From the IMG/VR virus record IMGVR_UViG_3300037325_000203: a stretch of 64,000 nucleotides of DNA. The stretch is one strand, 5' to 3'. Under the pieces are notes generated by a model. It was not told the DNA's origin, searched no databases, and was given only the letters and a program-made list of their open reading frames with translations. Positions 1 through 64,000 of the stretch are shown piece by piece. Both the position numbers and the translations under genes were made by a program. The stretch is from a virus. The number at the start of each line of letters is the position of its first letter. Position 1 is the stretch's first letter.

Positions 1-157
1 CGACCGCTTTTTCTGCTTCCCAGCCCCAAGCGTGGCTGCGGGAAGCGGGATTGCCGAAATTTTCGCGCAGCCAGGGAATCATGGCATCCACTACCCGGGG
101 GTCGCAGGGGTTGGTGGAGCTGTAATCTAGATAAATGGGGAAATGGGGCGTGCTCAT
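1..157 (-). CDS. iscS: Cysteine desulfurase IscS, 5' fragment running off the window edge, host-like
   Basis: Hand translation [52 protein letters not shown] has the IscS N-terminal motifs IYLDY and FGNPASRSH; clearly more GC-rich than the rest of the window. Confidence 0.93.
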
Positions 158-308
158 GGGTGTCGCTTCAAAAGAGTGCTGTCGGCCTATTGGGCAAGAG
201 ACTGGGACGTGGGTTTAGGGTGTGCAATCGGCTGGGGTGCAGGTTACTGTCAACTGAGACAAGATTGCGGGAATTTCGTAATGGTCAACCACTTTTCAAG
301 ATAAGGCA

Positions 309-1046
309 TTAATATCTCCCATATGCGTTACCTGTTACCGGGTCGTTTGTTCCTTTGTAGAAATGGGAATCATACCCGTGTATAACGGACATAACCCCTT
401 CCTTCTGTCGCTGCGGCACTTCTTCGTCAGTTAACTGATACATTTGGTCAGGCATTACTCGCCTAAACCATTCTGCAATTAGCGGCCTGACATCTCGGCC
501 TGGGTCGGTTTCCTCTAAAATATCCAACTCGTCATTAAGCTCGTCGTCCTCAATAATTTCACTTATGAAGATAGGAGCAATTGCTGCCGGAATTGGACGC
601 TCAAACATTTTTTTAACAAGATCAAAGTCTCTGGGCGTTAGTGGTAACTTGGTTATCGCTTCGGCGATTCTTTTTTTCACAGAACGGTACCCATATCTGA
701 TGGCGCCGTATTTCATATCCATCTTATCGGCCGCACGGGATGCTCTTAGCATATTAGCATACGGTCCGGATACTTTTTCTCCAGTGCGGCGATCATATAC
801 TTCATACTGGTCGTCGGAATCTTCGGCAACTTCATGTGTCTTAGGAATAATGTCTCTTAATTGGTGGTAATCATTTCTAAGCTGTGACTTTAAGAATTCT
901 CTGCCCTTGGTGGATGTCATCGGATTAAGTATCTTATCTACATACCGGTCCATTCTGTCCTGGAGTAATCCTATCTTTCGGGCAGCGCCGGGTGGTAGAC
1001 TTCTGTCGGTAGTGCCTTTAGGTAGTAAAATTTCTAGTATTTTCAT
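309..1046 (-). CDS. Hypothetical late protein, possible internal head protein
   Basis: ORF; probable start MKILEILL at 1046, 5 nt after a GATAAATA motif. Confidence 0.6.
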   Translation of the reverse strand: MKILEILLPKGTTDRSLPPGAARKIGLLQDRMDRYVDKILNPMTSTKGREFLKSQLRNDYHQLRDIIPKTHEVAEDSDDQYEVYDRRTGEKVSGPYANMLRASRAADKMDMKYGAIRYGYRSVKKRIAEAITKLPLTPRDFDLVKKMFERPIPAAIAPIFISEIIEDDELNDELDILEETDPGRDVRPLIAEWFRRVMPDQMYQLTDEEVPQRQKEGVMSVIHGYDSHFYKGTNDPVTGNAYGRY

Positions 1047-1107
1047 ACTTGTATTTATCACTAAAGTGCAATACACATTAAAAAGAAAGGAGACTAGCGG
1101 CCAGGCA

Positions 1108-1470
1108 TCATGCGAATGCTCTCTTTACAGAAGCAGGAACAAACTCGGCACCTAGTTCGGCTGCTGCCTGTGTCATTGATGGTAGCATGAATACAGCGCC
1201 GGGCATGGACATAAATGCTGCAAACCTAGCTGCAACAAATGAATCCTTTGCTTTCTTATTTGCAGATGCAATTTCATTCATTGTGGCGTCACCACGTGAT
1301 GCGCGAGTATAGATGGAAATAACTTCTTTTACATTATCTGCTTCTTCAGTGAATGCAGACTGAGCTTTCTCCATGGCCGACTTCATTTCCTCTGGAGTCT
1401 TTGGATATCCCGCAAAATAGTCAGTTGTTAGTTTAAAGAGGTCCTGGGGTGTTTTAATTGTTTTTGTCAT
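1108..1470 (-). CDS. Hypothetical helical, Ala-rich protein
   Basis: ORF; likely start MTKTIK at 1470 with a GGAGA Shine-Dalgarno. Confidence 0.55.
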   Translation of the reverse strand: MTKTIKTPQDLFKLTTDYFAGYPKTPEEMKSAMEKAQSAFTEEADNVKEVISIYTRASRGDATMNEIASANKKAKDSFVAARFAAFMSMPGAVFMLPSMTQAAAELGAEFVPASVKRAFA

Positions 1471-1616
1471 TTGATTTCTCCATTGTGTGCTATTATAGCC
1501 ATGATGATAAACTAGCTCACTATGAGCACAGTTTGTACTATTATATATACTTATCTGCTGCACTGCAACATTCCGGTATTATGTGGTAAATGAGATAATA
1601 ATTACTCAACAAAAAG

Positions 1617-2162
1617 TTATTTAGATTTAACTATACCACGTTGTGTATTCTTATAAACTAGCTCCATAACACTTCCACTGAGCCCTGGCGGTAGTCCTTG
1701 GAAGAATTTATTCTTATTGCCTTCATTTGCATACTTACGCAACTTGGATGCACTAATTCCTGCGATACCCCTTGACCCTGAAACACGTTCACCTGCAGAA
1801 ACAACTTCGAAATGTATACCCCATTGGTCAGTATATTTTTTAAACGCACTGTAGCAGGTGACCTGGTCTGACCCAGCTATCATGATAATATTATCGTAGG
1901 TGTCCTTTAAAATTTCTATCGCAATAAATGGATTCTTTACGGAAACATCATTTGATATGTTGACACCCGTAAATGCATTTACGCATACTCGCCTCTTAAA
2001 GTCCCATTCCAGAGGATCATTTGGCGCTCTATTTGTTTGCGAAAGATATACGATATGATCCGCACCTATTTTTTTCGCTGTTTGTACTACTTTAGAAACA
2101 AGTAATTTATGCCCCCTGGTAGGTGGATTCATTCTGCCAAATGTAAATACAACCGAGCTCAT
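1617..2162 (-). CDS. Cytidylyltransferase-like (HxGH) nucleotidyltransferase
   Basis: TFGRMNPPTRGH and ISASKLR motifs. Confidence 0.85.
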   Translation of the reverse strand: MSSVVFTFGRMNPPTRGHKLLVSKVVQTAKKIGADHIVYLSQTNRAPNDPLEWDFKRRVCVNAFTGVNISNDVSVKNPFIAIEILKDTYDNIIMIAGSDQVTCYSAFKKYTDQWGIHFEVVSAGERVSGSRGIAGISASKLRKYANEGNKNKFFQGLPPGLSGSVMELVYKNTQRGIVKSK

Positions 2163-2247
2163 AAAGCAGTATAGTACAATACTACATGTATGTCTTCCTT
2201 TGAGTAGGTTCTGGTTTTACCCAGGTTTACCGCATCGAGACTCGATG

Positions 2248-2586
2248 CTAGTAATTCGCATCGTCATCCAGATATGAATATTTTGCATTGTCTTCTCGAT
2301 TCCAGTATCTCGTATCGTCTTCCCGACGTCTGTATCTCGAATCATCTTTATTGTCTAGAAATTTGTTTATACCCTGATATCCTGTACCATAAGCTAAATA
2401 TCCAAGAAAATATTCGATACTCATTGATCCTGCAATGGCTAATTGAAACATAAAAACAGTTGCACCAAATGCAACTAGAATAGCAATAATTCTGGCGTGG
2501 GAGTATTTGCCTGTGGCATTATCCTGACATGCTTCTTTTATGATGCAACAAAAAGACCGTATTATACTGGCTATCGTTTTAAACAT
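2248..2586 (-). CDS. Small membrane protein, holin-like
   Basis: Two hydrophobic segments, charged C-terminal tail, late motif upstream. Confidence 0.45.
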   Translation of the reverse strand: MFKTIASIIRSFCCIIKEACQDNATGKYSHARIIAILVAFGATVFMFQLAIAGSMSIEYFLGYLAYGTGYQGINKFLDNKDDSRYRRREDDTRYWNREDNAKYSYLDDDANY

Positions 2587-2664
2587 TTTATATCTCCGAA
2601 TATAATATTTATCTGGAACTCGTAAGAAAGACCTGCGTTGAGCAATACTTTTATCGATAAACTA

Positions 2665-4164
2665 TTAAGAGATTCTTACAAAGCTGCCGTTGGCAAACCA
2701 AACTTCACCTACTGTATACTGGGCCAGAGTAGCAGGCAGAGAGCTAGCACCAATAATCGTGCCGCCGGTGTTACTACGCAATGTTATTAGTCCAACACCC
2801 AAGTTAATGATAACAAACGCATCGCCGTTTGTTGCACTGGCTGGCATATCGATATTAATATCGGTACCAGACGACACAGGAATATGTTTGCGATTTGCGT
2901 GAGCTACCACAGTCAATACTGCTGACTCCGTTATCACCGCAGGCGGTTCTGTGCTGGCAATCGGATTAACCCATGTGCCGTCGCCGCGCCAGAATGTTAA
3001 TGCAGTTGCGCCTGCTGCACCATTTAGACGAGTGACAGGAAGATTACTTGTAATACTCGAAGAAGAGCCGGTGGTATCTTGATTAAAAGTAGGGAAGTTT
3101 GTAAGTAATTCTGCGCTTCCATTTGGTACCAAATAGTCGGTCCCTGCTACGAAGTTTGCAACACGATAATCATTTGCATATTGGTTATTCGTCGAGTTAT
3201 CACCGGTATTAGTACCAGATAAGTTTGATCCAGTAACTGCCCCGGTTGCTGCAACCGAGGTAGGTGTAATTGCACCAAGTGTCAATGTAATTGCAGGAGT
3301 ACTTGTGTTGGTTGTTACGGAACCAGTAACACCATTGGCGCCTGTCACAGAAACAGACGTAACTGTGCCTCCCTCGGCACCGGAAACATCGGCCCAGCTA
3401 GCAGTAGTTCCATCGGATGTCAAAAACTTGCTGGCAGCGGATGCCTGTGCAGGTAACAGCCCAGTTAGTGTCTGATCACCGGTATTAGTACCAGATAAGT
3501 TTGATCCAGTAACTGCCCCGGTTGCTGCAACCGAGGTAGGTGTAATTGCACCAAGTGTCAATGTAATTGCAGGAGTACTTGTGTTGGTTGTTACGGAACC
3601 AGTAACACCATTGGCGCCTGTCACAGAAACAGACGTAACTGTGCCGCTAGGACCGGTAGGAGGGGCGGTCCAGGCACCATCGGCACGCAAGAAGTTTGAT
3701 GAACCGCCGCCGGACATTGGAGTCAATCCATCTGCTATGGCAGTAAATACTGTTAACGCAGGTGGTATGACGGTTGTCCCGGCAATTACTAATCCTTTTT
3801 CGTTTACAGTTACACTATTGAATGTACCAACATTTGAATTCACTGTTGCGAGAGTAAGAGCAGTCGCTCCCGTAACATCGCCCGTATGAGTTGCATTAGA
3901 AACTTTTAATGTGTTAGCTGCTACTGCAAGATTGGTAGCAATGAGCCCATTTGCATTGGCTACTACAGCAACGTTGGAATTAACAACAATAGAAACAGCA
4001 GCAGCAAAATTACTAATCGTAGAGGATGTTTGTTGACCGGTATGATTTACCCTGTTTAGTAGAAAAGAGTCAAGTGATATCCCGATACCGTCCCTGATTT
4101 GTTTGAGCTGAGCCGGTGTTGCGGTTACCGCAACACCGCCGGCCGTTTGTAAATTAATTGCCAT
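2665..4164 (-). CDS. Tail-fibre/spike-like Gly/Thr/Ser-rich structural protein
   Basis: FLRADGAW, FWRGDGTW, GTVTSVSVT and LSGTNTGD fibre-type motifs. Confidence 0.75.
   Translation of the reverse strand: MAINLQTAGGVAVTATPAQLKQIRDGIGISLDSFLLNRVNHTGQQTSSTISNFAAAVSIVVNSNVAVVANANGLIATNLAVAANTLKVSNATHTGDVTGATALTLATVNSNVGTFNSVTVNEKGLVIAGTTVIPPALTVFTAIADGLTPMSGGGSSNFLRADGAWTAPPTGPSGTVTSVSVTGANGVTGSVTTNTSTPAITLTLGAITPTSVAATGAVTGSNLSGTNTGDQTLTGLLPAQASAASKFLTSDGTTASWADVSGAEGGTVTSVSVTGANGVTGSVTTNTSTPAITLTLGAITPTSVAATGAVTGSNLSGTNTGDNSTNNQYANDYRVANFVAGTDYLVPNGSAELLTNFPTFNQDTTGSSSSITSNLPVTRLNGAAGATALTFWRGDGTWVNPIASTEPPAVITESAVLTVVAHANRKHIPVSSGTDINIDMPASATNGDAFVIINLGVGLITLRSNTGGTIIGASSLPATLAQYTVGEVWFANGSFVRIS
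3199..3645. repeat. Exact 171-bp in-frame direct repeat (3199-3369 and 3475-3645)
   Basis: Identical copies 276 bp apart, duplicating a 57-aa fibre module. Confidence 0.95.
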
Positions 4165-4284
4165 GATAGTCTTCCTTAAAAATTATTGTTCTTTCATTTA
4201 TCATAATATAATAAAGCTGGAATCGAATAAAGCAATACTATTACCTAACAGTAAGTTGCTTGCTAGCATTTCAGTAATTAGCCG

Positions 4285-4560
4285 TTATGCTAACTGGGAA
4301 AATATTACGATACTCTCTCCACCTATAAAGGAAGTATTAAATGTCAATCGAGTATTACTAGTTACAGTGTATGCCCTTGCTGACCTTCTATTTGTAGGGA
4401 CCATTCACAAAAACTTGAATAAATTCCTTGCCTGGCGTTTTTCCCTGTAATCTGATATCGACTACATTTACAATATTTCCGACTGTTGCGATAACCTCTT
4501 CATAATAACCAATTATGAGTGTTTGCCAACCGGCAGCAGTATCCGATGTAGCGTTTAACA
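4285..4560 (-). pseudogene. Frameshifted relic of a fibre/baseplate beta domain
   Basis: IQVFVNG / LQIEG / SARAYTVTSNTRLTFNTSFIGGESIVIFSQLA* read across two 1-nt shifts; resembles VFVNGLMQVEGLLYTVTGSNQITF in 57431-58855. Confidence 0.7.
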
Positions 4561-4711
4561 CGCCAACCAAATGCTCCTGGTTTCGCTTCGGGGTAGCTAC
4601 CTCCTCATCGGTCAAAACGGGCTTTGCCTTCATCACGTTGACCAAGTTCACACTGTCCATGGCTGCGGTGTAGTGCTTTGAAATTTGTTCGGAAGTGTTT
4701 TCGATATTCAT
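4388..4711 (-). CDS. Fibre-associated small protein fused to the relic domain
   Basis: N-terminal half QISKHYTAAMDSVNL...RNQEHL lies in the GC-richer cassette; start overlaps the upstream stop (ATGA). Confidence 0.55.
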   Translation of the reverse strand: MNIENTSEQISKHYTAAMDSVNLVNVMKAKPVLTDEEVATPKRNQEHLVGVLNATSDTAAGWQTLIIGYYEEVIATVGNIVNVVDIRLQGKTPGKEFIQVFVNGPYK

Positions 4712-5727
4712 GGTTTGCTTTCAAGCGCCGTTAGGCGGGTTGTAAGTGCTTCAATCAGGGCTTGTTGTTCTTGAATGGCTTTTACCAATACAGGGATCAA
4801 TGCAGTATCAATCATCCGCAGTTTGTCTGCGTCTTCGTTATCCACGATCACTGGGCTATCACCCTCAAGCGCCAGTACATCCTGTGCTCTAAACCCGTAA
4901 CGCACGCCACCATTGGTTTCATCAGAGTCCCGTGCAGTGCGGAACTGGTACGCAATAGGTTGCAACCCTTTTACGAACTCTAGGCCGTGGGGCACAGACG
5001 TGAAGTTTGTCTTGTCCCTAGCATCTGACACTACCGTCCATGCCACTTGTATGTAGGCGTTGGTAACGCCCGTCGAACCCATGCAAAAACGGTCGTTCTC
5101 TGTAGTTGGGTTAAAGACTGGAGCGTAAGTGCCTGCTGAATTTAATGGGTTAATCGCTGTGTTTCCACTGCCTGTGGTGTTGTAGCGGAGTGCGCTCCAC
5201 CCGCTGGCTGTGTTGGAGTTGCCCGTGGTGTTGAAGCTGAGTGCGCTCCGCCCACTGGCTGTGTTACTGCCGCCAGTGGTGTTGCTATTGAGTGCGAACT
5301 CCCCGCTGGCTGTGTTCCCGCTGCCCGTGGTGTTGCTCAGGAGTGCGTCCCGCCCACTGGCTGTGTTGTCGCTGCCAATGGTGTTGTTAGCTAACGCATC
5401 TAAACCCAATGCGGTATTGGTATCAATTGATCCAGCTCCTATTCCAATTGTTAGCTGATTAATAGTTGCATCATTGGCCAATGCTAATGTGGCGCCATCA
5501 AATGTCATGTTTGCAGAACCTGCAAACACACCATTATCGTTAAATTGTACTTGCGTGTCTAACCCGGCGGGTTTGCTACCGGCTTCGTCGCCTTGCTCAG
5601 GTGCAGTTCCGGAATTAGCAAATGCTCCCCTAACAGAATCGTATACAAGATACTGTCCATGTATTACATTCTTTATATAGAAAGATGGTACATATTGGTT
5701 AACTAGAGTGTTTACGCCTACGATCAT
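4708..5727 (-). CDS. Tail fibre with 14-aa beta-helix repeats and C-terminal peptidase S74 intramolecular chaperone
   Basis: Repeated NTTGxxNTASG; SDARDK cleavage motif; YGFRAQD; LIPVLVKAIQE coiled coil. Confidence 0.88.
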   Translation of the reverse strand: MIVGVNTLVNQYVPSFYIKNVIHGQYLVYDSVRGAFANSGTAPEQGDEAGSKPAGLDTQVQFNDNGVFAGSANMTFDGATLALANDATINQLTIGIGAGSIDTNTALGLDALANNTIGSDNTASGRDALLSNTTGSGNTASGEFALNSNTTGGSNTASGRSALSFNTTGNSNTASGWSALRYNTTGSGNTAINPLNSAGTYAPVFNPTTENDRFCMGSTGVTNAYIQVAWTVVSDARDKTNFTSVPHGLEFVKGLQPIAYQFRTARDSDETNGGVRYGFRAQDVLALEGDSPVIVDNEDADKLRMIDTALIPVLVKAIQEQQALIEALTTRLTALESKP

Positions 5728-5736
5728 ATTGGTTCC

Positions 5737-6174
5737 TTATAAGCTTATCAGCACCTTGTCGATCTGACCCCATTGCCAAGTTTGCCACAGCGGGCCTTCA
5801 ACATATGATTGTATGTAATCCCGAGTCAGAACAGCCCTTAAATGTACAAAATTACCAACAAATGTAAATGCATCCGATCCGGTGTCACCGCCATTTCTGC
5901 CTGTAGGCGCATATGGGTCACGGGGGAAAGTTAAAAAGGGTGTGTTAACATCTGCCAATGGATTTATTTGTATCCAAAACCAGTCTTCCGGTTCGGGTGA
6001 TATTGCAAGAGTTCCTTGTATACCAAACCCTGCTACTAGATTTTGGTAAACCACCTGAACGGTGTGTATTCCGTCGGTATAGCCATAGTAAGCATTTCCC
6101 CGGATTGGCTCTGATATAAGGTTCCATTTCATACCGGTGCTGGTCATCATTACTGTGGATTTTCTAATTGCCAT
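5737..6174 (-). CDS. Hypothetical phage late protein
   Basis: ORF with SD and GATAAATA upstream. Confidence 0.6.
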   Translation of the reverse strand: MAIRKSTVMMTSTGMKWNLISEPIRGNAYYGYTDGIHTVQVVYQNLVAGFGIQGTLAISPEPEDWFWIQINPLADVNTPFLTFPRDPYAPTGRNGGDTGSDAFTFVGNFVHLRAVLTRDYIQSYVEGPLWQTWQWGQIDKVLISL

Positions 6175-6241
6175 ATTGTTCCTATGCTTCTGTGTTATTT
6201 ATCAGAAACGAGCATAGGATACCACTATAACGCGACCCAAT

Positions 6242-6268
6242 AAAAAACCGCCACTAAGGGCGGTTTTT
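6242..6268. terminator. Intrinsic terminator after clpA
   Basis: AAAAAACCGCC-actaag-GGCGGTTTTT. Confidence 0.85.
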
Positions 6269-6283
6269 ATTTCTATTTGATTA

Positions 6284-8500
6284 TTAAATCATTGCAACTT
6301 CTTCGACGGTGTCTAACACGCTAACACATATATCGTCTTTGGCAACATCTACATTTGCTCGACCACCAAGTTTTAACTTACCGAATAAGATTTCAGTAGA
6401 CAGCGGTCTCTTTACTTTCTGTTCGAATAGCCTCTCGAATGGCCTTGCTCCCATCTTCGGATCGTATCCATTCTTTGCAAGCCAATCGCGAGCTGCTTGA
6501 GTTACATTAATGCTAATATTCTTAGGTTCTAACATTACTTCTGTCTTTTCAACTTCGGCATTGACAATAAGATTCATTTCTGTCATTGTGAGCTTGTTGA
6601 ATTTAACTGTTGCATCCAAGCGATTTCTGAATTCTGGACTTAGAAATCTCTTGATTTCTTTATCAACTGCGCCTGAATTGTCTTGGTCGCCGAATCCAAT
6701 TCTGAGTTTTTCAGCATCTGATGAACCTAGATTAGCTGACATAATGATAATCACATTTGAGAAGTCAACAGTTTTTCCCTTAGCAGAAGTCAATCTGCCA
6801 TCATCCATTACCTGTAATAAGACTGTTAGTATATCGGGGTGTGCTTTTTCGATCTCATCGAGTAACAGAACACAATTTGGATCAGTATCAATTACTTGAA
6901 TCAGTTGACCTTCACCCATCTTACCTTCTCCATGACCGACGTAGCCAGGGGGAGCGCCAATTAATTTCGCCACAGTATGCTTCTCCATATACTCCGACAA
7001 GTCGAATCTATGTAACTTTACCCCCAAGGATTCGGCTAATTTCTTGGCTGTATAAGTCTTGCCAGTACCTGTAGGACCAGTAAATAGGAAATTACCAATG
7101 GGCTTGGATGGGTTACGCAGACCTGCCTTAGACAAATAAATTGCTTCTACGAGCTTATCGATTGCTTCATCTTGACCGTATACTTTATCCTTAACTCTTG
7201 TCGACAAATTAGCCAGTGAGTCGTTTTCCTTCATATCCATCATCTGCGGAGGAATGCGGGCGAGCTTGGCAGCTTGTCTAAGTACCAAATCTGTGGTTAC
7301 CACTTTTTGTTCTAGTAGCTTAGCGATAGCACCGGCAGAATCCATAATGTCAATTGCCTTATCTGGGAAGAACTTTTGCTTCATGTACCGGTCGGAAAGA
7401 TCAACACATAAATCTAGGGCACCTTCGGCGAAAGTTACTCCGTGGAATTTTTCGTATTGATATGCGACTCCAGCAAGAATTAACTTCGTCTCCGCAGCAG
7501 ATGGCTGGTTGATGTCGTATTTCTGGAACCGACGCAACAGCGCTTTATCCTTCTCGAAGTGCTCATGGAACTCATCGTATGTAGTCGCACCAACACACAT
7601 TAGTTCGCCCTTTGCGAGCATAGGCTTTAACAAGTTTCCTGCATCCATCTGACTGCCTGTAGTAGATCCGGCTCCCAAAATCATGTGAATCTCGTCGATG
7701 AACATGATACAGTTGCCCAGCTTCTTAACCTGATCTAGAACACCCTTAAGACGTTCTTCAAAATCCCCGCGAAACTTAGTGCCGGCAAGCAGTGCTCCTA
7801 AGTCCAGGCTATAGACAACCTTGTCTTGCAGGGCCATTGGAACTTCTTTCTTTGAAATTTTAAGTGCAAGTCCTTCTGCAAGTGCAGTCTTTCCTACCCC
7901 GGGTTCGCCCACATAAACAACGTTATTTTTCTTTCTGCGTGCCAAAATCTCTATTGTATCTGCAACTTCCTTTTCTCTGCCAATTACAGGATCGATACTA
8001 CCATTTGCTGCTTCTTTGTTGAGATTTCGACAAAACAACTCCAGCGCAGAACTTTGAGTTTCGGAGTCTTGCTCATCGGTATTATGCATCTGAGAAATAA
8101 TCTTTTCTCTTGTGACACCATTACATCCCAGAATGTAAACTGAATAACTTGTATCTTCGCTTAAGATACTCAGTAAAATTGTTTCATTATTCAGTTCGTT
8201 TCTGCCGCTAAAAACCAGTTGTGTCATTGCCCTCTGGAATGTTCGGTTCAAGACTTGAGTTCTTTTAGGTGGAATGCCTTTTAGGGATTCCGGCTTTTGC
8301 AAAATAGGATCTCCCAGAAACTTAATAACATCGGCTTTAATCTTTGCAGGTTGGCCGCCGACTGATAAGATCAGTTCATTCACGCCTTTCTCGTGTAACA
8401 GAGATAGGAGAATATGTTCGAGTGTTACATACTCATGATTATTATCTGTAGCTACAGCTACAGCACGTTCTACCATTTTTTCGACTTTTTTTGTACTCAT
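6284..8500 (-). CDS. clpA: ATP-dependent Clp protease ATP-binding subunit ClpA
   Basis: Clp N domain (HEYVTLEHILL), GEPGVGKT and GPTGTGKT Walker A, GAPPGYVG pore loop, IGF loop, no ClpB middle domain. Confidence 0.95.
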   Translation of the reverse strand: MSTKKVEKMVERAVAVATDNNHEYVTLEHILLSLLHEKGVNELILSVGGQPAKIKADVIKFLGDPILQKPESLKGIPPKRTQVLNRTFQRAMTQLVFSGRNELNNETILLSILSEDTSYSVYILGCNGVTREKIISQMHNTDEQDSETQSSALELFCRNLNKEAANGSIDPVIGREKEVADTIEILARRKKNNVVYVGEPGVGKTALAEGLALKISKKEVPMALQDKVVYSLDLGALLAGTKFRGDFEERLKGVLDQVKKLGNCIMFIDEIHMILGAGSTTGSQMDAGNLLKPMLAKGELMCVGATTYDEFHEHFEKDKALLRRFQKYDINQPSAAETKLILAGVAYQYEKFHGVTFAEGALDLCVDLSDRYMKQKFFPDKAIDIMDSAGAIAKLLEQKVVTTDLVLRQAAKLARIPPQMMDMKENDSLANLSTRVKDKVYGQDEAIDKLVEAIYLSKAGLRNPSKPIGNFLFTGPTGTGKTYTAKKLAESLGVKLHRFDLSEYMEKHTVAKLIGAPPGYVGHGEGKMGEGQLIQVIDTDPNCVLLLDEIEKAHPDILTVLLQVMDDGRLTSAKGKTVDFSNVIIIMSANLGSSDAEKLRIGFGDQDNSGAVDKEIKRFLSPEFRNRLDATVKFNKLTMTEMNLIVNAEVEKTEVMLEPKNISINVTQAARDWLAKNGYDPKMGARPFERLFEQKVKRPLSTEILFGKLKLGGRANVDVAKDDICVSVLDTVEEVAMI

Positions 8501-8509
8501 CTAATGTCC

Positions 8510-9328
8510 TTACAGTTTGATAGATTCTCGGTGACTTATTGTTCTGATTGCTGTTTTTTGTTCTTCGGATAATACCCTAGGCGTTGTGACTCTTATTCTT
8601 ATAAGCATGTCACCATACCTGTCGGTCTCCGGGTTCATCATCCCACGTCCGCTAAGTTTTACAATTTGCCCAGTTTGTATGCCCGACGGTATCTTAAACT
8701 GTAGTGTAACACCGTCTAAGTGGTCTAGTAAGGCCTCTGCGCCCAGCATAGCCTCAATAGCAGTAATTTCCACATCTAACAACAGGTCATCGTCGGACCT
8801 TTTGTATTTGTAACTTGGCTGTATATCTACGCGATATAAACTCGTGCCTATATAAAATTTTGTACCATCGCGCACCCCTTTGGGTATATTAATAGTACCG
8901 TCGGTTACTTTAACAGTACGGCCTGTGTAGGCATCTTCTAGGCTGATAGAAACAGAATAGGTCTGCACATTTTGTGTACGTTTTGCTTTGACCATATTGT
9001 TAAACATCTCATAGAAGTCATCGTCAAGTTTAGTTCCATGATCATGGGACCAGTCATGTTGAGTACCTCTGGGCTTAGAGCTTGAGCGTAAGAATGGATT
9101 ACCGCGCATATCATACATGCTTCGCTTTTCCGAATCGCATAGTGTTTCGTATGCTTCCTTGGCTTCTTTAAAAAGTGTCTCGGCAGCTAATTTCTCCGGG
9201 GAACCGTCTGCTCCAGAAATTTTATCGGGGTGGTGTTTACTTGCAAGCCTGCGATAGGCTTTCTTTATATCATCGTCCGACGAGTTCTTAGCAATGCCAA
9301 GGACTTCGTAATAATCCCGTTTGCTCAT
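8510..9328 (-). CDS. DnaJ/CbpA-type co-chaperone without zinc finger
   Basis: DYYEVLG...HPD J-domain plus DnaJ C-terminal domain. Confidence 0.92.
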
Positions 9329-9337
9329 ATGATAGCT

Positions 9338-9565
9338 TTAGAATCTGTAGGTAATTCTGCCAAGATTTAAGTCGTATGGGCTCATCTCTATTTCTACCAA
9401 ATCATCTAATAAAATTTGGATATTATTCTTCCTAATCTTGCCACTGATTATTGCATTTAAAGTATGACCATTTTCTAGTTTTACTTTAAATCGTGCGCCG
9501 GGCGATGCATCGGTAATTCTGCCTCTCGACACAATCATGTCGTCTTTATCTTTAGCCAAGTTCAA
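9338..9565 (-). CDS. infA: Translation initiation factor IF-1
   Basis: FKVKLENGH...[13 protein letters not shown]...[15 protein letters not shown]. Confidence 0.96.
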
Positions 9566-10314
9566 TTCCTGTAATCTAACTGAGTGTGTTTTAATAGCAT
9601 TACCTTATCGTCCCTACTGACGCAAAGGTATTTTCCTAGAGGAAGAACTTGGCAATTTCCCAACATACTCTGTAACACTTGAGCTTCGAAGGGATTTTGA
9701 CCAACTTTATAAGCAGACTCGCTTAGATAGTTTCTTCCAATAACAGTATCATAGTCGCCTATGTCTTTAACTTCGGCAATAATTTTTCTGCCATTACGTG
9801 ACATTGTAACAATATTACCATCGACTGTCAAGTTCTGAGCCAAGGAATCATTAAAAAACCTATATATGCTTTCTGTCATTTCTTTCATTTTAAATTCTTC
9901 CTTTGGTACATAGTCATCTGGTGTCAGTATTAGAGAATTATACAGGGCTGGATCCGTAGAAGCAAAAATACGGTCGTCAGCTAAGTACGTATTAACTTCC
10001 CAGTTAATCTTTCCTGCAACATTCTTAATATCTTTAAGTAATGCTTGAAATTTGTATGGAAATGTATCATCTCTGGACATTTCCACAAATACTAGGTATC
10101 TTCCCTCTTCATCCGTATTTGGGCTCACCTCAACATCTAGAGTATCAACTACTCCCCGTTGTATAAATGTGTTAAGGTCATCTGCGGGCTCTTGGTCGGT
10201 GAGATAGAATGCGACAACTATCACGTCTTCTTCATTGCCGGCTTTTGCCTCGAACTCGTCGATAGATACCTTTTGTAAAATTGTACCTTCTAAGTCGCCA
10301 TTTTTTAAACTCAT
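9562..10314 (-). CDS. Hypothetical phage protein
   Basis: 250-aa ORF coupled to its neighbours. Confidence 0.6.
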
Positions 10315-10868
10315 ATTTGTTCGTCCTCTAACGGTATTTCTTCCTCACCGTCGATAACATCTTCTGTTGGCATTCCAGCAGGCTCCTGTTCGTCAAATGC
10401 CATTTCTATATCTGCATTTGTTTTCTGTATGTCCTGCTGAATAGTATCATCTATTGTGTCAAGCCCACGGTTAATGTATTTGATGGGAAGTTTGATAGTT
10501 ACAAGCCAAATGTCTGTCTCTTTCATCTTAGCACGTTTAGATTCCGGATCTACCCAGTCTTCAGGGCCTTTAACTTTAACAGGTCGCTTAAATATTGCCT
10601 TCTTAAAACTTACCCTGGAACCTAGTTTCGTTAATCTTAACCCGGCGTCCGGATCGGGCATAAGATTATATGGGAACATCCATACGGTTTTATACCAATA
10701 CCTGCTGATGGTTGGTCCCTCTACTAATTCCCCCGATATCCAATTCTTATAAGCAAAAATTTCGACATTGTCTAATGTACGCTCGAACTCGATAAGTGTA
10801 TCTAAAATACTATTGCCCCTTGATATACCAACAAGGGTCCTTTTAATTTTTTCTAAATCGGTTGCCAT
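10311..10868 (-). CDS. Hypothetical phage protein with acidic tail
   Basis: 185-aa ORF, SD and GATAAATA upstream. Confidence 0.6.
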   Translation of the reverse strand: MATDLEKIKRTLVGISRGNSILDTLIEFERTLDNVEIFAYKNWISGELVEGPTISRYWYKTVWMFPYNLMPDPDAGLRLTKLGSRVSFKKAIFKRPVKVKGPEDWVDPESKRAKMKETDIWLVTIKLPIKYINRGLDTIDDTIQQDIQKTNADIEMAFDEQEPAGMPTEDVIDGEEEIPLEDEQI

Positions 10869-10956
10869 AAATGTCCTCTTTTAATTATTTATCAAACTAT
10901 TGTGCCTTTTACAAAGTTTAGCATTTGGAAACACAATACATACTTTATTTAGATAA

Positions 10957-11820
10957 ATGCATAAATACTTGCGTATGAACAATACCCTCGATGAAATGAT
11001 CGAAGCAGCACTTGGTTCCAATTCTGGGACCAGCAAATTCTTGCACCAAAAAAACTCAAAAATAAGGAGCACAACCTTGAGTAAAAACCGTAAAATGACT
11101 GAAAAATCGTCACCGCACATTCGTAATTCTCGCGAAGAACATTCCACGAATAATATAGTTAAGCTGGGGAATAGAAATTACAAACGTGTAGAAATGTTGC
11201 CCAGAAACACGGCACAAGAAACTTACGTAGAAGCACTAATGGAAAAGCGAATGGTATTTGCTGTAGGACCAGCTGGTACTGGCAAAACACTACTGGCAGT
11301 ATTACGCGCAATCAAGGCACTTAGAGAACAAGAGATTACTAAAATTATACTGACCCGACCGGCAGTAAGTGTGGACGAGAAGCACGGATTCTTGCCAGGC
11401 GACTTAAACGCAAAAATGGAGCCGTGGACACGCCCTATATTTGATGTGTTTGAGGAATATTACGGCGTACCCGAGACTAAACGTATGCTAGATGAGGGTA
11501 TTATCGAGATTGCTCCATTGGGATTTATGAGAGGTCGTACATTTAAGAATGCTTACATCATCGCCGATGAAATGCAAAACGCTACACCAGATCAAACCAA
11601 AATGTTACTAACTAGGATTGGCGAAAATAGTAGTATGGTGCTAACAGGTGACTTAAGACAGCATGACAGGGGATTTGAGAAAAACGGTCTAAAAGACTTC
11701 TTAGACAGGTTCGCAACTAACAAATCCAAATCCATGGCAGTATGTACATTTAGGAGAGAGCACATTGAGAGAGATCCATTAGTTTCAGAAGTATTAGGTA
11801 TCTACGGGGAAGATGATTAA
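10957..11820 (+). CDS. phoH: PhoH family ATPase (start uncertain)
   Basis: GPAGTGKT, LTRPAV, GFLPGDL, FMRGRTF, DEMQN, LLTRIGE. Confidence 0.95.
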   Translation: MHKYLRMNNTLDEMIEAALGSNSGTSKFLHQKNSKIRSTTLSKNRKMTEKSSPHIRNSREEHSTNNIVKLGNRNYKRVEMLPRNTAQETYVEALMEKRMVFAVGPAGTGKTLLAVLRAIKALREQEITKIILTRPAVSVDEKHGFLPGDLNAKMEPWTRPIFDVFEEYYGVPETKRMLDEGIIEIAPLGFMRGRTFKNAYIIADEMQNATPDQTKMLLTRIGENSSMVLTGDLRQHDRGFEKNGLKDFLDRFATNKSKSMAVCTFRREHIERDPLVSEVLGIYGEDD

Positions 11821-11840
11821 TATATAATTATACTCTTAAG

Positions 11841-11865
11841 AAAGGCGACATTAGTTCGTCTTTTT
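11841..11865 (+). terminator. Probable phoH terminator
   Basis: AAAGGCGA-cattagt-TCGTCTTTTT. Confidence 0.65.
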
Positions 11866-11871
11866 AATGAC

Positions 11872-12426
11872 TATAGTTTCTTTAATCTATTGGAGATCCT
11901 GTAAGCGACAGTTTGCTATATTTAATCACAATATGCCATAAGTGAACAACGACGTTAAACGTATAATAGATAGGCTGATGGTAGAATCATAGAAAGGGTA
12001 TGTGAAAAACACCCACAAAAAAATGCGGAATTTTCCACATGCTCTGACAGCTTCGTCATAGACTGAAACACGAACTTTAAACAGTGTTGGATTGATTATG
12101 TCAACTGTATCCTTGTGGATGTCGTGGATGGGCTCCGTAGAGTCACTGCAATTGCCATTTGTTTTCAGTCACTTGTGGCGCAGCTTACCGGGCATACCTT
12201 TCTTTTACATACCGGTAACAAACTTTATTTTTATCTGATGCTACATTCTCTGCGGATTCCGCAGTATACGATTAACGACAATATGTATGTCGGGAACATC
12301 ATGCCCCGTGAGAGCCCACGGGTTAACCATCCATATTACTGTCGGCTTGAGTAGTGACCGCTATTAGGCAATTTATCTCGGTGCAATATTAATTCGGCGC
12401 ACTAACCTTATAACTCTATAACTATA
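11872..12426 (-). ncRNA. Candidate large structured non-coding RNA, family unassigned
   Basis: No credible ORF; many hairpins, long-range helices and loop pairings; G-U wobbles favour the minus strand. Confidence 0.6.
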
Positions 12427-12504
12427 TCGTGTACTATTTGTTAAACAATTTCCTTTAGAAAAGCCCGATAATAAAATTACTGCCGGGCCACTTGTACATT
12501 ATTG

Positions 12505-13113
12505 TTATGCTATATTGTATTCTTTACATACCATATCGTATATTTCTTTCCATGGTGTTTCGTAACTTACTTTAGGAAATAGATCAGTGTGATAATGTGT
12601 GTTGTAAGGATGATTTATTAGTACAGTCTTTAGTCCTACTTCATGACCGGCTTCGGCTTGCCTCATGTGATCCTCAATCCAGAAATATCCCGTATCCGCC
12701 CACCTTTTGAGAATTTCTGCTTTGCCTGAACCCATTGTCAGACAATTGATCTCATCAAACACATCACCGAATAAGTTTTTAAGATTCTCTGTTCGATATT
12801 CATGTGCACAAGGGTGGTCGCTTAGACTGGTTACAACGATGAATTTAAATCCCAGATTTGCTAGTTTCATAACATTGTCTAGGGCGTCGGCAAACACACC
12901 TAGGTTCTGAATGAGCTTGCTCTCGTTGAATTCCTTTACACACTCGAATGACTGACGGGAGCTGATACCATGTCTTTCAGATATGTTATAGTGATCTTCT
13001 GTGCCTGGAAGTCTGGGGAACCCCTTTTCAGACATATATAAATCGAAGCCGTTGTTCCAGTTGACTAACACACCGTCACAATCTGTTAATATAATTTTTT
13101 CTTTATTTGCCAT
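12505..13113 (-). CDS. HAD-family 5'-nucleotidase-like phosphatase
   Basis: DCDGVL motif I, WIED motif IV, PYN. Confidence 0.85.
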   Translation of the reverse strand: MANKEKIILTDCDGVLVNWNNGFDLYMSEKGFPRLPGTEDHYNISERHGISSRQSFECVKEFNESKLIQNLGVFADALDNVMKLANLGFKFIVVTSLSDHPCAHEYRTENLKNLFGDVFDEINCLTMGSGKAEILKRWADTGYFWIEDHMRQAEAGHEVGLKTVLINHPYNTHYHTDLFPKVSYETPWKEIYDMVCKEYNIA

Positions 13114-13327
13114 TTTTTAATTCCTGTATCTTATTAGCAATATTCATGATATCAACAGCCATCATATATATACTTTTAAAATTGTCTGTGTGAAGTTCTG
13201 CAATGTCGTGATCAGTTATCCCCTTCATGTAATGTTCAACATCCATTATTTTGCACTTTAAGATGAATAGTTCTCTTTCTAGGTAGGACATGCGAGTATT
13301 GCCCAGCGGAAATCCATGCCGAATCAT
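13103..13327 (-). CDS. Hypothetical protein
   Basis: ORF in a coupled operon. Confidence 0.5.
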   Translation of the reverse strand: MIRHGFPLGNTRMSYLERELFILKCKIMDVEHYMKGITDHDIAELHTDNFKSIYMMAVDIMNIANKIQELKNGK

Positions 13328-13686
13328 TGTACGTCAAATACAGTTTTAGAACGCAAAGTACCAAACTGATCAGAAAATTTAGGTACAGATACTAACTCTG
13401 GAACTGAAACCTGATCTTTTCCGTAGGCATTATCTAACTCTGCCATTTGCTTCTCATACTTCTTTCGAACATAGCCTTCGAATTGGTCATAATCCTCCAT
13501 TCCAAATCGAGAACCTGTAATCATTTTCCTATTTAGATAATCGCCTATAGCACTAGACATAGTCTTGTGTTTATTGCGAATCTGATTTACAAATTCTACA
13601 GTTTCCTCTACATCCCACTCTGTCTTAGAATATTTCTTTAGTGTATTTTTATGTGACATGATTATATAGACATGTTCTTTTGCCAT
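13324..13686 (-). CDS. Hypothetical protein
   Basis: ORF coupled to the clamp-loader stop. Confidence 0.6.
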   Translation of the reverse strand: MAKEHVYIIMSHKNTLKKYSKTEWDVEETVEFVNQIRNKHKTMSSAIGDYLNRKMITGSRFGMEDYDQFEGYVRKKYEKQMAELDNAYGKDQVSVPELVSVPKFSDQFGTLRSKTVFDVQ

Positions 13687-14621
13687 TACATTTCGCCTTT
13701 CGCTATCATTTCGAGCTCAATCAGGGTTGCTGATAAATTTATCTCTGGGTCTGCGCAACTAGTATGTTTTACTAATCCATCTCTAATTGTTAGTACACAC
13801 TTGTCTTGACTACCATTTTCTTCTCCCCATATGTCCAGGTTTTGATACAAAAAACGGTAGATATCTTCGTATTCCTCCGGGGTAGCCTGCATGCATATAA
13901 CAGTGCGAGCTTCCTTGTATTTTCCTGCCCTGAACAAGGCAATCATATCGATCTTGTAATCACTTACATTCTCGCTAGATTCCGGCAAGTGTATCATCCC
14001 ATCATACGCATTTGCTTGGATAATACTAATACCTCGACGCAGATCTGGATATGTAGATTTCACGATTGAGTCAATAATATCTAAGTCTAAATCGACATTT
14101 TCTGCTATCAGTATATTACATAGTCTCAGAGTGAACTCGTCTTTGTCCAGCTTATCAATATGCATACGACCCGTTTCGGTTCTGGACTGTAGTGCCGGTA
14201 TAATTTTGTGCGGATAATTACACGTTAATATAAATCTGACTGTGGACGCATATCTTTCCATAGTATTACGAAGGACTGCCTGAGCGTTAATAGTCAGGTA
14301 ATCTGCCTCGTCTAGCAAAACATATTTAATTTCGCCGTAGCCCATGGTCTCTGCAAATCGAGTGATGCTGTCACGTATGAAGTCTACGTTGTTATCCTTA
14401 GATGCATTGACTTCTTTAATATCAAATTCATCTACTTTTAATTCTTTTAGCAAAACCTTTGCCAATGTAGTTTTGCCTGTCCCGGGGCCACCGGATAACA
14501 TCATATGGGGGAGCGCCCCATCGGATATCCATTTTTCAATTTGTCTTTTTTGCTGCTGATCTTTAAAGACATAATCTTTAATACTTGCAGGTCTATATTT
14601 TTCGGTCCAGAGTTCTTTCAC
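13686..14621 (-). CDS. Sliding clamp loader AAA+ subunit (RFC small/gp44-like)
   Basis: LWTEKYRP, GGPGTGKT, NAS, LLDEAD, FILTCN, ALQSR. Confidence 0.93.
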   Translation of the reverse strand: MKELWTEKYRPASIKDYVFKDQQQKRQIEKWISDGALPHMMLSGGPGTGKTTLAKVLLKELKVDEFDIKEVNASKDNNVDFIRDSITRFAETMGYGEIKYVLLDEADYLTINAQAVLRNTMERYASTVRFILTCNYPHKIIPALQSRTETGRMHIDKLDKDEFTLRLCNILIAENVDLDLDIIDSIVKSTYPDLRRGISIIQANAYDGMIHLPESSENVSDYKIDMIALFRAGKYKEARTVICMQATPEEYEDIYRFLYQNLDIWGEENGSQDKCVLTIRDGLVKHTSCADPEINLSATLIELEMIAKGEM

Positions 14622-14647
14622 GTTACACTACCCTTTATGTTTTAAGT

Positions 14648-14677
14648 AGTATAACGTAGTCCCTATTGAAATGTCAA
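14648..14677 (-). promoter_or_regulatory. Sigma70-type promoter of the clamp-loader operon
   Basis: TTGACA-18-TATACT. Confidence 0.75.
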
Positions 14678-15015
14678 GTTGATGTAAATTCAGAAAATAT
14701 AGCAGTGTCTGGTTCGACATCAGATACTAGTGCAGCGGATTGCGGCCATTCCACACCCCAGAGTTGGACTTCGGTCCCATCGTCTTCTTTTACTTTGAGC
14801 ATTCGTGTCCAGCGATTAAGATCGATTAGAATCCATTGCCCTGGTGTGACCTCCGTCACATCTTCTCCTACCGAATAAACTCTGCCCCATCGTGCACGGA
14901 TACTCTCACTTTTACCCTCTTGGCTTGGAATTATAATCCCATTAATAATCCTATCACCTTTTTCTAAATCGGTGACCAGAACTTTTCCTTTAAATGCTTT
15001 TATTTTCATTCTCAT
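14674..15015 (-). CDS. GroES-like co-chaperonin
   Basis: KVLV...NGIIIP mobile loop, GRVYSVG, VTPGQWIL; no GroEL in the window. Confidence 0.8.
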   Translation of the reverse strand: MRMKIKAFKGKVLVTDLEKGDRIINGIIIPSQEGKSESIRARWGRVYSVGEDVTEVTPGQWILIDLNRWTRMLKVKEDDGTEVQLWGVEWPQSAALVSDVEPDTAIFSEFTST

Positions 15016-15328
15016 CCTTTATCATAATATCACCTGATGGCAACTCCATTTCTTTAGTCTTCGGTGTAGCCGATTTCGTAGGGGCACTTGCAATCTGCTT
15101 TACAGGTTCAGGCGGCATTCTTCCTTTAAGACCAGTAGAAACAATCGCAGTTTTAATACTATGACTATCTCTGGCAAGATCATCGGCAGTCCTAATAATC
15201 TTGCCACCCTTGATTTGATCGCCCCTGGCATTAACTGGCATGTTGCCAATTGCAGTTACTTTTTCATTTTCTCTTCGAATGGAATCCATATCTATAGTGG
15301 TTCCCCTAAATGTTACGTGTCTACTCAT
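14990..15328 (-). CDS. Hypothetical protein
   Basis: ORF, GNMPVNARGD segment. Confidence 0.55.
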   Translation of the reverse strand: MSRHVTFRGTTIDMDSIRRENEKVTAIGNMPVNARGDQIKGGKIIRTADDLARDSHSIKTAIVSTGLKGRMPPEPVKQIASAPTKSATPKTKEMELPSGDIMIKDENENKSI

Positions 15329-15864
15329 TTTAAATAATCCTTAATGTCTAACTTATATTTAATGGAGTCAACCCTGTGTACTCCGATTAAATACAATATG
15401 TAGGAGGATACACTTGATCCGCGACCCACTCCCCATACTGATTTGTTTTTCCTCATGTGATCTACCAGAAATATAAAAAGTCTCAGAAGCATGACAAGGT
15501 CCCTGTCTTGGTATAACTTATATTCCTCCTCGACTCGGTCTCTTTGCTGCTGTGTATTGCATTTATCTAAAAGCCATGCTGACACATCTATTTGTTGATA
15601 GATCATCGGAAACACCCATTCATTTGCATGATCTTCATGAAATTCATCGAAGGACTGAATTTCGTCTGGCGCCGGCAAAAATGTAATAGTATCGAGTATG
15701 AGCTCAGACTGATACTTCTGAAATTGATGTATTTCCTCATCAAAAACAACATTCAGATGGCTTATGTTTCTTCCCTGTAAAAGTAATTCTTTGAGATTTT
15801 CACTCGATAGTATGGCTTGTCCATACATGTTTACTTTTACTCCTCTACTTTTTTTGGTTTCCAT
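15325..15864 (-). CDS. Stand-alone fragment of DNA polymerase III alpha (DnaE-like)
   Basis: RVEEEY...WGVGRGSSVSSYILYLIGVHRVDSIKYKL matches the family C GRGS region; only 179 aa. Confidence 0.85.
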   Translation of the reverse strand: METKKSRGVKVNMYGQAILSSENLKELLLQGRNISHLNVVFDEEIHQFQKYQSELILDTITFLPAPDEIQSFDEFHEDHANEWVFPMIYQQIDVSAWLLDKCNTQQQRDRVEEEYKLYQDRDLVMLLRLFIFLVDHMRKNKSVWGVGRGSSVSSYILYLIGVHRVDSIKYKLDIKDYLK

Positions 15865-16559
15865 TTTTCTACTTGTACAATTCTTGCCGGTTCGGCCATT
15901 AAACCGGGAACATCATTATCGTTAATTTCTGCAATCATACGGGCGAATTCATCCATGGGATCGTTTATGTCTCGGAATAATTCTGCATCCGGAATATCTA
16001 TACCGTCCGGTCTGATAAATTCATAACAGAACCCATCGTTACGTGTCCACCATGCTTTAGTATCCCGAGCAGTTCCTTCGCTGTAATAATCGGCTGTATT
16101 ATCTGGTATTTCATACTCGCCATTGTCCGAGTCAAATGTGTACTTCAGTGAAGTGTCACTGCCTGTCAGGCTAATTTCTCCAATTATTAAGCTATCACCT
16201 GCTAGTGCTGATAATTTAGAATGTAGCAACTGTATGATTAAATCGTCGCTAGGATTGCCAGGACAGTACATCATAATGTTGGAGGAGAGGTTTGCAATGT
16301 ACATATCATCTGGGTTTTCTACGTCTACTGCGAGTATGCCCGGCAAGTTGGAGTCTAACCAGAAATATATTCTCTGATATGCAAGACTAGCAATTCTTTG
16401 TTCGTCTTCTTTCTTTTTAACTTTCCCACTTTTGGCTACAAGATTTATAATTAAGCACCAGTCCACCGCTGTTAACGTAGACTCTTGCAGCCTGATACCG
16501 GTGAACTTGTAATTCATGGACATATAACTACGAATGATGTACTTCCCCGACTTCATCAT
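15837..16559 (-). CDS. Hypothetical protein
   Basis: 240-aa ORF. Confidence 0.6.
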   Translation of the reverse strand: MMKSGKYIIRSYMSMNYKFTGIRLQESTLTAVDWCLIINLVAKSGKVKKKEDEQRIASLAYQRIYFWLDSNLPGILAVDVENPDDMYIANLSSNIMMYCPGNPSDDLIIQLLHSKLSALAGDSLIIGEISLTGSDTSLKYTFDSDNGEYEIPDNTADYYSEGTARDTKAWWTRNDGFCYEFIRPDGIDIPDAELFRDINDPMDEFARMIAEINDNDVPGLMAEPARIVQVEKWKPKKVEE

Positions 16560-16560
16560 A

Positions 16561-16815
16561 TTATTTTTTATCCTCTAACCCGCCTAGTTCTATAGGTTTA
16601 TTAATGTCTGGATATTTTTTACCAAACTCGCTTCTCATAGTCCTTTGCATTCTGTCATGCCTTTCATTCTCGAGAGACTGAATTACTTCCATAATGCTGT
16701 GAACAGTAGGCCCGTGCCCTAATGCCGTCTGGGCATTCATGAATACATATGCCCTACCCAGTCGCTCTATTACCTGCTCGTCAGTCAACTTACTTACATC
16801 TAAAAATGGGTGCAT
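16561..16815 (-). CDS. Hypothetical protein
   Basis: MHPFLDVSKLTD, strong AAGGAGG SD. Confidence 0.6.
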   Translation of the reverse strand: MHPFLDVSKLTDEQVIERLGRAYVFMNAQTALGHGPTVHSIMEVIQSLENERHDRMQRTMRSEFGKKYPDINKPIELGGLEDKK

Positions 16816-16878
16816 AGTTATCCTCCTTATAGTATTTATGTAAGAAACATTGATACTATAAAGAATCTGGTGTTACAA

Positions 16879-17211
16879 CTAGTCGTATTCGTGAATTGTA
16901 AACTTGATCTCTGGCCACATGTATAACCTAATTCCAGGATTATCAATAGAAAGTCTAACGTGTAATGCATCTGAATCATCACTAAAACAGTAATATCCGT
17001 ATTGATTAATGGATTCGCGGGCGTTCTCAACGTTATGGTGCGACACCACTCCAGAGTGACCCCATGTATAACGTGCACCTTTGTATACTGTTTTTGTAAC
17101 ATTTCGATGCTCTAATCGGGCAGCTGCCCAATCCTGTTTGCTATATCTTACCCGAAGCATATAGGAGCACGGAAAAAATATCTCCGAGTATGTATGCAAC
17201 CTTTGCGACAT
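16879..17211 (-). CDS. Small protein of the paralogous F-x-x-x-x-DA family
   Basis: YYCFSDDSDALHVRL. Confidence 0.55.
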   Translation of the reverse strand: MSQRLHTYSEIFFPCSYMLRVRYSKQDWAAARLEHRNVTKTVYKGARYTWGHSGVVSHHNVENARESINQYGYYCFSDDSDALHVRLSIDNPGIRLYMWPEIKFTIHEYD

Positions 17212-17453
17212 TAAATGTACTTGTGATGAATACGATAAAAATCTGTTAGGTCTTCTTTTTCTGAGAACTTCACTACGACATGATGACCCATATCGATTTC
17301 TGCATAAATTCCCTTTACTGACCCGTATCCCTTTTTAATATCATCTAATCTCCGATAGTAAGTAGTGGGGTGCAGTTTAACAGACAACCATCCGGCTGTA
17401 TACTTATCTAGCCTAATTGGGTCGCCTGTAACGCAATTGCCTTTTTGCTTCAT
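17211..17453 (-). CDS. Small hypothetical protein
   Basis: Coupled ORF, VKFSEKEDLTDF. Confidence 0.55.
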   Translation of the reverse strand: MKQKGNCVTGDPIRLDKYTAGWLSVKLHPTTYYRRLDDIKKGYGSVKGIYAEIDMGHHVVVKFSEKEDLTDFYRIHHKYI

Positions 17454-17454
17454 T

Positions 17455-17724
17455 CTAGTTACCTTGCAAGTATGTCCATTTATTATAAATTTCTACCCGA
17501 AGTCCGCGGTTCGTAACAGTATTACTAATGTCATGATTATGGCGGACCGCTGTCATGGATATATTGTACTGGTTTCCCGAAGTGGTTACCAATTTCAGAT
17601 GTGCATCTGAGGATAGTACATCAACTGTACTATCCTCACCCCCTGGAAACTCCATACTCTCGACGAATCTCAGGCTTACTGCGGTTGTATCGTTGATTTT
17701 AATAGTTGTACTATTAAACGGCAT
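17455..17724 (-). CDS. Hypothetical protein
   Basis: Coupled ORF. Confidence 0.5.
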   Translation of the reverse strand: MPFNSTTIKINDTTAVSLRFVESMEFPGGEDSTVDVLSSDAHLKLVTTSGNQYNISMTAVRHNHDISNTVTNRGLRVEIYNKWTYLQGN

Positions 17725-18005
17725 TAGAGAAGGCTGAGGTATAAGGAAGAATCCTCTTCGAAATCTTCCTTAAAGATGTAAATCATGGGGCTGACAGGCT
17801 TGCCAGATTTGATACTTTTAAGTATTCGCCCTTCCATTGTCCATTTTTCCTCGCCTTTGCCTACATTTTTGTTAAGCCAGTGGATAATTTTGTAGAAGTG
17901 ATCACGATCTCTGATCGTAATACGAAAGGAAAAGGCAGCCCTTTTTTCTTTAAGATTAGCCGGCAAGCTCTCAGGTGTCACTTTAGTGGATTCTTGCTTA
18001 ATCAT
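17724..18005 (-). CDS. Hypothetical protein
   Basis: ORF, WLNKNVG...W pattern. Confidence 0.55.
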   Translation of the reverse strand: MIKQESTKVTPESLPANLKEKRAAFSFRITIRDRDHFYKIIHWLNKNVGKGEEKWTMEGRILKSIKSGKPVSPMIYIFKEDFEEDSSLYLSLL

Positions 18006-18052
18006 ATTACACTTTCTTTTTGGGGTGAGTTGGCTTCTTAGCAGTAATTTTA

Positions 18053-18538
18053 CTACATGTCCGTATTTGTGTCAATTGGTAAGTCTGCTTTACCAATTAA
18101 TACCTTAACACCTGCTTCTAATAACATCTCTTGTGCAACTAGCATATCTTCTTTCCATCGCTCTGGCACCTTATCTACTGTAAAATTCTCATCTATTATT
18201 AATGTTTTAATTTTACGCTGAATAATAGACTGGGCGCAGCTTGAACACGGAGAGAAGGTAACAAACATGACGCAATCTGAGAGATCAGCTTTAGAGGCAA
18301 GATCCATTGCATTACGTTCTGCATGTGCCATCCAGTTATACTTATAAGGACGAATGCTCCGCTCTGCTACAGCATCATCTACTCCCATAGGCATGCCGTT
18401 AAATCCCCACGATATCGGTGAGCCATCTAATGTAGTTATGACCGCGCCCACTTTAGTTGAATCGTCTTTGGACCACTGTGCTATATCCTGAGCCATTTTT
18501 AAAAGGCGCCCGGTCCATTTTTTATTTGTTACATCCAT
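18053..18538 (-). CDS. dCMP deaminase
   Basis: SKD.STKVGA, GFNG, HAERNA, PCSSC. Confidence 0.95.
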   Translation of the reverse strand: MDVTNKKWTGRLLKMAQDIAQWSKDDSTKVGAVITTLDGSPISWGFNGMPMGVDDAVAERSIRPYKYNWMAHAERNAMDLASKADLSDCVMFVTFSPCSSCAQSIIQRKIKTLIIDENFTVDKVPERWKEDMLVAQEMLLEAGVKVLIGKADLPIDTNTDM

Positions 18539-18561
18539 ATTAGTTTATATTTCTGTACTCA

Positions 18562-18873
18562 CTATCTCGATGGTGATCTCGACAGCGACTCCTTAGTGAT
18601 GATCTGGCCGAGCTCCTCTCCTAGATCTTCTTTGTCAGTAACGATATACAAAGATCCTACAGTTCTGTCCCTGGCAACATCGTACGTAGAGAACTGTACG
18701 ACTTTGCCGCCGGTGGCCCCAAATACTGTAAAGTTTAATCCGTCTGCCGAATCTATTTTGCCCGCCGGCCGGACTCCCTGGTAGTTAGACAATGATCTCT
18801 CATAGGCAACATTGGGCGCCATCTTAGCTGTGTTTGACCACTGAACTATGTTTCTAATCATACGCTTTAGCAT
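18562..18873 (-). CDS. Hypothetical protein
   Basis: 103-aa ORF. Confidence 0.55.
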   Translation of the reverse strand: MLKRMIRNIVQWSNTAKMAPNVAYERSLSNYQGVRPAGKIDSADGLNFTVFGATGGKVVQFSTYDVARDRTVGSLYIVTDKEDLGEELGQIITKESLSRSPSR

Positions 18874-19069
18874 TATTCCACCTTAATTTAAATATTATAT
18901 ATGTTTCTGATTCTCTGAATGCAATGGCATCATACCCTGTCACGTCATAATACAAATACCAATCTCGGAGTTCCATTCCCGCATTATCCATGCACCATTT
19001 ATATTCATCGTCTGCTTTTCCGGTGATCCTGCATTGAAACGGCCAAATTTTCTTTTTAAGACATCTCAT
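18854..19069 (-). CDS. Small protein of the paralogous family
   Basis: KWC...DW...IAFRESETYIIFKLRW. Confidence 0.55.
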   Translation of the reverse strand: MRCLKKKIWPFQCRITGKADDEYKWCMDNAGMELRDWYLYYDVTGYDAIAFRESETYIIFKLRWNNAKAYD

Positions 19070-19073
19070 AAAA

Positions 19074-19352
19074 TTACATGAATTTTAGCTTAAAGACGGC
19101 AGCATCTGCGCTGTCAGTGATGCGAACAGTTACCATTGGGTCCCCACTATTAAATCTCTGAATAGCTTCGTACTTACCTTGCATATTTTCATGCATCCAG
19201 TTGCAGAATTCTCTATCATTATCCGTATAGACCCAGCAATGCCACCCAACACATTCTTTGAGAAATTCTCTCTCGATACCATCCTTTTGAAGCATCTTCA
19301 GAATATCATACCAGCCGTCGTCATATTTCCAATTCCGGACTTCTATTATCAT
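19074..19352 (-). CDS. Small protein of the paralogous family
   Basis: NWM...ITDSADAAVFKLKF. Confidence 0.6.
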   Translation of the reverse strand: MIIEVRNWKYDDGWYDILKMLQKDGIEREFLKECVGWHCWVYTDNDREFCNWMHENMQGKYEAIQRFNSGDPMVTVRITDSADAAVFKLKFM

Positions 19353-19382
19353 ATTCCCTGCTATTCTATTGTAAGTAGTATA

Positions 19383-19793
19383 TTATAGATCGTCGTCTCT
19401 TCGGTGCTCGGAATACCATGCATCAAAAGAGCCGCCTGGGAATCTGCTTTCTAGCTTCTTAACATTTTCTGCCACAACATCGTTGGGGTCTAGGCCAAGT
19501 GCCATACACGCCTGTATCCAATACCAGATAATGTCTCCCAGTTCCCGCTTCATATGGAATATGTTGTCTGCATTATATTCCTTGCCTTGAAAAATAATTT
19601 TCTTAACAATTTCATTAAATTCCCCGCCCTCACTAGAAAGACCGACACCTGCTGTAAGTAGCCTGGGTACATTTGCACCCTGTGTTTGTAGCTGCCTCAT
19701 CCTGGCAATAAGAGTTTCAAAGTCTTTGCTTGTGTCGCTTGTTACACTGTCTACAAATTCCGAATATTTATTTAAATCAATTTTATTTGTCAT
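19383..19793 (-). CDS. MazG-like nucleotide pyrophosphohydrolase
   Basis: GLSSEGGEF.EIVKK, RELGDIIWY, NVKKLESR. Confidence 0.92.
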   Translation of the reverse strand: MTNKIDLNKYSEFVDSVTSDTSKDFETLIARMRQLQTQGANVPRLLTAGVGLSSEGGEFNEIVKKIIFQGKEYNADNIFHMKRELGDIIWYWIQACMALGLDPNDVVAENVKKLESRFPGGSFDAWYSEHRRDDDL

Positions 19794-19802
19794 GTTGTTA
19801 CC

Positions 19803-20957
19803 TTAAATGTATGTATCATTTTTTACGTGCTTTACTATTTTATAGAATTTTACAAAATTCTCAAGAGTATATGTTTCGTGTGGTTGCCACGATAGTTGAG
19901 GTATCTTTTTTAGTTCTATGCTATTACCGGAAATAAATTTATTCTCCAATTCACACGTACCAAAGTTTTTACTATTTGTCCAACCTGGCATTAAGTATGG
20001 GAACCGAAGGACATATTGCCTGCCTGTCATATCCTCGAGTAAAATCTTACCCACATCTCTGTTTTCATAGATAAGAGGCAGCATGTCATTTGTTTCCTCT
20101 TTAGACATGTGCTCTAATGTAATACTAACGTTTTGCAGAGCAGAAGATGAGACTAACGATACGCTTGCTTTGTGCCAACTATTAGCTATATTAACTTCTT
20201 TAACAGGAGTAAAGTAAGAAATACCAGACAATATATCTGTATTCATTTCGTCAATAGACTCCTGGTTTCTTATAGCCACAGTAGCTTTGTCCAGGACTTT
20301 TAATATCTTAATATCCGAACCGTAATGGTAGCAGCCCGGAGATACTTTAATTATCTGTTTTCTGAGTGATTTGGTAGCTTTAAACTGTCCAGGAGTTCTG
20401 TAACTGTGCTGACTCATATTTCCGTACATAGAACATGTTCCCATGTATGTACCTATTAATTTATTTTGTAATAATACCTTATCACCGATTTGTACGTCAG
20501 TCATACTAACTTTATCCACCATTAGCGAGGTGTTTTGTACTATTGCTGCATAATCAGGTGATGTAACAGGCATAAGCGTCATAGTAGTTTTAGAATCTGT
20601 CCGAACCCACAGACACCTATCTTGTATAAGTCCCTCTGTTATTCCGGTAACCATTAGTATTTTTTCTAGGTTAGCGCTGGTTATTCTGCATACAAAACCA
20701 CGGGGGTCAATTACCACCCAAGTATGAGCCAATGGCCCGTTCCAATTATAACTCATTTCGTACAGAGTGAAGCCGGGTAATGGAAAATTAAGATGCTTTA
20801 CTAATTCCGTACAGCTAGCCTTCGCTTGGGCAATCTTATTTTGTTCGAAAGAAGTATTGCCATTTGGAAAAATTGTTGATTCCTTTAGTAAATTGTTCCC
20901 GGGTATGCAAGCAATACTACTTTTAGCTACGTAAATTTCTTGTGAGATATTAATCAT
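19803..20957 (-). CDS. Hypothetical phage protein
   Basis: 384-aa ORF with WVVIDPRGF. Confidence 0.6.
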   Translation of the reverse strand: MINISQEIYVAKSSIACIPGNNLLKESTIFPNGNTSFEQNKIAQAKASCTELVKHLNFPLPGFTLYEMSYNWNGPLAHTWVVIDPRGFVCRITSANLEKILMVTGITEGLIQDRCLWVRTDSKTTMTLMPVTSPDYAAIVQNTSLMVDKVSMTDVQIGDKVLLQNKLIGTYMGTCSMYGNMSQHSYRTPGQFKATKSLRKQIIKVSPGCYHYGSDIKILKVLDKATVAIRNQESIDEMNTDILSGISYFTPVKEVNIANSWHKASVSLVSSSALQNVSITLEHMSKEETNDMLPLIYENRDVGKILLEDMTGRQYVLRFPYLMPGWTNSKNFGTCELENKFISGNSIELKKIPQLSWQPHETYTLENFVKFYKIVKHVKNDTYI

Positions 20958-21162
20958 ACTTAAATATAATTCCCTTAAGTTTATTGATTTGTTCTTTTAC
21001 GATAAAATATGGGGAGATGAATTGATATTTTTCGGCTGAGTCAATGGATTCTTTTATTAGGTGATGGTAATTCTCATCTAGAATAACTGCATCGCTGATA
21101 GATGCAGCGTGTATAATAGATAGTCTCTGTTTTAGTCCGAAGTCGGTGTACATATTGACCAC
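20950..21162 (-). CDS. Hypothetical protein
   Basis: Coupled ORF. Confidence 0.45.
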   Translation of the reverse strand: MVNMYTDFGLKQRLSIIHAASISDAVILDENYHHLIKESIDSAEKYQFISPYFIVKEQINKLKGIIFKYD

Positions 21163-21384
21163 TCATACGAACTGAAGGCGAAACATCGTAGCATCACCCA
21201 AATCTTCAAATCCGAACTTATTTCCCCCCAGCATTGTCCACCTTCCTTCGAGATTATCGACACACCACATAACAATCCCTTTAGAAGCGATTTCGTGATA
21301 CGGGAGGTTAATGTGTGTGAAAGTCCACGAGGTGTTTTTCTCATAGACCAACCTATTCATCGGTATATATTTATTCTTGTCCAT
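21163..21384 (-). CDS. Small protein of the paralogous family
   Basis: WCVDNLEGRW...FGFEDLGDATMFRLQF. Confidence 0.65.
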   Translation of the reverse strand: MDKNKYIPMNRLVYEKNTSWTFTHINLPYHEIASKGIVMWCVDNLEGRWTMLGGNKFGFEDLGDATMFRLQFV

Positions 21385-21403
21385 AATATCTCTAGTAAGT
21401 CAT

Positions 21404-21432
21404 ATTGTAACAGGACTAAATTATTATGTCAA
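21404..21432 (-). promoter_or_regulatory. Sigma70-type promoter
   Basis: TTGACA-17-TACAAT. Confidence 0.75.
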
Positions 21433-21445
21433 TTTTGCATAGTGC

Positions 21446-22177
21446 TCAGGGCCGGAATGGTTTCCAGGTAGCCTTGGTCTGGGATAATCTTGTTGCAACA
21501 ATATACATAGATACAGGGTTATGACCCAATCCAAGATGGCTTGCATCCGGGACCTCCACATTTTCTATATACTCGCCTTCATCCTCCACAGAGCATTTCC
21601 AGTCTACTACCCCGTCCGATTTGCTATAAATGGATGTGAACGGCACTGGAGGTACAATGCTCAGTTGCTTGATAATTACGGGATCTCTGTGACTTTTGTC
21701 TTTACTAAGAAGCTCGTACAGAGCAGTGGCATTAGTACCGGATGAAACATCACCCTTAAAGGGTGTGCCTAAAGTTATTACTTGCCTCACCATGTGCGGA
21801 ACACGTTTTGCAACTTCTCTTGCATATATTCCTCCTAGTGACCATCCGATTAAACTTACAGGAGTATAGTCCGCTTTCTCATAGATAACTGTTAGATTGT
21901 TAACCAGCTGAGCTAACATATTGTCAAGTCCATGTCTAGGACCTAGGTTTCTGCCCATACCCCACGAATGTGATGTGTAGCCCAGGCTATCTATAAAGTG
22001 TCTGATACGATGGGTGGACCCATCGGCCGTGCCCAGTCCTGGTATTACCATAACCGGGTGGCCGTCTCCTTTGGGAGAAATATATTGTAAGGGTGTGTTT
22101 AACATCCACCCGATTGTATATTCGTACAAAGATCTTATGACTTCAACACTTAGCAATAATTTGGATGGCACACTCAT
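21446..22177 (-). CDS. Alpha/beta hydrolase (esterase/lipase)
   Basis: VIPG, GWSLGG nucleophile elbow, DGVV, SHLG. Confidence 0.9.
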   Translation of the reverse strand: MSVPSKLLLSVEVIRSLYEYTIGWMLNTPLQYISPKGDGHPVMVIPGLGTADGSTHRIRHFIDSLGYTSHSWGMGRNLGPRHGLDNMLAQLVNNLTVIYEKADYTPVSLIGWSLGGIYAREVAKRVPHMVRQVITLGTPFKGDVSSGTNATALYELLSKDKSHRDPVIIKQLSIVPPVPFTSIYSKSDGVVDWKCSVEDEGEYIENVEVPDASHLGLGHNPVSMYIVATRLSQTKATWKPFRP

Positions 22178-22189
22178 TTGTAAACCCCA

Positions 22190-22303
22190 TTAAAAAGACA
22201 CATTACCATTACAGCAGCCGTCTTGAAGTCCAAAACGAATAAACTTAGAATTCTCTTTCTTAGGAATATCTATTAATTTTTCTTTATCGGTAATATTTAT
22301 CAT
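22190..22303 (-). pseudogene. Truncated, frameshifted IscA/ErpA (HesB) relic
   Basis: [16 protein letters not shown], then shifted ENSKFIRFGLQDGCCNG, resembling the A-type carrier N-terminus (GGGCxG); start overlaps the clpP stop. Confidence 0.7.
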
Positions 22304-22896
22304 TTTCTTGTGTTAACTACTGTATCCGCAAGTCCATACTCTACGGCCTGAGGAGATGTGAGCCACGTATCTCTGTCCAGTAGCCTCACAAAGTCGTCGT
22401 AATTTTTTCCAGCAGTATTGTGCTTGACATACAATTCGGTCAATTCCCGTTTGATGCGGATACTTTCTAAGTAATCAATTTCCATGTCGGAAATCTTACC
22501 ACGTGTGCCCGAAGACGGCTGATGAATCATAGTCATTGCATGCGGGAGAATATATCTGTGTCCTGGTTCTCCGGCTTGTGCTATAAATGATCCCATACTA
22601 GCGGCCCAGCCAGTTACATAAGTATGTACTGGAGATTTGATGTACTGCATGACATCATATACAGCCAAGCCGTCATAAACAGAGCCGCCAGGGGACTTTA
22701 TATATATACTAATTGGTTCTTCCGGATTTTCTGCCTCTAGAAACAGCAACTGGGCAACAATAATCTCAGTCATTCTTTCATCGACTAGTCCGGTAAAGAA
22801 AATAACTCTTTCCTTCATCAGCCGGGAGTAAAGGTCGTATGATCGCTCGCCCCTTGATGTCTGTTCCACTACCATTGGTATTAAATTACTTTGCAT
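22300..22896 (-). CDS. clpP: ClpP protease
   Basis: [29 protein letters not shown] (Ser), MIHQP (His), DRD. Confidence 0.96.
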
Positions 22897-22904
22897 TCTT
22901 TTCC

Positions 22905-23471
22905 TTAGATGATTTTTGTCGATATTCCTAATTTCACAGAATCTTCGGCTGTTATATACTGATCTGTATTAACAAGTCGGCGATTCTTGAATCTCGTTTC
23001 AGTTAAATTTGCCCTGGTGCGAAATATTTCATCTGTGTAGTTTTCTATCTCAGTGAGTCGCCGCTCGGCATTATGTAACTGTCCCTGGATAGTATACACT
23101 TCCGACAGGGTTAAAGTCAAATCCGATACATTACGTATGTATGACTTCATAAAGCCATACATACCCCAGAGAGTCCAGCTAGTAGGATGTATCATGAAAC
23201 TTGTATAAGTGTTAGCTAATCTTGTGTCTGCTGCTAAAAATATAATCACAGCAGAGCTCATACATTTATAGCCACTTATAGCAGTTGTCCTATGTCTGAA
23301 ATCATCGAGTAAATTGTATATAGCATAGGCCTGATCGGGATCGCCTCCGTCTGAGTCTATGTGTATTTCTAGGTATGCCATTTCGTCACTTTTCAAGACA
23401 CGTATTGCGTCTTGGAATGGCCCTAAGTGTCCGGAATTTATACTACCTACAATTTTAACGACATGTTTCAT
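22905..23471 (-). CDS. Divergent ClpP-like peptidase
   Basis: [27 protein letters not shown]. Confidence 0.8.
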
Positions 23472-23518
23472 GTTTATCTTCTTAAATGTATATTTATTAT
23501 TTTTAGATAAATATACTT

Positions 23519-23899
23519 ATGAAATTAAAAGACATTATTAAAGAAAGTGCTACGGACATTGTTGCTCGTTTTTATAAAGAATCGAGTGAGGATTCGGAAA
23601 GACTTTACAATTCAGAAAATATGAAGTACAAAGATAAGAATAAAAAATACTACGATAGCCACTTCGAGAGTTGGTTTGCAGAGGGAATAACTCCTGTATT
23701 TTTAAAGCCACATCATAAACCTCAACCCGAATATACAGTTCAGCCTAAGGAAGATAAGCTTCAGTCTCCCGGATATAGGGGTTTACATTATGCATTGGCA
23801 GCTGCTGGTCTTCCGTACAATAAAGATGTTCAGGCATATAAAGTAGACCCTGCTCGAGTGCTGTCTACACAGTCGATGAGTGGTGCAAAAAACAATTAA
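23519..23899 (+). CDS. Hypothetical late protein
   Basis: MKLKDIIKE start 5 nt after GATAAATA. Confidence 0.65.
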   Translation: MKLKDIIKESATDIVARFYKESSEDSERLYNSENMKYKDKNKKYYDSHFESWFAEGITPVFLKPHHKPQPEYTVQPKEDKLQSPGYRGLHYALAAAGLPYNKDVQAYKVDPARVLSTQSMSGAKNN

Positions 23900-23901
23900 G
23901 G

Positions 23902-24159
23902 TTAATAGAAACTTCTTAATTTTACGCAAACTAAGTTCTCCAAGTCGTCATCAGACAGTTGGACTATGTTAATTTGCTCTGCGTCAAAGTGTGAATAAGC
24001 ACGTCTAATTCGTTCTATTCGCTTGGATTGTTCTTTCCAACTATCTAATAAAATATTAGAGCAGGATTTAAGTTTTTTAAATCCGCCGATTGGTCTCTTT
24101 AATGCATCGCCACAGTAGAAGGTATCATCTGATCGCATAATTGCGTACTTTATGCACAT
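23902..24159 (-). CDS. Hypothetical protein
   Basis: ORF. Confidence 0.45.
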   Translation of the reverse strand: MCIKYAIMRSDDTFYCGDALKRPIGGFKKLKSCSNILLDSWKEQSKRIERIRRAYSHFDAEQINIVQLSDDDLENLVCVKLRSFY

Positions 24160-24362
24160 AGTATATTAAATATACATTGTTCTAGTTCCTCAGTCAAGAA
24201 CTTGTGAACTACCAACGTAAAGTTGTGATGGTCTATGATTAATTTCCGTAACATAGTGTTTATGTCATGCTGGTAAGTCTTGATTGCTGGATTTATTATA
24301 CTTTGCATTGGCAGAAAATATGTACTCCGCTTACCTCGCAAAGTACGCAATGATGACAACCA

Positions 24363-25142
24363 TCAATCGATACCCATGGCCTTATGAATACTCATTGCAA
24401 GATCGGGGTCGTAGTTGTCTGCTTCTTCGTTAAACCAATCGGTATTGCGCATGGCCCACTGCCAGTAACTCACTGGCACTACATCCATCTTTTCATTTTT
24501 GTGCTTTCCAAACGGCATGCGATCATAAATGATCGGTGACGCGGCCCATTCTGCAATTTGCGGGCCATATGGCGTATTTTTATCCAGCAAATTTATTTCT
24601 TCCATGTAGCTTACAAGAGCTTCGAGCAATTTACCTGTAATATATGAATCGGTTCCGGCACGGTGGCAGTGTAATTCAATAGGAACATTTAGCTCTAATG
24701 CAAATCTAAGATAGGGTAGATTTGTTTCGGAAATTGCTTCTATACCATTAAATATCTTCTTGGCCATACGCCACGTACAGATCCACGTGTGGTTGCTAGT
24801 ATCGATTCCGTGATTTCCCAGAACACGCATATCATAGAAATGATTATGTGCTACGAGATATCCATTTGAGTATCCATTCACTACATCTTGAAATATATTA
24901 CATGAGTCGACAAAGGACTCCTTGCATTCCACCATTGAATTTGTTATGTAGCAAATGGACTCCACTTTTGGCGGAATCGGTGTAGACGGCTTGTGTAATT
25001 CTTGAAATATTGTCCAGTCGTCTTTTTCTCGAATTACAAACCCAGATTCTATAATTTCTGCAATATGGTATTTGTCAGATGTTGTCTCGGTGTCGAGTAC
25101 TAAACACTGTTGTAAAAAATATTCTTTGTGATTATCACTCAT
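24363..25142 (-). CDS. DnaQ/exonuclease X-like 3'-5' exonuclease
   Basis: LDTETT, VAHN..YD, HRA..D (DEDDh) and a C-terminal MPFGKHK domain. Confidence 0.9.
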   Translation of the reverse strand: MSDNHKEYFLQQCLVLDTETTSDKYHIAEIIESGFVIREKDDWTIFQELHKPSTPIPPKVESICYITNSMVECKESFVDSCNIFQDVVNGYSNGYLVAHNHFYDMRVLGNHGIDTSNHTWICTWRMAKKIFNGIEAISETNLPYLRFALELNVPIELHCHRAGTDSYITGKLLEALVSYMEEINLLDKNTPYGPQIAEWAASPIIYDRMPFGKHKNEKMDVVPVSYWQWAMRNTDWFNEEADNYDPDLAMSIHKAMGID

Positions 25143-25164
25143 AGTAAACTCTCCAGTAACTTAA

Positions 25165-25193
25165 ATTATAACAATTACTTACCGAAGAGTCAA
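25165..25193 (-). promoter_or_regulatory. Sigma70-type promoter
   Basis: TTGACT-17-TATAAT. Confidence 0.8.
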
Positions 25194-25215
25194 GATTCTC
25201 GTATAGAAAAGTAGT

Positions 25216-25311
25216 TCAGTGATTAGAAAAGGGTTGTCCTGCTTCTTTGTAATATCCGGGATCCTCCGGATACACCGGATAATGATTCGGATCGGAAACT
25301 GTGTCTGCCAT
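25216..25311 (-). CDS. 31-aa microprotein not in the ORF track
   Basis: MADTVSDPNHYPVYPEDPGYYKEAGQPFSNH*; ATG overlaps the upstream TAA (TAATG). Confidence 0.55.
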   Translation of the reverse strand: MADTVSDPNHYPVYPEDPGYYKEAGQPFSNH

Positions 25312-25694
25312 TAAAACTCTGCAGAAGCGAGAGAACTTCTTATTGCTCTTGCTACATCACTTACCAATTCGCTTGCATCGTACTGGCCTTCGTACTGCAC
25401 AAAATCCGTAATAGCATTTCCTACAGCTCTGTGTCCTGCTTTTGCAATTAGATTCGGATACCGATTTTCTAGTTCGTTGTAAATCTCGTCAGCAAACGGA
25501 TTGTCGTCTGCGTCGGACTCTTTCACAGACTTTTTAGCATCATTGTCGAACTGTTTGTTAGTGGCTTTGACAATTCCGCTAAATCTTTTGTTAGCCCGTG
25601 CTGTGTTCCCGGCCTTGTCGGCTGCGCTGGCATCCTTGCCCGCTGCAGACTTATAGTCTGCAAGTTTACTTGTGGAAATTTCGTTCAGTCTCAT
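25311..25694 (-). CDS. Putative internal head protein
   Basis: Probable start MRLNEIST; modular Glu-delimited content. Confidence 0.55.
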   Translation of the reverse strand: MRLNEISTSKLADYKSAAGKDASAADKAGNTARANKRFSGIVKATNKQFDNDAKKSVKESDADDNPFADEIYNELENRYPNLIAKAGHRAVGNAITDFVQYEGQYDASELVSDVARAIRSSLASAEF

Positions 25695-25695
25695 G

Positions 25696-27078
25696 TTAAC
25701 GACCATATCCTGCCATGTTACCTAGACTAGCGAATCTTTTCATCCAGCTTATTACGTCTGCATCTGCATCTGCACTCTCCTGAACTTCCTCTTTATTGGC
25801 CTCCATCTTATGTGACTTGCCGGGCATCATTGAGCCATCGGGCATCTTGTGACTGTCACTGCTGCCTGCCTCCATCTTGTGTGACTTGCCGGGCATCATT
25901 GAGCCATCGGGCATCTTGTGACTGTCACTGCTGCCTGCCTTCATGGATTCGTTCTTGCTATCCTTATTATCAGCAATCGCTTTCTTCATGGATTCTTTCT
26001 TGTTACCATCTTTGTCCATATCTAGAAAATCTGGCTTTGCTTCGGTCATTTTAGCCCCGGCCATAAGGACTGGCGCTACTGACTCTTTAAGCATATCATA
26101 TTTCTTTAGTGAGCTGAGCATTGCTGCCACGTCTTTGTCGATGTTTTCCATAACTAGTCCTTTATTTGTTGATGGGTTCACTTTTTCTACAACTGGGATC
26201 TGATCCCATTCTTCGGGCAAAGTTCTGACTGAATACTCTTGACCCATAACTTCTTTGTATATCTCCTTAAGCTTACCGGCATTTACAGATGGGTTGCTCA
26301 GATCATCTTCCATGTATGTATCAGAGGACTTACTTAGTCCGATTTGCTGCATATACATGATGCTAGATATCATTTCTTCTGCGTCTTCTGGATCTAGGCT
26401 TTCCATGTCTGCCATGGCTTGCCTTTGTGCCATAGGATCTGCATCATAGTCAGGTTCTTCCATGTCATCGAACCCCAACGATTGCGGATTTTCTTCTTCC
26501 TGATATCCGAAATTGTCCTGGGAATATCGTCCGGCCTTACCGTAGGCATCATTGCCTTGCGTGTCGGGCAAATTAGTATAGTCCACCTCTTCTTCGCCTA
26601 AATTATCATGTCCGTACGTTAGCGGCGAGTCAGACTTGTCAGCGTCTGAAGGCACAAATTTTTGCACGATTTTACCTAATTGCATGCCCCTGCCGTCCCG
26701 TCCTTTAGCTGTCGGTGTTGATCCAGCTATGTCCATGTCGTCTTCTCCCACATATGCAGATGGTGCCATTGCTACAGCTCCTGCGCCTGTTCCGCCCGAG
26801 GATCCATCTTCCATTCCTACGGACCTGATGTCAGATCCATTATCATTTGACGGTGTAACTTCTGGAAAACACTGCTCGCAGTCCCAGTTACTGCATCCAC
26901 CGCACCCATTGTGGTCTCCGAGTCCAGGCTGGTCGAAGACTAGAGTAACTCCGGTAAGCGCTTCTTCTACCGTACCCATCCATTTTGAAAATTCATCTCT
27001 ATGATCCATCTCTGGCTCCTTTTTCCCAGAGATGCCCTCGGGCATCTCGACTGTTACATTGTTTAATCTAGATGACAT
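25696..27078 (-). CDS. Acidic low-complexity putative head protein, 5' end apparently degraded
   Basis: CxxC pairs, EF-hand-like DMDKDGN, His/Met repeat. Confidence 0.6.
   Translation of the reverse strand: MSSRLNNVTVEMPEGISGKKEPEMDHRDEFSKWMGTVEEALTGVTLVFDQPGLGDHNGCGGCSNWDCEQCFPEVTPSNDNGSDIRSVGMEDGSSGGTGAGAVAMAPSAYVGEDDMDIAGSTPTAKGRDGRGMQLGKIVQKFVPSDADKSDSPLTYGHDNLGEEEVDYTNLPDTQGNDAYGKAGRYSQDNFGYQEEENPQSLGFDDMEEPDYDADPMAQRQAMADMESLDPEDAEEMISSIMYMQQIGLSKSSDTYMEDDLSNPSVNAGKLKEIYKEVMGQEYSVRTLPEEWDQIPVVEKVNPSTNKGLVMENIDKDVAAMLSSLKKYDMLKESVAPVLMAGAKMTEAKPDFLDMDKDGNKKESMKKAIADNKDSKNESMKAGSSDSHKMPDGSMMPGKSHKMEAGSSDSHKMPDGSMMPGKSHKMEANKEEVQESADADADVISWMKRFASLGNMAGYGR
25799..25940. repeat. Near-perfect 69-bp tandem duplication (23 aa)
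   Basis: AGSSDSHKMPDGSMMPGKSHKME repeated twice. Confidence 0.95.
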
Positions 27079-27255
27079 GCATCATCGGAGGCAAATTCCC
27101 CTACAATTCCATTAATGTCTATAAGTGAGTTACCATTTTAGACATATCCCTCAAAACTTCCAGCGACGTCGCTGGCTCGTGTGTCGGTCATAACTGTGTC
27201 ATCCCAGAGGTATTAAACTCTCCGTAATCCTTAACCATTTTCTTATATCTGACAT
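27079..27255 (-). pseudogene. Disrupted N-terminal segment of the 25696-27078 gene
   Basis: GATAAATA and SD precede MSDIRKWLRITES; a shifted frame reads DDTVMTD...FEGYV*NGNSLIDINGIVGEF. Confidence 0.5.
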
Positions 27256-27307
27256 TAGCACCCATTAATCACTATACTTATTTATCAACAAAGTAAATCT
27301 TTTAGTC

Positions 27308-27339
27308 AATAAGAAAGGACCCGAAGGTCCTTTCTTATT
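27308..27339 (-). terminator. Intrinsic terminator with cUUCGg loop
   Basis: 14-bp perfect inverted repeat AATAAGAAAGGACC/GGTCCTTTCTTATT. Confidence 0.9.
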
Positions 27340-27504
27340 TAGAATTATTGTTATAATCTGTAGATTTTATATTCTTCTTCGAATGCTATGTTAGCCTTGC
27401 TCGCTTCAAGCTGATACTCGCCTGGTATGTTACTGCATTGTGCTATTAAACCTGACCCACAAATCACAACAATAAAAATAGAAGCAAAGCATATCTATCG
27501 GACA

Positions 27505-27762
27505 TTATAGCGCCTCCGTAGAATATATATGCGACATTATGACATACTTGCGTCTTTTCCAGTCAAGCGTCTCAGCATCGCGAATACGTCGAGATACACA
27601 TCCAACAGACAGTGTGCCAGGGAATACTTTCTCTGCAATCTGCTTTGTCGGGCCGCATGGTAATTTCCAATAGTAAGTCAGATTATACTTTTCCCCCGGC
27701 TCATACACCCTAGAGATCGTGATCGTCTTGCCACCAGGCGACACAATACTAGAAAATTTCAT
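27505..27762 (-). CDS. Hypothetical protein
   Basis: Coupled to the ligase stop. Confidence 0.45.
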   Translation of the reverse strand: MKFSSIVSPGGKTITISRVYEPGEKYNLTYYWKLPCGPTKQIAEKVFPGTLSVGCVSRRIRDAETLDWKRRKYVIMSHIYSTEAL

Positions 27763-29084
27763 TTAATTTCGCCCGAAGAGTTTGCGACCAACTTGTCATA
27801 ACGTCGTTCGGCGAACCGCGGCAAGAACAAGCTATCGACATCTTCTCGGTCTTTACCTTGGCTGGTAATACGCTCATTGTACAGAACTGCAACTATAGAG
27901 CCCATCCAGCTGTCGATATCTCTTGTAATTTCAGCTCTAAGGTCGTCCGAGAAACCACTAATAGAAGTTACAACTTTCCTGTCAGAACTAGCAGTGATCA
28001 AACTTCCCACCATATTAGTAAACTTACCGGTGCCGGGGTTCCAACCGATAATTTCTAGATCGGCATCTTTTTCTGCTTTGAATTTAACTAGGTGTTTGCT
28101 GCGCGTGTCTTCCCACAGACCAATATAATTTTTAAGAATGGTTCCTTCTTCGCCGGCTTCGAGCATTTCCTGGAAGTGTGTGACTGCTTCAGGAAGACTT
28201 GCTACTTCCTTGCTGGGAATGATCCAATATTTCGCAGGCTTTTCGATTTGTGCAGTTGCTGCAATTGCGTTAGATACTTTTTTGAATCGCTCTTTATACT
28301 TCTCGGATGACTTACCAATAATAAATTCTGACAATGGAATAACATCCCAGAGTTGTGCTCGTACCATCTTGGCTTCTGCTGGACTAATTGTGCCTTTAAT
28401 TGCCTTGTTGATAATACCGTTGCCTACTTTCCTAGACAACAACTTACCATCCTTATCTACTACAACTAATTCTCCATCGAACACAACAGGCACGGCAAAC
28501 TGGGCGCCTAGATCTCGGATGTCTGTGTCCATCTCTCCCAGAAGATAGACACTACGACCACTGCGACCGCAGATCGAAACCGTTGTACCAGATACGTGAA
28601 AGTTAACACGGATACCATCGGCTTTTAGCTGACTAAGAGCAGGATAGGTGATGTTGTTAATGTTTTTTGCATCATATGGACGTGCAAGCAAGCACGGGTA
28701 AGTGGGAATGAATCCATCGATTACCGAGTTAACTGTACCATCCGCTGCGCCGCATCGTAGATCTTTACCAATGATCCTGCCAACAACAATAGCATCATCG
28801 AGGGAAACACCAGACAAAATACTACGAAGATGCTCAATACCTGCGTGACCGGTGAGTTGTCTATTCGACAACTTCTCAAGTTCAGCCAGCGCCCAGTCGA
28901 GTGTTTTTCCGCCTTTTGGATCATAATCTGGAATTTGCCTAATATAGAAGTTAATGTAGGGATCGAGTGCTAGAGTAAGCACTCGCTTAAATAACTCATT
29001 ATCTTGATACTTCCTAATAACGGTAAGTTTGTGACTGCGCTTTGAGTCTGCACCAATCTCTTCGAGAATTTGTAACACTGTCAT
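27759..29084 (-). CDS. ATP-dependent DNA ligase (T4 gp30-like)
   Basis: KADGIR, FDGEL, EGTILK, VKFK, LFLPRF. Confidence 0.95.
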   Translation of the reverse strand: MTVLQILEEIGADSKRSHKLTVIRKYQDNELFKRVLTLALDPYINFYIRQIPDYDPKGGKTLDWALAELEKLSNRQLTGHAGIEHLRSILSGVSLDDAIVVGRIIGKDLRCGAADGTVNSVIDGFIPTYPCLLARPYDAKNINNITYPALSQLKADGIRVNFHVSGTTVSICGRSGRSVYLLGEMDTDIRDLGAQFAVPVVFDGELVVVDKDGKLLSRKVGNGIINKAIKGTISPAEAKMVRAQLWDVIPLSEFIIGKSSEKYKERFKKVSNAIAATAQIEKPAKYWIIPSKEVASLPEAVTHFQEMLEAGEEGTILKNYIGLWEDTRSKHLVKFKAEKDADLEIIGWNPGTGKFTNMVGSLITASSDRKVVTSISGFSDDLRAEITRDIDSWMGSIVAVLYNERITSQGKDREDVDSLFLPRFAERRYDKLVANSSGEIK

Positions 29085-29106
29085 GTATTTCCTTAAGCTA
29101 TAATAT

Positions 29107-29134
29107 ATTATAGCATAGGCACGATATAAGTCAA
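29107..29134 (-). promoter_or_regulatory. Sigma70-type promoter of the ligase gene
   Basis: TTGACT-16-TATAAT with TG extension. Confidence 0.75.
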
Positions 29135-29140
29135 TCGGTA

Positions 29141-29779
29141 TTAGTCGTTATTATATCCAAGCAACTGAATTAAACTTAGGAAGATATTATAAAAGCTTAC
29201 ATACAGAGTTACTGCTGCCAATACATAATTGGTTTCGCCCCCATTCACAATGCTGCTGACCTGCCAAAGAATTAATCCGCCAGACAGCATAATAAATGCT
29301 GCCGAAACAAGAAGACTTAGTGCGGTAATCTTGAAAAATAATGCTGCAAGGCCGGCAACAAACGCAACTAAAATGCCAATAGTTAAGAAACCACCCATAA
29401 AGGAGAAATCTTTTCCGCTAATTACGGCATAAGCACTAAGCCCTACTAACATAATGGATGCCATAATGAATGCATTAATTATTACCATGGGGCTTACTGA
29501 TGCCACGATTGAGATAATGGGGCCGGCCGTGAGACCTAGCCATCCAGTTAGTACAAAGCTAAACACTAACCCTAACCCATTGTTTGCATTAATGTTTAAC
29601 ATCACAAGAATTGCAATATAAACTCCTAGCGTAACCCATATACTTAGTGGCGACATCGCAAGTGCAATAGCAGTAAAGGCAGTCAGCGCACTAAAAGCCA
29701 TTGTAAGTGCCAACAATAAGAACGTATTCTTTAATACTTTATTCTCATGTGGTGTTACTTTACTAAAAAGCGATTCCAT
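29141..29779 (-). CDS. Bax inhibitor-1/YccA family membrane protein
   Basis: About 7 TM segments, KDFSFMGGFL, GGETNYVLAAVTLYVSFYNIF. Confidence 0.93.
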   Translation of the reverse strand: MESLFSKVTPHENKVLKNTFLLLALTMAFSALTAFTAIALAMSPLSIWVTLGVYIAILVMLNINANNGLGLVFSFVLTGWLGLTAGPIISIVASVSPMVIINAFIMASIMLVGLSAYAVISGKDFSFMGGFLTIGILVAFVAGLAALFFKITALSLLVSAAFIMLSGGLILWQVSSIVNGGETNYVLAAVTLYVSFYNIFLSLIQLLGYNND

Positions 29780-29942
29780 TTTTTAATTCCTTTTCAATAA
29801 TATATGTTGCCATTTCCGGAAAGTAAACATCGTAAATTCTGTTATAGTGCATTTCGCAATATGATTTACTATAGATAGCCGGACGAATACATTTTTCACC
29901 TTCTCCTATCCATAAGCAATATTGCTGCTTTTCTTCATTCAT
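29763..29942 (-). CDS. Small Cys/His zinc-binding protein
   Basis: CLWIGEG..C...SYCEMH; likely start MNEEK with GAGG SD. Confidence 0.55.
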   Translation of the reverse strand: MNEEKQQYCLWIGEGEKCIRPAIYSKSYCEMHYNRIYDVYFPEMATYIIEKELKNGIAF

Positions 29943-30102
29943 AAAATTCCTCATGACGGAACACATCAAACCACCGTCCTCTCGATTATTATACGAGCAC
30001 TCTGTGTAACTAAAATAGTATAGAGCCTTTCGGCACTGCCGTATGTAGTGACAATTCGTTTTTCTGAGCTAATAAGGAAATATAATTTTAATTTTAATAC
30101 GT

Positions 30103-30432
30103 TTATTCTAGATTGTCGAGATGCTCTAGTATAACCCTGTCATATCCATGTTTTACCGCATACTCTATAATTTCTGAAAGAACAATCTCCTCTTCGGGAG
30201 TTGCATACCACAATACCCGTCGCGGATCCACCGCATCAAACCCTGTCAATACTTCTATTGACTTTTCCAAGTAGTCGTTATAGGATATAAATTTTACAGG
30301 ACTATACTCCCCCAAAGCCGCTTCTTGGATATCAGTGTGAGTCACTACTTGAATCGTATTTACTATGTTTCCCTTGCTATCGGCTATAGTGTATTCTGAC
30401 CCTAATGATTCGATATTTGTTGTTTTGTACAT
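30103..30432 (-). CDS. Hypothetical protein
   Basis: ORF with SD. Confidence 0.55.
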   Translation of the reverse strand: MYKTTNIESLGSEYTIADSKGNIVNTIQVVTHTDIQEAALGEYSPVKFISYNDYLEKSIEVLTGFDAVDPRRVLWYATPEEEIVLSEIIEYAVKHGYDRVILEHLDNLE

Positions 30433-30448
30433 ATAGCTGTCCCTGTAA

Positions 30449-31489
30449 TTAAGAAAAGTGGAGGAATTTTGTTTTATTATTGTAAAATCTTTTTACGCCT
30501 ATCATACTTGACAAAATGGCCATGTCCAGAATACCACTCAGGTCCTTCTTGAGTTCGGTCTTCTTGTCTTCATCCAGTTCCCCAGTTATTTTGATATATG
30601 ATGCGTGTATTTGTGTGTGCTCTGCGGGCATCTGACCCAACACTTTTGGAAAAAATGACACTCCGGACTTACCCCGCAAAATTAACTTGTAATCTATGCT
30701 GACTGAGTATTTTTCAGATACAGGATTAATATACATAATGGTATGAAATTTTCTATTTGCAGAATTTACAATGCCTATTAATTTAGCATTAGCATTTTGA
30801 TGAAGCGTTACTTTGTTCTCATCTATAGAATTGGTCGATCCTTTACCCATCAAGACATGAGCGTAATCTGAGAATTCCAATATAGTGACTTTTCGGTAAA
30901 ATACCGAACTTGCAGCACTATTGTTCTGATAAAATGTAGTCAGTGCTAGTCTGGACGATTCTGCCAGATTATAATTAACTACACAGTTTAATGCTCCGAG
31001 ACTTTCTATCTCTTCAACAATTTCGGCCTCAGCGGATTCTGCCAAATTAACATTAACTACCGAACTGTAAAATGTCTCAAACTCAGACCGATACCTAATA
31101 TAGATAGGTTGGTCTACATTATCAACTATCTGAAATGTTATGTAATTCTGGCAAACGAGATATGCCAGGGTAGAAAATATTTCAGGGTCGTACTCATTTC
31201 TCGGATTCTCAGCCAATTCGGACTGATGTTCCATAGAATTAGTAATTAGCACGCTAGGATGATCGTATAGTTCTTTACTAATATAGATCTCATTGCCAGC
31301 TATAGTAGCCACTAATCCCGGTAATGAGGGATCCACAATCATCCGAGCCTTATTATTCTGAATATAGAAACGTTGCTCAAATATATTGCCTAGATCAGTA
31401 TCTTTGTACTTATCCTGTGCAAATGAGTGGTTTAGTTCTGGGTAATAGTTACCAAGGAATGATTTCACCGATATTAAATTTTTCGACAT
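30449..31489 (-). CDS. SufD/SufB-like beta-helix protein, divergent
   Basis: PIYIRY...VNVNLAESAEAEIVE...NYNLAESSRL repeated strand pattern typical of SufBD. Confidence 0.65.
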   Translation of the reverse strand: MSKNLISVKSFLGNYYPELNHSFAQDKYKDTDLGNIFEQRFYIQNNKARMIVDPSLPGLVATIAGNEIYISKELYDHPSVLITNSMEHQSELAENPRNEYDPEIFSTLAYLVCQNYITFQIVDNVDQPIYIRYRSEFETFYSSVVNVNLAESAEAEIVEEIESLGALNCVVNYNLAESSRLALTTFYQNNSAASSVFYRKVTILEFSDYAHVLMGKGSTNSIDENKVTLHQNANAKLIGIVNSANRKFHTIMYINPVSEKYSVSIDYKLILRGKSGVSFFPKVLGQMPAEHTQIHASYIKITGELDEDKKTELKKDLSGILDMAILSSMIGVKRFYNNKTKFLHFS

Positions 31490-31520
31490 TAGTTTCCTGT
31501 ATTTCTACAAAATATTTATC

Positions 31521-31826
31521 TTAAATTTGTTCGAACGTAGCAGTTAGCGGATAACCATTTGCTCTGGAAAGTAGAACTGTTTCGTTAGCCTTTTCTTCTG
31601 CTATTTCGCGTGTATATGGAGAACCAGCAATGCCTTGCCCGTCCACATGAATTCCCGTAGTCACTTCGATAGCATCTTCTACTGTCTTGTGGAAGATCTG
31701 AGTTAACACTAACAGCACAAAGTCAAATGTAGTAGTTTCATCATTATGGAGTATGACTTTGTACATTTTTGGAACTTTAAACTTGACGACTTCTTCGATT
31801 CTATTGATTACTTCAGTATTAGACAT
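31521..31826 (-). CDS. clpS: N-end-rule adaptor ClpS
   Basis: PKMYKVILHNDETTTFDFV...IH..G.G...YT.EIAE.K...YPL. Confidence 0.95.
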   Translation of the reverse strand: MSNTEVINRIEEVVKFKVPKMYKVILHNDETTTFDFVLLVLTQIFHKTVEDAIEVTTGIHVDGQGIAGSPYTREIAEEKANETVLLSRANGYPLTATFEQI

Positions 31827-31852
31827 AGTATTAAACTCCTGTGTAGGTAATA

Positions 31853-31881
31853 AGTATACGCTACCGAGGTCAGTAAGTCAA
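31853..31881 (-). promoter_or_regulatory. Sigma70-type promoter of clpS
   Basis: TTGACT-17-TATACT. Confidence 0.8.
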
Positions 31882-31943
31882 TACACATTACTTGATAGTA
31901 ATGTTATGGGCAAAGTGGATGGATGACGATGCTACACTCATTT

Positions 31944-32270
31944 TTACAGAATATTTTTATTCGATTTACAGGGAAGATGAATATACCCGAGGTAAGTCTT
32001 AAGAGAGTCTTCGGTCAGCCCGCCGAGATTATGAACGTAATATCCTTTGCCGAATAGCGATTTAATATAAATTTTGTTATAGAAGAAGGCTGCGATAACA
32101 CCCGCGACACCGTGTGTAACGACCGCAGCGATAATAATAGCAACAGCCCAGATCCAGTCTTGCCGAAACAACCCCGGGATTCCACTAAAGAAGAATGTCG
32201 TCCAGGAAAATCCAACAGGAGCCTTCTTAACTTCGATGCCGTTAGTCATATAAATTGTCGTGTATGCCAT
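31944..32270 (-). CDS. DUF2628-like membrane protein
   Basis: KKAPVGFSWTTFFF...LFRQDW...FFYNKIYI...GY. Confidence 0.75.
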   Translation of the reverse strand: MAYTTIYMTNGIEVKKAPVGFSWTTFFFSGIPGLFRQDWIWAVAIIIAAVVTHGVAGVIAAFFYNKIYIKSLFGKGYYVHNLGGLTEDSLKTYLGYIHLPCKSNKNIL

Positions 32271-32669
32271 TTTTAGATACCTTTAATAATGTAAAAAACT
32301 AGCAAGGTCAACCACAGTGGGATCGCTTGCTTACTTGCCAGCAGCGAACATGCTGCACCTACTTCAAACCCAATCTTATATAAAATTTTCTTTCTATTCA
32401 CGTCATAACACTCGGTACAGTCTCGCCGCCATCAAGGAGTTTTTATAAACCACCGGGTACAAATTTACACAGTCGATAGCGATGGATCCGTGATTTATGT
32501 TTATACTTCGAAGCCGTTGCATTAGTAGCTGAGGAGATGATAGATGTTTCATACTAACTTAATGGGACATAATTTAGTTTCATTTAACAAATCTGCCGCA
32601 ACAATGACAAGTTTGTGTACTGCACACTAATCACGAAGTGTAACAGCTCGGGTGGCCTATTAAAATAGA

Positions 32670-32695
32670 CAAAAGGCTTGAGATCAAGCCTTTTG
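32670..32695. terminator. Terminator after the bS21 gene
   Basis: CAAAAGGCTTGA-ga-TCAAGCCTTTTG. Confidence 0.8.
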
Positions 32696-32725
32696 CATTT
32701 AGTTGTTAACAATATGTCAGCGTTA

Positions 32726-32986
32726 TCAGTAATTTTTGTCTTTATGCCACTGTCCGGCACCAATCATTTCCTCGACTGTCCTTTCCCATCGCTTACGTGC
32801 CATTTTTATCTTACGCTGCTTTTCCACAGCAGGTTTCTCATAGGACATTCGGTCCTTGACCTCTTTAAGTAGTCCCGAATCTTGCACCTTCTTACTGAAC
32901 ATACGCAAGGCTCTGCCCACGTCGTCATATCGAACCTCTACCATTGTACCTTTGATTTTTCTGCCGTCTCTATTTCTATTACTCAT
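32726..32986 (-). CDS. rpsU: Ribosomal protein bS21 homologue
   Basis: VEV...ALR.F.KKV..SG.L.E.K.R..YEKP. Confidence 0.93.
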
Positions 32987-34211
32987 TGTTTGCTCGTTTC
33001 TTTACCGTGTGGACATGTTTTATATTACCAGTTTCGTCGACAAAAATCTTGCCAACACCTTCCTTTGCTAACCTGGGCAGAGCAAATTGCGTAGCCTGTA
33101 GGTCTTTTTCCATGATTGATCGCAAACCCCTTGCACCAATCTTTTGTTTGAGGCATTGTGCTGCCACATTCAGTAGGTATTTATCATCGAAGTCCAGTTT
33201 AACTCCCTCATAATCGAACAAAGCCCTGAATTGTTCGATTATACTGTTTTTAGGCTCCTTTAATACCCGGACTAGCAAGTCTGCTGTAAGATCATCGAAC
33301 ACAACTACAATTGGATGTCTGCCTACAAACTCCGGAATAAGACCATATTTAATAAAGTCATTGGGAGTGGCAGTTTTTATAATATCGGATACCACAAGTC
33401 CTGAACTCAGTGATGCACCGAACCCCATACTGGACTTTGATCTACTTTTACGAATGATTTCTTCCATTCCCACGAAAGCGCCACTAGATATAAAAAGAAC
33501 ATTTTTAGTATCAAATTCAACAGATCCATTGTAATCTTCGATTTCAACTACAGTCCCTTCTATAAGCTTTAAGAGCGACTGCTGTACACCTTCGCCCGAA
33601 ACATCACGGGCCGCGCCCGCTGATTCTGTTTTTTTGCTCTTCTTATCTATCTCATCAATGAAGACTATACCTTGCTGTGCCTTTGCTAAGTCACCATCTG
33701 CGTTATCTACCAGTCTTTTCAAAATACCGTTGGCATCATCACCTACATATCCCGCTTCCGTTAGACTTGTCGCATCTACTATTACATAAGGGATATCAAA
33801 TAGTTTTGCAAGTGTCTTTACTGTGTGAGTTTTTCCGGAGCCGCTGCCACCAATCATCAACAGATTGGACTTGTCAATTTCTGTTTTCGATTTATTGTTA
33901 ATTCTTTTATAGTGATTATAGACGGCAACAGATATTGCAATTTTTGCACCATCCTGTCCTATAACATATTCATCCAAGTGAGCTTTAATTTCTTCCGGAA
34001 CTAGGATTTTCTCTTTTTTCTTCTTTACTGCCTTCGGGGGCTCTTCTGTTTGAAGTATGTCATGTGTAACATCTACGCATTCGTTACAGATATAGATAAT
34101 ATGACCATGGAACTCAGGGCCTTCCACTATCTGATCAACCTGATGCCTGTCTTTGCCACAAAACGAACAGTTAATGATTTTTTTAATTCCCTTATCTTCG
34201 TTTTCAATCAT
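32979..34211 (-). CDS. clpX: ClpX ATPase
   Basis: CSFC...CNEC zinc finger, [28 protein letters not shown] loop, GARGLR. Confidence 0.96.
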
Positions 34212-34213
34212 GA

Positions 34214-35488
34214 TTATTGCCTCTTAAACTCGGTTAACCAACCTAGCGCCGTGGGGTATTTATTATTTTTTTGTGGGACGTGCTCATTAATCAGAGTTTG
34301 GACTTCTTTTAGCCTTTCTGGGGAGAAATGGGGCTCTGCGCCCATAAATTCTCTCAGAACTGTAGCGTCATTCATGTATGGAAAGGTAACCTTGGTAGTA
34401 TTACTCGATATTGGATCGGGTGTTTCCAGTATTGATTCGGGTACTTGGTCGCTGATCTTGCCAACCAGATTATCATTTAAGTATGGGAGAGTAACTTCAG
34501 GGGTACTACTTAATGGCAGATCAGGTGCCACTTGTATCGGATCAGGTACCTGGAGATCCGTCGGGATGCCCTCACTAATCTCGCTGATAAAATCACTCCT
34601 ACGCACCCCCACCGGAAGTGTCGAGCCATTCTCCGCTTCTTTATCTTCTTTGCCAGACTCGTAGTTAACGGAGTCATCGGCGGAAGGAACCTCAGAGGAG
34701 TTTGTCGGCGGCCTTGGATGAATATATGCTTTTTCTTTCTCATTTTTTCGCCGAAGTAATGTCTGATTTGCAGCTATCAATAAAAGCACTGCTAGCGGAT
34801 CTAGAGAAGATACAATAATAAGAGTGAATATCATCACGGCTGATTCGATGTTTGTGCGAGTATCTCCTGTATTTCCGTATATAAGCTGAGCAATGTATCT
34901 TAGTGGACCTACATCCAATTCCAGCTTTCTAATTTCAGACCCATATGTAAACTTCTCGTCACTTAATGCGTTGATTCTTTTTTGCGATTCGTACGATGAC
35001 GTTCTGATATCATTTCGTTGCGGGGCTTGGCGATTTCTTATTACCACTGATCTGTCAGCACGGTTACCTCTGATGAGCGAATCTAATGTAGCGTCTAGCT
35101 GTGTAATTATCTTGTCGTTGGCCGCTATTAGTGTCTGTTCCCTCAAAATTTGCTGATCAAGTCTTTCTACTTTAGCAGCATTATCAATTGTGTTCGATCC
35201 CTGCTCCAAATGTAACTTGGATAAGAAACCAAAAACACCGATACTTGTAATCCCCATCAATGCTATCACGAAATAAGTTAATGGAATCTTTAGAAGCCAG
35301 CCAGTGTGCTCCCACTCACGATATAGCCAACTAGCAGTTACTAGTTTTGCGATTTCCGTCGCGACTCCCAGAATAAGGGCAAACACAGGTCCGGCGGCAT
35401 ATATAGTCATAATTCCTATAATAGAAAACCAGCCTGCAACACTAGCCAGTGCTAGGGCGGTAAGTAATGTTAAATAAGGGTAAAACAT
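34214..35488 (-). CDS. Multi-TM coiled-coil phage membrane protein
   Basis: Three N-terminal TM segments, coiled coil, [16 protein letters not shown], disordered tail. Confidence 0.7.
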
Positions 35489-35518
35489 TTAATATTTATT
35501 ATAAAATTTCAGAGTATG

Positions 35519-36730
35519 TTAACTTCGATGTACACCTTTGCTTAACGACTGGCAGACATCATTCTCTATTAAGCTTACTAATCTTTTTGCAGTGGCAGGA
35601 CTTATTGTCCACCCTAAGTGACCGTGCCCTGTATGATAGTACACTCTGGTATCATTTTTACTTTGCCTCACAATGGGCATCATGTCAGGTGTCATAGGGC
35701 GCAGACATGCCCATGACGTGTAGTCATTTGTGTTTATGTCGAAATTACTATGTACCCATTTTAACAATGGGTCGATCCTATCGCGACTAATATCGTAATT
35801 TTCACCGGCCAGCTCGGCAGTGCCTGCAACTCTGAAGCGATTGCCTAAGGTACTAGTCACGATCTTAGCCTCGTCATCTAACAGACTTAATTTAGGAATC
35901 TTTACCATGTCTTTGTCGGCTACGTTAATAGTGATGCTGTATCCTTTTACCGGATATACATCGATACTATCGTTAAATATGGTTGCAAATTTCGAACTAC
36001 CGACGCCGTTGCTGGCGACTATGATATCAAACGATTCTAGATGACTTTTGCTGCTAATTTCTGTATTGAATACGAAGTCGACACCATACTTATGTTCTAG
36101 TATGCCTGCCAACTGTGTACAGAATTTGTGTATATCTCCGGTCCAGTCCTGTTCAGTCCAGGCGCCACCCACAATATCTGAGATATCAGCGAGTGCTGCA
36201 TCCATTTCACGAATTTGGTCGGGATCTAGTAAATCCCACTCGCATCCGTTAGCGTGATACATCTCTCTGATAGCAACAGCATTGGCCCAATATGAATTGG
36301 TCTTATAAATATGCAAAATACCGGAAGCGGATTGATCAAACGACAGCCCTTCCTCTAGTATTATCTGCTTATAAAGTTCTCGAGCTTTAATACCAGTTTT
36401 AATGGTTTCTGCTGTGTTCCTATCTGCATAGCCTCGGGCAGTGACCCATAGAAACTTTGCCATCCACTTAATTCTCGCCCACTCGAACCCAGGCCGAATC
36501 AGCAGAGGTGCATCTCTCTTAAACATCCACTTGATGCCTTTGAATACGTTACTCCATGTATTCCACACCTCGCTATTACTGACGCTAACTTGCCCGCCAT
36601 TGGCAAAACTGGTTCGCATTGCAGGGTGCCTTTCAGCATCGTATACTGTTACTTGATAACCTGCCTTTACAAGGTAATATGCTGCACAGATACCTGTGAT
36701 GCCGGCACCCACAACTGCAACTTTTTTCAT
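35519..36730 (-). CDS. D-amino acid dehydrogenase (DadA-like FAD oxidoreductase)
   Basis: GAGITG, TSFANGGQ, YPVKGYS, WACLRPMTP, GHGHLGWT. Confidence 0.92.
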   Translation of the reverse strand: MKKVAVVGAGITGICAAYYLVKAGYQVTVYDAERHPAMRTSFANGGQVSVSNSEVWNTWSNVFKGIKWMFKRDAPLLIRPGFEWARIKWMAKFLWVTARGYADRNTAETIKTGIKARELYKQIILEEGLSFDQSASGILHIYKTNSYWANAVAIREMYHANGCEWDLLDPDQIREMDAALADISDIVGGAWTEQDWTGDIHKFCTQLAGILEHKYGVDFVFNTEISSKSHLESFDIIVASNGVGSSKFATIFNDSIDVYPVKGYSITINVADKDMVKIPKLSLLDDEAKIVTSTLGNRFRVAGTAELAGENYDISRDRIDPLLKWVHSNFDINTNDYTSWACLRPMTPDMMPIVRQSKNDTRVYYHTGHGHLGWTISPATAKRLVSLIENDVCQSLSKGVHRS

Positions 36731-36731
36731 T

Positions 36732-37253
36732 TTAGATATCCGATAGCAAATCTTCATTCCATTCGCGATGACCTTCGCGAAATGCCATGTTGGCCTGTGT
36801 CTCTCTTACCTCTACTCTGTAGCACCAGAGTCTGGCCGCTTCGCCTGGACCCCAGTTATCCGGAATATATGTACTGTTGACATATTTGTATAGCATATCA
36901 GCAAGACCTTCGCAGCCCAGACGCGGCAGGGTCACTATCTTAGCCATTTTCTTTTGTTGTAACAGTTTATAAGTCTCCATTTCTGGATCGTCTTCAGATA
37001 CAATTAAAGTATGATCGAATTGATCTTCTAAAATCTTTTTTAGGTCCTTAAGTCCGCCATAATCGGCAGCCCAATTGCGAACATCAAGATCATTAGTACC
37101 AAAATAGAATTTCATACTAAAGCTGTATCCGTGTATCATGTTGCAATGACTATCGGAGCGCCATTGTCTGTATGCACAAGGGAATGCATCGATATATTCT
37201 TTAGTCGATGTCCATTTATAAGTTATTGCCGGGTACTGTGTCGAAGTTTCCAT
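36732..37253 (-). CDS. queD: QueD/6-pyruvoyl-tetrahydropterin synthase
   Basis: HC..IHGY, DYG.LK, FDH, VEVRET. Confidence 0.88.
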   Translation of the reverse strand: METSTQYPAITYKWTSTKEYIDAFPCAYRQWRSDSHCNMIHGYSFSMKFYFGTNDLDVRNWAADYGGLKDLKKILEDQFDHTLIVSEDDPEMETYKLLQQKKMAKIVTLPRLGCEGLADMLYKYVNSTYIPDNWGPGEAARLWCYRVEVRETQANMAFREGHREWNEDLLSDI

Positions 37254-37255
37254 GT

Positions 37256-37936
37256 TTAATCCTTACCGATCGACACCAGTCTCATGAACTCTGCTCTGAC
37301 TTGGGCTTCGTTCTTAAAACATCCACCGAGTTTCGAAGTAATGGTACTAGATCCTGTATCTTCTACGCCGCGACTCTTAACACAGGAGTGCTGTGCATGT
37401 ATCACCACTGCAATGTCGTCTGTTTCTAAGATAAATTGAAGTGCATGGTAGATTTGCTCAGTAAGACGCTCTTGAATTTGCGGTCTCTTGGAAAAGTACT
37501 CTACTATACGGTTTATCTTACTAAGCCCCAACACCTTCTGCTTAGGGATATACCCTACTGTTGCAAGACCGTCGATAATAACGAAGTGGTGTTCACAATT
37601 CGACTGAACATTTACTCCGCGCTCTACAACCATTTCGTCGTAATGCATTTTATTATCTACAGTAGTACATTTAGGGAATGCTTCGAAGTCTAATGACCAG
37701 AATATCTCCCCAACGTACATCTTAGCAACACGCCGTGGTGTATCCATTAAACTATCGTCGGACAGATCGAGCCCCAGAGTTTCCATAATGTCACGAAATT
37801 TAGTCTCGATAATTTCTATTTTTTCTACCCTAGATAAGGTATTAGGTTTAACTGGTGTTTCTACGCCGCACGATACCAAATGTTTATGTACTGCCAGGCC
37901 CAGGGCAGGGTCGGTTTTTGTTTTATTGAAGCTCAT
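37256..37936 (-). CDS. folE: GTP cyclohydrolase I
   Basis: DTPRRVAKM, CEHH, GLSK, RPQIQERL, HSC..RG. Confidence 0.97.
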   Translation of the reverse strand: MSFNKTKTDPALGLAVHKHLVSCGVETPVKPNTLSRVEKIEIIETKFRDIMETLGLDLSDDSLMDTPRRVAKMYVGEIFWSLDFEAFPKCTTVDNKMHYDEMVVERGVNVQSNCEHHFVIIDGLATVGYIPKQKVLGLSKINRIVEYFSKRPQIQERLTEQIYHALQFILETDDIAVVIHAQHSCVKSRGVEDTGSSTITSKLGGCFKNEAQVRAEFMRLVSIGKD

Positions 37937-37949
37937 TATTCTTATTCCT

Positions 37950-38136
37950 TGTTATATGTTTAATTAATTCTATAATAAAATTTTGTGCTCCGTATTTTTT
38001 CATGGGCCGGCGCGACGGATACAGAGGGAACTTGGCATCACTTATATGATTTGCCATTCTCTTTTAACTGCGATTTATTGATACCTATATAAATCTTCTG
38101 ATTTATTAGATCGGTGATTTTGTATAATTTATGCAT
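37950..38136 (-). pseudogene. Frameshifted GIY-YIG homing endonuclease relic
   Basis: MHKLYKITDLINQKIYIGI, then shifted KRMANHISDAK...MKKYGAQNFIIELI. Confidence 0.8.
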
Positions 38137-38244
38137 GATAATACCCTCGTAGTACATAGAGTCTTTCGTTTACTCTTAACGCCATTATAGGCGATGACCT
38201 ATAATGGGAATTGTAACCGTTGTGTTACAAAAGTATTTATCTAA

Positions 38245-38577
38245 TCAATCTACATTGTACTTTGATTTTAGGTTCGAAAGATACGTACAATATACCGGTA
38301 CCGGCGGCGACGCAAGCCGGTTGACAGCTCTTATTAGGTCTAAGCAGTCAGCCCTCAGAGACAACATATCCATATTTAATGTCTTGAGCTCCTTCTCGTT
38401 TGCTTTTATCTCTAAAATCATACCAGCAAGTATTCTGGTCTCGGTATTTGTATTTTTTAGTTTTGCAGCAACAAAATCCGCCTTGCACAATTCCTCGATG
38501 TCTTCTGGACTAAGTACCGATAGTAGTTTATCAAGCAATTCAATTTTTTTCAAAGACTCATCATTTAAATATATCAT
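38245..38577 (-). CDS. Hypothetical protein
   Basis: Coupled to thyA. Confidence 0.55.
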   Translation of the reverse strand: MIYLNDESLKKIELLDKLLSVLSPEDIEELCKADFVAAKLKNTNTETRILAGMILEIKANEKELKTLNMDMLSLRADCLDLIRAVNRLASPPVPVYCTYLSNLKSKYNVD

Positions 38578-39425
38578 ACTGCCATCCCTGGTTTATTTTT
38601 TACATCAGGATACGGATCGTAGTTTAAAAGCTCGATATCCTCCCACTGTAATGCGAGAATGTCACTTAGTGTATTCAAGTCTTTGTTAATATTCAGTGTT
38701 GGAAGTGATCTGGGTTTTCTTTCAAGGATTTCCCTGACCATGTCCATTTGATTTTGGTAGATGTGTACATCCCACCCAAAGTACACCAACTCGCCTGGTG
38801 CCATCCCTAAATATTTTGCAAAGATGTGGTTGAGTAGTGCATAGCTGGCGATGTTGAAGGGGAGCCCGAAAGGAACATCATTGCTACGCATGACGAAACT
38901 GCTATTAAGTGTCTTATCGATTACTGAATACATGTTGGTTATGTGACATGGAGGCAATGGCGTCTCGGAGAGTTGTTGCGGATTCCATCCAGTTACTATG
39001 TGTCGTCGAGATCCTGGATCATTTTTTAACCCATCGAGCAATAATTTAATCTGGTCAACGCCATTGGAGACTCCGATGTCACCACCAAAATTTCGCCATT
39101 GATGAGAGTACCCGGCGCCTATACTACCCTCGGGCAGATGGGCGAGGCCTCGAGAATCCAGAAACTCTCTGGAAGTATTACCTTTCCAGATGTTAATATT
39201 CTTGTCTTCTAGGAGTTTTGTATTTGTTTCTCCGCGCAAGAAAAACATTGTTTCTTCGAAGGCAATTCGAAGAGGAACTCTGCGTGTTGTTTGTAAAGGG
39301 AAACTGTCTGCCAGGTCCCATCTTAGCATCCTGCCGAACACCGATCGGGAACCAATGCCGGTACGATCGGGTTTATCTATACCATTATCTAGTATATCAC
39401 GAATTAAGTTGTTGTAATTTTCCAT
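38574..39425 (-). CDS. thyA: Thymidylate synthase
   Basis: DRTGIG, SRRH, LPPCH, RSND..FGLPFN, HIY. Confidence 0.97.
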   Translation of the reverse strand: MENYNNLIRDILDNGIDKPDRTGIGSRSVFGRMLRWDLADSFPLQTTRRVPLRIAFEETMFFLRGETNTKLLEDKNINIWKGNTSREFLDSRGLAHLPEGSIGAGYSHQWRNFGGDIGVSNGVDQIKLLLDGLKNDPGSRRHIVTGWNPQQLSETPLPPCHITNMYSVIDKTLNSSFVMRSNDVPFGLPFNIASYALLNHIFAKYLGMAPGELVYFGWDVHIYQNQMDMVREILERKPRSLPTLNINKDLNTLSDILALQWEDIELLNYDPYPDVKNKPGMAV

Positions 39426-39701
39426 CTATGTCCTATTCTACTGTTTGCACAGTTTACAGCATAGTTATAAGAAAATCAATAGCTTTCAGTAAGTCTTCTG
39501 ACAATGTACTCGGCTTCGTCTATGCATTCGATGAAGTCGCGCCAGGTGGGCGCGGCGCCGCCCCAAACTACAAACTTCTTATAATACGGTTTAAACCATA
39601 TTCGGTTATAATCGTAGTCATACACCGGACAGGATGCAAATCTTTTTATGTATACAGTGCGGCTGGGTACGGCGACACCATGCCTCCAGTTACCTTTCAT
39701 A

Positions 39702-40217
39702 TTATAGCCTATGGAATTCGTGATTCCCCATCCTCAGTGTAGGCTTCTCACCAGCTGCCCAGTTAGGCTGGGCAAGAGTGGGGTTATGGAAATGTGTGGC
39801 TCCACGGGTGATATCCTTCAAATCTCCATTGATTGCTTGTACTGCAATCTTAGTAGAAGTTTCGAACTGAGCGATAGCTTCATGGTTCTCAGAACCATCT
39901 CTTTTTAGCACAGGCACTATTTTGTTTTTTTCGCACGCCCAGGAAAAGGCACAAACTATTTTCTTTGTATTCCTTAATTTAGCTTTCTGTGTTACTACCT
40001 CACATACTGTATCCGGATATCTTCTGTTGTTTACTCTGTTCATTGTGACTAATGCCACTGCTTTTTGTCCTTGTATACCCTCTCCTCTAGCCTCGAAGTA
40101 GATGTTTTTGGCCATGCAATATACTTCATTAGTATCTATCACTGGATAATTGGTATCTATGCCGATTGCTGTCAGAGTTTGCAAAATATATACAAGAAGA
40201 ATTTGTGTTGTCATCAT
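39702..40217 (-). CDS. SleB/Hydrolase_2 cell wall hydrolase
   Basis: CMAKNIYFEARGE, AVA.V.MNRV, FSW, GATHFH, GNH.F. Confidence 0.93.
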   Translation of the reverse strand: MMTTQILLVYILQTLTAIGIDTNYPVIDTNEVYCMAKNIYFEARGEGIQGQKAVALVTMNRVNNRRYPDTVCEVVTQKAKLRNTKKIVCAFSWACEKNKIVPVLKRDGSENHEAIAQFETSTKIAVQAINGDLKDITRGATHFHNPTLAQPNWAAGEKPTLRMGNHEFHRL

Positions 40218-40282
40218 AATGACTTCTCCTTTTAATTAACTAATGTTTTTTAGGTCAGTTATTTAGAACATAAGCTCGATAT

Positions 40283-40311
40283 ATTATATATATCGTAAAG
40301 TGTTTTGTCAA
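40283..40311 (-). promoter_or_regulatory. Consensus sigma70 promoter
   Basis: TTGACA-17-TATAAT. Confidence 0.85.
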
Positions 40312-40353
40312 TAATTGGATAAATAATAGAAATCGGAAAAGGATTACCAAAAC

Positions 40354-42381
40354 ATGAAATTAAATCAATTTAGTCAAGTGGTTGCAGAAAACAATGTATA
40401 TGCCGGGATCAATGACACTCTTGACGAGCATACGTCTCAGGTGCCGGAGCCGGGGGATACCATCCGTACAAAGAAGGTACGTATGGAAGGAAGAGTAGAA
40501 CGTCTCGGAACAAATCGCAACGGGCATGAGGAAGTATTTTTCCGACTAGCTGACGGGAGGTTGATGAGATCTTCACTGAGTAATGTCACTGTTATTGAAA
40601 AAATTACAGACGAAGAAATAGGCGAATCTATTAGGTTTGGAAATAATACTCCAGATGTTGACCATATGAACGGGCCTGTGTACAGAGGAGGAGATGCTCC
40701 GCCGATGACTAGGCAACCGCAGCAAAGTACTAATAGAAAGCAGTTTAGTGATTTTGAGAAGTGGAACTCGTATGCGCAACATATCAACAGCGAAGTCTAT
40801 GATGATAATAGTGATATTATCGGTGACAGTTATTCCAGTACATATAGATCACCCGACAACAAGATGTATGCAGAATGGAACAAAGAAAGAAAAATCGGAT
40901 TTGTAACCTTGCCAACCAACGAAGGAGTTACGGGTGGCATTGCAGGTGCAATGGCCGGGGCAGTTGTAAAAAAATCGCCCGGCGGAGCAATGTCCGGATA
41001 CAAAATCGGCAGTAGCATCCAAGACGCAGTGACAAAGGAAGGCTCTGTGGGCGGCATAAATAGATCGGCACCATCAACCGATGTCAGTTACGAAAAAGTA
41101 CTTGATGAAGTTCAGCAAAAATGGCTCGACGAGCAAATGTTATCAGAACTAAGTGTTAATAAAATGAGAGACTTCCAACAAAAAGTAAAGTCACCGGATA
41201 GATTTCGTACTGCGAGTATGAGTCAATTGAGTCGAGATGTCGAAGGAAATGCCCGCGCTTCGCGTAAAATCGCAACAAAAACAGGTGACAGACGTCGAGA
41301 CCCACCTAGAGTAGCAGTTGACGAAGCCGACATTGACTTTTCCCAAATTCTGCAACAGCAACAAAAAGAATATCAAGCAACCAAGAAGATAGCTACTGTG
41401 GATATAGCATATAACGGTTGGACTATTAGGTATCGACCAGCAGCTAAGTCCGGCGAGAAGGTTCGGTGGCAGGCGATGGATGGAAAGGATACCATCAAGG
41501 GTAAAGGCGAGGCCATGACTGATAAAGAAGCTGTGGCTGCTGCAGAGGAATATATTAAAAAGGGTGGTGGAGCAAAAAAAGAATCCAATACAAGCGTTAC
41601 AATCGACTTTAACGTAAACTTTACTAAAGAATTCGGTGATGAGTTTTATTCAAACATCATGGATGATGATGGCGTACCGGCTCTGCTGATATCATACGAG
41701 GATATGAGTGGGATGAAGCGTGCTCATACAAGAAACCAAAAGCATAAGATGACTTCCACTACCACAAGACTTACATCTATACCAATGAGTGCAACGGAAG
41801 CAAACACAGCAGGTCTTAGCCCCAACGGTCGATACTTGCTGGGATCTAAGGAAGACCTCGGTAACGGAATTTCCAAATTTCCTCTGATCTACCAAAGCAC
41901 AGTGCAGGGTAAAGGTGATATGATGAGATTGGGCCGCCCAGGGCTGACAGTTGCACATAACAGAGAGGTAACCGAAGCTTGTTGGAAAGACTATAAGCAA
42001 CTTGGTATGAAAAAGAAAGGCGGTAAGTCCGTGCCTAACTGTGTTCCTAAAACAGACGAAGCATACGAAGGTCCGTGGCAAGGGGATAGTACACAGCTTG
42101 CCAAATCTCCCAAATCCACTATGATGGGAAGTAAAGATGTCCCGTTTGATCAATTGGTGAAAGACACCATTAAGACTCATGGCCTGAAGTGGGCATTCGA
42201 TTATTATGTAAAGAAAAATGGATTATCTCCTAGGCAGTTTCAGATATTTGCTGGTCTGACCACAAAAAGGAAGAACATGCCAGAGGCAGCAAGTGCACAG
42301 ACTGCTGCCGCAACTCCTGCAAGGAGCAAAGACTCTCAGTGGAGGAAAATGGTGGGGAGATTTACAGAAGAAGGATTTTAA
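40354..42381 (+). CDS. Large modular putative internal head protein
   Basis: GATAAATA upstream; short modules following Glu, including ACWKDYKQLGMKKKGGKSVPNCVP. Confidence 0.65.
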   Translation: MKLNQFSQVVAENNVYAGINDTLDEHTSQVPEPGDTIRTKKVRMEGRVERLGTNRNGHEEVFFRLADGRLMRSSLSNVTVIEKITDEEIGESIRFGNNTPDVDHMNGPVYRGGDAPPMTRQPQQSTNRKQFSDFEKWNSYAQHINSEVYDDNSDIIGDSYSSTYRSPDNKMYAEWNKERKIGFVTLPTNEGVTGGIAGAMAGAVVKKSPGGAMSGYKIGSSIQDAVTKEGSVGGINRSAPSTDVSYEKVLDEVQQKWLDEQMLSELSVNKMRDFQQKVKSPDRFRTASMSQLSRDVEGNARASRKIATKTGDRRRDPPRVAVDEADIDFSQILQQQQKEYQATKKIATVDIAYNGWTIRYRPAAKSGEKVRWQAMDGKDTIKGKGEAMTDKEAVAAAEEYIKKGGGAKKESNTSVTIDFNVNFTKEFGDEFYSNIMDDDGVPALLISYEDMSGMKRAHTRNQKHKMTSTTTRLTSIPMSATEANTAGLSPNGRYLLGSKEDLGNGISKFPLIYQSTVQGKGDMMRLGRPGLTVAHNREVTEACWKDYKQLGMKKKGGKSVPNCVPKTDEAYEGPWQGDSTQLAKSPKSTMMGSKDVPFDQLVKDTIKTHGLKWAFDYYVKKNGLSPRQFQIFAGLTTKRKNMPEAASAQTAAATPARSKDSQWRKMVGRFTEEGF

Positions 42382-42389
42382 ATGATCGT

Positions 42390-42420
42390 AAGAAAAGGGT
42401 AGTTAAACTACCCTTTTCTT
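42390..42420. terminator. Bidirectional terminator between convergent genes
   Basis: AAGAAAAGGGTAGTT-a-AACTACCCTTTTCTT. Confidence 0.9.
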
Positions 42421-42432
42421 TTGACAACATAA

Positions 42433-43821
42433 TCAACGCACAGGCATGTTGGATCGTTCACGAATCTCTTCAAATGTAGTTTCATTTACAACTCTGCCGT
42501 CGACGTAGCGAGTAATCAGGTAATCTACTACATCTTTACCGTATGCAAGTCGATTGGTAACAAATTTTCCACTGTCGTCAATGTTGAGCATGAGCCTTCC
42601 TTTCTTGCTTCTCTTCATTTTAGAAGTAATAGGGTCCTTATACACGTCTACCCATTCCCCGTTAATGAATGCTGCTGAACACTTCATTGCAAACTCCAGC
42701 GTGTCGCGGTTTACTATTTGCAGCAAGGCGCCGCCTTGACCAAACGCCACGTTATCGGCACTATATCCTGCAACTTGCATGCAAAACAAGATAGAGTGGA
42801 TCATCGCATGGTCAATACCGTCCCCTTGGATGATTCGGACGTTGTTTAGTACTCTAAACCCCTTACTGTTAACTACATGTCCGAAGTGCTTATCCAAAAT
42901 ACGCAGACATTCGACTACCACCTGACTGGGATTTCCGCTGTCGGGTCGGATCACCACAACTGCGCCGCTGTCAATGACTTGCTGTTTCAGTTCGCCACCC
43001 CAAATCTTATCACATGCATTGAAAATGTCATAACTGTCACTAACAAACGCCACTGGCTGTCCCGGCTTGCCGTATAGCCTCAGCATGTTAGAGTACGACG
43101 CTGCTTCGTTTTCCCTGCCCCAACTGGTGACAGTGCTATGTTCCATTGCAGGAATGCTAAACCCGGACACCGGTGCATCATAGTATTCCATTGCAGCCAT
43201 TACTCCAGACACTGTGTCTGTGCCCATAAAGTTTACCAAGTGGGCCATACCACCGAGTGCAGCACTTTCCATACTAGATACGCCGCGAGCGCCAAAGTCA
43301 TGTAATTTGAAGTTGATGTCCCCGGAAGTACCTGTCTTCTCCAACGCGTCGAGGATCATATCCTTGCTGATTCGACTGTTAGTTGCTACGGTTGTCGGGT
43401 ACCAGATTGCTCGAAGCAGTGCAGTTTCTAAGAAACTAGTGAGCCAGTAGCACCTAGGATCGGTATTAACTACAGACACAAGGACGTTCTTTAGATACAT
43501 AACGCTGCCTTCGTCTACCGACTTAATCTCCACCGGCAGATACCCACCCAGGGTGTTTACGATGTACATCCAGTCATCATAGTTAAATGGCTCACCATGA
43601 AGTGCCATAACGTCGCGTGCTTGCTCGACCATTGCGCGTGTAACGGGAGTAGTCATGTACTCGCGGATGAATGCTTGCACACCCATGAATACTAACTTGT
43701 TGTATTTTCCACCGCGTGATTCAATATATGAATATACGTACTTAGTGCCTTCTGGATATTGTTTCCATTGGCTGTACTTGTAACTGTCTGAATTTAATAC
43801 AATGTTTTTTGCGAATTTCAT
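42433..43821 (-). CDS. nadV: Nicotinamide phosphoribosyltransferase
   Basis: DSYK, WYPTTVAT, LHDFGARG, EHS, SDSYD, IRPDSG, IQGDG, KSA/KKG region. Confidence 0.96.
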   Translation of the reverse strand: MKFAKNIVLNSDSYKYSQWKQYPEGTKYVYSYIESRGGKYNKLVFMGVQAFIREYMTTPVTRAMVEQARDVMALHGEPFNYDDWMYIVNTLGGYLPVEIKSVDEGSVMYLKNVLVSVVNTDPRCYWLTSFLETALLRAIWYPTTVATNSRISKDMILDALEKTGTSGDINFKLHDFGARGVSSMESAALGGMAHLVNFMGTDTVSGVMAAMEYYDAPVSGFSIPAMEHSTVTSWGRENEAASYSNMLRLYGKPGQPVAFVSDSYDIFNACDKIWGGELKQQVIDSGAVVVIRPDSGNPSQVVVECLRILDKHFGHVVNSKGFRVLNNVRIIQGDGIDHAMIHSILFCMQVAGYSADNVAFGQGGALLQIVNRDTLEFAMKCSAAFINGEWVDVYKDPITSKMKRSKKGRLMLNIDDSGKFVTNRLAYGKDVVDYLITRYVDGRVVNETTFEEIRERSNMPVR

Positions 43822-43866
43822 AATGATAATCTCCTTATCGTTAATTGCCCAACTCTCTGTTAGGAC
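43822..43866 (-). promoter_or_regulatory. Two-hairpin leader of nadV
   Basis: CCUAAC-AGAGA-GUUGGG then GAUAA-GGAGA-UUAUC enclosing the SD. Confidence 0.55.
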
Positions 43867-43871
43867 TTCCT

Positions 43872-44102
43872 CTATATTAATACTGACTTCAGTATTAATA
43901 CAACCTTTTCCTCATCGGATATATGCCATGATGTGCATATACCCATGCGATTTTTTAAATCGTGTGCTATATTACCGGAAATAGAATAGATCTTGTCTGC
44001 ATTGGAAGCTCGGTTCCGCTTTGCGTGGACATAAGGCCAACAAAACTCCAGTCCTGTGATATTTTCTCTACAAAGCAATGCCGGGGCCATCCCGCTATTC
44101 AC
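43872..44102 (-). CDS. Hypothetical protein
   Basis: Short ORF, start uncertain. Confidence 0.35.
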   Translation of the reverse strand: MNSGMAPALLCRENITGLEFCWPYVHAKRNRASNADKIYSISGNIAHDLKNRMGICTSWHISDEEKVVLILKSVLI

Positions 44103-44128
44103 AACACTTGTGGAGTATTCATAGATAA

Positions 44129-44449
44129 TTATTTTGACTTAATTGCTGCCAATTCATCCGGAGTAAGTCTTGCAAGGACTGCTACTTTAAGTACCCTTAG
44201 TCTTTCTTTCTCTCGGTCCGCGGCTTCGTATTTGGCAATTCTTGCTTTTTCTCTCTTGTCTGCCGCCTTGTGATTGGACCACCACTCATGGATTTCTGGA
44301 TCTTTTAGTAACAAAAATTCTGCACCGTCGTTCGTATCCTCGATATGCTGCAAGGCTTTGCATGCAATTCTGGAAAGCATGTTATTTAAATTCCGCAAGG
44401 TAGTGGGCAGGTCACTATTGTTATCTTCTTCGTAACTACGACATGGCAT
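44129..44449 (-). CDS. Hypothetical phage protein
   Basis: MPC start, EWW..HK..D, LTPDEL; strong SD. Confidence 0.65.
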   Translation of the reverse strand: MPCRSYEEDNNSDLPTTLRNLNNMLSRIACKALQHIEDTNDGAEFLLLKDPEIHEWWSNHKAADKREKARIAKYEAADREKERLRVLKVAVLARLTPDELAAIKSK

Positions 44450-44483
44450 GTTAATCTCCTTAAATTAGCCGATCTACGGTTTA

Positions 44484-44723
44484 TTAATTACTATCTCTGA
44501 TTGGGACACTTTTGCTAATTTGGCAGCAGTGCGCCAATGAAAATGCAATAGCATCCTGTTCTATTTCAAATTTTAAATGGGAGTGGACAAGATCGGTATC
44601 TCTATCGTTCCATCCGCCACTAAAATAGTCCACTTCTATTGCCCCACTCTGTAGGAGCCATTTGCCCAGCTCAGCATGATCTTTTCGCCCATTCAGCCGA
44701 GGTATTTTGACATAATAACTCAT
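44484..44723 (-). CDS. Small protein of the paralogous family
   Basis: Likely start MSYYVK; KWL...LKFEIEQDAIAFSL. Confidence 0.55.
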   Translation of the reverse strand: MSYYVKIPRLNGRKDHAELGKWLLQSGAIEVDYFSGGWNDRDTDLVHSHLKFEIEQDAIAFSLAHCCQISKSVPIRDSN

Positions 44724-44733
44724 TTCTGATCCT

Positions 44734-45777
44734 TTATTTACGGCTGCGCGCCACCATTGTTTCAATGATATGTGCATGATCGCCGTAGAGCTGTTCGGCA
44801 ATCTCTGATACTTCAGCTAATGTAAACCACTTTGCAATTTTTGCATCATCACTACCTTTAACCCTTGGTAATGTACCATCACCGCCGTCTAGTTCGATTA
44901 GATATGCATGAGTAATTACTCGGCCTCGGAGATCTCGATCCGGATGATCAAACTTCGTATCGTAAGTAATTGCCTTACGCAATACAATCTCAGGAACCTT
45001 AATTTTAGTTTCTTCACGAAGTTCTCTGATAACACCGTCTTCTAGAGTCTCTCTGGGATTAAGGAAGCCTCCGGGAAGTGCCCATAGGCCCCGTCCCGGA
45101 GAGTGCCCTCGTTGGATGAGCAGGATATGCCCGCCTTGAACCACAACTGCATCTACAGTATGCATGATACTAGGAAATTTCTTAGGATCATACCCCTTAT
45201 AGAAATTATATTCCTCAATTAGGTCTTTAAACCCAGCGTCAGTGGTGAATTTGGTCAAACAGTCGAATACTGTCGCCGGAACTGCTCCGCGAATAAAATC
45301 TAAGTGTCCTTCGAACAGGAGTTCTCGAATTTTTGTGGCATCGATAGGCACAGATCCTACTTCGACAAATCCGCCCACATCAATAAAGTCCCATGCAGGG
45401 AATGCGTGATTGTACCAGCTAGAGTCATCCTTATCGTACCCCATGATACAAATCTGGCTATCACTTACGTCTAAACTATCACCTTTTACCACCCGCTGAA
45501 CTTCTCGAATCCAGTTATTGTTGCTGTATTTGTGATCCCTAAGCGGATAGGTTTCGAAGTTTCTGAAGGGAGACTCACGCAATAGTGTGTGAGTAATAAT
45601 TGTACTGCGCTGATCGTAGGTCAGAGGATTCTTAGGTGTGGATGGCTGGAAGGAACTTCCAATTAAAAATAACACACGATCGGCAATGCCGAATGCATGC
45701 TTTAAGTTACGGAGATGTCCGTTGTGAAATGGCTCGAATCTGCCGATAAGTACGGCTACTTTATATTTCTTTGTCAT
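44734..45777 (-). CDS. nadM: Bifunctional NMN adenylyltransferase/ADP-ribose pyrophosphatase (NadM-Nudix)
   Basis: [13 protein letters not shown], Nudix box ALPGGF...RELREET, SDDA, DH. Confidence 0.96.
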
Positions 45778-45822
45778 ATTTGGCTCCCAAATAAGGTTGA
45801 TTAGTAGAAGTCTGTCTCTACT
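45778..45822 (-). promoter_or_regulatory. Two-hairpin leader of nadM
   Basis: AGUAGAG-ACAGA-C(U)UCUACU then UAUUUGG-GAG-CCAAAUA sequestering the SD. Confidence 0.55.
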
Positions 45823-45872
45823 TTGTATTTAGCATTTACTTTAACATTTACCAACAATGTTAGTCAACATTG

Positions 45873-46166
45873 TCAACAGTCGCCCTTGAGTCTGTTAACT
45901 ATTTTCTGTGCATCTTTGTCTATCATATCTTTATATGCTCTCCATGCACTGATATTGGCTCTGCATAGGTAAACAATCACCATAGTAACCACTACAAGGA
46001 TCGCAAGTAAACCACACAAAACAACCATGTACACTACACCTACAAAACCACCTAATACCGCCGAAACAGTTATACAGAGTGTAAGTAGAATAAGTTCCAA
46101 CGTCATCTGGGCATCTGATCCCATATGCTTCCACCAAAATGGTATAAATTTAGATATACTTTTCAT
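45873..46166 (-). CDS. Two-TM membrane protein
   Basis: Hydrophobic segments; WW near the N-terminus and LKG at the C-terminus, as in its neighbour. Confidence 0.6.
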   Translation of the reverse strand: MKSISKFIPFWWKHMGSDAQMTLELILLTLCITVSAVLGGFVGVVYMVVLCGLLAILVVVTMVIVYLCRANISAWRAYKDMIDKDAQKIVNRLKGDC

Positions 46167-46453
46167 AGTTTCCCTTTCAGTTTTAAAATAATTATTTCAG
46201 CTTCGGTAGGATTCTCTTCCCTGTATATAGAATACTGGCGCCGAGCCGTCTCGATCAGCGTTCGAATGCCCACATATGATATTACGAGGGACATAGGTGC
46301 ATATAACAGAAATATGGAATTTGCGCCTAACCAGCCGCCGGGCCCTGCAGCTACGAGTGCTATCCCAATAATTATAGTTGGTAATATGATCGAGGACGTC
46401 GATTGCGTAATACCATCCAGGCGTTCCCACCACCATCTCATAAACTTAAACAT
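46163..46453 (-). CDS. Two-TM membrane protein, possible paralogue of 45873-46166
   Basis: Same layout: WWW, two TM segments, KLKG. Confidence 0.6.
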   Translation of the reverse strand: MFKFMRWWWERLDGITQSTSSIILPTIIIGIALVAAGPGGWLGANSIFLLYAPMSLVISYVGIRTLIETARRQYSIYREENPTEAEIIILKLKGKL

Positions 46454-46775
46454 CTTCTTCCCCGGGTGTACATTCTATGATCTCGATGAAATCATCTTCC
46501 AATAACAGCACTAGTTCAGAACTTTCGGTCGATTTCGGAAATGGAAGCGGTATCGACCCTTCCTTATGTTTTTCGTACTTGTATTTAGGAACAATGTTAG
46601 CCGAGACAAATTTCCCGGTGGACTCGGCTAACATTAATTCCGTGTAAGCACTGTTCGGCACTTCGGCATAGTCGTAAGTTGCTCCGCCCTTAAAAGTAAT
46701 ACTCAAGACCTGAGTAGAAACATCATATGCAGCCGACTTTATAGAAGAACTACGTTCAAACATGATTTTTGTCAT
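46446..46775 (-). CDS. KTSC-domain protein
   Basis: SSSIKSAAYD...L.ITFKGG.YDY..VP...L..AESTGKF. Confidence 0.9.
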   Translation of the reverse strand: MTKIMFERSSSIKSAAYDVSTQVLSITFKGGATYDYAEVPNSAYTELMLAESTGKFVSANIVPKYKYEKHKEGSIPLPFPKSTESSELVLLLEDDFIEIIECTPGEEDV

Positions 46776-47533
46776 TTAAACTCCATAAATTTGTCTAATT
46801 TAAACACAGATTTGCTGTGCAAAACAACCGCACCAGACAAAAATCCGCCCTTGCCGCAGCCCGTGTCCAAAAAGACTGTCTTTCCACCACTCGAGCTCTC
46901 GACTATCATAGGTTCTGTTATAGAAACATTGTTAATGGGTTTTCTGTCATGCCCTACAATGATAGTTTTACCTGACGGAACTTCTTCGATCCAGTTGTAT
47001 AACCTGATTGGATACCCATCTTCGTCTAGTTCGTTCACAGTCTCGCCGTATAAGAATCTAGAAGTTGCTTTTCCACCGATGTTAATCGGGTCTGCCCACA
47101 AACATGGATGAGATGCGGCGTGGACCAATCTTATGTCACCGAACTTGTGAAATGCCCCGGCCAACATACTATCTTCTACTACAGAAGTGTACATGTCTAA
47201 AAATTTCTGTCGTCTGTCTGGGCCCACTAACTCTAAAGTCCGGCGGTTGTCGTCAGAACATGTAACAGTTCTGCCTTTGTGCAACCGCACAAACTTACTA
47301 TCATGGTTGCCCACTGTCATTCCAGCATGGCCAGAGTCCATTCGTTCATACATGGCTTCTATTACTTCGTATGGGCTATCTCCACGGTCGACTAAATCGC
47401 CTAAGGACATAAAAAAGAAATTTTCACTGATTGCAAAATCCAATGCCATACTGAAAGATCGGAAGTCGGAATGGACATCTCCCACTACCAACATACCGTC
47501 ATAGCTACTTACATGGTCTTCTAAACTAAACAT
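46772..47533 (-). CDS. Calcineurin-like metallophosphoesterase (PrpE/Pnkp-phosphatase-like)
   Basis: GDVH, GDLVDRG, GNHD, VHA, GH, DTGC. Confidence 0.92.
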   Translation of the reverse strand: MFSLEDHVSSYDGMLVVGDVHSDFRSFSMALDFAISENFFFMSLGDLVDRGDSPYEVIEAMYERMDSGHAGMTVGNHDSKFVRLHKGRTVTCSDDNRRTLELVGPDRRQKFLDMYTSVVEDSMLAGAFHKFGDIRLVHAASHPCLWADPINIGGKATSRFLYGETVNELDEDGYPIRLYNWIEEVPSGKTIIVGHDRKPINNVSITEPMIVESSSGGKTVFLDTGCGKGGFLSGAVVLHSKSVFKLDKFMEFK

Positions 47534-47549
47534 TTAATTCCTTCTAAAT

Positions 47550-48308
47550 TTACGTCCAAAGTGCCTCTCGAATTTTAATGAGGCGTATTAACATTTCGCT
47601 ATCTTCTTCATCCCATTTTTTTTCTAAAATACCTATGTCATCCATCACCATATTATGCTCTATATAATCTGCTGCAGATTTGTCAAAATCGTCGTCTATA
47701 CAGGCTAGCATACCAAGTTGTTGGTTGTCATATCCGAGTATTGTGGGGTATTTCCTGCCTGGCCGGTTAATCCACCAAGTGTATAGAACCATCATCTCTC
47801 TGGCGGCAACGGCCTGGTGATTGCATCTCTCGTTCAGCGGCAGCGCTGGGTCATCTAGGGAAGCAGCCCACTCCAGATGTTTTATACCTAACTCAGCAGA
47901 ACTCCAGTTTCTAAACAAAATACCCGAAGGAACAAATATGTGCCACCATTTTCTATGTTCAGTGTGGTCATATTGACTCCATGCTTGCTCTACTTCGATG
48001 AAGTGTTTAAACAGATTAAAGTTTACATTCAATATTTGCTGAGACACCGAGTAATATCCCGGTGAAAGCCCTGTGTCTAAGATATGGTACTTATCATAGG
48101 TTCTGTATCGAACATATTCGCTTACCGCCGAGTACATGTGCATGGTCTTATGCCGAATGGGCATTCGCACATAGTGTTTGATCCAATACCTAATCGGAGC
48201 ATTTTCTTTATATTCTGCCTTAAATAATCTCCATCCCTTACTCGTTAAGGAGCACGGCGGATTATAATTCAGCCAGGCTCCTAGTTTCTGTAAGTTTTTT
48301 TTAAACAT
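47550..48308 (-). CDS. Hypothetical phage protein
   Basis: 252-aa ORF ending LIRLIKIREALWT; TTGACT-17-TATAAT at 48314-48342. Confidence 0.65.
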   Translation of the reverse strand: MFKKNLQKLGAWLNYNPPCSLTSKGWRLFKAEYKENAPIRYWIKHYVRMPIRHKTMHMYSAVSEYVRYRTYDKYHILDTGLSPGYYSVSQQILNVNFNLFKHFIEVEQAWSQYDHTEHRKWWHIFVPSGILFRNWSSAELGIKHLEWAASLDDPALPLNERCNHQAVAAREMMVLYTWWINRPGRKYPTILGYDNQQLGMLACIDDDFDKSAADYIEHNMVMDDIGILEKKWDEEDSEMLIRLIKIREALWT

Positions 48309-48349
48309 GCCACATTATATCTGGCATGTTACGCAGAGTCAACAGGATG

Positions 48350-48541
48350 TTAAGTTATTCCCCTAGAGACAAAAGAATTTAGTTTATCTGCTTCTGCTAT
48401 CACTTCTTCGGTAGTTGGCGACGTTTGTTGATTATTACCGTTGGCAACATCAGCAGCAAGATGTTTTGCTGAAAGTACATCAAGTGATAGTTGCAAGAGT
48501 CTAAGTCTAATTTCGTATGGGGTCATGTTAATTGTTTTCAT
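48350..48541 (-). CDS. Small hypothetical phage protein
   Basis: MTPYEIRL...PTTEEVIAEADKLNSFVS. Confidence 0.65.
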   Translation of the reverse strand: MKTINMTPYEIRLRLLQLSLDVLSAKHLAADVANGNNQQTSPTTEEVIAEADKLNSFVSRGIT

Positions 48542-48548
48542 TAATGTG

Positions 48549-48860
48549 TTATTTTATAATCGAGCCTTTTTGGGGTAATGCTATGCCAGTGGTCACACTT
48601 TCATATTGCCCTTCGAGCTCTGCAACTGGATCAGTTTTAACTAATACCGATGCTTTGTTAAGAGGTAATGCCTTTTTTGGATCTGCCATCATTAAAAATG
48701 GGGCAAATTGCATACCTTTCTGGGTAGCAACCATACATAATGGCTGCTCGATAAGCCAAGCCATAGGCATTTCTCCTACGACCTTACAAATCATTTCTTC
48801 TCCTGTGCTTACTTTGAATACTGAAATATAAGGAAAGTCTTTCTGTGGTTGTGTTAGCAT
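48549..48860 (-). CDS. Sm/SH3-like small phage protein
   Basis: FKVSTGEEMICK...QP...FAPF...YESVTTGI. Confidence 0.6.
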   Translation of the reverse strand: MLTQPQKDFPYISVFKVSTGEEMICKVVGEMPMAWLIEQPLCMVATQKGMQFAPFLMMADPKKALPLNKASVLVKTDPVAELEGQYESVTTGIALPQKGSIIK

Positions 48861-48871
48861 TTATTTTCTCT

Positions 48872-50650
48872 TTATGTTGTTTTAGATTTATTCCAAATAT
48901 AGGCGTTTGTACCGCAGTCCCAAACCCTATCAAACCCATTGGCTTGCATGTTCTGCCATTCGGTAAGCAACGGGTCATATGTAGATGATACGTCGACAAG
49001 CTTATGTTTTTGATATTTTACACGATTCTCGAATTTTATGTAATCTTTCGTATACAAATAGGACGGCGGGCTAACATGAGAAAAATTAAATCCTATTAAT
49101 TCATACATGTTGCCGGTATTTCTCATCTTATCCGAGTAAGATATAACACTCAAAGGATTGCAGCGTTTAACAAAATTCTTAAATAGTCTAGATGCGCCGC
49201 CGACTACATTTGTAAATTGCAACGAACAGTACCTTAACAACTCGTAATCCACATTCTTGTTAAATCTAGATTTACCAAATGTCATTATTGCCGTCAGTAC
49301 ATTGTCATTGTATAGCCCTAAATTTATGGCAGACGGGCAGTTCCCCTGGATATGATTATTATTTAAAAATTCTGCTGTATTAAACTTCGACACCACAGAT
49401 AGCTCGCACTTTCGAGCATAAATTCGCAAATTTAAGCCTAGTCTCGAAGATATTCGAGACTTGATCAGCTCTTGTTTTTTTTTCCACTCATGCTCCCATA
49501 TGTGAATTAGCTCTATGCCGGCATCGGTGCATGCTTTAGTTTTTGTTAAGTGATAATTTTTGTCTTTTCCATTTAGTTCGCTATGCCAATATGACCCGTT
49601 ACACTCGACAGCAATTTTTAAGTCCGGGAGATAGATATCCAACTCCCCCGGACTAATAACTGTTTTCGTATTTAATACAATGTCGCAATCTGTAATGCCA
49701 GTAATGTAATGTTTTACACTTTGTTCAAATAACGAATTGCTGTGTTTTTTGTAAATTAATCCGTGTTTAGTAAAATATTGAGATACTGTCCTGACTGTTA
49801 CACTAAGTTCGTCTGCGATAGATGATATGCTTTTTGTGGAATTTTCGTTAGTTAACCACGTTGCAGATTGTAATTTATCAAGTGTACCGGGCTGCAATGA
49901 TATTTGCCCTGGATTCATCACCGTGTGCGTATTATATAATGTTGCCTGCATTTTACTTAACACAGCAGGCGACGATGCAGGCGATGGTCCGTCGTATCTG
50001 GATATATTTGTATTCCTTATTTGCTCTCTAATTGACGAGTCGTGCATAACGTTATCGACACCGTACTTATTTAAAATTGTCTGTTTTGATTTATTTGTGA
50101 TTTCGGTATTATGAAATACGCAACTGTTGCCGTACCGTTCATAATTTGTAGCACGAATCTTTTCTAATAACTCGGGAGAGTGCACAGCATGTTCTACGCC
50201 GTACCTGTCGAGCATTGTTTTTTTTACTTTAGCTGCTACTGCCGTTGATTTTCTGGGATTATCGACTCCATACTTAATAAGGCAGGTCTCGCGGGTAGCA
50301 GATCTGACAGATGTATCCATACGGGCGCATTTAACCGAGCAAAATCGGTTATAGCAGGACGTTTGGGATTTCCATTTAGTATTTTTACCACATGCACATG
50401 TCGGTATAGCCGATATCCCTTGCTTTATGTGCTGAAATGCTACACCTAATTTGTCTATCCCTAGTTCCCTGGCATATTCTAGGACTTCTTTGTATAACCG
50501 GACATTTGATCTAAGTAATGGCACGTTTAAAGCACCATTACTTTTCACATGTGATGGTATCAATGAATTATATAATTCAGAAATTGTCCCATCCATCGAC
50601 CGCCTCGCTCCTAGAATATTCTGTAACTTTAGTTTCGAAAAAGTTTTCAC
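48872..50650 (-). mobile_element. Free-standing Hef-like homing endonuclease gene downstream of nrdB (alternative start 50596)
   Basis: KYGVDN-type repeats, ELDIYLP..KIAVECNGSYWH, IHIWE, GGASRL, VWDCG. Confidence 0.8.
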
Positions 50651-51593
50651 GTTTTTCGGAATTTAAATATTCATACGGGTTTTTGGAAAACCCCTTATAT
50701 ACCACACCCAGGCCTAATATTTTAGTTCTTTGATTTACAAGGTATTTAATATACCCTTCTGTACTTTCCTGCGAAATCCCAAGAATTCTGTCTCCATAAA
50801 TTTCCTTACCCCATTCTATTTCTTGCTCAGCAGCCGCCATAAGATTATCAAGTATGATTTTTCTATCATCTTCATTATTCATGTCGAATACTTCTCGAAT
50901 AATGTTTGCAAAAAAGTTTACATGGGTTACCTCATCATTCTCGATATATTTGATCATCTTTGCAACATTAGCAACTTTGTTTCTAGAGGCTAGCTGATAG
51001 AAGAACTGAAACCCATTATAGAAATAAATCCCTTCTAATGCATAATCTGCTGCAATGGCATTCTTATAGTTAGCTAACGACTTGTCGTTACTAAATTTCT
51101 GAAACTGGCCGGCAATAAACTTGTTACGCTTCAGCAGCATAGGATTATTGCGCCAGTAGTTGTAAATTTCTTCGCGCTCTGTGTTAGGAAATAATTCCTG
51201 TAATAGATACTGATACGACTGAGAGTGAATCAGTTCCTGGAATGCCTGTATAGTAAACAACGCACTTACTTCCGGAGCAGTAATATAGTCCGAAATATTA
51301 GGAAGGTTTGCTACTTGCATACTATCTAGTGCAATCAGAAATGAAAGTGTATTCTTAAATGCTTCCATTTCGTCTTTTGTAAGTTCCTTAATAGTAACTT
51401 TGTCGTCTACTAGAGAAACTTTTTCCGGTATCCAAAAATTGTTCACCATGATCTTATATAACTTGGTTGCCCATACATACTTAACACTATTCAGGTTAAG
51501 TATGCCAGTGGCCGAGCCATTGATCATTTGTCTAGCTGTCGGTGAGTCATCACCGAACTCGTTGAAAATAGTTTTATGTGTTAGTTCGTTCAT
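50577..51593 (-). CDS. nrdB: Ribonucleotide reductase class Ia beta subunit
   Basis: FWIPE, DSMQ, QELIHSQSY, LEGIYFYNGF, DEVTH, NFFE. Confidence 0.96.
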   Translation of the reverse strand: MNELTHKTIFNEFGDDSPTARQMINGSATGILNLNSVKYVWATKLYKIMVNNFWIPEKVSLVDDKVTIKELTKDEMEAFKNTLSFLIALDSMQVANLPNISDYITAPEVSALFTIQAFQELIHSQSYQYLLQELFPNTEREEIYNYWRNNPMLLKRNKFIAGQFQKFSNDKSLANYKNAIAADYALEGIYFYNGFQFFYQLASRNKVANVAKMIKYIENDEVTHVNFFANIIREVFDMNNEDDRKIILDNLMAAAEQEIEWGKEIYGDRILGISQESTEGYIKYLVNQRTKILGLGVVYKGFSKNPYEYLNSEKRENFFETKVTEYSRSEAVDGWDNF

Positions 51594-52236
51594 GCTTTTT
51601 CTTCCCGTATATAAACCCGTCCGGCATTTCGCGTCCGGGCTTTAATTTTGTTATTATCTGACCATTTGTAATCCATTTCCCGCGATCAGGAAATGGGGCC
51701 ATTCCCTCGACCCATCCGATCGGAATTGTATCTTCTAGCCTAAAATACTTGCTTTCTTTACCATTTGTAAACCATTTTGCACCGCCCATACTAGGAGTCA
51801 AACCGCCTCGTAGAATATGATTTCTTTCTGGAAATCTACGCATTGGGTTATTATCCCCACTCATCGCTACAGAAATCTTCTTCTTTGCAGCATCCTTGTG
51901 CATTGGATTTCCTACATCTTTCATCCGAATTGAACAATTTCTAGACATTGCAATCTTAGCACGCTCGTATTGCCTGGAAGATATTCTTCTGTCATTTTTC
52001 TTATTTTCGGTAGCCATCCAGAAAAATGCATTTGATATCTTCCAGTTATTTGGATAAAGTTTATACAATAACCAATGTGCCAAATAATGTTCTTTTGCAG
52101 TTAAAGAAGTTAAATTATTTTCTGTATCAACGCCATTCATGCATCTTGGAATAATGTGATGCTTTTCAAAATAATCTAATTTTCTGCCTTTCTTACCCCT
52201 CAAACAAATTGTATCATATATCTTTTTATAGTCCAT
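51574..52236 (-). mobile_element. HNH homing endonuclease (MobE-like position, between nrdA and nrdB)
   Basis: EKHHIIPRC, NL..LTAKEHYLAHWLL, NPM and KWxTNG DNA-binding repeats. Confidence 0.9.
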
Positions 52237-52280
52237 ATTACCCCGCGCATTATAAACTATTTATCTATGTGCGGGATAAT
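52237..52280 (-). promoter_or_regulatory. RBS-sequestering hairpin with a late-promoter motif in its loop
   Basis: AUUAUCCCGCACAU / AUGCGCGGGGUAAU, 13 of 14 paired; GATAAATA at 52258-52265; ATG follows directly. Confidence 0.8.
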
Positions 52281-52783
52281 CAGCCACTACACGCGACACA
52301 ATTTTCTTCCTCTGTTTTAATCACAGAATCAATTGTAGCATTGGCTTTAATTGTTCTAATATAGTAAATTGACTTGATTCCTTTACGATGTGCGTAATGT
52401 ATTGCATCGTATAATTGCTTTGCTGTAAAACTCTCATTACGTTGATCGAATATTAACTCCATAGAGCACCCTGTATCAATAAATTTCTGCAATTCGGAAA
52501 CGACATCGATAATTTCTGTTGCCGTATGCTTTGGAAATGTTTTACCGTATGCAATAGGATTATCTTTAAGAAATTTTGCAACAACTACAAGTTTACCATT
52601 CTTGTTATCTTCTGAAAAGAAGGAATCATAAACAGGTAAGATACTTGCACTAGAGTCCATATAGATCGAAGTACTTGTATTATGACTTACTATGCCATTT
52701 CCCATAAAATACGCATGAGAAGATGGAACTTCAAAATCTGCTGTCGGAATAGTCATTCCTTTTTCTATTTTTTTAATTTTCAT
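52280..52783 (-). CDS. nrdA: Split-intein C fragment (35 aa) fused to the NrdA C-terminal part
   Basis: MKIKKI...ADFEV...GIVSHN followed by TSTS...; extein has QKFIDTG.S, SIYYIR and C-terminal CVAC. Confidence 0.95.
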   Translation of the reverse strand: MKIKKIEKGMTIPTADFEVPSSHAYFMGNGIVSHNTSTSIYMDSSASILPVYDSFFSEDNKNGKLVVVAKFLKDNPIAYGKTFPKHTATEIIDVVSELQKFIDTGCSMELIFDQRNESFTAKQLYDAIHYAHRKGIKSIYYIRTIKANATIDSVIKTEEENCVACSG

Positions 52784-54023
52784 TTATAAAATTCCCCAGT
52801 TTATTAAATATGTATTGTTCTTGCATGGGTAAACTAAGCACTTCCCACACATGAATTATGTCGAATCCGTTCTTTACTGCTATGTCACGTTTTAGCTCAT
52901 CGTTATTATATTGTTCATCGGCCGATTTACCAAAGGGTGTTCTCCATGTTGTCCATTCTGCGTCAGATAATCCGAGCTTGTACGGGTGCCAAACTTTTCC
53001 GTTATATTCTACAATTAATTTCATAGACGGTATGCAAAAATCATACAACTTCGGTAATTTAGATTTATCATTGTATAACATTAATTCCTCGCTATCACCT
53101 ACACCCCATTTTATATCATTTCTATTAATGCCATGCCTTCTTAGGTATTTGTATATAGGTAATAAAAATTTAAATGCTGCTTTGGACGATTTATGCCGTT
53201 TTGTTCTATTAAATCCTGCTCTTGCAAATATTATTTCTCTTGCTCTCTCAATTCCGTGTGTTTTAGCCAACGATTCAAATTTACCACTCTCAGATCGTTT
53301 TAAATTAATATTATTATATTCGTCTAACGTATTATTGAATACATGACCGGCGCGTGATGAGGAAAATGAATTTCTATCATTCTTACTGTTGTATAACTTC
53401 GTGCCTTGTTCTTTACCGAATTTTTCTACATAGTATTCCAGTGTATTACTATAAGATACCCTATCACAAAACTGTTTATATTTTACCGGGCCATCACTTA
53501 CACCGTACCTTCTTGTGAATGACGGCAGATTGCCCGCAGTTTCAGTCTTAATCTTTGCTATCTTTTCTACAGCAGTCTCTACTGAATACCCCAAATTAAT
53601 CCATGTACTTATGTCATACGAATTAGGTGGTTTATTTTTGCACTTTGCCTGCGCAATCGGCGCATCCTCGTCAAAGTAATCATTGAAGAATAATGATGTA
53701 TTACATTCGTGGTTGCCTTGTCGTTTAAAGAATAAAGCATTAACCCATGCACGAGATATGCGCAATGTATTCATGCCATATTTAATATATATTTTAAAAA
53801 TAGTTGCAAGGTTGTATGATGTGTATTCATTGTGATATAAACCCATGAATAAATCTCGGGCTTGAGATTCTATGTAAGTAGACAGTATTATACCACGTGC
53901 ATTTAAATATCCACTCAGAGATTCTAATTTTTCAAAAGAAAAATTAGAATCTCTCCTGACACATTTTAAAAAATTAGACCCCGAAATTTTATATATCTTA
54001 TTATCGTATTTTACAACTGACAT
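52773..54023 (-). mobile_element. Free-standing Vsr/DUF559-like endonuclease between the two nrdA halves
   Basis: YDF...LIVEYNG..WH...D..K..IA..NGF.IIHVWE; KxG repeats. Confidence 0.82.
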
Positions 54024-54042
54024 GCCCGGCTTCCAATACTTG

Positions 54043-56214
54043 TCAGTTATTTATCATATTTATGTCGACTATTTCCATCTCTTCCGTCATATTTTCCACT
54101 TTAATCCATTGGTTGCCGTCATTTGTTTTAACCAATAGCATATGATTGGGTGTGAATGAATATGTAATCCCGTCCTCGAATGTAATATCTGTGGTCTCTT
54201 GTATTCCGTTCCACCAAATTCTTTCAACAAATTCAGTGTCGCCTTTCGGTGTGTTAACTTCGACAGGTAATTTTAATTCTATCCAATGCTGTGGCAACTC
54301 TATCAACTCGTGTATCTTCAAACCATCATTCTCTAATATCTGTCTAATGGTTGTTAGTCCAGCAATAGTCATTACCTTGTCGTCTAACGAATGGCAATTT
54401 GGAGCAGGGCTTGTTAATTGACTATTACGCATACCATGTACATCTATCTCGGACTGTAATGCTTTCCAGTCATACTTACCGGAAGCATGTTCTGCAAACT
54501 GGCTAATTCGATTTCCGTTTTTCCACTCAGAAGATTCGAACGCACCAAACGACCCGAATCTCTTAGATAACTCTATACTGGATAACACTGCATGATATTC
54601 CACGCACTCTGCAATTTGCCTAATATAGTCTAGGTCTCTGAAATTCATGTACTCCCTGGCAAGGTGGTCGTGCAAACCTTGCAAGCCAATGCCAATTGTT
54701 CTATATCTGTTGTTATGAGCGTGAGTTACAAGATCAGGTGCGCTAGTCAGGCTGATGCCATAATCCAATATACGTGTTGTTAATTCAGAAACTTTACCTA
54801 ATTCTTTAAAATCTTTAATGTTGCCTAATACAATAGAAGCTAGATTACAAACATGGCCTAACTCGTCCGGTTTAACATTAGAAAAGGACTCTGTGCATAA
54901 ATTTACACAAGGAATACCGATGTGACCGTTAGTATCTCCCTTATTCGGATTATACTCGTTGATGGTGTCAGTGAATGCAATGTATGGTAGACCAGTTTCG
55001 AACTGTATACGCATTATAATTTTCATCAGATCACGGGCATTATCGAATTTTCGAGTTACGATTAGTTTACCTTCCTTGGCAGCTGATTCAATTTTAAGGT
55101 ATGCTTCTGTAAATGCAGAACCATACATTCCGCGAACATCAATACCTAATTTTTTCTTAACCTCATACGGGCAAAAGGTATGCCATTCTCCCCTGTTAAG
55201 ATCTCTTTCCATGAAAATGTCTGGAATTGTAACCTGGGGAAACACGTCGTATGCCTTCATTCTCGGGTCACCGTGTTCTGTTTGCATATCCAAGAAGTCA
55301 AGCACATCATTATGCCAGATAGGAAGTGCTATAGTTCCTGCACCAGCCCGCTTACCACCCTGATTAACTGCAACTAACGTATCATTGAGAATTTTGACCC
55401 ACTGAACAACTGTTCCTGCTGCATTCTGATAACCATTTACATCTGCGCCCTTGGCTCGGAGATATCCTAGGAATAAACCTATGCCGCCCCCGTTCTTAGA
55501 AATTAATGCAACACGCTTGATATTATCAAAAATACTGTCTATATCGTCTTCTATAGCAATAATAAAACAAGATGCAACGTTTCCTCCCTTTCTAAGATTA
55601 GATAGGAAAGGTGTTGCTAAAGAAATCTTACGCAGAGAAAGCGCATTATATACTTCCTTTACGAATTTTAACCTAGTCTCTACTGGTTCTAATTGACCGA
55701 ATCGCATTGCATTGACCATATGCATATGTTGATTTAGTTCATGCTTACCTAAATATTTTTTCTTTGCAGTAATGAGACTTGCATAACTATGATCCAAGTC
55801 TCGATTCATTTTAATCGACGAACTTAGCTCCTCTATATCTACGTCTGTATAGAACTCTAAAAGTTCCGATGAGTAATGTCTATTCTTAACATTATAATGA
55901 ACCACTTCTTTAAAGGACTTTCCGCGAAGTGTAAAGTTTGCCCATTCATCCATCGCTAGTGCGCGGCCAGCGACATTCACCCAGTCCGGTGCCGAAGGCG
56001 AAGCAAGCTGTATTGCGTGCTGAATTACATTCAGTTGAATATCACGCGTCTTTATACCTGGCTTTAGAAACTGATCAAACTTGGATTCAAGTTCTAAAGG
56101 ATTAACATCCTGTCCTTCTGCTGCCATTTGTATAGATTTCTTAATCTTAGAAACATCATAAGGCTCTTTCGTACCGTCACGTTTCTCTACCATTATTTCT
56201 CTAACTGTTGCCAT
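54043..56214 (-). CDS. nrdA: NrdA N-terminal part (ATP cone and catalytic core) fused to the split-intein N fragment (117 aa from 54396)
   Basis: VEKRDG cone, SCF, NLCTE, VCNLASI, SPAPN followed by CHSLDD; intein block B FTPNH. Confidence 0.95.
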   Translation of the reverse strand: MATVREIMVEKRDGTKEPYDVSKIKKSIQMAAEGQDVNPLELESKFDQFLKPGIKTRDIQLNVIQHAIQLASPSAPDWVNVAGRALAMDEWANFTLRGKSFKEVVHYNVKNRHYSSELLEFYTDVDIEELSSSIKMNRDLDHSYASLITAKKKYLGKHELNQHMHMVNAMRFGQLEPVETRLKFVKEVYNALSLRKISLATPFLSNLRKGGNVASCFIIAIEDDIDSIFDNIKRVALISKNGGGIGLFLGYLRAKGADVNGYQNAAGTVVQWVKILNDTLVAVNQGGKRAGAGTIALPIWHNDVLDFLDMQTEHGDPRMKAYDVFPQVTIPDIFMERDLNRGEWHTFCPYEVKKKLGIDVRGMYGSAFTEAYLKIESAAKEGKLIVTRKFDNARDLMKIIMRIQFETGLPYIAFTDTINEYNPNKGDTNGHIGIPCVNLCTESFSNVKPDELGHVCNLASIVLGNIKDFKELGKVSELTTRILDYGISLTSAPDLVTHAHNNRYRTIGIGLQGLHDHLAREYMNFRDLDYIRQIAECVEYHAVLSSIELSKRFGSFGAFESSEWKNGNRISQFAEHASGKYDWKALQSEIDVHGMRNSQLTSPAPNCHSLDDKVMTIAGLTTIRQILENDGLKIHELIELPQHWIELKLPVEVNTPKGDTEFVERIWWNGIQETTDITFEDGITYSFTPNHMLLVKTNDGNQWIKVENMTEEMEIVDINMINN

Positions 56215-56227
56215 GTACCTGTTCTCT

Positions 56228-56665
56228 CTATGTTATTACTTTTATTTCATTCCTCGAAAATCTTCTTAGAATCTCGACACTACCTTGTATCTCCGGGTAC
56301 ATATTTACCTTGCCTAATTCGTAATTCAAAATATATCGATTACCAATGATGGGCAAAAGAAATATCCCATCTACGTCTTGTACCAAAATCAAGTCAATAT
56401 CGACATATTCCGTTGACATAGCTATGGTATAGAACATGAGTATGCTTATGGAACTTGTGCAGAATAATCCGTGATGCAGGATCTCCCAAGGAGTGGGCCA
56501 GTCTTTTGGACTATAGTAATCGACGGATCTAGAACCGAATGGTATATGGGCGCAAAATTTGGCAACTTCTTCTAGCTGTTCTTGTTGCTCCATAGCCTGT
56601 ATAGATATTCTAAGCTTTTTCCAAAGATTAAGACGCTCGGCGTCGGGTATAGATGCCCAAATCAT
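56228..56665 (-). CDS. Hypothetical protein
   Basis: WPTPWEIL...FC segment. Confidence 0.6.
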   Translation of the reverse strand: MIWASIPDAERLNLWKKLRISIQAMEQQEQLEEVAKFCAHIPFGSRSVDYYSPKDWPTPWEILHHGLFCTSSISILMFYTIAMSTEYVDIDLILVQDVDGIFLLPIIGNRYILNYELGKVNMYPEIQGSVEILRRFSRNEIKVIT

Positions 56666-56725
56666 TCTGTTTTAATTTTGTTAGAGTAGGTAGGAAAGTA
56701 TGTCATGTATTTGTATGTGATGTAT

Positions 56726-57391
56726 TTAGTCGAAACCGAACCTGTCATAATATGAGTATAGTCTGTTTGCCCACATTGTTTCGAACCTCCTGAACTCGCT
56801 GCCTTCGATTACAAACTCTTGATACTTTGCATCGCGAGTAGCAATCATTACAACACCCTTAGCTATATTGGTTCCATACATTTCATTATGCGACATGGCA
56901 TATGCTGTTAACTGCATGAAATAATCATCAATCCATTCTTTTTTCTTATCTCTGAGGCTGTTCTTAAAGTCAATTACGGCAGGAATGTTATTATGAAGAC
57001 CTGTTACATCGGTGGTACCTGCATAGAGTCCAGTGGAGTATAGCGCAACTTCTGACCCCCATATTTCATTCACATTACGCATACCATTTTTGATAATCAC
57101 ATTTGCCAGCGCCTTGGACATAAGTGTCCCTGTCATGGGCACACCCGTAATGTAATTTTCCAGATTTTTATGCATCCCGTTTCCTAGGTTGCTTGCAGTG
57201 GTTTTTATTTTTTCTGCTTCCACTTCGCCCACTCGTTCTACCCACGCTTTTAGGTGAGTTAAATCTTTCATCTTACTAAGTATGGTTGTGACGCTGGGAA
57301 GTGCCCGATCTTCACCTACTATATAGCGTCTTCCGTTTGGACTATTAATTCTGTTTAATGGTTTGTAATCGTATTTTTGTTGTATGAGCAT
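56726..57391 (-). CDS. PD-(D/E)XK exonuclease
   Basis: LPSVTTIL, G..MH, YAGTTD, IDFK, QL.AY; TTGACT-17-TATACT at 57398-57426. Confidence 0.9.
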   Translation of the reverse strand: MLIQQKYDYKPLNRINSPNGRRYIVGEDRALPSVTTILSKMKDLTHLKAWVERVGEVEAEKIKTTASNLGNGMHKNLENYITGVPMTGTLMSKALANVIIKNGMRNVNEIWGSEVALYSTGLYAGTTDVTGLHNNIPAVIDFKNSLRDKKKEWIDDYFMQLTAYAMSHNEMYGTNIAKGVVMIATRDAKYQEFVIEGSEFRRFETMWANRLYSYYDRFGFD

Positions 57392-57430
57392 TGGCTAAGT
57401 ATAACAGAAAGAGTATCCATAGTCAAAATC

Positions 57431-58855
57431 TTACCAGCAAATTTTCCACTGAATAGTATTGTTAGTAGCGGGATTAGTCTGGATAATAACAGAATACCCG
57501 AGACGCTTAAAATATGAAACTACCTGGTTTATTTGCAACTGTATTGGTTTATTTGTCACAGTGCCTGCCCATGTTTGCCAATATGCAGACGGCGTCGTTC
57601 CCCGCGTATTTTCTGCAACTCGAATGGCTACATGCGCTGGATTAATCGGAGGATTGGGGAGTTCTGCTGTCGGTGGGTTAAATACCGTTCCAATCGCACC
57701 CTGCGTGTATCCAGTGCCGGGTGTTAAGAGTGTGATAGATGAAACAGAATTACCACTTAGTACGACTCGAGTAGTGGCACCAATACCAGGATCGGATATT
57801 ACTAAGTAAGGAGGGTACACAGCATATCCTGCGCCGGTGTTAGATACGATTACTCCGGATATGGAGCCGTTCGTGTTAGTTATTACAGTCCCCATAAACC
57901 CGGTTCCAAGAGGATAGTTTAGTAGTGGTGTAAGTGATGACGTAATTCTGACTTCAGTAACGCTGGGCTGATAACCAGTCCCTGGATTAATAATAGCTAT
58001 TGCTAAAATTTCTCCGATCATACTAACAGACGTTATGGTGAATATTGCGGTTGTATATGCAGAATTTGGCGACACTGCTCTGGTTGCGGTCACAGTGTCG
58101 GCTAGTGTATAACCGGTTCCGCCGTTAGGTATGCTGATACCCGCAATCTGCCCAGATGCATTAACTAACGGAATCAACAGGGATCCAGTACCTGTTGATG
58201 ACGATGCAGTCATTGTGGCTGCAACCGGAGTATATCCTAGCCCAGCATTTGTAACATTAATACTAATAATGTTCCCGCCGTTTGTAGTAACGACCCCTGT
58301 AGCAACAGCAGAAGGTGTTACACCTATGGCAGGCACAAATTCTAAAGAAGGAACATCTTGAAAATACTCAGAACCGCCGCCGAATTGTACGCCAGAGGCA
58401 TACGAGTATATAGCTACTTCGTCGAGTACACTTAGTGGATTTGCAAATGTGATTTGATTTGACCCAGTCACTGTATATAATAATCCTTCTACTTGCATTA
58501 GCCCATTAACAAAGACAACCAAATATGAAATATTGCTAGAGATCGGTACTGTAGAAATTATTGTATTAAATACTGTCTGAGCAGCAACGGCAATGATTAG
58601 TTGATATGTAGGCGCTGCACCCGGTGTTGCATTGCCTATATCGATACCTAGTATGCCGTCCACAAATGTCATCGGTGTTGTTCCACCAACTGTGGTACAC
58701 ATTTGGCCACCGGGTACAGAGCACAAACTAGATGCCGACAGTATGGCCTGCTGGATCATGCAGATCTCTTCCCATACAACTGGGAGATTTGTAGCCAACT
58801 GCTCCATCTGAGCAGCAGTGGGGAATCCGTACCCCGGGGAGCAGCAATCAGCCAT
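57431..58855 (-). CDS. Virion structural protein with repeated I.I.N.G.GY beta motifs
   Basis: Six or more repeats such as INVTNAGLGY and IINPGTGY. Confidence 0.75.
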   Translation of the reverse strand: MADCCSPGYGFPTAAQMEQLATNLPVVWEEICMIQQAILSASSLCSVPGGQMCTTVGGTTPMTFVDGILGIDIGNATPGAAPTYQLIIAVAAQTVFNTIISTVPISSNISYLVVFVNGLMQVEGLLYTVTGSNQITFANPLSVLDEVAIYSYASGVQFGGGSEYFQDVPSLEFVPAIGVTPSAVATGVVTTNGGNIISINVTNAGLGYTPVAATMTASSSTGTGSLLIPLVNASGQIAGISIPNGGTGYTLADTVTATRAVSPNSAYTTAIFTITSVSMIGEILAIAIINPGTGYQPSVTEVRITSSLTPLLNYPLGTGFMGTVITNTNGSISGVIVSNTGAGYAVYPPYLVISDPGIGATTRVVLSGNSVSSITLLTPGTGYTQGAIGTVFNPPTAELPNPPINPAHVAIRVAENTRGTTPSAYWQTWAGTVTNKPIQLQINQVVSYFKRLGYSVIIQTNPATNNTIQWKICW

Positions 58856-58859
58856 TTTT

Positions 58860-59183
58860 TTATCCTATTTTTGTAGCCTTCTGTGCCATATCAGTTACCT
58901 GAGCAGCACTGTCCTGGGTTTGTTGACTTTGGTCTGCACCGGCGACCGACGGCGATGCAAGCTCAACAGTATCTGGAGTAACATTCATAACCATTGGGTT
59001 CGAAGTAAGCATGGGAATTACACTCTGTATACTTACGGAATATCCGGAGCTATAAAGTTGATTTACCAAATCTACAGTGTTGATGCTTGTAGATCCATTT
59101 GCTTTTGCTGCTACGAGAAGATTATTCAAATCTGACTGTAAACTAGCATTGTAATCTTCCCCTAATATTTCTCGTGCTCTCAT
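58860..59183 (-). CDS. Hypothetical head-associated protein
   Basis: MRAREILGE start, coupled to the upstream gene. Confidence 0.6.
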   Translation of the reverse strand: MRAREILGEDYNASLQSDLNNLLVAAKANGSTSINTVDLVNQLYSSGYSVSIQSVIPMLTSNPMVMNVTPDTVELASPSVAGADQSQQTQDSAAQVTDMAQKATKIG

Positions 59184-60538
59184 TTGCCCGAACTGATATT
59201 AGATTTCATTCTCGAGGCCCCGCCTGCGTTCCTAATTATTATTGCGTCATCCGACATTTCTTTTAGTGATCTGGCTTTGTCAACCAGTCGCTTCATTTCT
59301 GTGATCTTTGCCTGCAATGCGGATTCTTTCATAGCACGGCCGAGTGGTTCTTCCCCAGCGGCACCGCCAAATTCGTCATCCGATGCCATGTCCAGATCGC
59401 CTTCGATATTATCCAAGTCAGCATCCATCGAAACATCGTCCATCCCGCCATCCATCCCGCCATCCATCCCATCGTCAACCGGCAGATCCATGTCTGTTGG
59501 TGCACTGAATTGTCCGGTTGTTGCCATATTAGTAACTGCATCATCGACTTGCCCTTTCGCTGTGTACAACGAATCCATAACGTTCTGAAGTGCTCCGTAG
59601 ATTTGTGTTTGGAATGCTGATGCCGATCGCATTCCGTATGTTTCTCTCATTTGATCGGTCACAGGGGGTAGATCCTCGTTTTGTAGACGACCAATTTTTT
59701 CTACCATCTCTTGCAACTCCCGAGCAAAACCCTTTGCTGCCATCATTACTTCGGCTTGACTAACCTCGGTCTCCAGGAGACGACGTAGGTTTTTTACTAA
59801 GTTGACTTGTTCTTTCATTTTTTTTCCTTCGTTTTGTGGAATCATGCCCTGTGTGCGCTTTATTTTTTGAAGTTCAAAAGGATCTGGGACATATCTGCCT
59901 TGTGCGTTCTTTACCATCGATACAGTTTCGCCTGTACTCAGAGTGTCTTTTCCAGTTTTACGCATGCGCTCCTGATCGGCCATGTCGCTGTGCCATTCGT
60001 ACTCGTCTCCGGATTTTTCTTCTAATCCTGCCATCGGCGCTGGCGCCTGCGGGACAACTGGGTCATTCTGCATACCATCAGGCTGGAGTTTTGCCATGGC
60101 GTACTGCCTAACTTGCTGTTCTACCATATCGTCGGGGAAACGATACTGACTCGATCGGTATTCCTCCATGGCGCGGGCCATCGAATGTTCAAAGTCTGAC
60201 TGGTTGCATCCACTAATCTCGAAAGTATGAATCACATATTCAGCTAGGCCATTGATTACAACATCAAATTTCGGGGATTGAAAATGTGTCATGGCAAATT
60301 CGCGTAATGTCTTTAGTCCTTCCAATACTAATAGACGCTTAGAGATTTCAGGGGATGCTTCAGAGTTATCTCCCTTAATCTTAAGATTAATAATTTCTCC
60401 CTCTAGTTGTTCCATAATTAAAACTAAATCTTTATCGCTAGCATTTTCGGAAATTTTAAATCCGTAATTTGCTTCTAGATGCTGATTTATCTTTCTTAAT
60501 GTAGTATTTGGCGTTTTACCGATGTCGTTTAAAAGCAT
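59180..60538 (-). CDS. Putative prohead core/scaffold-like protein
   Basis: Helical, acidic Met-rich linker, LLETEVSQAEV and EPLGR segments, late motif upstream. Confidence 0.55.
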   Translation of the reverse strand: MLLNDIGKTPNTTLRKINQHLEANYGFKISENASDKDLVLIMEQLEGEIINLKIKGDNSEASPEISKRLLVLEGLKTLREFAMTHFQSPKFDVVINGLAEYVIHTFEISGCNQSDFEHSMARAMEEYRSSQYRFPDDMVEQQVRQYAMAKLQPDGMQNDPVVPQAPAPMAGLEEKSGDEYEWHSDMADQERMRKTGKDTLSTGETVSMVKNAQGRYVPDPFELQKIKRTQGMIPQNEGKKMKEQVNLVKNLRRLLETEVSQAEVMMAAKGFARELQEMVEKIGRLQNEDLPPVTDQMRETYGMRSASAFQTQIYGALQNVMDSLYTAKGQVDDAVTNMATTGQFSAPTDMDLPVDDGMDGGMDGGMDDVSMDADLDNIEGDLDMASDDEFGGAAGEEPLGRAMKESALQAKITEMKRLVDKARSLKEMSDDAIIIRNAGGASRMKSNISSGK

Positions 60539-60586
60539 ATACCCTTTCCTGTTAAGTTTTATTTCTACTATTTATCTTTACAGAGC

Positions 60587-61033
60587 CTATTTTAGTCTCT
60601 TGTAAACCGAGATGCCGTCCCGTACAGACTTAGCAGAAGTTTCTGCTAATCTAAATCTATCTTCCAATATAGAAAATTTCTCTGTGTCTTTGTTGCGCCG
60701 AGCACCTTTCATGGCGTGTAAATAAAATACCATATCAGTATGGTACTTGGAAAATCTTTCTTCTAAATATAATATTTTCTTTATGTCAGAATAATGACCG
60801 CGATTGTGATTTTGAGCTACAGTAATTGCAACATCAAACACAGCTATATTTTCATATAACTTTTGTTTACCGAAAGACATTATATCAAACAATCCCTTGT
60901 CATTTTTCCTCACAGACAAGTTTCCCACAATCACAGATTTCTTAGTTATTGCTAATGGCATGCACTCCCGGATGGCAACAGTTACCGCCTTATCAGTGGC
61001 CCTATCTAATTTATCGAGGAGTTCAGATTTCAT
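60587..61033 (-). CDS. Hypothetical protein
   Basis: 148-aa coupled ORF. Confidence 0.6.
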   Translation of the reverse strand: MKSELLDKLDRATDKAVTVAIRECMPLAITKKSVIVGNLSVRKNDKGLFDIMSFGKQKLYENIAVFDVAITVAQNHNRGHYSDIKKILYLEERFSKYHTDMVFYLHAMKGARRNKDTEKFSILEDRFRLAETSAKSVRDGISVYKRLK

Positions 61034-61809
61034 TTTCTTAATCCGTTATTTTTTCTATTTGCAGTCTTTTTACCATTAGCAGCTAAAGTTGAGGATAATT
61101 CACCAGATGCCTGATGCGACTTAGTGTCGCCTACTATAGTTTTTGTCGGCCCCGACTTATTGTACTCTTTCTTTAATGCTTCCTCTGTGGGCTGGCGCTT
61201 TTGTATGTTGCCCATCGCAACAGGTGCAACTGCGATGGAACCGGCTCCAGTTGCACCTGCACTGCATGTTTCTGTAATCCCGGCAAGTTGACGCATTCTT
61301 TTAATATCCTTTTGCTCTGCTGTCATCTGCTGGCCGGGCTGGATGTTGCCGCTTTGTTGGTCCGACGTTTGAAACTGTTCGAGATCGTCCATGTTACGCC
61401 ATTCCTCCTGGCCGGTTGCAGGGTTGTTGACTTTCACACCCTTTGCATTCATGTCTACCTGAGACACCGATCCTGGAACTGAACGTCCATCCAGTCCCTT
61501 AAAGCCGACTGTCATTCCTACTTCTACTGGCGCGCCCGCGCCGGGCCACATAGACTTGATATTAGATGCCGGGCTACCAGATGGCGGGCTATTGGGTGAC
61601 ATCCGGGAATTAGTACTCCCCGAGGATGGGCCAATTGTACTCCCCGATGGAGGTGTAATGTTTGCCTCAGCCATTGCTTGATAATCTCCAAAAGTCATGC
61701 TCGATAGTATGCTTCTGGCTTCTGTTAATCCCACCCCGTTCAGTTTTGAAATTCTTCTAACTGAATCACCATACGACATATCATCTGATAAAATTTTTAA
61801 ACTTTTCAT
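61030..61809 (-). CDS. Putative head protein
   Basis: Likely start MKSLKIL coupled to the upstream stop; RMRQLAGITE and SAGATGAGSIA modules. Confidence 0.55.
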   Translation of the reverse strand: MKSLKILSDDMSYGDSVRRISKLNGVGLTEARSILSSMTFGDYQAMAEANITPPSGSTIGPSSGSTNSRMSPNSPPSGSPASNIKSMWPGAGAPVEVGMTVGFKGLDGRSVPGSVSQVDMNAKGVKVNNPATGQEEWRNMDDLEQFQTSDQQSGNIQPGQQMTAEQKDIKRMRQLAGITETCSAGATGAGSIAVAPVAMGNIQKRQPTEEALKKEYNKSGPTKTIVGDTKSHQASGELSSTLAANGKKTANRKNNGLRK

Positions 61810-62306
61810 ATCGACTCCATTTTTGTAAACGCGACATTTTGTTGCCAACTGCTGGCGCTGCCCGTTACTGTAGTTACTCTAACACCGCTCGGTAAAATTA
61901 CTCCGTCTATGTCATCTATAAGAAGACCGACGGGGCCGGGTGTACCATAGGGTGTGAAATTATAAAATTGCACACCTCTTTCTACTGCAAATTTCCATAT
62001 AAATCCTTCGCCGGATAACTCCGTAGTGTGTACTGCAAGTTCTATAACGGGCTGAGGATCGTTCAGAATTACCGGCATGGCCCTGAGGCCAATGCTCATC
62101 AGAAATACTTCAAAATTTTTCTGACTCTCATCTAACGGGTTACCTGTAACTTGTAAATTAACTAATCTAGTCACTTCCTCAGCTGTCGGAGGATTAGGGT
62201 TCGGATCAACAAAGCATAGCGGACTACTGGCATAACAAACATAATACTGTAAGTCTGCTGATAGATTTTGCATCGAAGATGAGGCACCGTGTATTTTTTT
62301 AGTCAT
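61806..62306 (-). CDS. Putative virion structural protein
   Basis: MTKKIHG N-terminus similar to the two upstream genes. Confidence 0.55.
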   Translation of the reverse strand: MTKKIHGASSSMQNLSADLQYYVCYASSPLCFVDPNPNPPTAEEVTRLVNLQVTGNPLDESQKNFEVFLMSIGLRAMPVILNDPQPVIELAVHTTELSGEGFIWKFAVERGVQFYNFTPYGTPGPVGLLIDDIDGVILPSGVRVTTVTGSASSWQQNVAFTKMESI

Positions 62307-62471
62307 AAAATTGTTCCTTATCTATTTACCTTGTATTTCTTAAACTAACAACCCAATCTGAAGCTGCCAGTTAATATCTATTCATCAATCACGTTGCTTG
62401 TCATTCTTACTAGAATATTGTTTATTCTCGAATATTTCTTATATTTATCAAGAAATAGATAAGTTGAGTTC

Positions 62472-62504
62472 AAAAAGAAAGGACCAGTCTGGTCCTTTCT
62501 TTTT
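62472..62504. terminator. Intrinsic terminator
   Basis: AAAAAGAAAGGACCAG-t-CTGGTCCTTTCTTTTT. Confidence 0.9.
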
Positions 62505-62518
62505 ACAATCGAATATAA

Positions 62519-63094
62519 TTATGCTAATGTGTAATGAGTTAACGTACCCAATGAGAATGAAACTTCAGTGACAGTTACGCTAGCAAAAGAAGCAGATGCT
62601 GTAACCGGTACGCTAGTAGGTGTGTTAACCTCGCCGGCAGTGACATACACTGTAGCAGTGGGCAATGCTCTGATAGCCGCTTGCATCTGCAATGCCGCAG
62701 CAGTCGGCGTGATAGGCAATTGTTGCTCATCAGTGTCGGCAGGTGGTGTCGAATAAGAAGGTGTGTCCGACCCCCATCCCATGGATGAGGAAGATACTCC
62801 GATATGTATTGCTGTTGTGTCACCATATGTGGCAGGCACTAGCCCGATTAACACGATACCTGCCTGCTTACTGACCTCATGGAGTGCTAGTTCGGCTGCA
62901 CTATTCGGAACAGCTCTGTTATTTCCCACTACGAAGTACGTAGTAACTGTGGTTGCACCGCCTGCTATAGATACTGGTAAGTTTACCGAACCGTTAGAAA
63001 CAGACCATGCGAAAGGCCCGACAATTTTAAAAAATCTCATGCCGCCTGTCAGTGTCTGGTCGCTGATAATGCCGCCGTTTACTTTAACTACCAT
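62519..63094 (-). CDS. Putative capsid-decoration-like structural protein
   Basis: Start MVVKVNG with GGAGA SD, GATAAATA upstream. Confidence 0.6.
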   Translation of the reverse strand: MVVKVNGGIISDQTLTGGMRFFKIVGPFAWSVSNGSVNLPVSIAGGATTVTTYFVVGNNRAVPNSAAELALHEVSKQAGIVLIGLVPATYGDTTAIHIGVSSSSMGWGSDTPSYSTPPADTDEQQLPITPTAAALQMQAAIRALPTATVYVTAGEVNTPTSVPVTASASFASVTVTEVSFSLGTLTHYTLA

Positions 63095-63196
63095 AATGTA
63101 ATCTCCTAATTTAATGTATTTATCAATATACATAGAATTTTAATCGTTAAAAAACCCGCATACTCGATACGGGGTTTGTTCTAATCTTGTTTAGGA

Positions 63197-63772
63197 TTAA
63201 ACTGGATAGAAACCAGCGGTGCCTGTTGGGCTATTAGTTGGTGTTGCACCGGATGTAGCACCAGGACCAGTGGCTAGATCGCCGGCCTCGGCGGTTGCTA
63301 CTGCCATTGCGCCGTTGAAAGCTGCAAACGAAACGCCAACTGTAACTGCATTGGCTGCTACGCTAACCAATGCACCTACTACGTTTGTAGGGGCATCGCC
63401 AGCTGTGGTCACCACTGCTTGAGCATTGGAAATTGGCAGATCGGTAGCGACGACGCCAACATTGTTGGAGAACCAACCTTCTGCGTGACCTAGCATAACG
63501 TCAACGCTCTTTGATGAAACATGGTACTTGGAAACGCCAAGAATTGTTGCCTTCTGATCAACAACCTTAAGGGCCTGTACAAGTGCACTTTCTACGACTC
63601 CGAACGTAGCATCAGCTACTGTATTTGCACCAGCTGAGGTTGCAGTACCTAGTACGCGAAGATCAGCAGCCGCCAAGGCGGAAATATCCTTGCTGAATGT
63701 TAGCTTCACAAATACTACTTTTCTTTCTACCCAAATACCTGTATACGCGGCACCATTTACTTTTACTGTCAT
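63197..63772 (-). CDS. Putative capsid-decoration-like structural protein, paralogue
   Basis: MTVKVNG, AAGGAG SD, GATAAATA upstream, Ala/Val/Thr-rich. Confidence 0.65.
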   Translation of the reverse strand: MTVKVNGAAYTGIWVERKVVFVKLTFSKDISALAAADLRVLGTATSAGANTVADATFGVVESALVQALKVVDQKATILGVSKYHVSSKSVDVMLGHAEGWFSNNVGVVATDLPISNAQAVVTTAGDAPTNVVGALVSVAANAVTVGVSFAAFNGAMAVATAEAGDLATGPGATSGATPTNSPTGTAGFYPV

Positions 63773-64000
63773 GATAAAACTCCTTAAATTTTAATAGGTT
63801 AATCCTATTTATGCATTTATTTATCTTTTATATAAGATATTTACGGATCTCCGATGGATAATAGAAGTTTTGTCCGGCTTTCCAATCGGTAAAGTTATGT
63901 GCCATTTGTCGACAAATACGTTCTTGCTCAACTAAGCCGCAATATCGTTTTACAGCGCTCATTATAGTCTCTAAGCTGAACAAGTCGTTGACTGTTGCTC

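Follow-up and report, generated by a model that had tools for sequence, protein, structure and literature searches.

The window, by which we mean the whole 64-kb stretch of viral DNA that was analysed, holds a gap of 684 nt (11821-12504) flanked by two convergent genes, phoH and a gene for a 202-aa protein. The preliminary description of this DNA had called the stretch gene-free, and this agrees with our annotation. A protein-coding reading was rejected: no open reading frame is common to the relatives of the sequence, the longest open frame reaches 50-62 aa in some relatives, and the 79-aa frame at 12115-12354 on the plus strand is without Pfam match. ARAGORN detected no tRNA or tmRNA in the 64-kb window, and Rfam (to E<=10 at the locus) was likewise empty for the tmRNA, RNase P and tRNA signatures that had been reported as absent. 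A clamp-loader gene lies further upstream of the 202-aa gene. The gene order (ClpA/B-like, DnaJ-like, structural proteins, phoH, gp293-like, clamp loader) is that of gp291-gp298 of the Pseudomonas jumbo phage PA5oct, the closest cultured relative (clamp loader identity 53%); at the syntenic spot of PA5oct only 82 nt separate gp293 from phoH. The features of the locus are listed here by increasing coordinate.

10957-11820, plus strand: phoH (Pfam PhoH, E 3e-69)
11841-11866, either strand: hairpin flanked on both sides by T/A runs (plus-strand fold z = -3.43)
11972-12418, minus strand: predicted conserved structured RNA of ~447 nt, a type A member (nhmmer, alignments A1/A2/A5, 97-pair structure)
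12421-12448, minus strand: weak sigma-70-like promoter candidate (TTGTTT, 16 nt, TATAGT), read from the sequence
12462-12489, minus strand: terminator-like hairpin (GGCCCGG..UCGGGCU fold) followed by UUUUCU, after the 202-aa gene
12505-13113, minus strand: 202-aa gene (PHROG 420; DxDG motif of HAD-type phosphatases)

In alignments A1, A2 and A5 conservation spans ~12418 to ~11972, and the nhmmer profile matched at 11927-12418 (E 1.5e-130). The RNA had been proposed to measure ~550 nt (11872-12426), but because conservation ceases near 11972 we take the conserved RNA to be ~447 nt, not 555. The end-to-end helix UAUAGUU/AACUAUA that had been proposed with it falls outside the conserved block, on its 3' side, and the 10-bp helix joining the 5' and 3' ends in the minimum-energy fold of the window is not retained in relatives. 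A shorter terminal pairing, GGU(U)A:UACC, is weakly supported (83% paired).

The hairpin at 12462-12489 is a putative terminator of transcription. Its folding energy (-12.3 kcal/mol) is within the range of shuffled sequences (z -1.57), and in relatives a hairpin is likewise present 15-35 nt before the RNA. The promoter candidate, from which the RNA would start near 12413-12416, scored under the scan threshold. It is not conserved among relatives, and processing of the RNA from the upstream operon is therefore conceivable; since the terminator-like hairpins of the relatives lie only this short distance upstream, the RNA could be the processed 3' end of that operon. At the other end, the hairpin at 11841-11866 would be a two-way terminator of phoH and possibly also the end of a longer primary transcript of the RNA, which may reach that far.

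Homologues and their two subtypes

Homologues of 11927-12418, forming a block of ~450-500 nt adjacent to phoH, were found in 10 distinct contigs, with identities of 72-78% (nhmmer and blastn, IMG/VR phoH-anchored loci). The wider search used a pattern from the best-conserved stretch and then R1, a covariance model of a 191-position core (H5, H6, H7, the three-way junction with its invariant loop, and repeat X; see below) built from 30 sequences. It yielded 62 distinct core sequences, which together with the ten beside phoH bring the family to >70 distinct environmental phage sequences, all from viral or metagenome contigs sampled in lakes, sediments, peat and soils, Trout Bog being among the IMG samples. 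On the window itself R1 matched 12042-12225 of the minus strand over model positions 1-191 (177.6 bits, E 4e-46), partly by construction since the window is one of the 30 source sequences of the model; independent support is provided by matches in loci outside the model-building set. Of 62 new loci found in a scan with the H5-loop motif, only two proved to be new members, and no divergent subfamily emerged.

R1 had no match in PA5oct (whole genome), RaK2, 121Q, Atu_ph07 or Phosso. A 28-nt match within a coding gene of SCTP-2 was read as chance, and SCTP-2 was counted as being without the RNA. By blastn, neither type A nor type B had a match among 50,697 GenBank phage records. The sole pattern match among 185,579 prokaryote species genomes, in a 241-kb MAG contig, was not confirmed by R1. 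By these searches the predicted family occurs only in uncultured jumbo phages of the PA5oct-like kind.

Two subtypes were distinguished. Type A, the kind present in the window (~450-490 nt), follows a HAD-like gene of ~200 aa and faces phoH; in six type-A loci a gene for a 105-118-aa membrane protein lies downstream on the same strand, between the RNA and phoH. Type B (~390 nt) is missing Ha as well as much of H4; an endolysin-like gene precedes it and a gene of 191 aa faces it. A common neighbouring protein was looked for and dismissed, the proteins flanking type A and type B being unrelated, upstream ones included. No tRNA genes were found nearby in 28 homologous loci. Four complete genomes with terminal repeats carry the RNA: three, of 365-385 kb, hold one type A and one type B copy on the same strand, 182-196 kb apart, and the fourth holds type B only. 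The RNA is absent at the corresponding spot of L001 and of PA5oct, and because these close syntenic relatives are without it we regard it as an accessory cassette. The occurrence of two subtypes in unrelated neighbourhoods, together with syntenic relatives that do without the RNA, indicates an independent module.

The conserved fold and its strand

The preliminary description had recommended collecting phoH-adjacent relatives for a covariation analysis, and in these relatives covariation was found. In the full-length type A alignment (A5, 15 sequences), 89.0% of cells pair in a 97-pair model as against 37-42% with the partners slid, and 55 of the 97 pairs have double (compensatory) changes as against 13-20 in the slid controls. 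In the core (A3, a MAFFT alignment of 30 sequences; control with 3' partners slid 1-3 columns), a 52-pair structure has 90.9% of cells paired (33-48% in the controls) and double changes at 38/52 pairs (16-19 in the controls); the observed covariation score was reached by 0/500 shuffles. The same holds for the core alignment A4 (62 distinct model-aligned sequences), with 91.5% paired and double changes at 37/48 pairs. Almost all of the column pairs with top mutual information are Watson-Crick or otherwise canonical partners. The structure of the RNA, its strand and one proposed pseudoknot are thus supported by covariation in >60 homologues, and the alignments show at least 14 predicted helices to be conserved.

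Read on the minus strand, the alignments have 278 G-U pairs versus 27 A-C pairs, and the folded strand is therefore the minus strand, as G-U pairs had been taken to indicate beforehand. Fold energy by itself is unremarkable: z = -1.41 for the minus strand of 11872-12426 (-1.17 for the plus strand) and z = -2.21 for the trimmed block 11972-12418. A folding energy no better than that of shuffles had been named in advance as counting against the RNA; the energies are indeed weak, but covariation is present in the relatives and the case rests on it. A long-range helix suggested by RNAalifold (154-160:532-539) was set aside because it is incompatible with H3 and H4, which covary.

From 5' to 3' the elements follow each other in the order H1, H2, Ha, H3, H4 (H4a, H4b), H5, H6, H7, the H8/H8b/H9 junction, X, H11, the PK2 3' strand and Y.

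12381-12402, minus strand: H1, hairpin GUGCG/UGCAC; double changes at 4/5 pairs
12349-12379, minus strand: H2, outer GAG/CUC and inner AUUGC/GCGGU; 3/3 outer and 4/5 inner pairs covary
12325-12347, minus strand: Ha, local hairpin that includes UGGAUGG; single-sequence folds of type-A relatives
12305-12322, minus strand: H3, hairpin CCCGUG/CACGGG with RGCUUC-like loop; covaries
12236-12301, minus strand: H4, multibranch stem UGAUGUU/AGCAUCA enclosing H4a (12276-12292) and H4b (12250-12264)
12185-12218, minus strand: H5, hairpin UUACCGG/CCGGUAA with conserved loop GGUAUGUGAAA..AGGUAUG; 7/7 pairs covary
12194-12203, minus strand: candidate PK2 5' strand AGAAAGGUAU, 3' half of the H5 loop; pairs with 11991-12001
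12145-12184, minus strand: H6, two-part stem whose loop holds the PK1 5' strand; 9/11 pairs covary, 96-99% paired
12163-12170, minus strand: PK1 5' strand GACUGAAA, from the H6 loop; pairs with 12061-12068
12133-12142, minus strand: H7, hairpin CUC/GAG; 3/3 pairs covary, 100% paired
12069-12126, minus strand: three-way junction of H8 (CACGA/UCGUG), H8b (AUCC/GGAU) and H9 (ACAGU/ACUGU); covariation
12086-12103, minus strand: H9 loop, 18 nt, nearly invariant UGACAUAAUCAAUCCAAC; in all homologues
12061-12068, minus strand: PK1 3' strand UUUCAGUC, just 3' of the three-way junction
12044-12060, minus strand: repeat X UAUGACGAAGCUGUCAG, possible 5-bp hairpin; identity covariation with Y
12000-12040, minus strand: H11, long 3' hairpin; covaries in type A
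11991-12001, minus strand: candidate PK2 3' strand AUACCCUUUCU, AUACC(C)UUUCU with one C bulged; 88% of cells pair
11975-11990, minus strand: repeat Y UAUGAUUCUACCAUCAG, possible 4-bp hairpin where the conserved block ends; identity covariation with X

Most of the local hairpins that had been picked out in the single sequence persist: those at 12305-12322, 12276-12292, 12250-12264 and 12185-12218 show compensatory changes in relatives, and the one at 12023-12040 is replaced by H11. In H1, for example, GUGC/GCAC changes to GCGA/UCGC; H3 occurs as CCGCCG/CGGCGG, CCACUA/UAGUGG and others; and in the H4 stem GAUG/CAUC is exchanged for GGUG/CACC and GUAACG/CGUUAC. The H4 stem was recovered in 14/15 type-A single-sequence folds, L189 being the one that differs; it encloses H4a and, distally, a branch whose form varies. 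H5 is paired in 100% of cells in 62 sequences. At the site of H11, type B has instead a short covarying hairpin (CCAA/UUGG, CUAA/UUAG, UCGA/UCGA), and most type B copies of H7 have an extra inner hairpin. In the three-way junction 6/6 pairs of H8 covary, the pair 12124:12071 having the highest mutual information in the whole alignment, and 100% of cells are paired in H9. The nearly invariant H9 loop has GAUAU or GAAAU in place of GACAU in a few homologues. Its motif occurs once in the window, where none is expected by chance, and neither a second copy nor a complement that could serve as its target was found within the 64 kb.

Three long-range pairings had been proposed, giving two potential pseudoknots, and one of the three stands. 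The pairing of GACUGAAA (12170-12163) with UUUCAGUC (12068-12061) covaries across the family. The core 5 bp of this pseudoknot, PK1, occur as CUGAA/UUCAG, UUAUA/UAUAA and CUAAA/UUUAG, with pair counts of CG 42/UA 12, GC 44/AU 12 and AU 47/UA 11, and the full 8 bp are retained in type A (96.6% paired). We consider the predicted PK1 pseudoknot well supported. The two other pairings give way to local ones. UGGAUGG (12333-12327), assigned to CCAUCCA (12131-12125), is the 3' arm of Ha, in which 12347-12343 pairs with 12329-12325; relatives rebuild this hairpin from other sequences, L015 being without the segment. GGAGCC (12136-12131), assigned to the loop GGCUCU (12316-12311), is part of the covarying hairpin H7. 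A second pseudoknot of different make-up, PK2, is a candidate that we rate as plausible only, because most of its positions never vary. Its pair 12201:11993 (CG 20/AU 6) switches between AU and CG by subtype, and L036 carries compensatory changes.

Repeats X and Y each come after a pseudoknot strand. Their own hairpins are less regular: in X the changes are one-sided only (83-87% paired), and in Y 75% of cells are paired. The two repeats change together in identity, not in complementarity, both having GUCA, GUCG, GGCA, GUGA or CCCA. This suggests one partner that would bind both or, else, alternative pairings, and, judging by their layout, the sets H5/PK2/Y and H6/PK1/X resemble two copies of one module.

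Alternative pairings are what a riboswitch-like leader would provide, sensing a ligand or factor and controlling the downstream gene for the 105-118-aa membrane protein, with X and Y as competing partners. Identity covariation of two segments is a product of such competition, the type B 3' domain has three mutually compatible strands, and in the six type-A loci the gene begins 155-213 nt past the modelled core, ~80-135 nt past the conserved RNA end, so that in those loci the RNA may have a leader role. As a general explanation a switch has a very slim chance: in the window and at almost every type B locus there is no gene downstream on the same strand to regulate, L001 has the membrane-protein gene but no RNA, and a third strand complementary to both repeats was not found.

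Direct repeats changing together in identity would also suit iteron-like protein sites in a replication origin, or in a transcript or DNA that folds to start synthesis. The preliminary description had raised an origin as its alternative, and the two copies in three complete genomes lie about half a genome apart, which counts as one observation because the three genomes are relatives. Folded transcripts do start DNA synthesis in ColE1 (RNA II) and at the R-loop origins of T4, and like these the present RNA would be made next to a possible site of action. Unlike them, it is an accessory element, absent from syntenic relatives and PA5oct, and neither a DNA unwinding element nor a gene for an origin protein was identified. 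The GC skew, which shows no turn at the locus, lends the origin no support, and pairing maintained through G-U on one strand only fits RNA and not duplex DNA. We consider an origin or origin primer RNA quite improbable.

About 70 nucleotides are invariant, many of them unpaired: the H9 loop, the H5 loop, CCCAUCC/CCCUUCC, AUACCCUU and AAGUUUG. By analogy with ribozymes and ribonucleoprotein RNAs, such positions point to tertiary contacts or to a conserved partner. They also bear on a cis-acting reading, in which the element would be a structured 3' UTR of the upstream operon that blocks 3'-to-5' exonucleases or insulates the convergent units, with no function in trans. In both subtypes the element does follow a same-strand gene and abut a convergent one, there is no conserved promoter, and in several relatives the upstream hairpins leave little space for one. 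Nevertheless, some 70 largely unpaired invariant nucleotides, two pseudoknots (one of them a candidate) and a three-way junction exceed what 3' protection needs, the upstream genes differ by subtype, terminator-like hairpins stand between the upstream gene and the RNA, and syntenic relatives manage without the element. We consider such a 3' end element an unlikely explanation.

Comparison with known RNAs and possible mode of action

At the gathering threshold no Rfam 15 family was found in the 64-kb window. At E<=10 the region 11700-12600 gave only four matches, at chance level (14-19 bits), and at E<=5 nothing recurred at the RNA in 14 homologues; the only low-E matches there, to models of miRNA precursors, fell on a long palindromic hairpin of L165 and were discarded. 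The covariance model of ROOL (RF03087) had no match in the window (gathering threshold or E<=10) or in the 14 homologues (E<=5), nor did that of GOLLD (RF01998) in the window or the 14 homologues. The Rfam search advised beforehand thus returned no known family, ROOL and GOLLD included, and the novelty that had been proposed stands. Of the two options left at that point, a divergent ROOL or GOLLD or a new class, the first finds no model match and the second is favoured. By comparison with Rfam 15 we regard the predicted RNA as a genuinely new class among the large, structured RNAs of phages, the >10,000 unnamed candidate viral RNAs of an uncurated catalogue lying outside that comparison (PMC10690425).

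The resemblance to ROOL and GOLLD is one of general build: several hundred nucleotides, many conserved helices together with pseudoknots, carriage by phages, and no tie to one neighbour. GOLLD often adjoins tRNA genes, whereas no tRNA gene adjoins the present RNA in the 64-kb window or the 28 loci, and the present RNA differs from both in coming from uncultured PA5oct-like jumbo phages of freshwater, sediment and soil metagenomes. ROOL, GOLLD and OLE were recently reported to form RNA-only homo-oligomeric assemblies without precedent, with self-assembly into cages in the case of ROOL and GOLLD (10.1101/2024.12.08.627333). A very divergent member of a described class (ROOL, GOLLD, OLE, RNase P RNA, tmRNA, group I or II intron) would have a comparable size, phage setting and ornate pseudoknotted fold, and PA5oct-like and RaK2-like phages are related (PMC7318152). 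We find this scarcely probable: Rfam 15 gave no relevant match in the window at E<=10 and none recurring at the RNA in the 14 homologues at E<=5, and R1 has no match in RaK2, 121Q or PA5oct. For tmRNA and RNase P RNA in particular, ARAGORN reported neither tmRNA nor tRNA, and no Rfam match to tmRNA or RNase P RNA was obtained at the locus at E<=10. For group I and group II introns there was no Rfam match either, and the flanks are not split exons: on either side lies the 3' end of a complete gene, the two genes being convergent.

In PA5oct, four transcribed regions free of ORFs, ncRNA001-004 (236-619 nt), have been reported at other places in the genome, two of them abundant throughout infection (PMC7318152). 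They are like the present RNA in being ORF-free regions of comparable length, in its closest cultured relative, but they have no R1 match and were described without structure (PMC7318152). Mimicry of rRNA, or antisense pairing with it, was considered and rejected: against E. coli 16S, 23S and 5S only 8-11-nt matches at chance level were found, for example AGGGUAUGGCU in 23S (E 0.6).

Taken together, we interpret 11972-12418 (minus strand) as a predicted gene for a ~450-nt non-coding RNA of a family not in Rfam, and give this reading, including the proposed action in trans, a probability of roughly 85%. The product would most likely be a stand-alone, trans-acting folded RNA. It would be produced as its own transcript or be released by cleavage from the end of the minus-strand operon upstream, and its three-dimensional fold would let it act in trans by binding a partner or, possibly, as a ribozyme. 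Its likely contact surfaces would be the invariant H9 loop and the co-varying repeats X and Y, and the RNA would probably not be a switch for any neighbouring gene.

To our knowledge, bacterial or phage RNAs longer than ~400 nt with so much conserved tertiary structure are rare, and nearly all such large RNAs of known function that we are aware of are ribozymes or ribonucleoprotein cores. Orphan ornate phage RNAs were already known as a phenomenon; what is new here is the RNA class. Structure determination has a direct target in a further class of this kind, unrelated to the others, which also opens the question of how giant phages use RNA. The family brings to this >60 distinct members, a well supported PK1, a candidate PK2 and an invariant loop, and phages of 365-385 kb can carry two paralogues of it per genome; the alignment and the core model R1 permit its annotation in metagenomes.

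A more specific reading, which we put forward tentatively and hold to be possible at best, is that of a functional RNA, possibly catalytic or a decoy, in which one module (loop, pseudoknot strand, repeat) has been doubled to give the order a b ... b' X ... a' Y, and which would offer X, Y and the 18-nt loop to a partner. If this duplicated-module reading were true, the partner could be a protein dimer, a host RNA or a signal in the form of a small molecule, and giant phages would capture or process a host factor by means of RNA rather than protein. The identity-covarying repeats X and Y provide a concrete handle toward that partner.

Covariation of two repeats within the RNA

The non-coding RNA contains two short direct repeats, each lying 3' of a strand of an established or candidate pseudoknot:

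12044-12060, direct repeat X
11975-11990, direct repeat Y

Across 57 homologues, the identities of X and Y covary, both being GUCA, GUCG, GGCA, GUGA or CCCA. A third strand complementary to X/Y was searched for and none was found. The pattern points to a shared partner for X and Y or to alternative pairings. At one homologue of the window's kind (type A, L165:1-89), a long, almost perfect palindrome forms the 3' hairpin and attracts spurious Rfam matches to plant and animal miRNA precursors.

Gene order around the RNA

The gene order of window 6284-14621 is that of PA5oct gp298-gp291, and the source of the window is a PA5oct-like jumbo phage. This interval encodes a ClpA/B-like protein (738 aa), a DnaJ-like protein (272 aa), two structural proteins, PhoH, a HAD-like protein (202 aa), a 120-aa protein and a clamp loader. 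The gene upstream of the RNA is the following:

12505-13113 (-), 202-aa protein

This protein, a member of PHROG 420 (function unknown), carries at its N-terminal start the motif DCDGVL, a sequence typical of HAD-type phosphatases or nucleotidases; by position, it corresponds to PA5oct gp293. Elsewhere in the window, a 179-aa ORF (15325-15864, -) matched solely part of the NTPase domain of DNA polymerase III alpha (PF07733); the polymerase gene may be split here or present as a fragment.

Flanks and spacing of the two RNA types

At six loci, the gene directly downstream of the type A RNA, and on the same strand, encodes a conserved protein of 105-118 aa that has a membrane helix at its N-terminus and contains the motif DARYAHAADVEKDK:

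L011:5098-5424 (-)
L015:5076-5405 (-)
L002:4903-5220 (-)
L025:4925-5281 (-)
L023:1527-1880 (-)
L189:1634-1975 (+)

Judged by size and position, the 110-aa ORF of L001, a locus that lacks the RNA, may be the same gene.

Immediately 5' of the start of type B RNAs, which follow an endolysin-like gene, lies a conserved A-rich stretch, AAACCCAAATCT ... AAAGCAMAATTTTC ... CACAWTRT. It could represent a promoter of the phage, or the RNA could extend into it at the 5' end. Examples are:

L178:1000-1139, A-rich stretch
L133:5460-5540 (-), A-rich stretch

In the three complete genomes of 365-385 kb that hold one copy of each type, A and B (G001-G003, the contigs of L011, L025 and L020), the two copies are on the same strand and 182-196 kb apart, about half of the genome.

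Follow-up and report, generated by a model that had tools for sequence, protein, structure and literature searches.

In CsrA/RsmA operators, a dimer blocks the ribosome by bridging two sites spaced by a few tens of nucleotides: an upstream hairpin carries the first in its loop, and the second overlaps the Shine-Dalgarno (SD) sequence, which is likewise presented in a hairpin loop. In the operators of T4/RB69 gene 43 and of E. coli thrS, an enzyme binds a hairpin in its own mRNA leader, while at the MS2 operator and lambda boxB the protein reads a few loop bases and the geometry of the stem, not the stem sequence. In the NAD+-II riboswitch, the SD forms part of the switch. The guanidine-II (mini-ykkC) element has two small stem-loops with conserved loops and a variable linker, placed just before the start of the regulated gene (PMC5558903), and the loop bound by Bacillus PyrR has the consensus ARUCCAGAGAGGYU (PMC7430163). 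Together, nadV and nadM form NARP2, with which phages restore the NAD+ that an NAD-depleting defence has destroyed; this pathway overproduces NAD+ and consumes PRPP, and cloning of the KVP40 NARP2 operon in E. coli is toxic (bioRxiv 10.1101/2024.02.11.579819).

Here we show that nadV and nadM in a stretch of viral DNA, analysed as a window of 64,000 nucleotides (IMG/VR record IMGVR_UViG_3300037325_000203), are preceded by members of a conserved cis-acting mRNA leader, and that this arrangement is specific to nadV and nadM in phages and bacteria.

Two-hairpin leaders before nadV and nadM

A first-pass annotation had placed, in front of both genes, a hairpin with an A-N-A-G-A pentaloop (hairpin 1) followed by a second hairpin enclosing the SD (SD hairpin), and minimum-free-energy folds agreed with it in coordinates and structures alike (Table 1). 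In the nadV leader, the AGAGA pentaloop occupies 43858..43854 and is closed by a C-G pair, as in its own clade, with the loop ending 32 nt from the start codon (AUG at 43821..43819, minus strand). The nadM leader has a loop-to-start distance of 33 nt and an SD hairpin that overlaps the A of the AUG (45777), and its linker likewise has no G, the bases after hairpin 1 being UAAUCAAC. Its hairpin 1 presents ACAGA at 45815..45811, closed by G-C, if U45808 is bulged; the energy model favours a 7-bp stem with a 6-nt loop and a G-U closing pair. Because the nadM orthologues L003 and L073, which do not have the extra U, form perfect stems with AGAGA or ACAGA pentaloops, we take the pentaloop reading to be the conserved one. 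Fold energies of both leaders are weak relative to shuffled sequences (z -1.53 and -2.33), with the 62-nt leaders folding at only -9 to -11 kcal/mol and the SD hairpins themselves being weak.

Table 1. Positions of the leader elements and neighbouring features in the window.
Feature	Position	Strand	Description	Basis
nadV hairpin 1	43847..43866	-	6-bp stem CCUAAC/GUUGGG, outer G-C pair over bulged U	minimum-free-energy fold
nadV linker	43840..43846	-	no G; with C43847 = CAAUUAAC	read from sequence
nadV SD hairpin	43825..43839	-	5-bp stem, GGAGA in loop, 3 nt 5' of AUG	minimum-free-energy fold
nadV promoter candidate	43874..43903	-	weak sigma-70-like: TTGTAT, 18 nt, TAATAT	inferred from sequence
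nadM hairpin 1	45803..45822	-	stem 6-7 bp	minimum-free-energy fold
nadM SD hairpin	45777..45793	-	7-bp stem, GAG of SD in loop	minimum-free-energy fold
nadM promoter region	45825..45867	-	sigma-70-like TTGACT, 18 nt, TG-n-TAAAGT at 45867..45838	promoter scan
Conserved CTAAATAC box	45832..45825	-	2-3 nt 5' of nadM hairpin 1	
nadV	42433..43821	-	nicotinamide phosphoribosyltransferase, 462 aa	Pfam NAMPT_N 3.6e-32, NAPRTase 2.9e-56
nadM-Nudix	44734..45777	-	bifunctional NMN adenylyltransferase / ADP-ribose pyrophosphatase, 347 aa	Pfam CTP_transf_like + NUDIX
Three small ORFs	43872..44723	-	79, 106 and 72 aa, separating nadM from nadV	syntenic in relatives
Hairpin	42391..42421	both	14 bp, between convergent 3' ends of nadV and ORF 40354..42381	fold z -5.8, -6.9

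Comparison with described RNA elements

The resemblance to CsrA/RsmA operators lies in the combination of an upstream hairpin-loop site with an SD that is itself in a hairpin loop, and a few nadV leaders even have ACA-UGGA-G in hairpin 1. However, the invariant GGA is missing from hairpin 1 in 80 of the 85 leaders that we collected (5/85 have it), and the leader occurs also in cyanophages; with loops AGAGA and ACAGA, neither window copy contains GGA, and we rejected them as CsrA/RsmA sites. A metabolic enzyme reading a leader hairpin in its own pathway, as proposed below, would recall the PyrR, gene 43 and thrS operators. PyrR is itself a phosphoribosyltransferase homologue, and the window's nadV hairpin, AGUCC...AGAGA...GGCA, comes near both halves of the PyrR consensus, but these halves are split by four extra base pairs in nadV, and the nadV flanks are a feature of the clade that neither nadM nor distant leaders share. 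Moreover, PyrR works by transcription attenuation, whereas here the SD would be the target. As the contiguous consensus was missing and the Rfam PyrR model gave no match, a PyrR binding site was discarded as well.

Guanidine-II shares with the leader the plan of two small stem-loops and a linker just upstream of a gene start, but its identical ACGR tetraloops kiss via C-G pairs, whereas the leader has two different purine-rich pentaloops without complementarity; the window loops, being differing pentaloops and having no Rfam match, do not qualify as guanidine-II. The NAD+-I (nadA motif) and NAD+-II (pnuC motif) riboswitches, which are also leaders of NAD-related genes, differ in architecture and in gene association and likewise gave no Rfam match. 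A pentaloop hairpin is also found in lambda boxB, but A-N-N-G-A, the leader pattern, differs from the G-A-A-R-A of boxB and does not fit the MS2 loop either, and unlike in those systems the genes concerned are metabolic and not confined to one phage group. The first-pass annotation had judged the element to be undescribed and unlike the known NAD+ riboswitches, and this held up: cmscan of both leaders with 5 kb around them, at E up to 10, gave no relevant Rfam 15 match, six other leader loci gave none at E up to 1, and we found neither an Rfam 15 family nor a description in the literature searched.

Structural conservation of the leader

Alignment of homologous leaders revealed that both hairpins are retained through compensatory and G-U changes. 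In nadV leaders from 17 relatives, pairing holds in 95% of cells and 4 pairs are changed on both sides, and the observed score was not attained by any shuffle. For hairpin 1 by itself, 99% of cells pair in the 17 orthologous nadV leaders and 3 of the 7 pairs are changed on both sides; its G-U pairs exist on the sense strand only and are mismatches on the opposite strand. The nadV SD hairpin is kept in relatives with different stems. Among nadM orthologues, hairpin 1 keeps the A-N-A-G-A loop on stems that are entirely different yet paired, and the SD hairpin pairs in 96% of cells across 14 orthologues, with 2 pairs changed on both sides; only this SD helix was counted, because the bulge and the unequal stem lengths of nadM hairpin 1 made the MAFFT alignment unusable for pair counts. 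Covariation in the stems, together with a constant loop pattern and constant spacing, bears out the proposal of a conserved RNA-level element common to nadV and nadM, and the motif is present, not absent, in homologous leaders.

Complementarity to the downstream leader is lower for the hairpin 1 loop than for permuted loops (1.33 vs 1.72 +/- 0.12), so that the loop is kept free, and pairing between it and the leader's tail, including a pseudoknot, was rejected. Nor did position 2 of hairpin 1 covary with the base after the SD core.

Distribution and specificity of the leader

We collected 85 distinct leaders with a descriptor of an A-N-N-G-A loop on at least 5 bp. Family members have a hairpin 1 with a stem of 5-10 bp and a pentaloop A-N-N-G-A, mostly G[AYAGA]C, whose loop ends 24-48 nt 5' of the start, and they lie directly 5' of nadV, nadM or the operon's first gene; both window copies have these properties, nadM with one bulged U. 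Of the 85, 72 have A at loop position 3, and 62 have a G-C and 20 a C-G closing pair; the loop ends at a median of 35 nt 5' of the start codon, and G makes up 8% of the first 10 linker bases. An SD hairpin of at least 4 bp is present in 81/85, vs 32 with shuffled flanks. Loops vary by clade: most have G[AYAGA]C, nadV of the window's clade has C[ANNGA]G, and Variovorax-like bacteria have G[GUUGA]C.

The leader occurs before nadV or nadM in uncultured jumbo phages, in the cultured phages Synechococcus B23, Xanthomonas LucasX and Phaeobacter MD18, and in bacterial nadM-nadV operons of Lysobacter, Xanthomonas and Stenotrophomonas (chromosomes include those of Lysobacter enzymogenes, Stenotrophomonas and Xanthomonas translucens), where it sits in the nadM-nadV intergenic region. 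It is therefore not specific to phages; the first-pass annotation had proposed an element for phage NAD metabolism. A separate pattern scan of IMG/VR gave 43 matches, 24 of them with fully paired stems, and 22 of these 24 sit 45-76 nt before a nadV ORF, a position taken by none of the unpaired matches.

Specificity was evaluated in the window plus two complete related genomes, where 5/6 nadV/nadM genes (6/6 when one bulge is allowed) have a hairpin with an A-N-N-G-A pentaloop and a stem of 5 bp or more at 8-75 nt upstream, vs 7/586 other SD-preceded genes (Fisher p 8e-9), so that the motif is far from equally common before unrelated genes. Neither component suffices as a mark: SD-in-loop hairpins alone precede 8/56 SD-preceded genes of the phage vs 6.2 with shuffled flanks, and bare A-N-N-G-A hairpins number 119 genome-wide vs about 100 in shuffles and are not enriched. 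The signal is the context of the hairpin, not the hairpin by itself. Of the intervening genes, orf106 (start 44449) is likewise preceded by an SD-in-loop hairpin, but not by an A-N-N-G-A hairpin.

Three family models were searched, R1 trained on the window's nadV clade, R2 on distant members only, and R3 iterated. Both R2 (22.3 bits, E 7e-4) and R3 (37.9 bits) place the nadV leader first in the window. R3 puts the nadM leader second, at a score that is not significant (13.4 bits, E 0.86), and R2 does not match it in the window search; its family membership rests on the orthologous nadM leaders. R1 detects nadV leaders only, being too sequence-specific to test the motif in nadM. Neither R1 nor R2 had another convincing match in 818 kb, and weak R2 matches in two genomes (G040, G041) were discarded, as they lie before unrelated or no genes and their number equals the chance expectation.

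Promoter and RNA-end context

Among 21 leaders with a recognisable strong sigma-70-like promoter, 20 have hairpin 1 beginning 3-17 nt after the end of the -10 box. The window's candidate promoter for nadV, which is under the threshold of the promoter scan and overlaps a 12-14-bp palindrome within the 3' end of orf72, would begin the RNA about 1-3 nt 5' of hairpin 1, and relatives have strong TTGACA-N17-TAnAcT boxes at the same position. Because the scan of the region found no more promoters than chance (10 vs 9.5 expected), promoter placement rests on these relatives. In the window phage, each transcript probably starts at hairpin 1 or no more than about 10 nt before it, and mRNA-end protection may be an added role. 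Neither window hairpin 1 was called in a terminator scan, and the following bases, CAAUUAAC and UAAUCAAC, contain no U tract. In front of nadM, the conserved box has a TAAAT core that shows no, or almost no, variation among 14 nadM leaders. The window contains a related word, GATAAATA, 17 times vs 5.4 expected, mostly just 5' of genes.

Possible function of the leader

A dedicated and widely conserved leader on exactly nadV and nadM points to an undescribed control of NARP2, and the leader probably sets the amount of these costly enzymes that is made. The reading that we put forward, with a confidence approaching but not reaching an even chance, is a translational operator read by a trans-acting protein, for which NadM-Nudix would be the best candidate as a repressor of both its own gene and the pathway. 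Such a protein would recognise A1, G4, A5 and the closing pair of the hairpin 1 loop and would also grip the nearby SD hairpin, keeping the ribosome off; the PRPP- and ATP-consuming, NAD+-overproducing enzymes would therefore be made only up to a set level.

Phyletic data favour NadM-Nudix as the putative reader. In 151 genomes of one order, the leader is present in 22/22 with NadM-Nudix vs 1/129 without it, although these counts ignore relatedness and the link could simply reflect shared descent of nadM-nadV operons. For all five leaders whose nadV has no adjacent nadM, NadM is encoded elsewhere in the genome, and five leaderless nadV loci go with no NadM. Neither enzyme accompanies every leader, since genome G089 combines a perfect leader before nadV with the absence of NadM-Nudix at E 0.001, and in G055 and G083, where the leader stands before nadM, NadV is missing. 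The window's NadM-Nudix has both its HxGH motif and its Nudix box intact, and Pfam found no known RNA-binding domain in it or in NadV. The three small ORFs between nadM and nadV (79, 106 and 72 aa), which have no family match, were rejected as a general reader because none is predicted there in leader-carrying bacteria.

Could a metabolite do what we ascribe to a protein? A small two-hairpin riboswitch, in which an NAD-pathway metabolite (NAD+, NMN, ADP-ribose, nicotinamide or PRPP) would occupy the two loops, or loop and linker, and thereby change SD accessibility on an overall plan like that of guanidine-II, seems to us rather unlikely, and its more specific form, a new very small switch for NAD+, NMN or ADP-ribose that lets the NAD-rebuilding enzymes be translated only while NAD is being destroyed, e.g. 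by anti-phage defence, a shade more so. It is the sole reading without a phyletic exception, accommodating nadM alone (G055/G083), nadV alone (G089) and both elsewhere, and the leader's hosts, which range over cyanobacterial, alpha-, beta- and gamma-proteobacterial phages as well as bacteria, share no obvious protein but the two enzymes. Guanidine-II provides a precedent for two small stem-loops with a variable linker (PMC5558903), and both leader loops are pentaloops with A-G at positions 3-4. Yet conservation is confined to about five positions of the loop and closing pair, and these vary by clade (AYAGA, ANNGA, GUUGA), which is unusual in a ligand pocket; so small a core and so clade-dependent a loop would suit a protein better than a ligand. 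The loop is also without complementarity to the rest of the leader, the two loops do not covary, and no Rfam riboswitch model matches.

The leader might also have no dedicated reader and be a constitutive structure, with hairpin 1 countering 5'-end-dependent decay, the G-poor linker acting as a ribosome standby site and the weak SD hairpin giving moderate translation. The close spacing of -10 box and hairpin 1 in 20 of 21 promoter-bearing leaders, to which the window is alike, speaks for this, as do the low G content of the linker and the weakness of the SD hairpins, but a stabiliser requires a stem and not a fixed loop, and here A1, G4 and A5 recur across leaders and, within a clade, the closing pair hardly varies. 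Since, in addition, the bacterial element lies between nadM and nadV and not at a mapped 5' end, and the element is absent from other genes of the same phages, we regard this account as unlikely. A DNA-level operator for a dimeric transcription factor, an intrinsic terminator or attenuator, and chance resemblance are together very improbable. Hairpin 1 is indeed an inverted repeat beside promoter-like boxes, but many stems use G-U pairs, which would not pair in DNA or on the antisense strand, and loop and orientation are always those of the sense strand; some Lysobacteraceae hairpins are G+C-rich and followed by a few U, but a U tract is absent from the window copies and most others; and the paired IMG/VR matches before nadV, like the specificity counts given above, exclude chance.

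If an enzyme such as NadM-Nudix reads the leader, as in the protein-operator reading that we prefer, this would add a new example of translational repression by a metabolic enzyme. Were the reader a metabolite, the leader would represent a third, unusually small NAD-related riboswitch class, and a counter-defence pathway would be under direct metabolite control. KVP40, the phage in which NARP2 was studied, has a GGGAGCC SD hairpin on both genes and no pentaloop hairpin, which speaks against the operator reading and makes this phage unsuitable for modelling hairpin 1. The element, only about 50 nt in length, is present in tractable systems, namely LucasX, MD18, B23 and bacterial chromosomes.

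Flanking features

Relatives of the window's nadV in IMG/VR have 73-84% identity, and megablast of 3.8 kb against 50,697 phage records returned no close cultured relative. Beyond the 3' end of nadV, the hairpin shared with the convergent ORF is, judging from its predicted fold, likely a two-way terminator.

Leader anatomy and genomic setting

The window, a portion of a large phage genome (41% G+C) with nearly all genes on the minus strand, encodes a nicotinamide phosphoribosyltransferase (NadV) and a bifunctional NMN adenylyltransferase / ADP-ribose pyrophosphatase (NadM-Nudix), the enzymes of the pathway termed NARP2 by Osterman and colleagues (bioRxiv 10.1101/2024.02.11.579819). Three small ORFs without a family match separate nadM from nadV, and three further annotated ORFs lie near the NAD genes. 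The first-pass annotation had proposed a shared two-hairpin RNA leader, and reading and folding both upstream regions on the minus strand revealed the arrangement as described: a hairpin with an A-N-A-G-A pentaloop (hairpin 1), a linker, and a hairpin holding the Shine-Dalgarno (SD hairpin). The start codon follows the hairpin 1 loop end by 32 nt (nadV) or 33 nt (nadM), with the nadV AUG three bases downstream of its SD hairpin and the A of the nadM AUG forming the last base of its own; for nadM hairpin 1 the energy model favours a 6-nt loop. Folding energy by itself was unconvincing (z -1.5 for nadV, -2.3 for nadM), and the A+T-rich sequence of this phage often forms SD-in-loop hairpins (window: 8 of 56 genes versus 6.2 by chance), so the case must rest on cross-genome comparison.

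Features of the window
Feature	Position	Strand	Detail
nadV	43821..42433	-	Pfam NAMPT_N + NAPRTase
nadM-Nudix, bifunctional	45777..44734	-	HxGH motif and Nudix box intact
Phosphoesterase or RNA-ligase-associated phosphatase-like ORF	46772-47533	-	
Homing-endonuclease-like ORF	48872-50596	-	PHROG 3339, 6e-134
Ribonucleotide reductase large subunit ORF	54043-56214	-	
nadV hairpin 1	43866..43847	-	6-bp stem, loop AGAGA, outer G-C pair over bulged U
nadV linker		-	eight bases, none G
nadV SD hairpin	43839..43825	-	GGAGA within loop
nadM hairpin 1	45822..45803	-	loop ACAGA, G-C closing pair provided one U bulges
nadM linker		-	G-free
nadM SD hairpin	45793..45777	-	
nadM promoter		-	TTGACT, 18 nt, TG-n-TAAAGT; promoter scan
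GATAAATA examples	2606-2613, 6196-6203, 31513-31520, 52258-52265, 60569-60576, 63818-63825	-	
GATAAATA examples	23506-23513, 40318-40325	+	
14-bp hairpin	42391-42421		between convergent ends of nadV and ORF 40354..42381
Perfect 9-bp palindrome	43877-43898	-	12-14 bp with flanks; inside orf72 3' end
Inverted repeat, 8-10 bp	45845-45870	-	overlaps stop codon of ORF 46166..45873 and nadM promoter -35

The 14-bp hairpin beyond the nadV end (fold z about -6 to -7 on either strand) is likely a two-way terminator, and it accounts for weak Rfam matches to mir-1252 and ctRNA.

Conservation, covariation and specificity

Relatives in IMG/VR (NadV identity 73-84%; two are complete, at 369 and 385 kb) have nadV leaders that retain AAGUCC, stem, A-N-N-G-A, stem and GGCA in that order, and their inner stem pairs vary, one being U-A, C-G, A-U or U-G and the next A-U, G-U, G-C or C-G. 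In 17 nadV leaders aligned blind to structure, pairing held in 95% of cells with both sides changed at four pairs, a score that no shuffle reached, and sliding the partner columns lowered pairing to 29-42%. G-U pairs are frequent and would be mismatches in DNA or on the opposite strand, which places the structure in the sense RNA. A blind IMG/VR scan that fixed flanks and loop and left the inner stem bases free returned 43 sites; all three free pairs formed at 24, and 22 of those precede a nadV ORF by 45-76 nt, compared with none of the 19 unpaired sites.

The covariation that the first-pass annotation had suggested seeking in homologous leaders extends to nadM, where 96% of SD-hairpin cells pair across 14 distinct same-clade leaders, with two compensatory pairs. 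Hairpin 1 in these leaders carries an ACAGA, AGAGA, AAAGA or AACGA loop on stems of little sequence likeness, perfect where the extra U is missing; one deviant locus (L011) has GUAGA and interrupted pairing. In more distant phage nadM leaders (protein identity 36-42%) the hairpin measures 6-9 bp and its loop is AUAGA, AGAGA or AGUGA.

The motif is not equally common before unrelated genes: over the 818 kb of the window plus both complete relatives, 5 of 6 nadV/nadM leaders fit a strict descriptor, versus 7 of 586 other SD-preceded genes (p 8e-9). A covariance model trained on 30 leaders from outside the window's clade (R2) returned the nadV leader as the top match in the window (22.3 bits, E 7e-4) and, in the relatives' genomes, nadV leaders as top matches with the next match at 14 bits. 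R2 did not find the nadM leader in the window; iterating the model with its own hits (R3) gave 37.9 bits for nadV and ranked nadM second (13.4 bits, E 0.86). The nadV element is thus a family member by model, and we assign the nadM element through its orthologues and anatomy, not model score.

Occurrence in other phages and in bacteria

The same plan, mostly with G[AUAGA]C, recurs in nadV leaders at greater distance (44-57% identity) and in cultured phages, among them Synechococcus phage B23, Xanthomonas phage LucasX and Phaeobacter phage MD18. A NadV alignment used to scan bacterial genomes retrieved 80 loci. Many Lysobacteraceae and other proteobacteria have, in the spacer between nadM and nadV, a G+C-rich hairpin of 8-9 bp with an AUAGA or ACAGA loop, followed by a pyrimidine-rich linker and then the SD hairpin; in some of these bacteria a leader precedes nadM as well. 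Variovorax-like and other Burkholderiales spacers (L131, L132, L160, L157, L166, L172) keep the plan with a clade-specific G[GUUGA]C or G[CUGA..]C loop in place of AYAGA.

From all sources we gathered 85 distinct leaders, whose figures describe the family and do not test it, as the descriptor itself demands a stem of 5 bp or more capped by A-N-N-G-A; the tests proper are the blind scan, the 17-leader covariation, model ranking, descriptor specificity and a 151-genome phyletic test. Of the 85, 72 have A at loop position 3, and 62 close the loop with G-C and 20 with C-G; stems have a median length of 7 bp, G makes up 8% of the first ten linker bases, and 81 possess an SD-in-loop hairpin of 4 bp or more, versus 32 with shuffled flanks.

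Phages with 57%-identity NadV have a third leader copy (L014:909-960 and L016:714-765; R2 27-28 bits) before a 155-aa ORF without assigned function, whose stop lies 1 nt from the nadM start; a different gene heads the nadM operon in these phages. In Vibrio phage KVP40, nadV and natV (L231, L232) have a GGGAGCC-based SD hairpin resembling that of the window's nadM, and no pentaloop hairpin upstream.

Promoters and transcript position

In 20 of the 21 relatives' leaders with a recognisable, strong sigma-70-like promoter, hairpin 1 begins 3-17 nt after the -10 end. The window's nadV has a weaker promoter candidate only. The clade's nadM leaders retain a CTAAATAC box 2-3 nt upstream of the hairpin, a variant of GATAAATA, which occurs 17 times in the window (5.4 +/- 2.0 expected, a threefold excess), always on the strand of the adjoining gene and mostly 10-40 nt upstream of a start codon. 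GATAAATA resembles T4-type late promoters and is probably a phage promoter of that type. Such boxes shortly upstream suggest that hairpin 1 probably stands at or near the mRNA 5' end in this phage; in bacterial operons the leader sits between the two cistrons.

The palindrome upstream of nadV overlaps the putative nadV promoter, and the 87-nt upstream region including it has a fold z of -4.3; candidate roles for the palindrome are operator, terminator of the preceding genes and processing site.

What reads the leader

The reading we place first, tentatively and at a little under an even chance, is that a protein would read the leader as a translational operator. The conserved core is tiny and varies between clades, a pattern typical of hairpins recognised by proteins and uncommon in ligand pockets, and the hairpin 1 loop stays unpaired, its complementarity to the remaining leader being below that of permuted loops. 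A small riboswitch, which we consider rather improbable, comes second, and a constitutive stabiliser and standby leader, less probable again, third; an explanation at the DNA level, as a terminator or by chance is all but excluded.

The phyletic test, whose counts over 151 genomes of one order ignore relatedness, found the leader in all 20 genomes with NadM and NadV (18 by model, 2 by eye), before nadM in both with NadM only, and in one of four with NadV only; the 125 with neither gave two weak matches, near the chance prediction. For each of five leader-bearing nadV genes without adjoining nadM, NadM is encoded at another place on the genome or contig, and five leaderless nadV loci all come from genomes lacking NadM-Nudix. 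This pattern, relatedness ignored, favours NadM-Nudix as the putative reader with one exception, G089, and a metabolite reader would fit it equally without exception.

No Rfam 15 family, including the nadA and pnuC NAD+ riboswitches, PyrR and mini-ykkC, matched the leaders of the window and six other loci at permissive thresholds, which bears out the earlier remark that they are unlike NAD+-I and NAD+-II riboswitches, and the literature searched contained no description of them. CsrA-type dual-site operators, along with operators read by enzymes, come nearest in working principle, and guanidine-II is the nearest riboswitch architecture. Between the window's nadV hairpin and the split halves of the PyrR consensus there is a likeness, which is clade-specific. 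Assignment to any compared system was rejected, every membership test failing on a defining feature.

Natural test cases for the reader's identity are G089, with a leader at nadV and no NadM-Nudix in the genome (G089:C10:829561-829611), and G055 and G083, with leaders at nadM and no NadV in either genome (G055:C14:19493-19541; G083:C229:5081-5129).

Follow-up and report, generated by a model that had tools for sequence, protein, structure and literature searches.

In the window, the 64,000-nucleotide stretch of IMG/VR virus record IMGVR_UViG_3300037325_000203 that was analysed, nrdA is fractured. Its locus consists of three ORFs, all on the minus strand and each in a different frame, with the small-subunit gene nrdB following nrdA here as in all of its IMG/VR relatives. 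An earlier reading had proposed that the two nrdA pieces flank an endonuclease gene and are rejoined by a naturally split intein; its coordinates and lengths agreed to the base with the ORF translations. The features, in the order of transcription, are:

54043-56214, minus strand: nrdA-N plus IntN ORF, 723 aa (NrdA residues 1-606, ending SPAPN, and a 117-aa IntN)
54397-56214, minus strand: nrdA N-extein, residues 1-606; ATP-cone, all-alpha domain and barrel as far as ...TSPAPN (Pfam PF03477, PF00317, PF02867)
54046-54396, minus strand: IntN, 117 aa; Cys1 codon TGC at 54396-54394, block A CHSLDD, block B TPNH, acidic tail
54048-54064, minus strand: T4-late-promoter-like motifs CATAAATA (54057-54064) and GATAAATA (54048-54055)
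54043-54045, minus strand: TGA stop codon of the IntN ORF
54013-54050, minus strand: RNA hairpin, by fold prediction, between the end of nrdA-N and the endonuclease start
52773-54023, minus strand: free-standing homing endonuclease gene, 416 aa, identified by homologues, an AF2 model and PHROG matches
52280-52783, minus strand: IntC-nrdA-C ORF, 167 aa (35-aa IntC ending SHN, Thr+1 and the rest of NrdA)
52679-52783, minus strand: IntC, 35 aa; basic first strand MKIKKIEKG, block F DFEV..H.Y, block G GIVSHN
52280-52678, minus strand: nrdA C-extein, 132 aa plus stop; Thr+1 (ACA), remainder of the barrel, YY radical-transfer pair, C-terminal CxxC
50577-51593, minus strand: nrdB (RNR small subunit), partner of spliced NrdA (Pfam PF00268, E 1.9e-66)

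The endonuclease and IntC ORFs overlap by 11 nt (52773-52783), and a GGGG lies 10-13 nt upstream of the IntC ATG. Related C-fragments begin MK[IV].. (MV.. in CP21) and their intein portion ends ..[ST]HN before Thr or Ser; we therefore favoured the ATG at 52783 as the IntC start over Met10 of the database gene call (P0006). As the three ORFs occupy three frames and the layout is identical in relatives, a sequencing frameshift does not explain the split.

NrdA exteins and the split intein

The joined exteins amount to exactly 738 aa, matching the original prediction of a spliced product of about that size with a restored SPAPN-TSTS sequence. The junction, NSQLTSPAPN/TSTSIYMDSS (the slash marks the insertion point), is the same in 9/9 intein-less relatives checked at this position. 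The extein parts directly abut, with no insert, in 56/56 related IMG/VR loci and also in two named phages, and relative to intein-less homologues the insertion is precise and in-frame. The uninterrupted junction in all 56 related loci identifies the intein element as a sporadic mobile insertion. The RNR barrel domain (PF02867) is likewise divided, the N piece matching profile positions 1-389 and the C piece 391-523. The N-extein shares 51% identity with intact NrdA from Pseudomonas phage vB_PsaM_M1, and the exteins are 80-88% identical to their closest IMG/VR relatives, which are intact. Both pieces had been said to be needed, the catalytic cysteines being in one and the YY pair and CxxC in the other, and motifs read from the translations bear out this division: the equivalents of Cys225, Asn437/Cys439/Glu441 and Cys462 (VASCF, NLCTE and HVCNL) are in the N part, and the YY pair and C-terminal CxxC (SIYYIR and CVAC) are in the C part. 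The alignment of the C-extein to solved NrdE chains extends across ..YYIR.. and the two terminal cysteines. A second, intact RNR may lie elsewhere in the genome, beyond the window.

The sequence between the exteins carries the full set of class-1 splicing residues, conserved across more than 15 relatives. Cys at intein position 1 is invariant in 10 relatives; in block B (T-x-x-H, here TPNH) Asn-His is invariant and Thr nearly so; and in blocks F and G (DFEV..SHAYF..GIVSHN) all 17 IntC sequences keep the Asp, Tyr, Gly and His-Asn. The +1 residue of the C-extein is Thr (ACA) here and Thr or Ser in all relatives aligned. Because Cys and Ser are stronger nucleophiles than Thr, the predicted splicing might proceed slowly. 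IntN has a net charge of -13, against +3 over residues 1-12 of IntC, and the break between blocks B and F aligns with a loop of the contiguous mini-inteins of Campylobacter phages PC14 and CP220.

A profile built from eight family sequences (A1) matched approximately 35 solved inteins with a best E of 4.3e-6, including 9hth (4e-6), Pho RadA (6e-5) and Mxe GyrA (1e-4) and, more weakly, Npu DnaE (~6e-4), VidaL (8e-4) and gp41-1 (0.025). IntN matched PF14890 (Intein_splicing) at E 1.7e-4 with 21.9 bits, under the gathering cut-off of 35.8 bits, and searched as a single sequence against the PDB the intein matched no solved intein. IntN is 52-65% identical to metagenomic relatives and 27-38% identical to its best named relatives, from Campylobacter, Klebsiella and Staphylococcus phages; near-identity to a characterised intein, which would have removed the proposed novelty, is thus absent. 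Collectively, these alignments support a naturally split class 1 intein that is predicted to splice.

The intervening endonuclease gene

The product of the intervening gene has 1617 homologues at E≤1e-3. S280, E313, D328, E339, H346 and K378 are family-invariant; across 54 homologues D328, E339 and H346 never vary and D375 hardly does. Its motifs (YDF..IVEYNG..WH..D..K) resemble those of Vsr, a likeness drawn from sequence rather than from residue-wise superposition on 3r3p. The AF2 model has a pLDDT of 82, rising above 90 in a Vsr-like (EDxHD-type) nuclease domain formed by C-terminal residues ~280-414. The best structural match of this domain was I-Bth0305I (3r3p; Z 9.1, rmsd 2.9 A over 95/97 residues), with Vsr itself close behind (1vsr, Z 8.9; 1cw0, Z 8.6). 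The N-terminal region is helical and contains repeated I-x-x-Y-G-x-x-x-G modules (family consensus I-x-x-Y-G-x-x-x-G-x-x-x-Y), although residues 1-130 are of low confidence in the model. A Pfam search for NUMOD in these repeats gave no match. Searching the endonuclease sequence against Pfam and the PDB also gave no match, with none significant to 3r3p; PHROG matches were found, and only 5/54 family members touched DUF559. A Vsr-like catalytic domain of the EDxHD, I-Bth0305I type is supported by the fold of the model.

The hairpin at the start of this gene (54013-54050) is predicted at -14.9 kcal/mol (z -4.0), a stability reached by 1/200 shuffles, and it also appears when folded in a 111-nt context. 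Its 5' arm contains the nrdA-N stop codon, and its inner part and 3' arm contain the RBS-like GGAAG and the AUG (54023) of the endonuclease. CATAAATA and GATAAATA lie 24-33 nt upstream of that AUG, with GATAAATA, one mismatch from TATAAATA, abutting the 5' arm. The window contains 22 copies of SATAAATA where 11 are expected, a total of 22 was reached by 0/100 shuffles, and 12 of the 22 copies sit 17-45 nt upstream of a same-strand ORF start. Since the canonical TATAAATA is rarer in the window than expected (1 occurrence against 7.3), it is enrichment and position that suggest GATAAATA as a putative late promoter.

Interpretation of the locus

The junction, the profile matches, the conserved residues and the Vsr-like fold uphold the original prediction of a fractured nrdA with a split intein and an endonuclease gene. 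Our preferred reading, with a probability of roughly 0.88, is that a large phage carries a fractured class Ia nrdA, with a split intein predicted to act in trans and a Vsr-like endonuclease gene completing the cassette. We propose that a class-1 mini-intein occupied the conserved P-x-x/[ST][ST] loop of NrdA, and that a free-standing Vsr-like (EDxHD) endonuclease gene then entered the canonical site between intein blocks B and F, leaving two halves. NrdA(1-606)-IntN and IntC-NrdA(607-738) would be made as separate polypeptides, the acidic IntN would pair with the basic start of IntC, and trans-splicing by Cys1, Thr+1 and the terminal Asn would yield a 738-aa NrdA with its native SPAPN-TSTS loop, working with the NrdB encoded alongside. 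The probable targets of the endonuclease are intein-less nrdA alleles carried by co-infecting relatives, and cutting them would spread the whole cassette. On read-through nrdA transcripts the hairpin over the RBS and AUG probably restrains endonuclease translation, and transcripts starting at the GATAAATA late-type motif would release it.

The same intein allele is present in a dozen metagenomic fragments, and the same fractured layout in Klebsiella jumbo phages phiKp_21 and KP13-7, in three IMG/VR loci (L066-L068) and in metagenome fragments P0003/P0012 and others. The natural series comprises intein-less genes (56 loci), contiguous inteins (CP220, PC14) and inteins split by Vsr-like, HNH or other ORFs (the window locus, the Klebsiella phages and CP21). 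In L067 the endonuclease is reduced to a remnant, and in P0004 and P0005 the insertion site is apparently shifted by two codons. A related 420-aa helicase intein of Twort and Quidividi has an internal endonuclease domain. Comparing CP220 with CP21, and L066 with L067, supports a path that begins with a mini-intein, leads to a split intein once an endonuclease gene invades, and ends in decay of the endonuclease; the series would allow the origin, spread and decay of such an intein to be traced stepwise.

We weighed three other explanations. The NrdA pieces might assemble non-covalently, the intein halves serving as interaction tails with no peptide ligation, as reported for Aeromonas phage Aeh1, where the mobile-element tails of NrdA-a/NrdA-b are needed for activity without splicing (PMC3045599; PMC2677866). 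The poor nucleophilicity of Thr+1 would fit such an arrangement, as would P0002, P0004 and P0005, in which an IntC-like start is followed by Gly and canonical splicing is impossible. However, the class-1 splicing residues are all present here and are invariant or conservatively kept in the diverged relatives, which would be unexpected if only binding mattered, and the break falls in a loop whose native backbone only ligation would restore. We regard non-covalent assembly as improbable.

Somewhat less probable still is that endonuclease invasion inactivated nrdA and left non-functional pieces. The intein-ridden nrdA of Campylobacter phages has been judged to be degenerating (Dwivedi et al. 2013, PMC3653736), the CP21 C-extein ORF is truncated, and the RNR locus of the window contains three homing endonuclease genes. 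Nevertheless, both extein ORFs here are full length, free of stops and frameshifts, and retain all catalytic motifs; their close similarity to intact relatives, the intact nrdB and the recurrence of the fractured allele, with conserved intein residues, in many diverged metagenomic phages also speak against decay. An assembly or sequencing artefact concealing a contiguous intein with an embedded endonuclease domain, of the kind found in Twort and Quidividi, is scarcely credible: two compensating frameshifts would be needed, each ORF has its own start and RBS-like sequence, independent assemblies give the same N-fragment ends and MKI.. C-fragment starts, and published accounts place EDxHD enzymes in free-standing genes or in introns (PMC2677866, PMC3239194).

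Our analysis confirmed that the locus is real: an as yet uncharacterised case of an arrangement known since 2009, and a clear instance of a sporadic cassette of intein plus endonuclease, which is missing from 56/56 related loci found. It leaves the current understanding of inteins unchanged. To our knowledge, no protein-ligation tools are faster than the phage split inteins gp41-1, NrdJ-1, IMPDH-1 and NrdA-2, all from fractured genes, and there is demand for mutually orthogonal split-intein pairs. The present pair is far in sequence from all characterised inteins, combines Cys1/Thr+1 with a native TS(T/I) C-extein and has at least a dozen natural variants, making it a reasonable screening candidate set. 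That its family (MKIKKIEK IntC, Cys1/Thr+1, P-x-x/[ST][ST] NrdA site) is a fast, orthogonal natural split intein is unlikely. The suggestion of a new member with a Thr+1 nucleophile stands as regards distance from characterised inteins, but a natural split intein with Thr+1 already exists in Neq Pol (Ser1/Thr+1); Cys1/Thr+1 accounts for 12% of inteins (review PMC11766414).

Relation to known fractured genes and inteins

The fractured genes of Dassa et al. 2009 (gp41-1, NrdJ-1, IMPDH-1 and NrdA-1 to NrdA-7) have a free-standing GIY-YIG or Vsr-like endonuclease gene between the split-intein halves and a hairpin at its translation start, often with a late-promoter element (PMC2677866). The window locus shares the phage nucleotide-metabolism gene, the split intein, the intervening Vsr-like gene, and the hairpin with a late-promoter-like motif. 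The endonuclease and IntC ORFs overlap by 6-69 bp in the Dassa genes and by 11 bp here. The acidic IntN and basic IntC also agree, a polarity reported for NrdA-2, NrdJ-1 and IMPDH-1 (PMC2677866). The site is different: NrdA-1 to NrdA-7 are inserted directly N-terminal to the thiyl-radical Cys, at a native SNL/CNE junction with Cys+1 (PMC2677866), whereas the insertion here lies ~160 residues further on, in the SPAPN/TSTS loop with Thr+1. Because NLCTE is uninterrupted in the N-extein, we rejected an allele of NrdA-1 to NrdA-7, and the site sets this intein apart from NrdA-2, which has been shown to splice (Pinto et al. 2020, PMC7090010).

The endonuclease resembles I-Bth0305I (PMC3239194, PDB 3r3p) in its C-terminal catalytic fold and may also do so in its invariant Asp, Glu and His positions and in a two-part layout with an N-terminal helical, putatively DNA-binding region. 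As in Aeh1, a homing endonuclease gene, there mobE, divides the phage nrdA in two, and a hairpin with a putative promoter parallels the RBS-sequestering hairpin and late promoter controlling translation of the Aeh1 enzyme. The Aeh1 split by mobE was reportedly described by Friedrich et al. in 2007. An Aeh1-type split with non-intein tails was rejected because both tails of the window locus form complete halves of an intein and retain every splicing residue; the Aeh1 gene contains no intein, and its products are reported to associate non-covalently (Crona et al. 2011, PMC3045599; PMC2677866).

By alignment, the intein is allelic with uncharacterised inteins of Klebsiella jumbo phages (split) and Campylobacter phages (contiguous or split). 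phiKp_21 and KP13-7 (Alcyoneusvirus) have the same NrdA site (IMPGE/TSSQ) and are split at the same point, with Cys1/Thr+1, an IntC of 35 aa that begins MKIVKIEK and an IntN 34.5% identical to ours; they differ in that the intervening gene encodes a 323-aa HNH-type rather than Vsr-like protein and the host RNR is E. coli-like. Their locus is annotated only as nrdA and hypothetical proteins, and we found no description of it as a split intein in the literature searched. The Campylobacter phages (CP220, the PC14/NCTC12673 group and CP21) share the site and the intein family (IntN 27-38% identical), with Thr+1 also in PC14, and their NrdA inteins have been noted only as putative (PMC3653736, PMC3322345). 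CP220 and PC14 differ from the window locus in having contiguous mini-inteins of 146 and 153 aa, whereas CP21 carries nearly the CP220 intein split by a 272-aa ORF.

The split nrdA gene and its junction

The nrdA gene is distributed over consecutive open reading frames, in three different frames and with an endonuclease gene in the middle:

54043-56214, minus strand, nrdA-N and IntN (N-terminal intein half), 723 aa
52773-54023, minus strand, endonuclease, 416 aa
52280-52783, minus strand, IntC (C-terminal intein half) and nrdA-C, 167 aa

Script translation reproduced every coordinate and length of the original prediction (Cys1 at 54396, a 117-aa IntN, 416 aa, a 35-aa IntC, 738 aa). In the first product, NrdA residues 1-606 run to SPAPN, and a 117-residue stretch beginning with Cys (TGC, 54396-54394) comes next; the last comprises 35 residues (52679-52783) ending SHN, followed by 132 NrdA residues that open with Thr (ACA), and the combined exteins amount to 738 aa. 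Pfam placed the ATP-cone, the all-alpha domain and RNR barrel model positions 1-389 in the first ORF and barrel positions 391-523 in the last. The NLCTE and flanking Cys motifs lie in the N part and the YY pair and terminal CxxC in the C part, bearing out the predicted division of catalytic cysteines from the radical relay and C-terminal motif.

Across the junction, the joined NrdA aligned gap-free with two intact phage NrdA proteins that both read TSPAPN-TSTS, those of Pseudomonas phage vB_PsaM_M1 (identity at 361 of 718 aligned residues) and Acinetobacter phage TaPaz. Scanning IMG/VR identified 56 related loci, several of them on contigs of 130-385 kb; amino-acid identity was 62-88% for most. 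In all 56 the N-extein match ended where the C-extein match began, and none carried either the intein or the endonuclease. The 20 residues around the junction were identical in all nine intein-less loci checked, and the DNA matched at 22-29 of 30 positions on each side. The exact junction and the 56 insert-free loci show that the intein-endonuclease element is a sporadic insertion, and the stretch of nrdA that it interrupts is among the gene's most conserved. Alignment with solved class I enzymes puts the break in a loop that reads P-T-G|S-[TI]-S in those enzymes, which we take to help bind substrate phosphates in RNR structures. The locus had no megablast match among GenBank phages.

Identity of the split intein

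As a single sequence, IntN had no significant match among PDB sequences, solved inteins included, and matched Pfam PF14890 with an E-value of 1.7e-4, under the Pfam cut-off; IntC by itself had no Pfam match. Searching GenBank phages with tblastn identified IntN relatives at 27-38% identity in NrdA of Campylobacter phages (CP220, CPt10, CP21 and the NCTC12673/PC14 group), in NrdA of the Klebsiella jumbo phages phiKp_21 and KP13-7, and in the annotated helicase intein of Staphylococcus phages Twort and Quidividi. A profile alignment of these relatives with both window halves matched about 35 solved inteins, including 9hth (4e-6), Pho RadA (6e-5), Spl DnaX (7e-5), Mxe GyrA (1e-4), Npu DnaE (about 6e-4), VidaL (8e-4) and gp41-1 (0.025).

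Cys1 and the block B Asn-His (TPNH in the window) were invariant across ten IntN sequences, the block F Asp and terminal His-Asn were invariant across seventeen IntC sequences, and the +1 residue was Thr or Ser throughout. With Cys1 present, nothing points to a layout of class 2 or class 3. The intein is broken between blocks B and F, in the loop normally occupied by endonuclease domains. IntN is strongly acidic (net charge -13) and the first IntC strand is basic (+3 over 12 residues), a polarity reported by Dassa et al. for NrdA-2, NrdJ-1 and IMPDH-1 (PMC2677866). A contiguous form of this particular intein, sought as long proteins with a close IntC, was not found, which is weak evidence. An intron explanation was dropped: scanned against Rfam (E<=1), positions 48500-57000 returned no group I intron and just two sub-threshold chance hits.

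The intervening endonuclease and its surroundings

The 416-aa endonuclease sequence had no Pfam match and no significant PDB-sequence match, its family profile likewise matched no PDB sequence, and matches to homing-endonuclease families in PHROGs were weak to moderate. A full HMMER scan returned 1617 homologues, and five family members touched DUF559. Across an alignment of 54 homologues, S280, E313, D328, E339, H346 and K378 were invariant and D375 nearly so. The AlphaFold2 model built on this alignment had a mean pLDDT of 82, exceeding 90 over residues ~130-416. Foldseek alone gave only an E-value of 0.03 against Vsr, and a second structural comparison was needed. There the C-terminal domain (~280-414) best matched the I-Bth0305I catalytic domain (3r3p; Z 9.1, rmsd 2.9 Å, 95/97 residues), followed by E. 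coli Vsr (1vsr, Z 8.9; 1cw0, Z 8.6), above other PD-(D/E)xK-like nucleases. The modelled fold identifies the middle gene as a putative homing endonuclease of the Vsr-like EDxHD family, which occurs in half of the fractured loci of Dassa et al. (PMC2677866) and was shown to be a homing endonuclease family by Taylor et al. (PMC3239194). The N-terminal part is helical, its family consensus repeating I-x-x-Y-G-x-x-x-G modules, and is probably the DNA-binding region. The public gene call (P0039, 357 aa) starts at Met60; we favour the 416-aa start because homologue P0040 aligns from residue 4 and the enzymes of two related IMG/VR loci (L066, L068) are 412 aa long.

Three different homing endonuclease genes lie inside 7.3 kb of the RNR operon. 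An HNH/NUMOD3 gene of 220 aa (51574-52236, minus strand) sits between nrdA-C and nrdB (50577-51593, minus strand), a gap that we take to be the mobE position in T-even phages; only three of the 56 related loci have it (L014, L037, L038; 69-73% identity). Its upstream segment (52237-52280) contains GATAAATA at 52258-52265 and, surrounding the GGGG RBS, a GC-rich inverted repeat. Directly downstream of nrdB is a Hef-like enzyme of 592 aa (48872-50650, minus strand; phrog_3339, E 4e-134) with DUF7487 repeats and a Vsr/REase-like core, which has only the catalytic core motif in common with the 416-aa enzyme (BLASTP E 3e-5).

The boundaries of the middle gene carry the following elements:

54013-54050, minus strand, RNA hairpin (-14.9 kcal/mol, z -4.0, 1 of 200 shuffles as stable)
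54048-54055, GATAAATA, which with CATAAATA lies directly 5' of the hairpin

Within the hairpin, the 5' arm contains the stop codon of nrdA-N, the inner part an RBS-like GGAAG, and the 3' arm opens with the endonuclease AUG. At the other end, the endonuclease and IntC ORFs overlap by 11 nt, and the ATG of IntC is preceded by GGGG at a distance of 10-13 nt. The canonical T4-type late promoter motif TATAAATA was rejected as the late promoter, being depleted in the window (1 vs 7.3 expected); the enriched motif is (C/G)ATAAATA, with 22 copies against 11 expected, a count reached by no shuffle. Twelve of the 22 copies (examples of the motif are at 6196-6203, 10886-10893, 31513-31520, 40318-40325 and 60569-60576) lie 17-45 nt upstream of a same-strand ORF start, including those of both homing endonuclease genes of the RNR locus, and the motif is probably a late-promoter variant of this phage. 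Scans for sigma-70 promoters and for terminators gave results no different from those on shuffled sequence. Dassa et al. 2009 (PMC2677866) list three nucleotide features of fractured genes, a hairpin, a late-promoter-like element and an overlap; the window has all three, and they also agree with reports on Aeh1 mobE. The endonuclease would stay silent on read-through nrdA mRNA and be translated from transcripts that begin immediately 3' of GATAAATA and so have no 5' arm; alternatively, the hairpin could be opened in a termination-coupled way.

Distribution of the allele and comparison with known systems

In a collection of 5.8 billion proteins, four other N-fragments (P0002-P0005) have an IntN that shares 52-65% identity with that of the window, and at least 11 C-fragments of 161-171 aa start MK[IV]... 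and have a 35-aa IntC ending SHN|TS. Because relatives begin in this way, an IntC start at the ATG at 52783 is better supported than Met10 of the database gene call (P0006). One C-fragment (P0036) has a TaPaz-like extein, which argues that the element has moved between RNR lineages. The N-fragments P0002, P0004 and P0005 (~500 aa) begin with an IntC-like segment of 60-70 aa whose last residues are (I/L)VHN, followed at once by GGKR(A/S)GAGT; the Gly after HN could not serve as +1 nucleophile in canonical splicing. By sequence, their NrdA appears to be cut into at least three pieces. In P0004 and P0005, SPAPTTS precedes Cys1, and some C-fragments (P0013, P0015, P0023, P0025) read SHN|TSIYQD; if the two types pair, their intein would lie two codons further along TSTS than the window's N|TSTS.

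Three near-identical IMG/VR loci (L066-L068) have the window's layout in an RNR only ~35% identical, with IntN, a 412-aa endonuclease that shares 31-32% identity with the window enzyme, and IntC ending SHN|TAQ. The EDxHD endonuclease is 412 aa in L066 (922-2160) and L068 (5766-7004); in L067 (2432-2704) it has shrunk to a 90-aa C-terminal remnant with both intein halves retained, and decay there appears to have come after the split was fixed. The L068 N-fragment ORF (1352-5707) encodes 1451 aa, its extein matches being broken twice, by ~1 kb each, at the equivalents of window NrdA residues ~280-285 and ~430-440; two further contiguous inteins probably lie upstream of the split one. Other nrdA insertions occur in L052 (7327-8148), L061 (7327-8283) and L063 (6850-7357), where the SPAPN-TSTS site is intein-less; the one in L052 falls close to the thiyl Cys (residues ~434-444) and contains an HNH-like ORF whose product shares 43% identity with the N-terminal part of the 220-aa HNH enzyme encoded in the window. 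A related split intein occupies a different gene in L069 (1425-4334), with a 579-aa HNH endonuclease ORF between its halves and an IntC reading MKIKKIEKIG...THN|SGL.

That the split is an artefact would require two compensating frameshifts and is contradicted by independent assemblies. A decaying locus is unlikely, as the exteins are intact and full-length, nrdB is intact and the allele is conserved. The NrdA pieces could in principle assemble non-covalently, as in Aeh1, but this would leave the conservation of every splicing residue unexplained. The original prediction of a fractured nrdA with a split intein and intervening endonuclease was a correct reading, given the exact junction, intein profile matches, splicing residues and Vsr-like fold. 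We regard the locus as a real but uncharacterised case of a fractured gene of the Dassa type, with splicing predicted from its sequence. The suggestion of novelty holds in part: the intein is uncharacterised and at a site other than that of NrdA-1 to NrdA-7, but Thr+1 is not new, since Neq Pol is a natural split intein with Ser1/Thr+1, and Cys1/Thr+1 occurs in ~12% of inteins (2025 review, PMC11766414). The pair is a candidate orthogonal split intein.

The window has the arrangement of the fractured genes of Dassa et al. 2009 but not their NrdA allele; NrdA-1 to NrdA-7 lie directly N-terminal to the thiyl-radical Cys (PMC2677866). NrdA-2, for which Pinto et al. 2020 showed splicing (PMC7090010), has the native junction SNL|CNE with Cys+1, whereas in the window NLCTE is uninterrupted and the intein lies ~160 residues downstream with Thr+1. 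Literature searches found no catalogue of RNR intein sites and no paper describing the Klebsiella jumbo-phage split version, and the Campylobacter phage allelic inteins are mentioned only as putative (PMC3653736, PMC3322345). At the window's NrdA position, CP220 (PPAGN|C...SHN|SSK) and PC14 (IAPTA|C...SHN|TSG) have contiguous mini-inteins, and in phiKp_21 and KP13-7 the intein is split (IMPGE|C... and MKIVKIEK...SHN|TSS), its halves flanking a 323-aa HNH-type ORF. CP21 has nearly CP220's intein, split by a 272-aa ORF:

L005 (CP220), 3501-3938, contiguous NrdA intein
L007 (CP21), 3501-3824 and 4927-5031, split NrdA intein

The 272-aa ORF has the same Y-G repeat modules, followed by an HNH-like stretch in another frame, and the CP21 C-extein ORF looks truncated. 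Set side by side, CP220 and CP21 show directly the states before and after an intein became split, and the window's pair belongs to the natural series that illustrates how such inteins originate.
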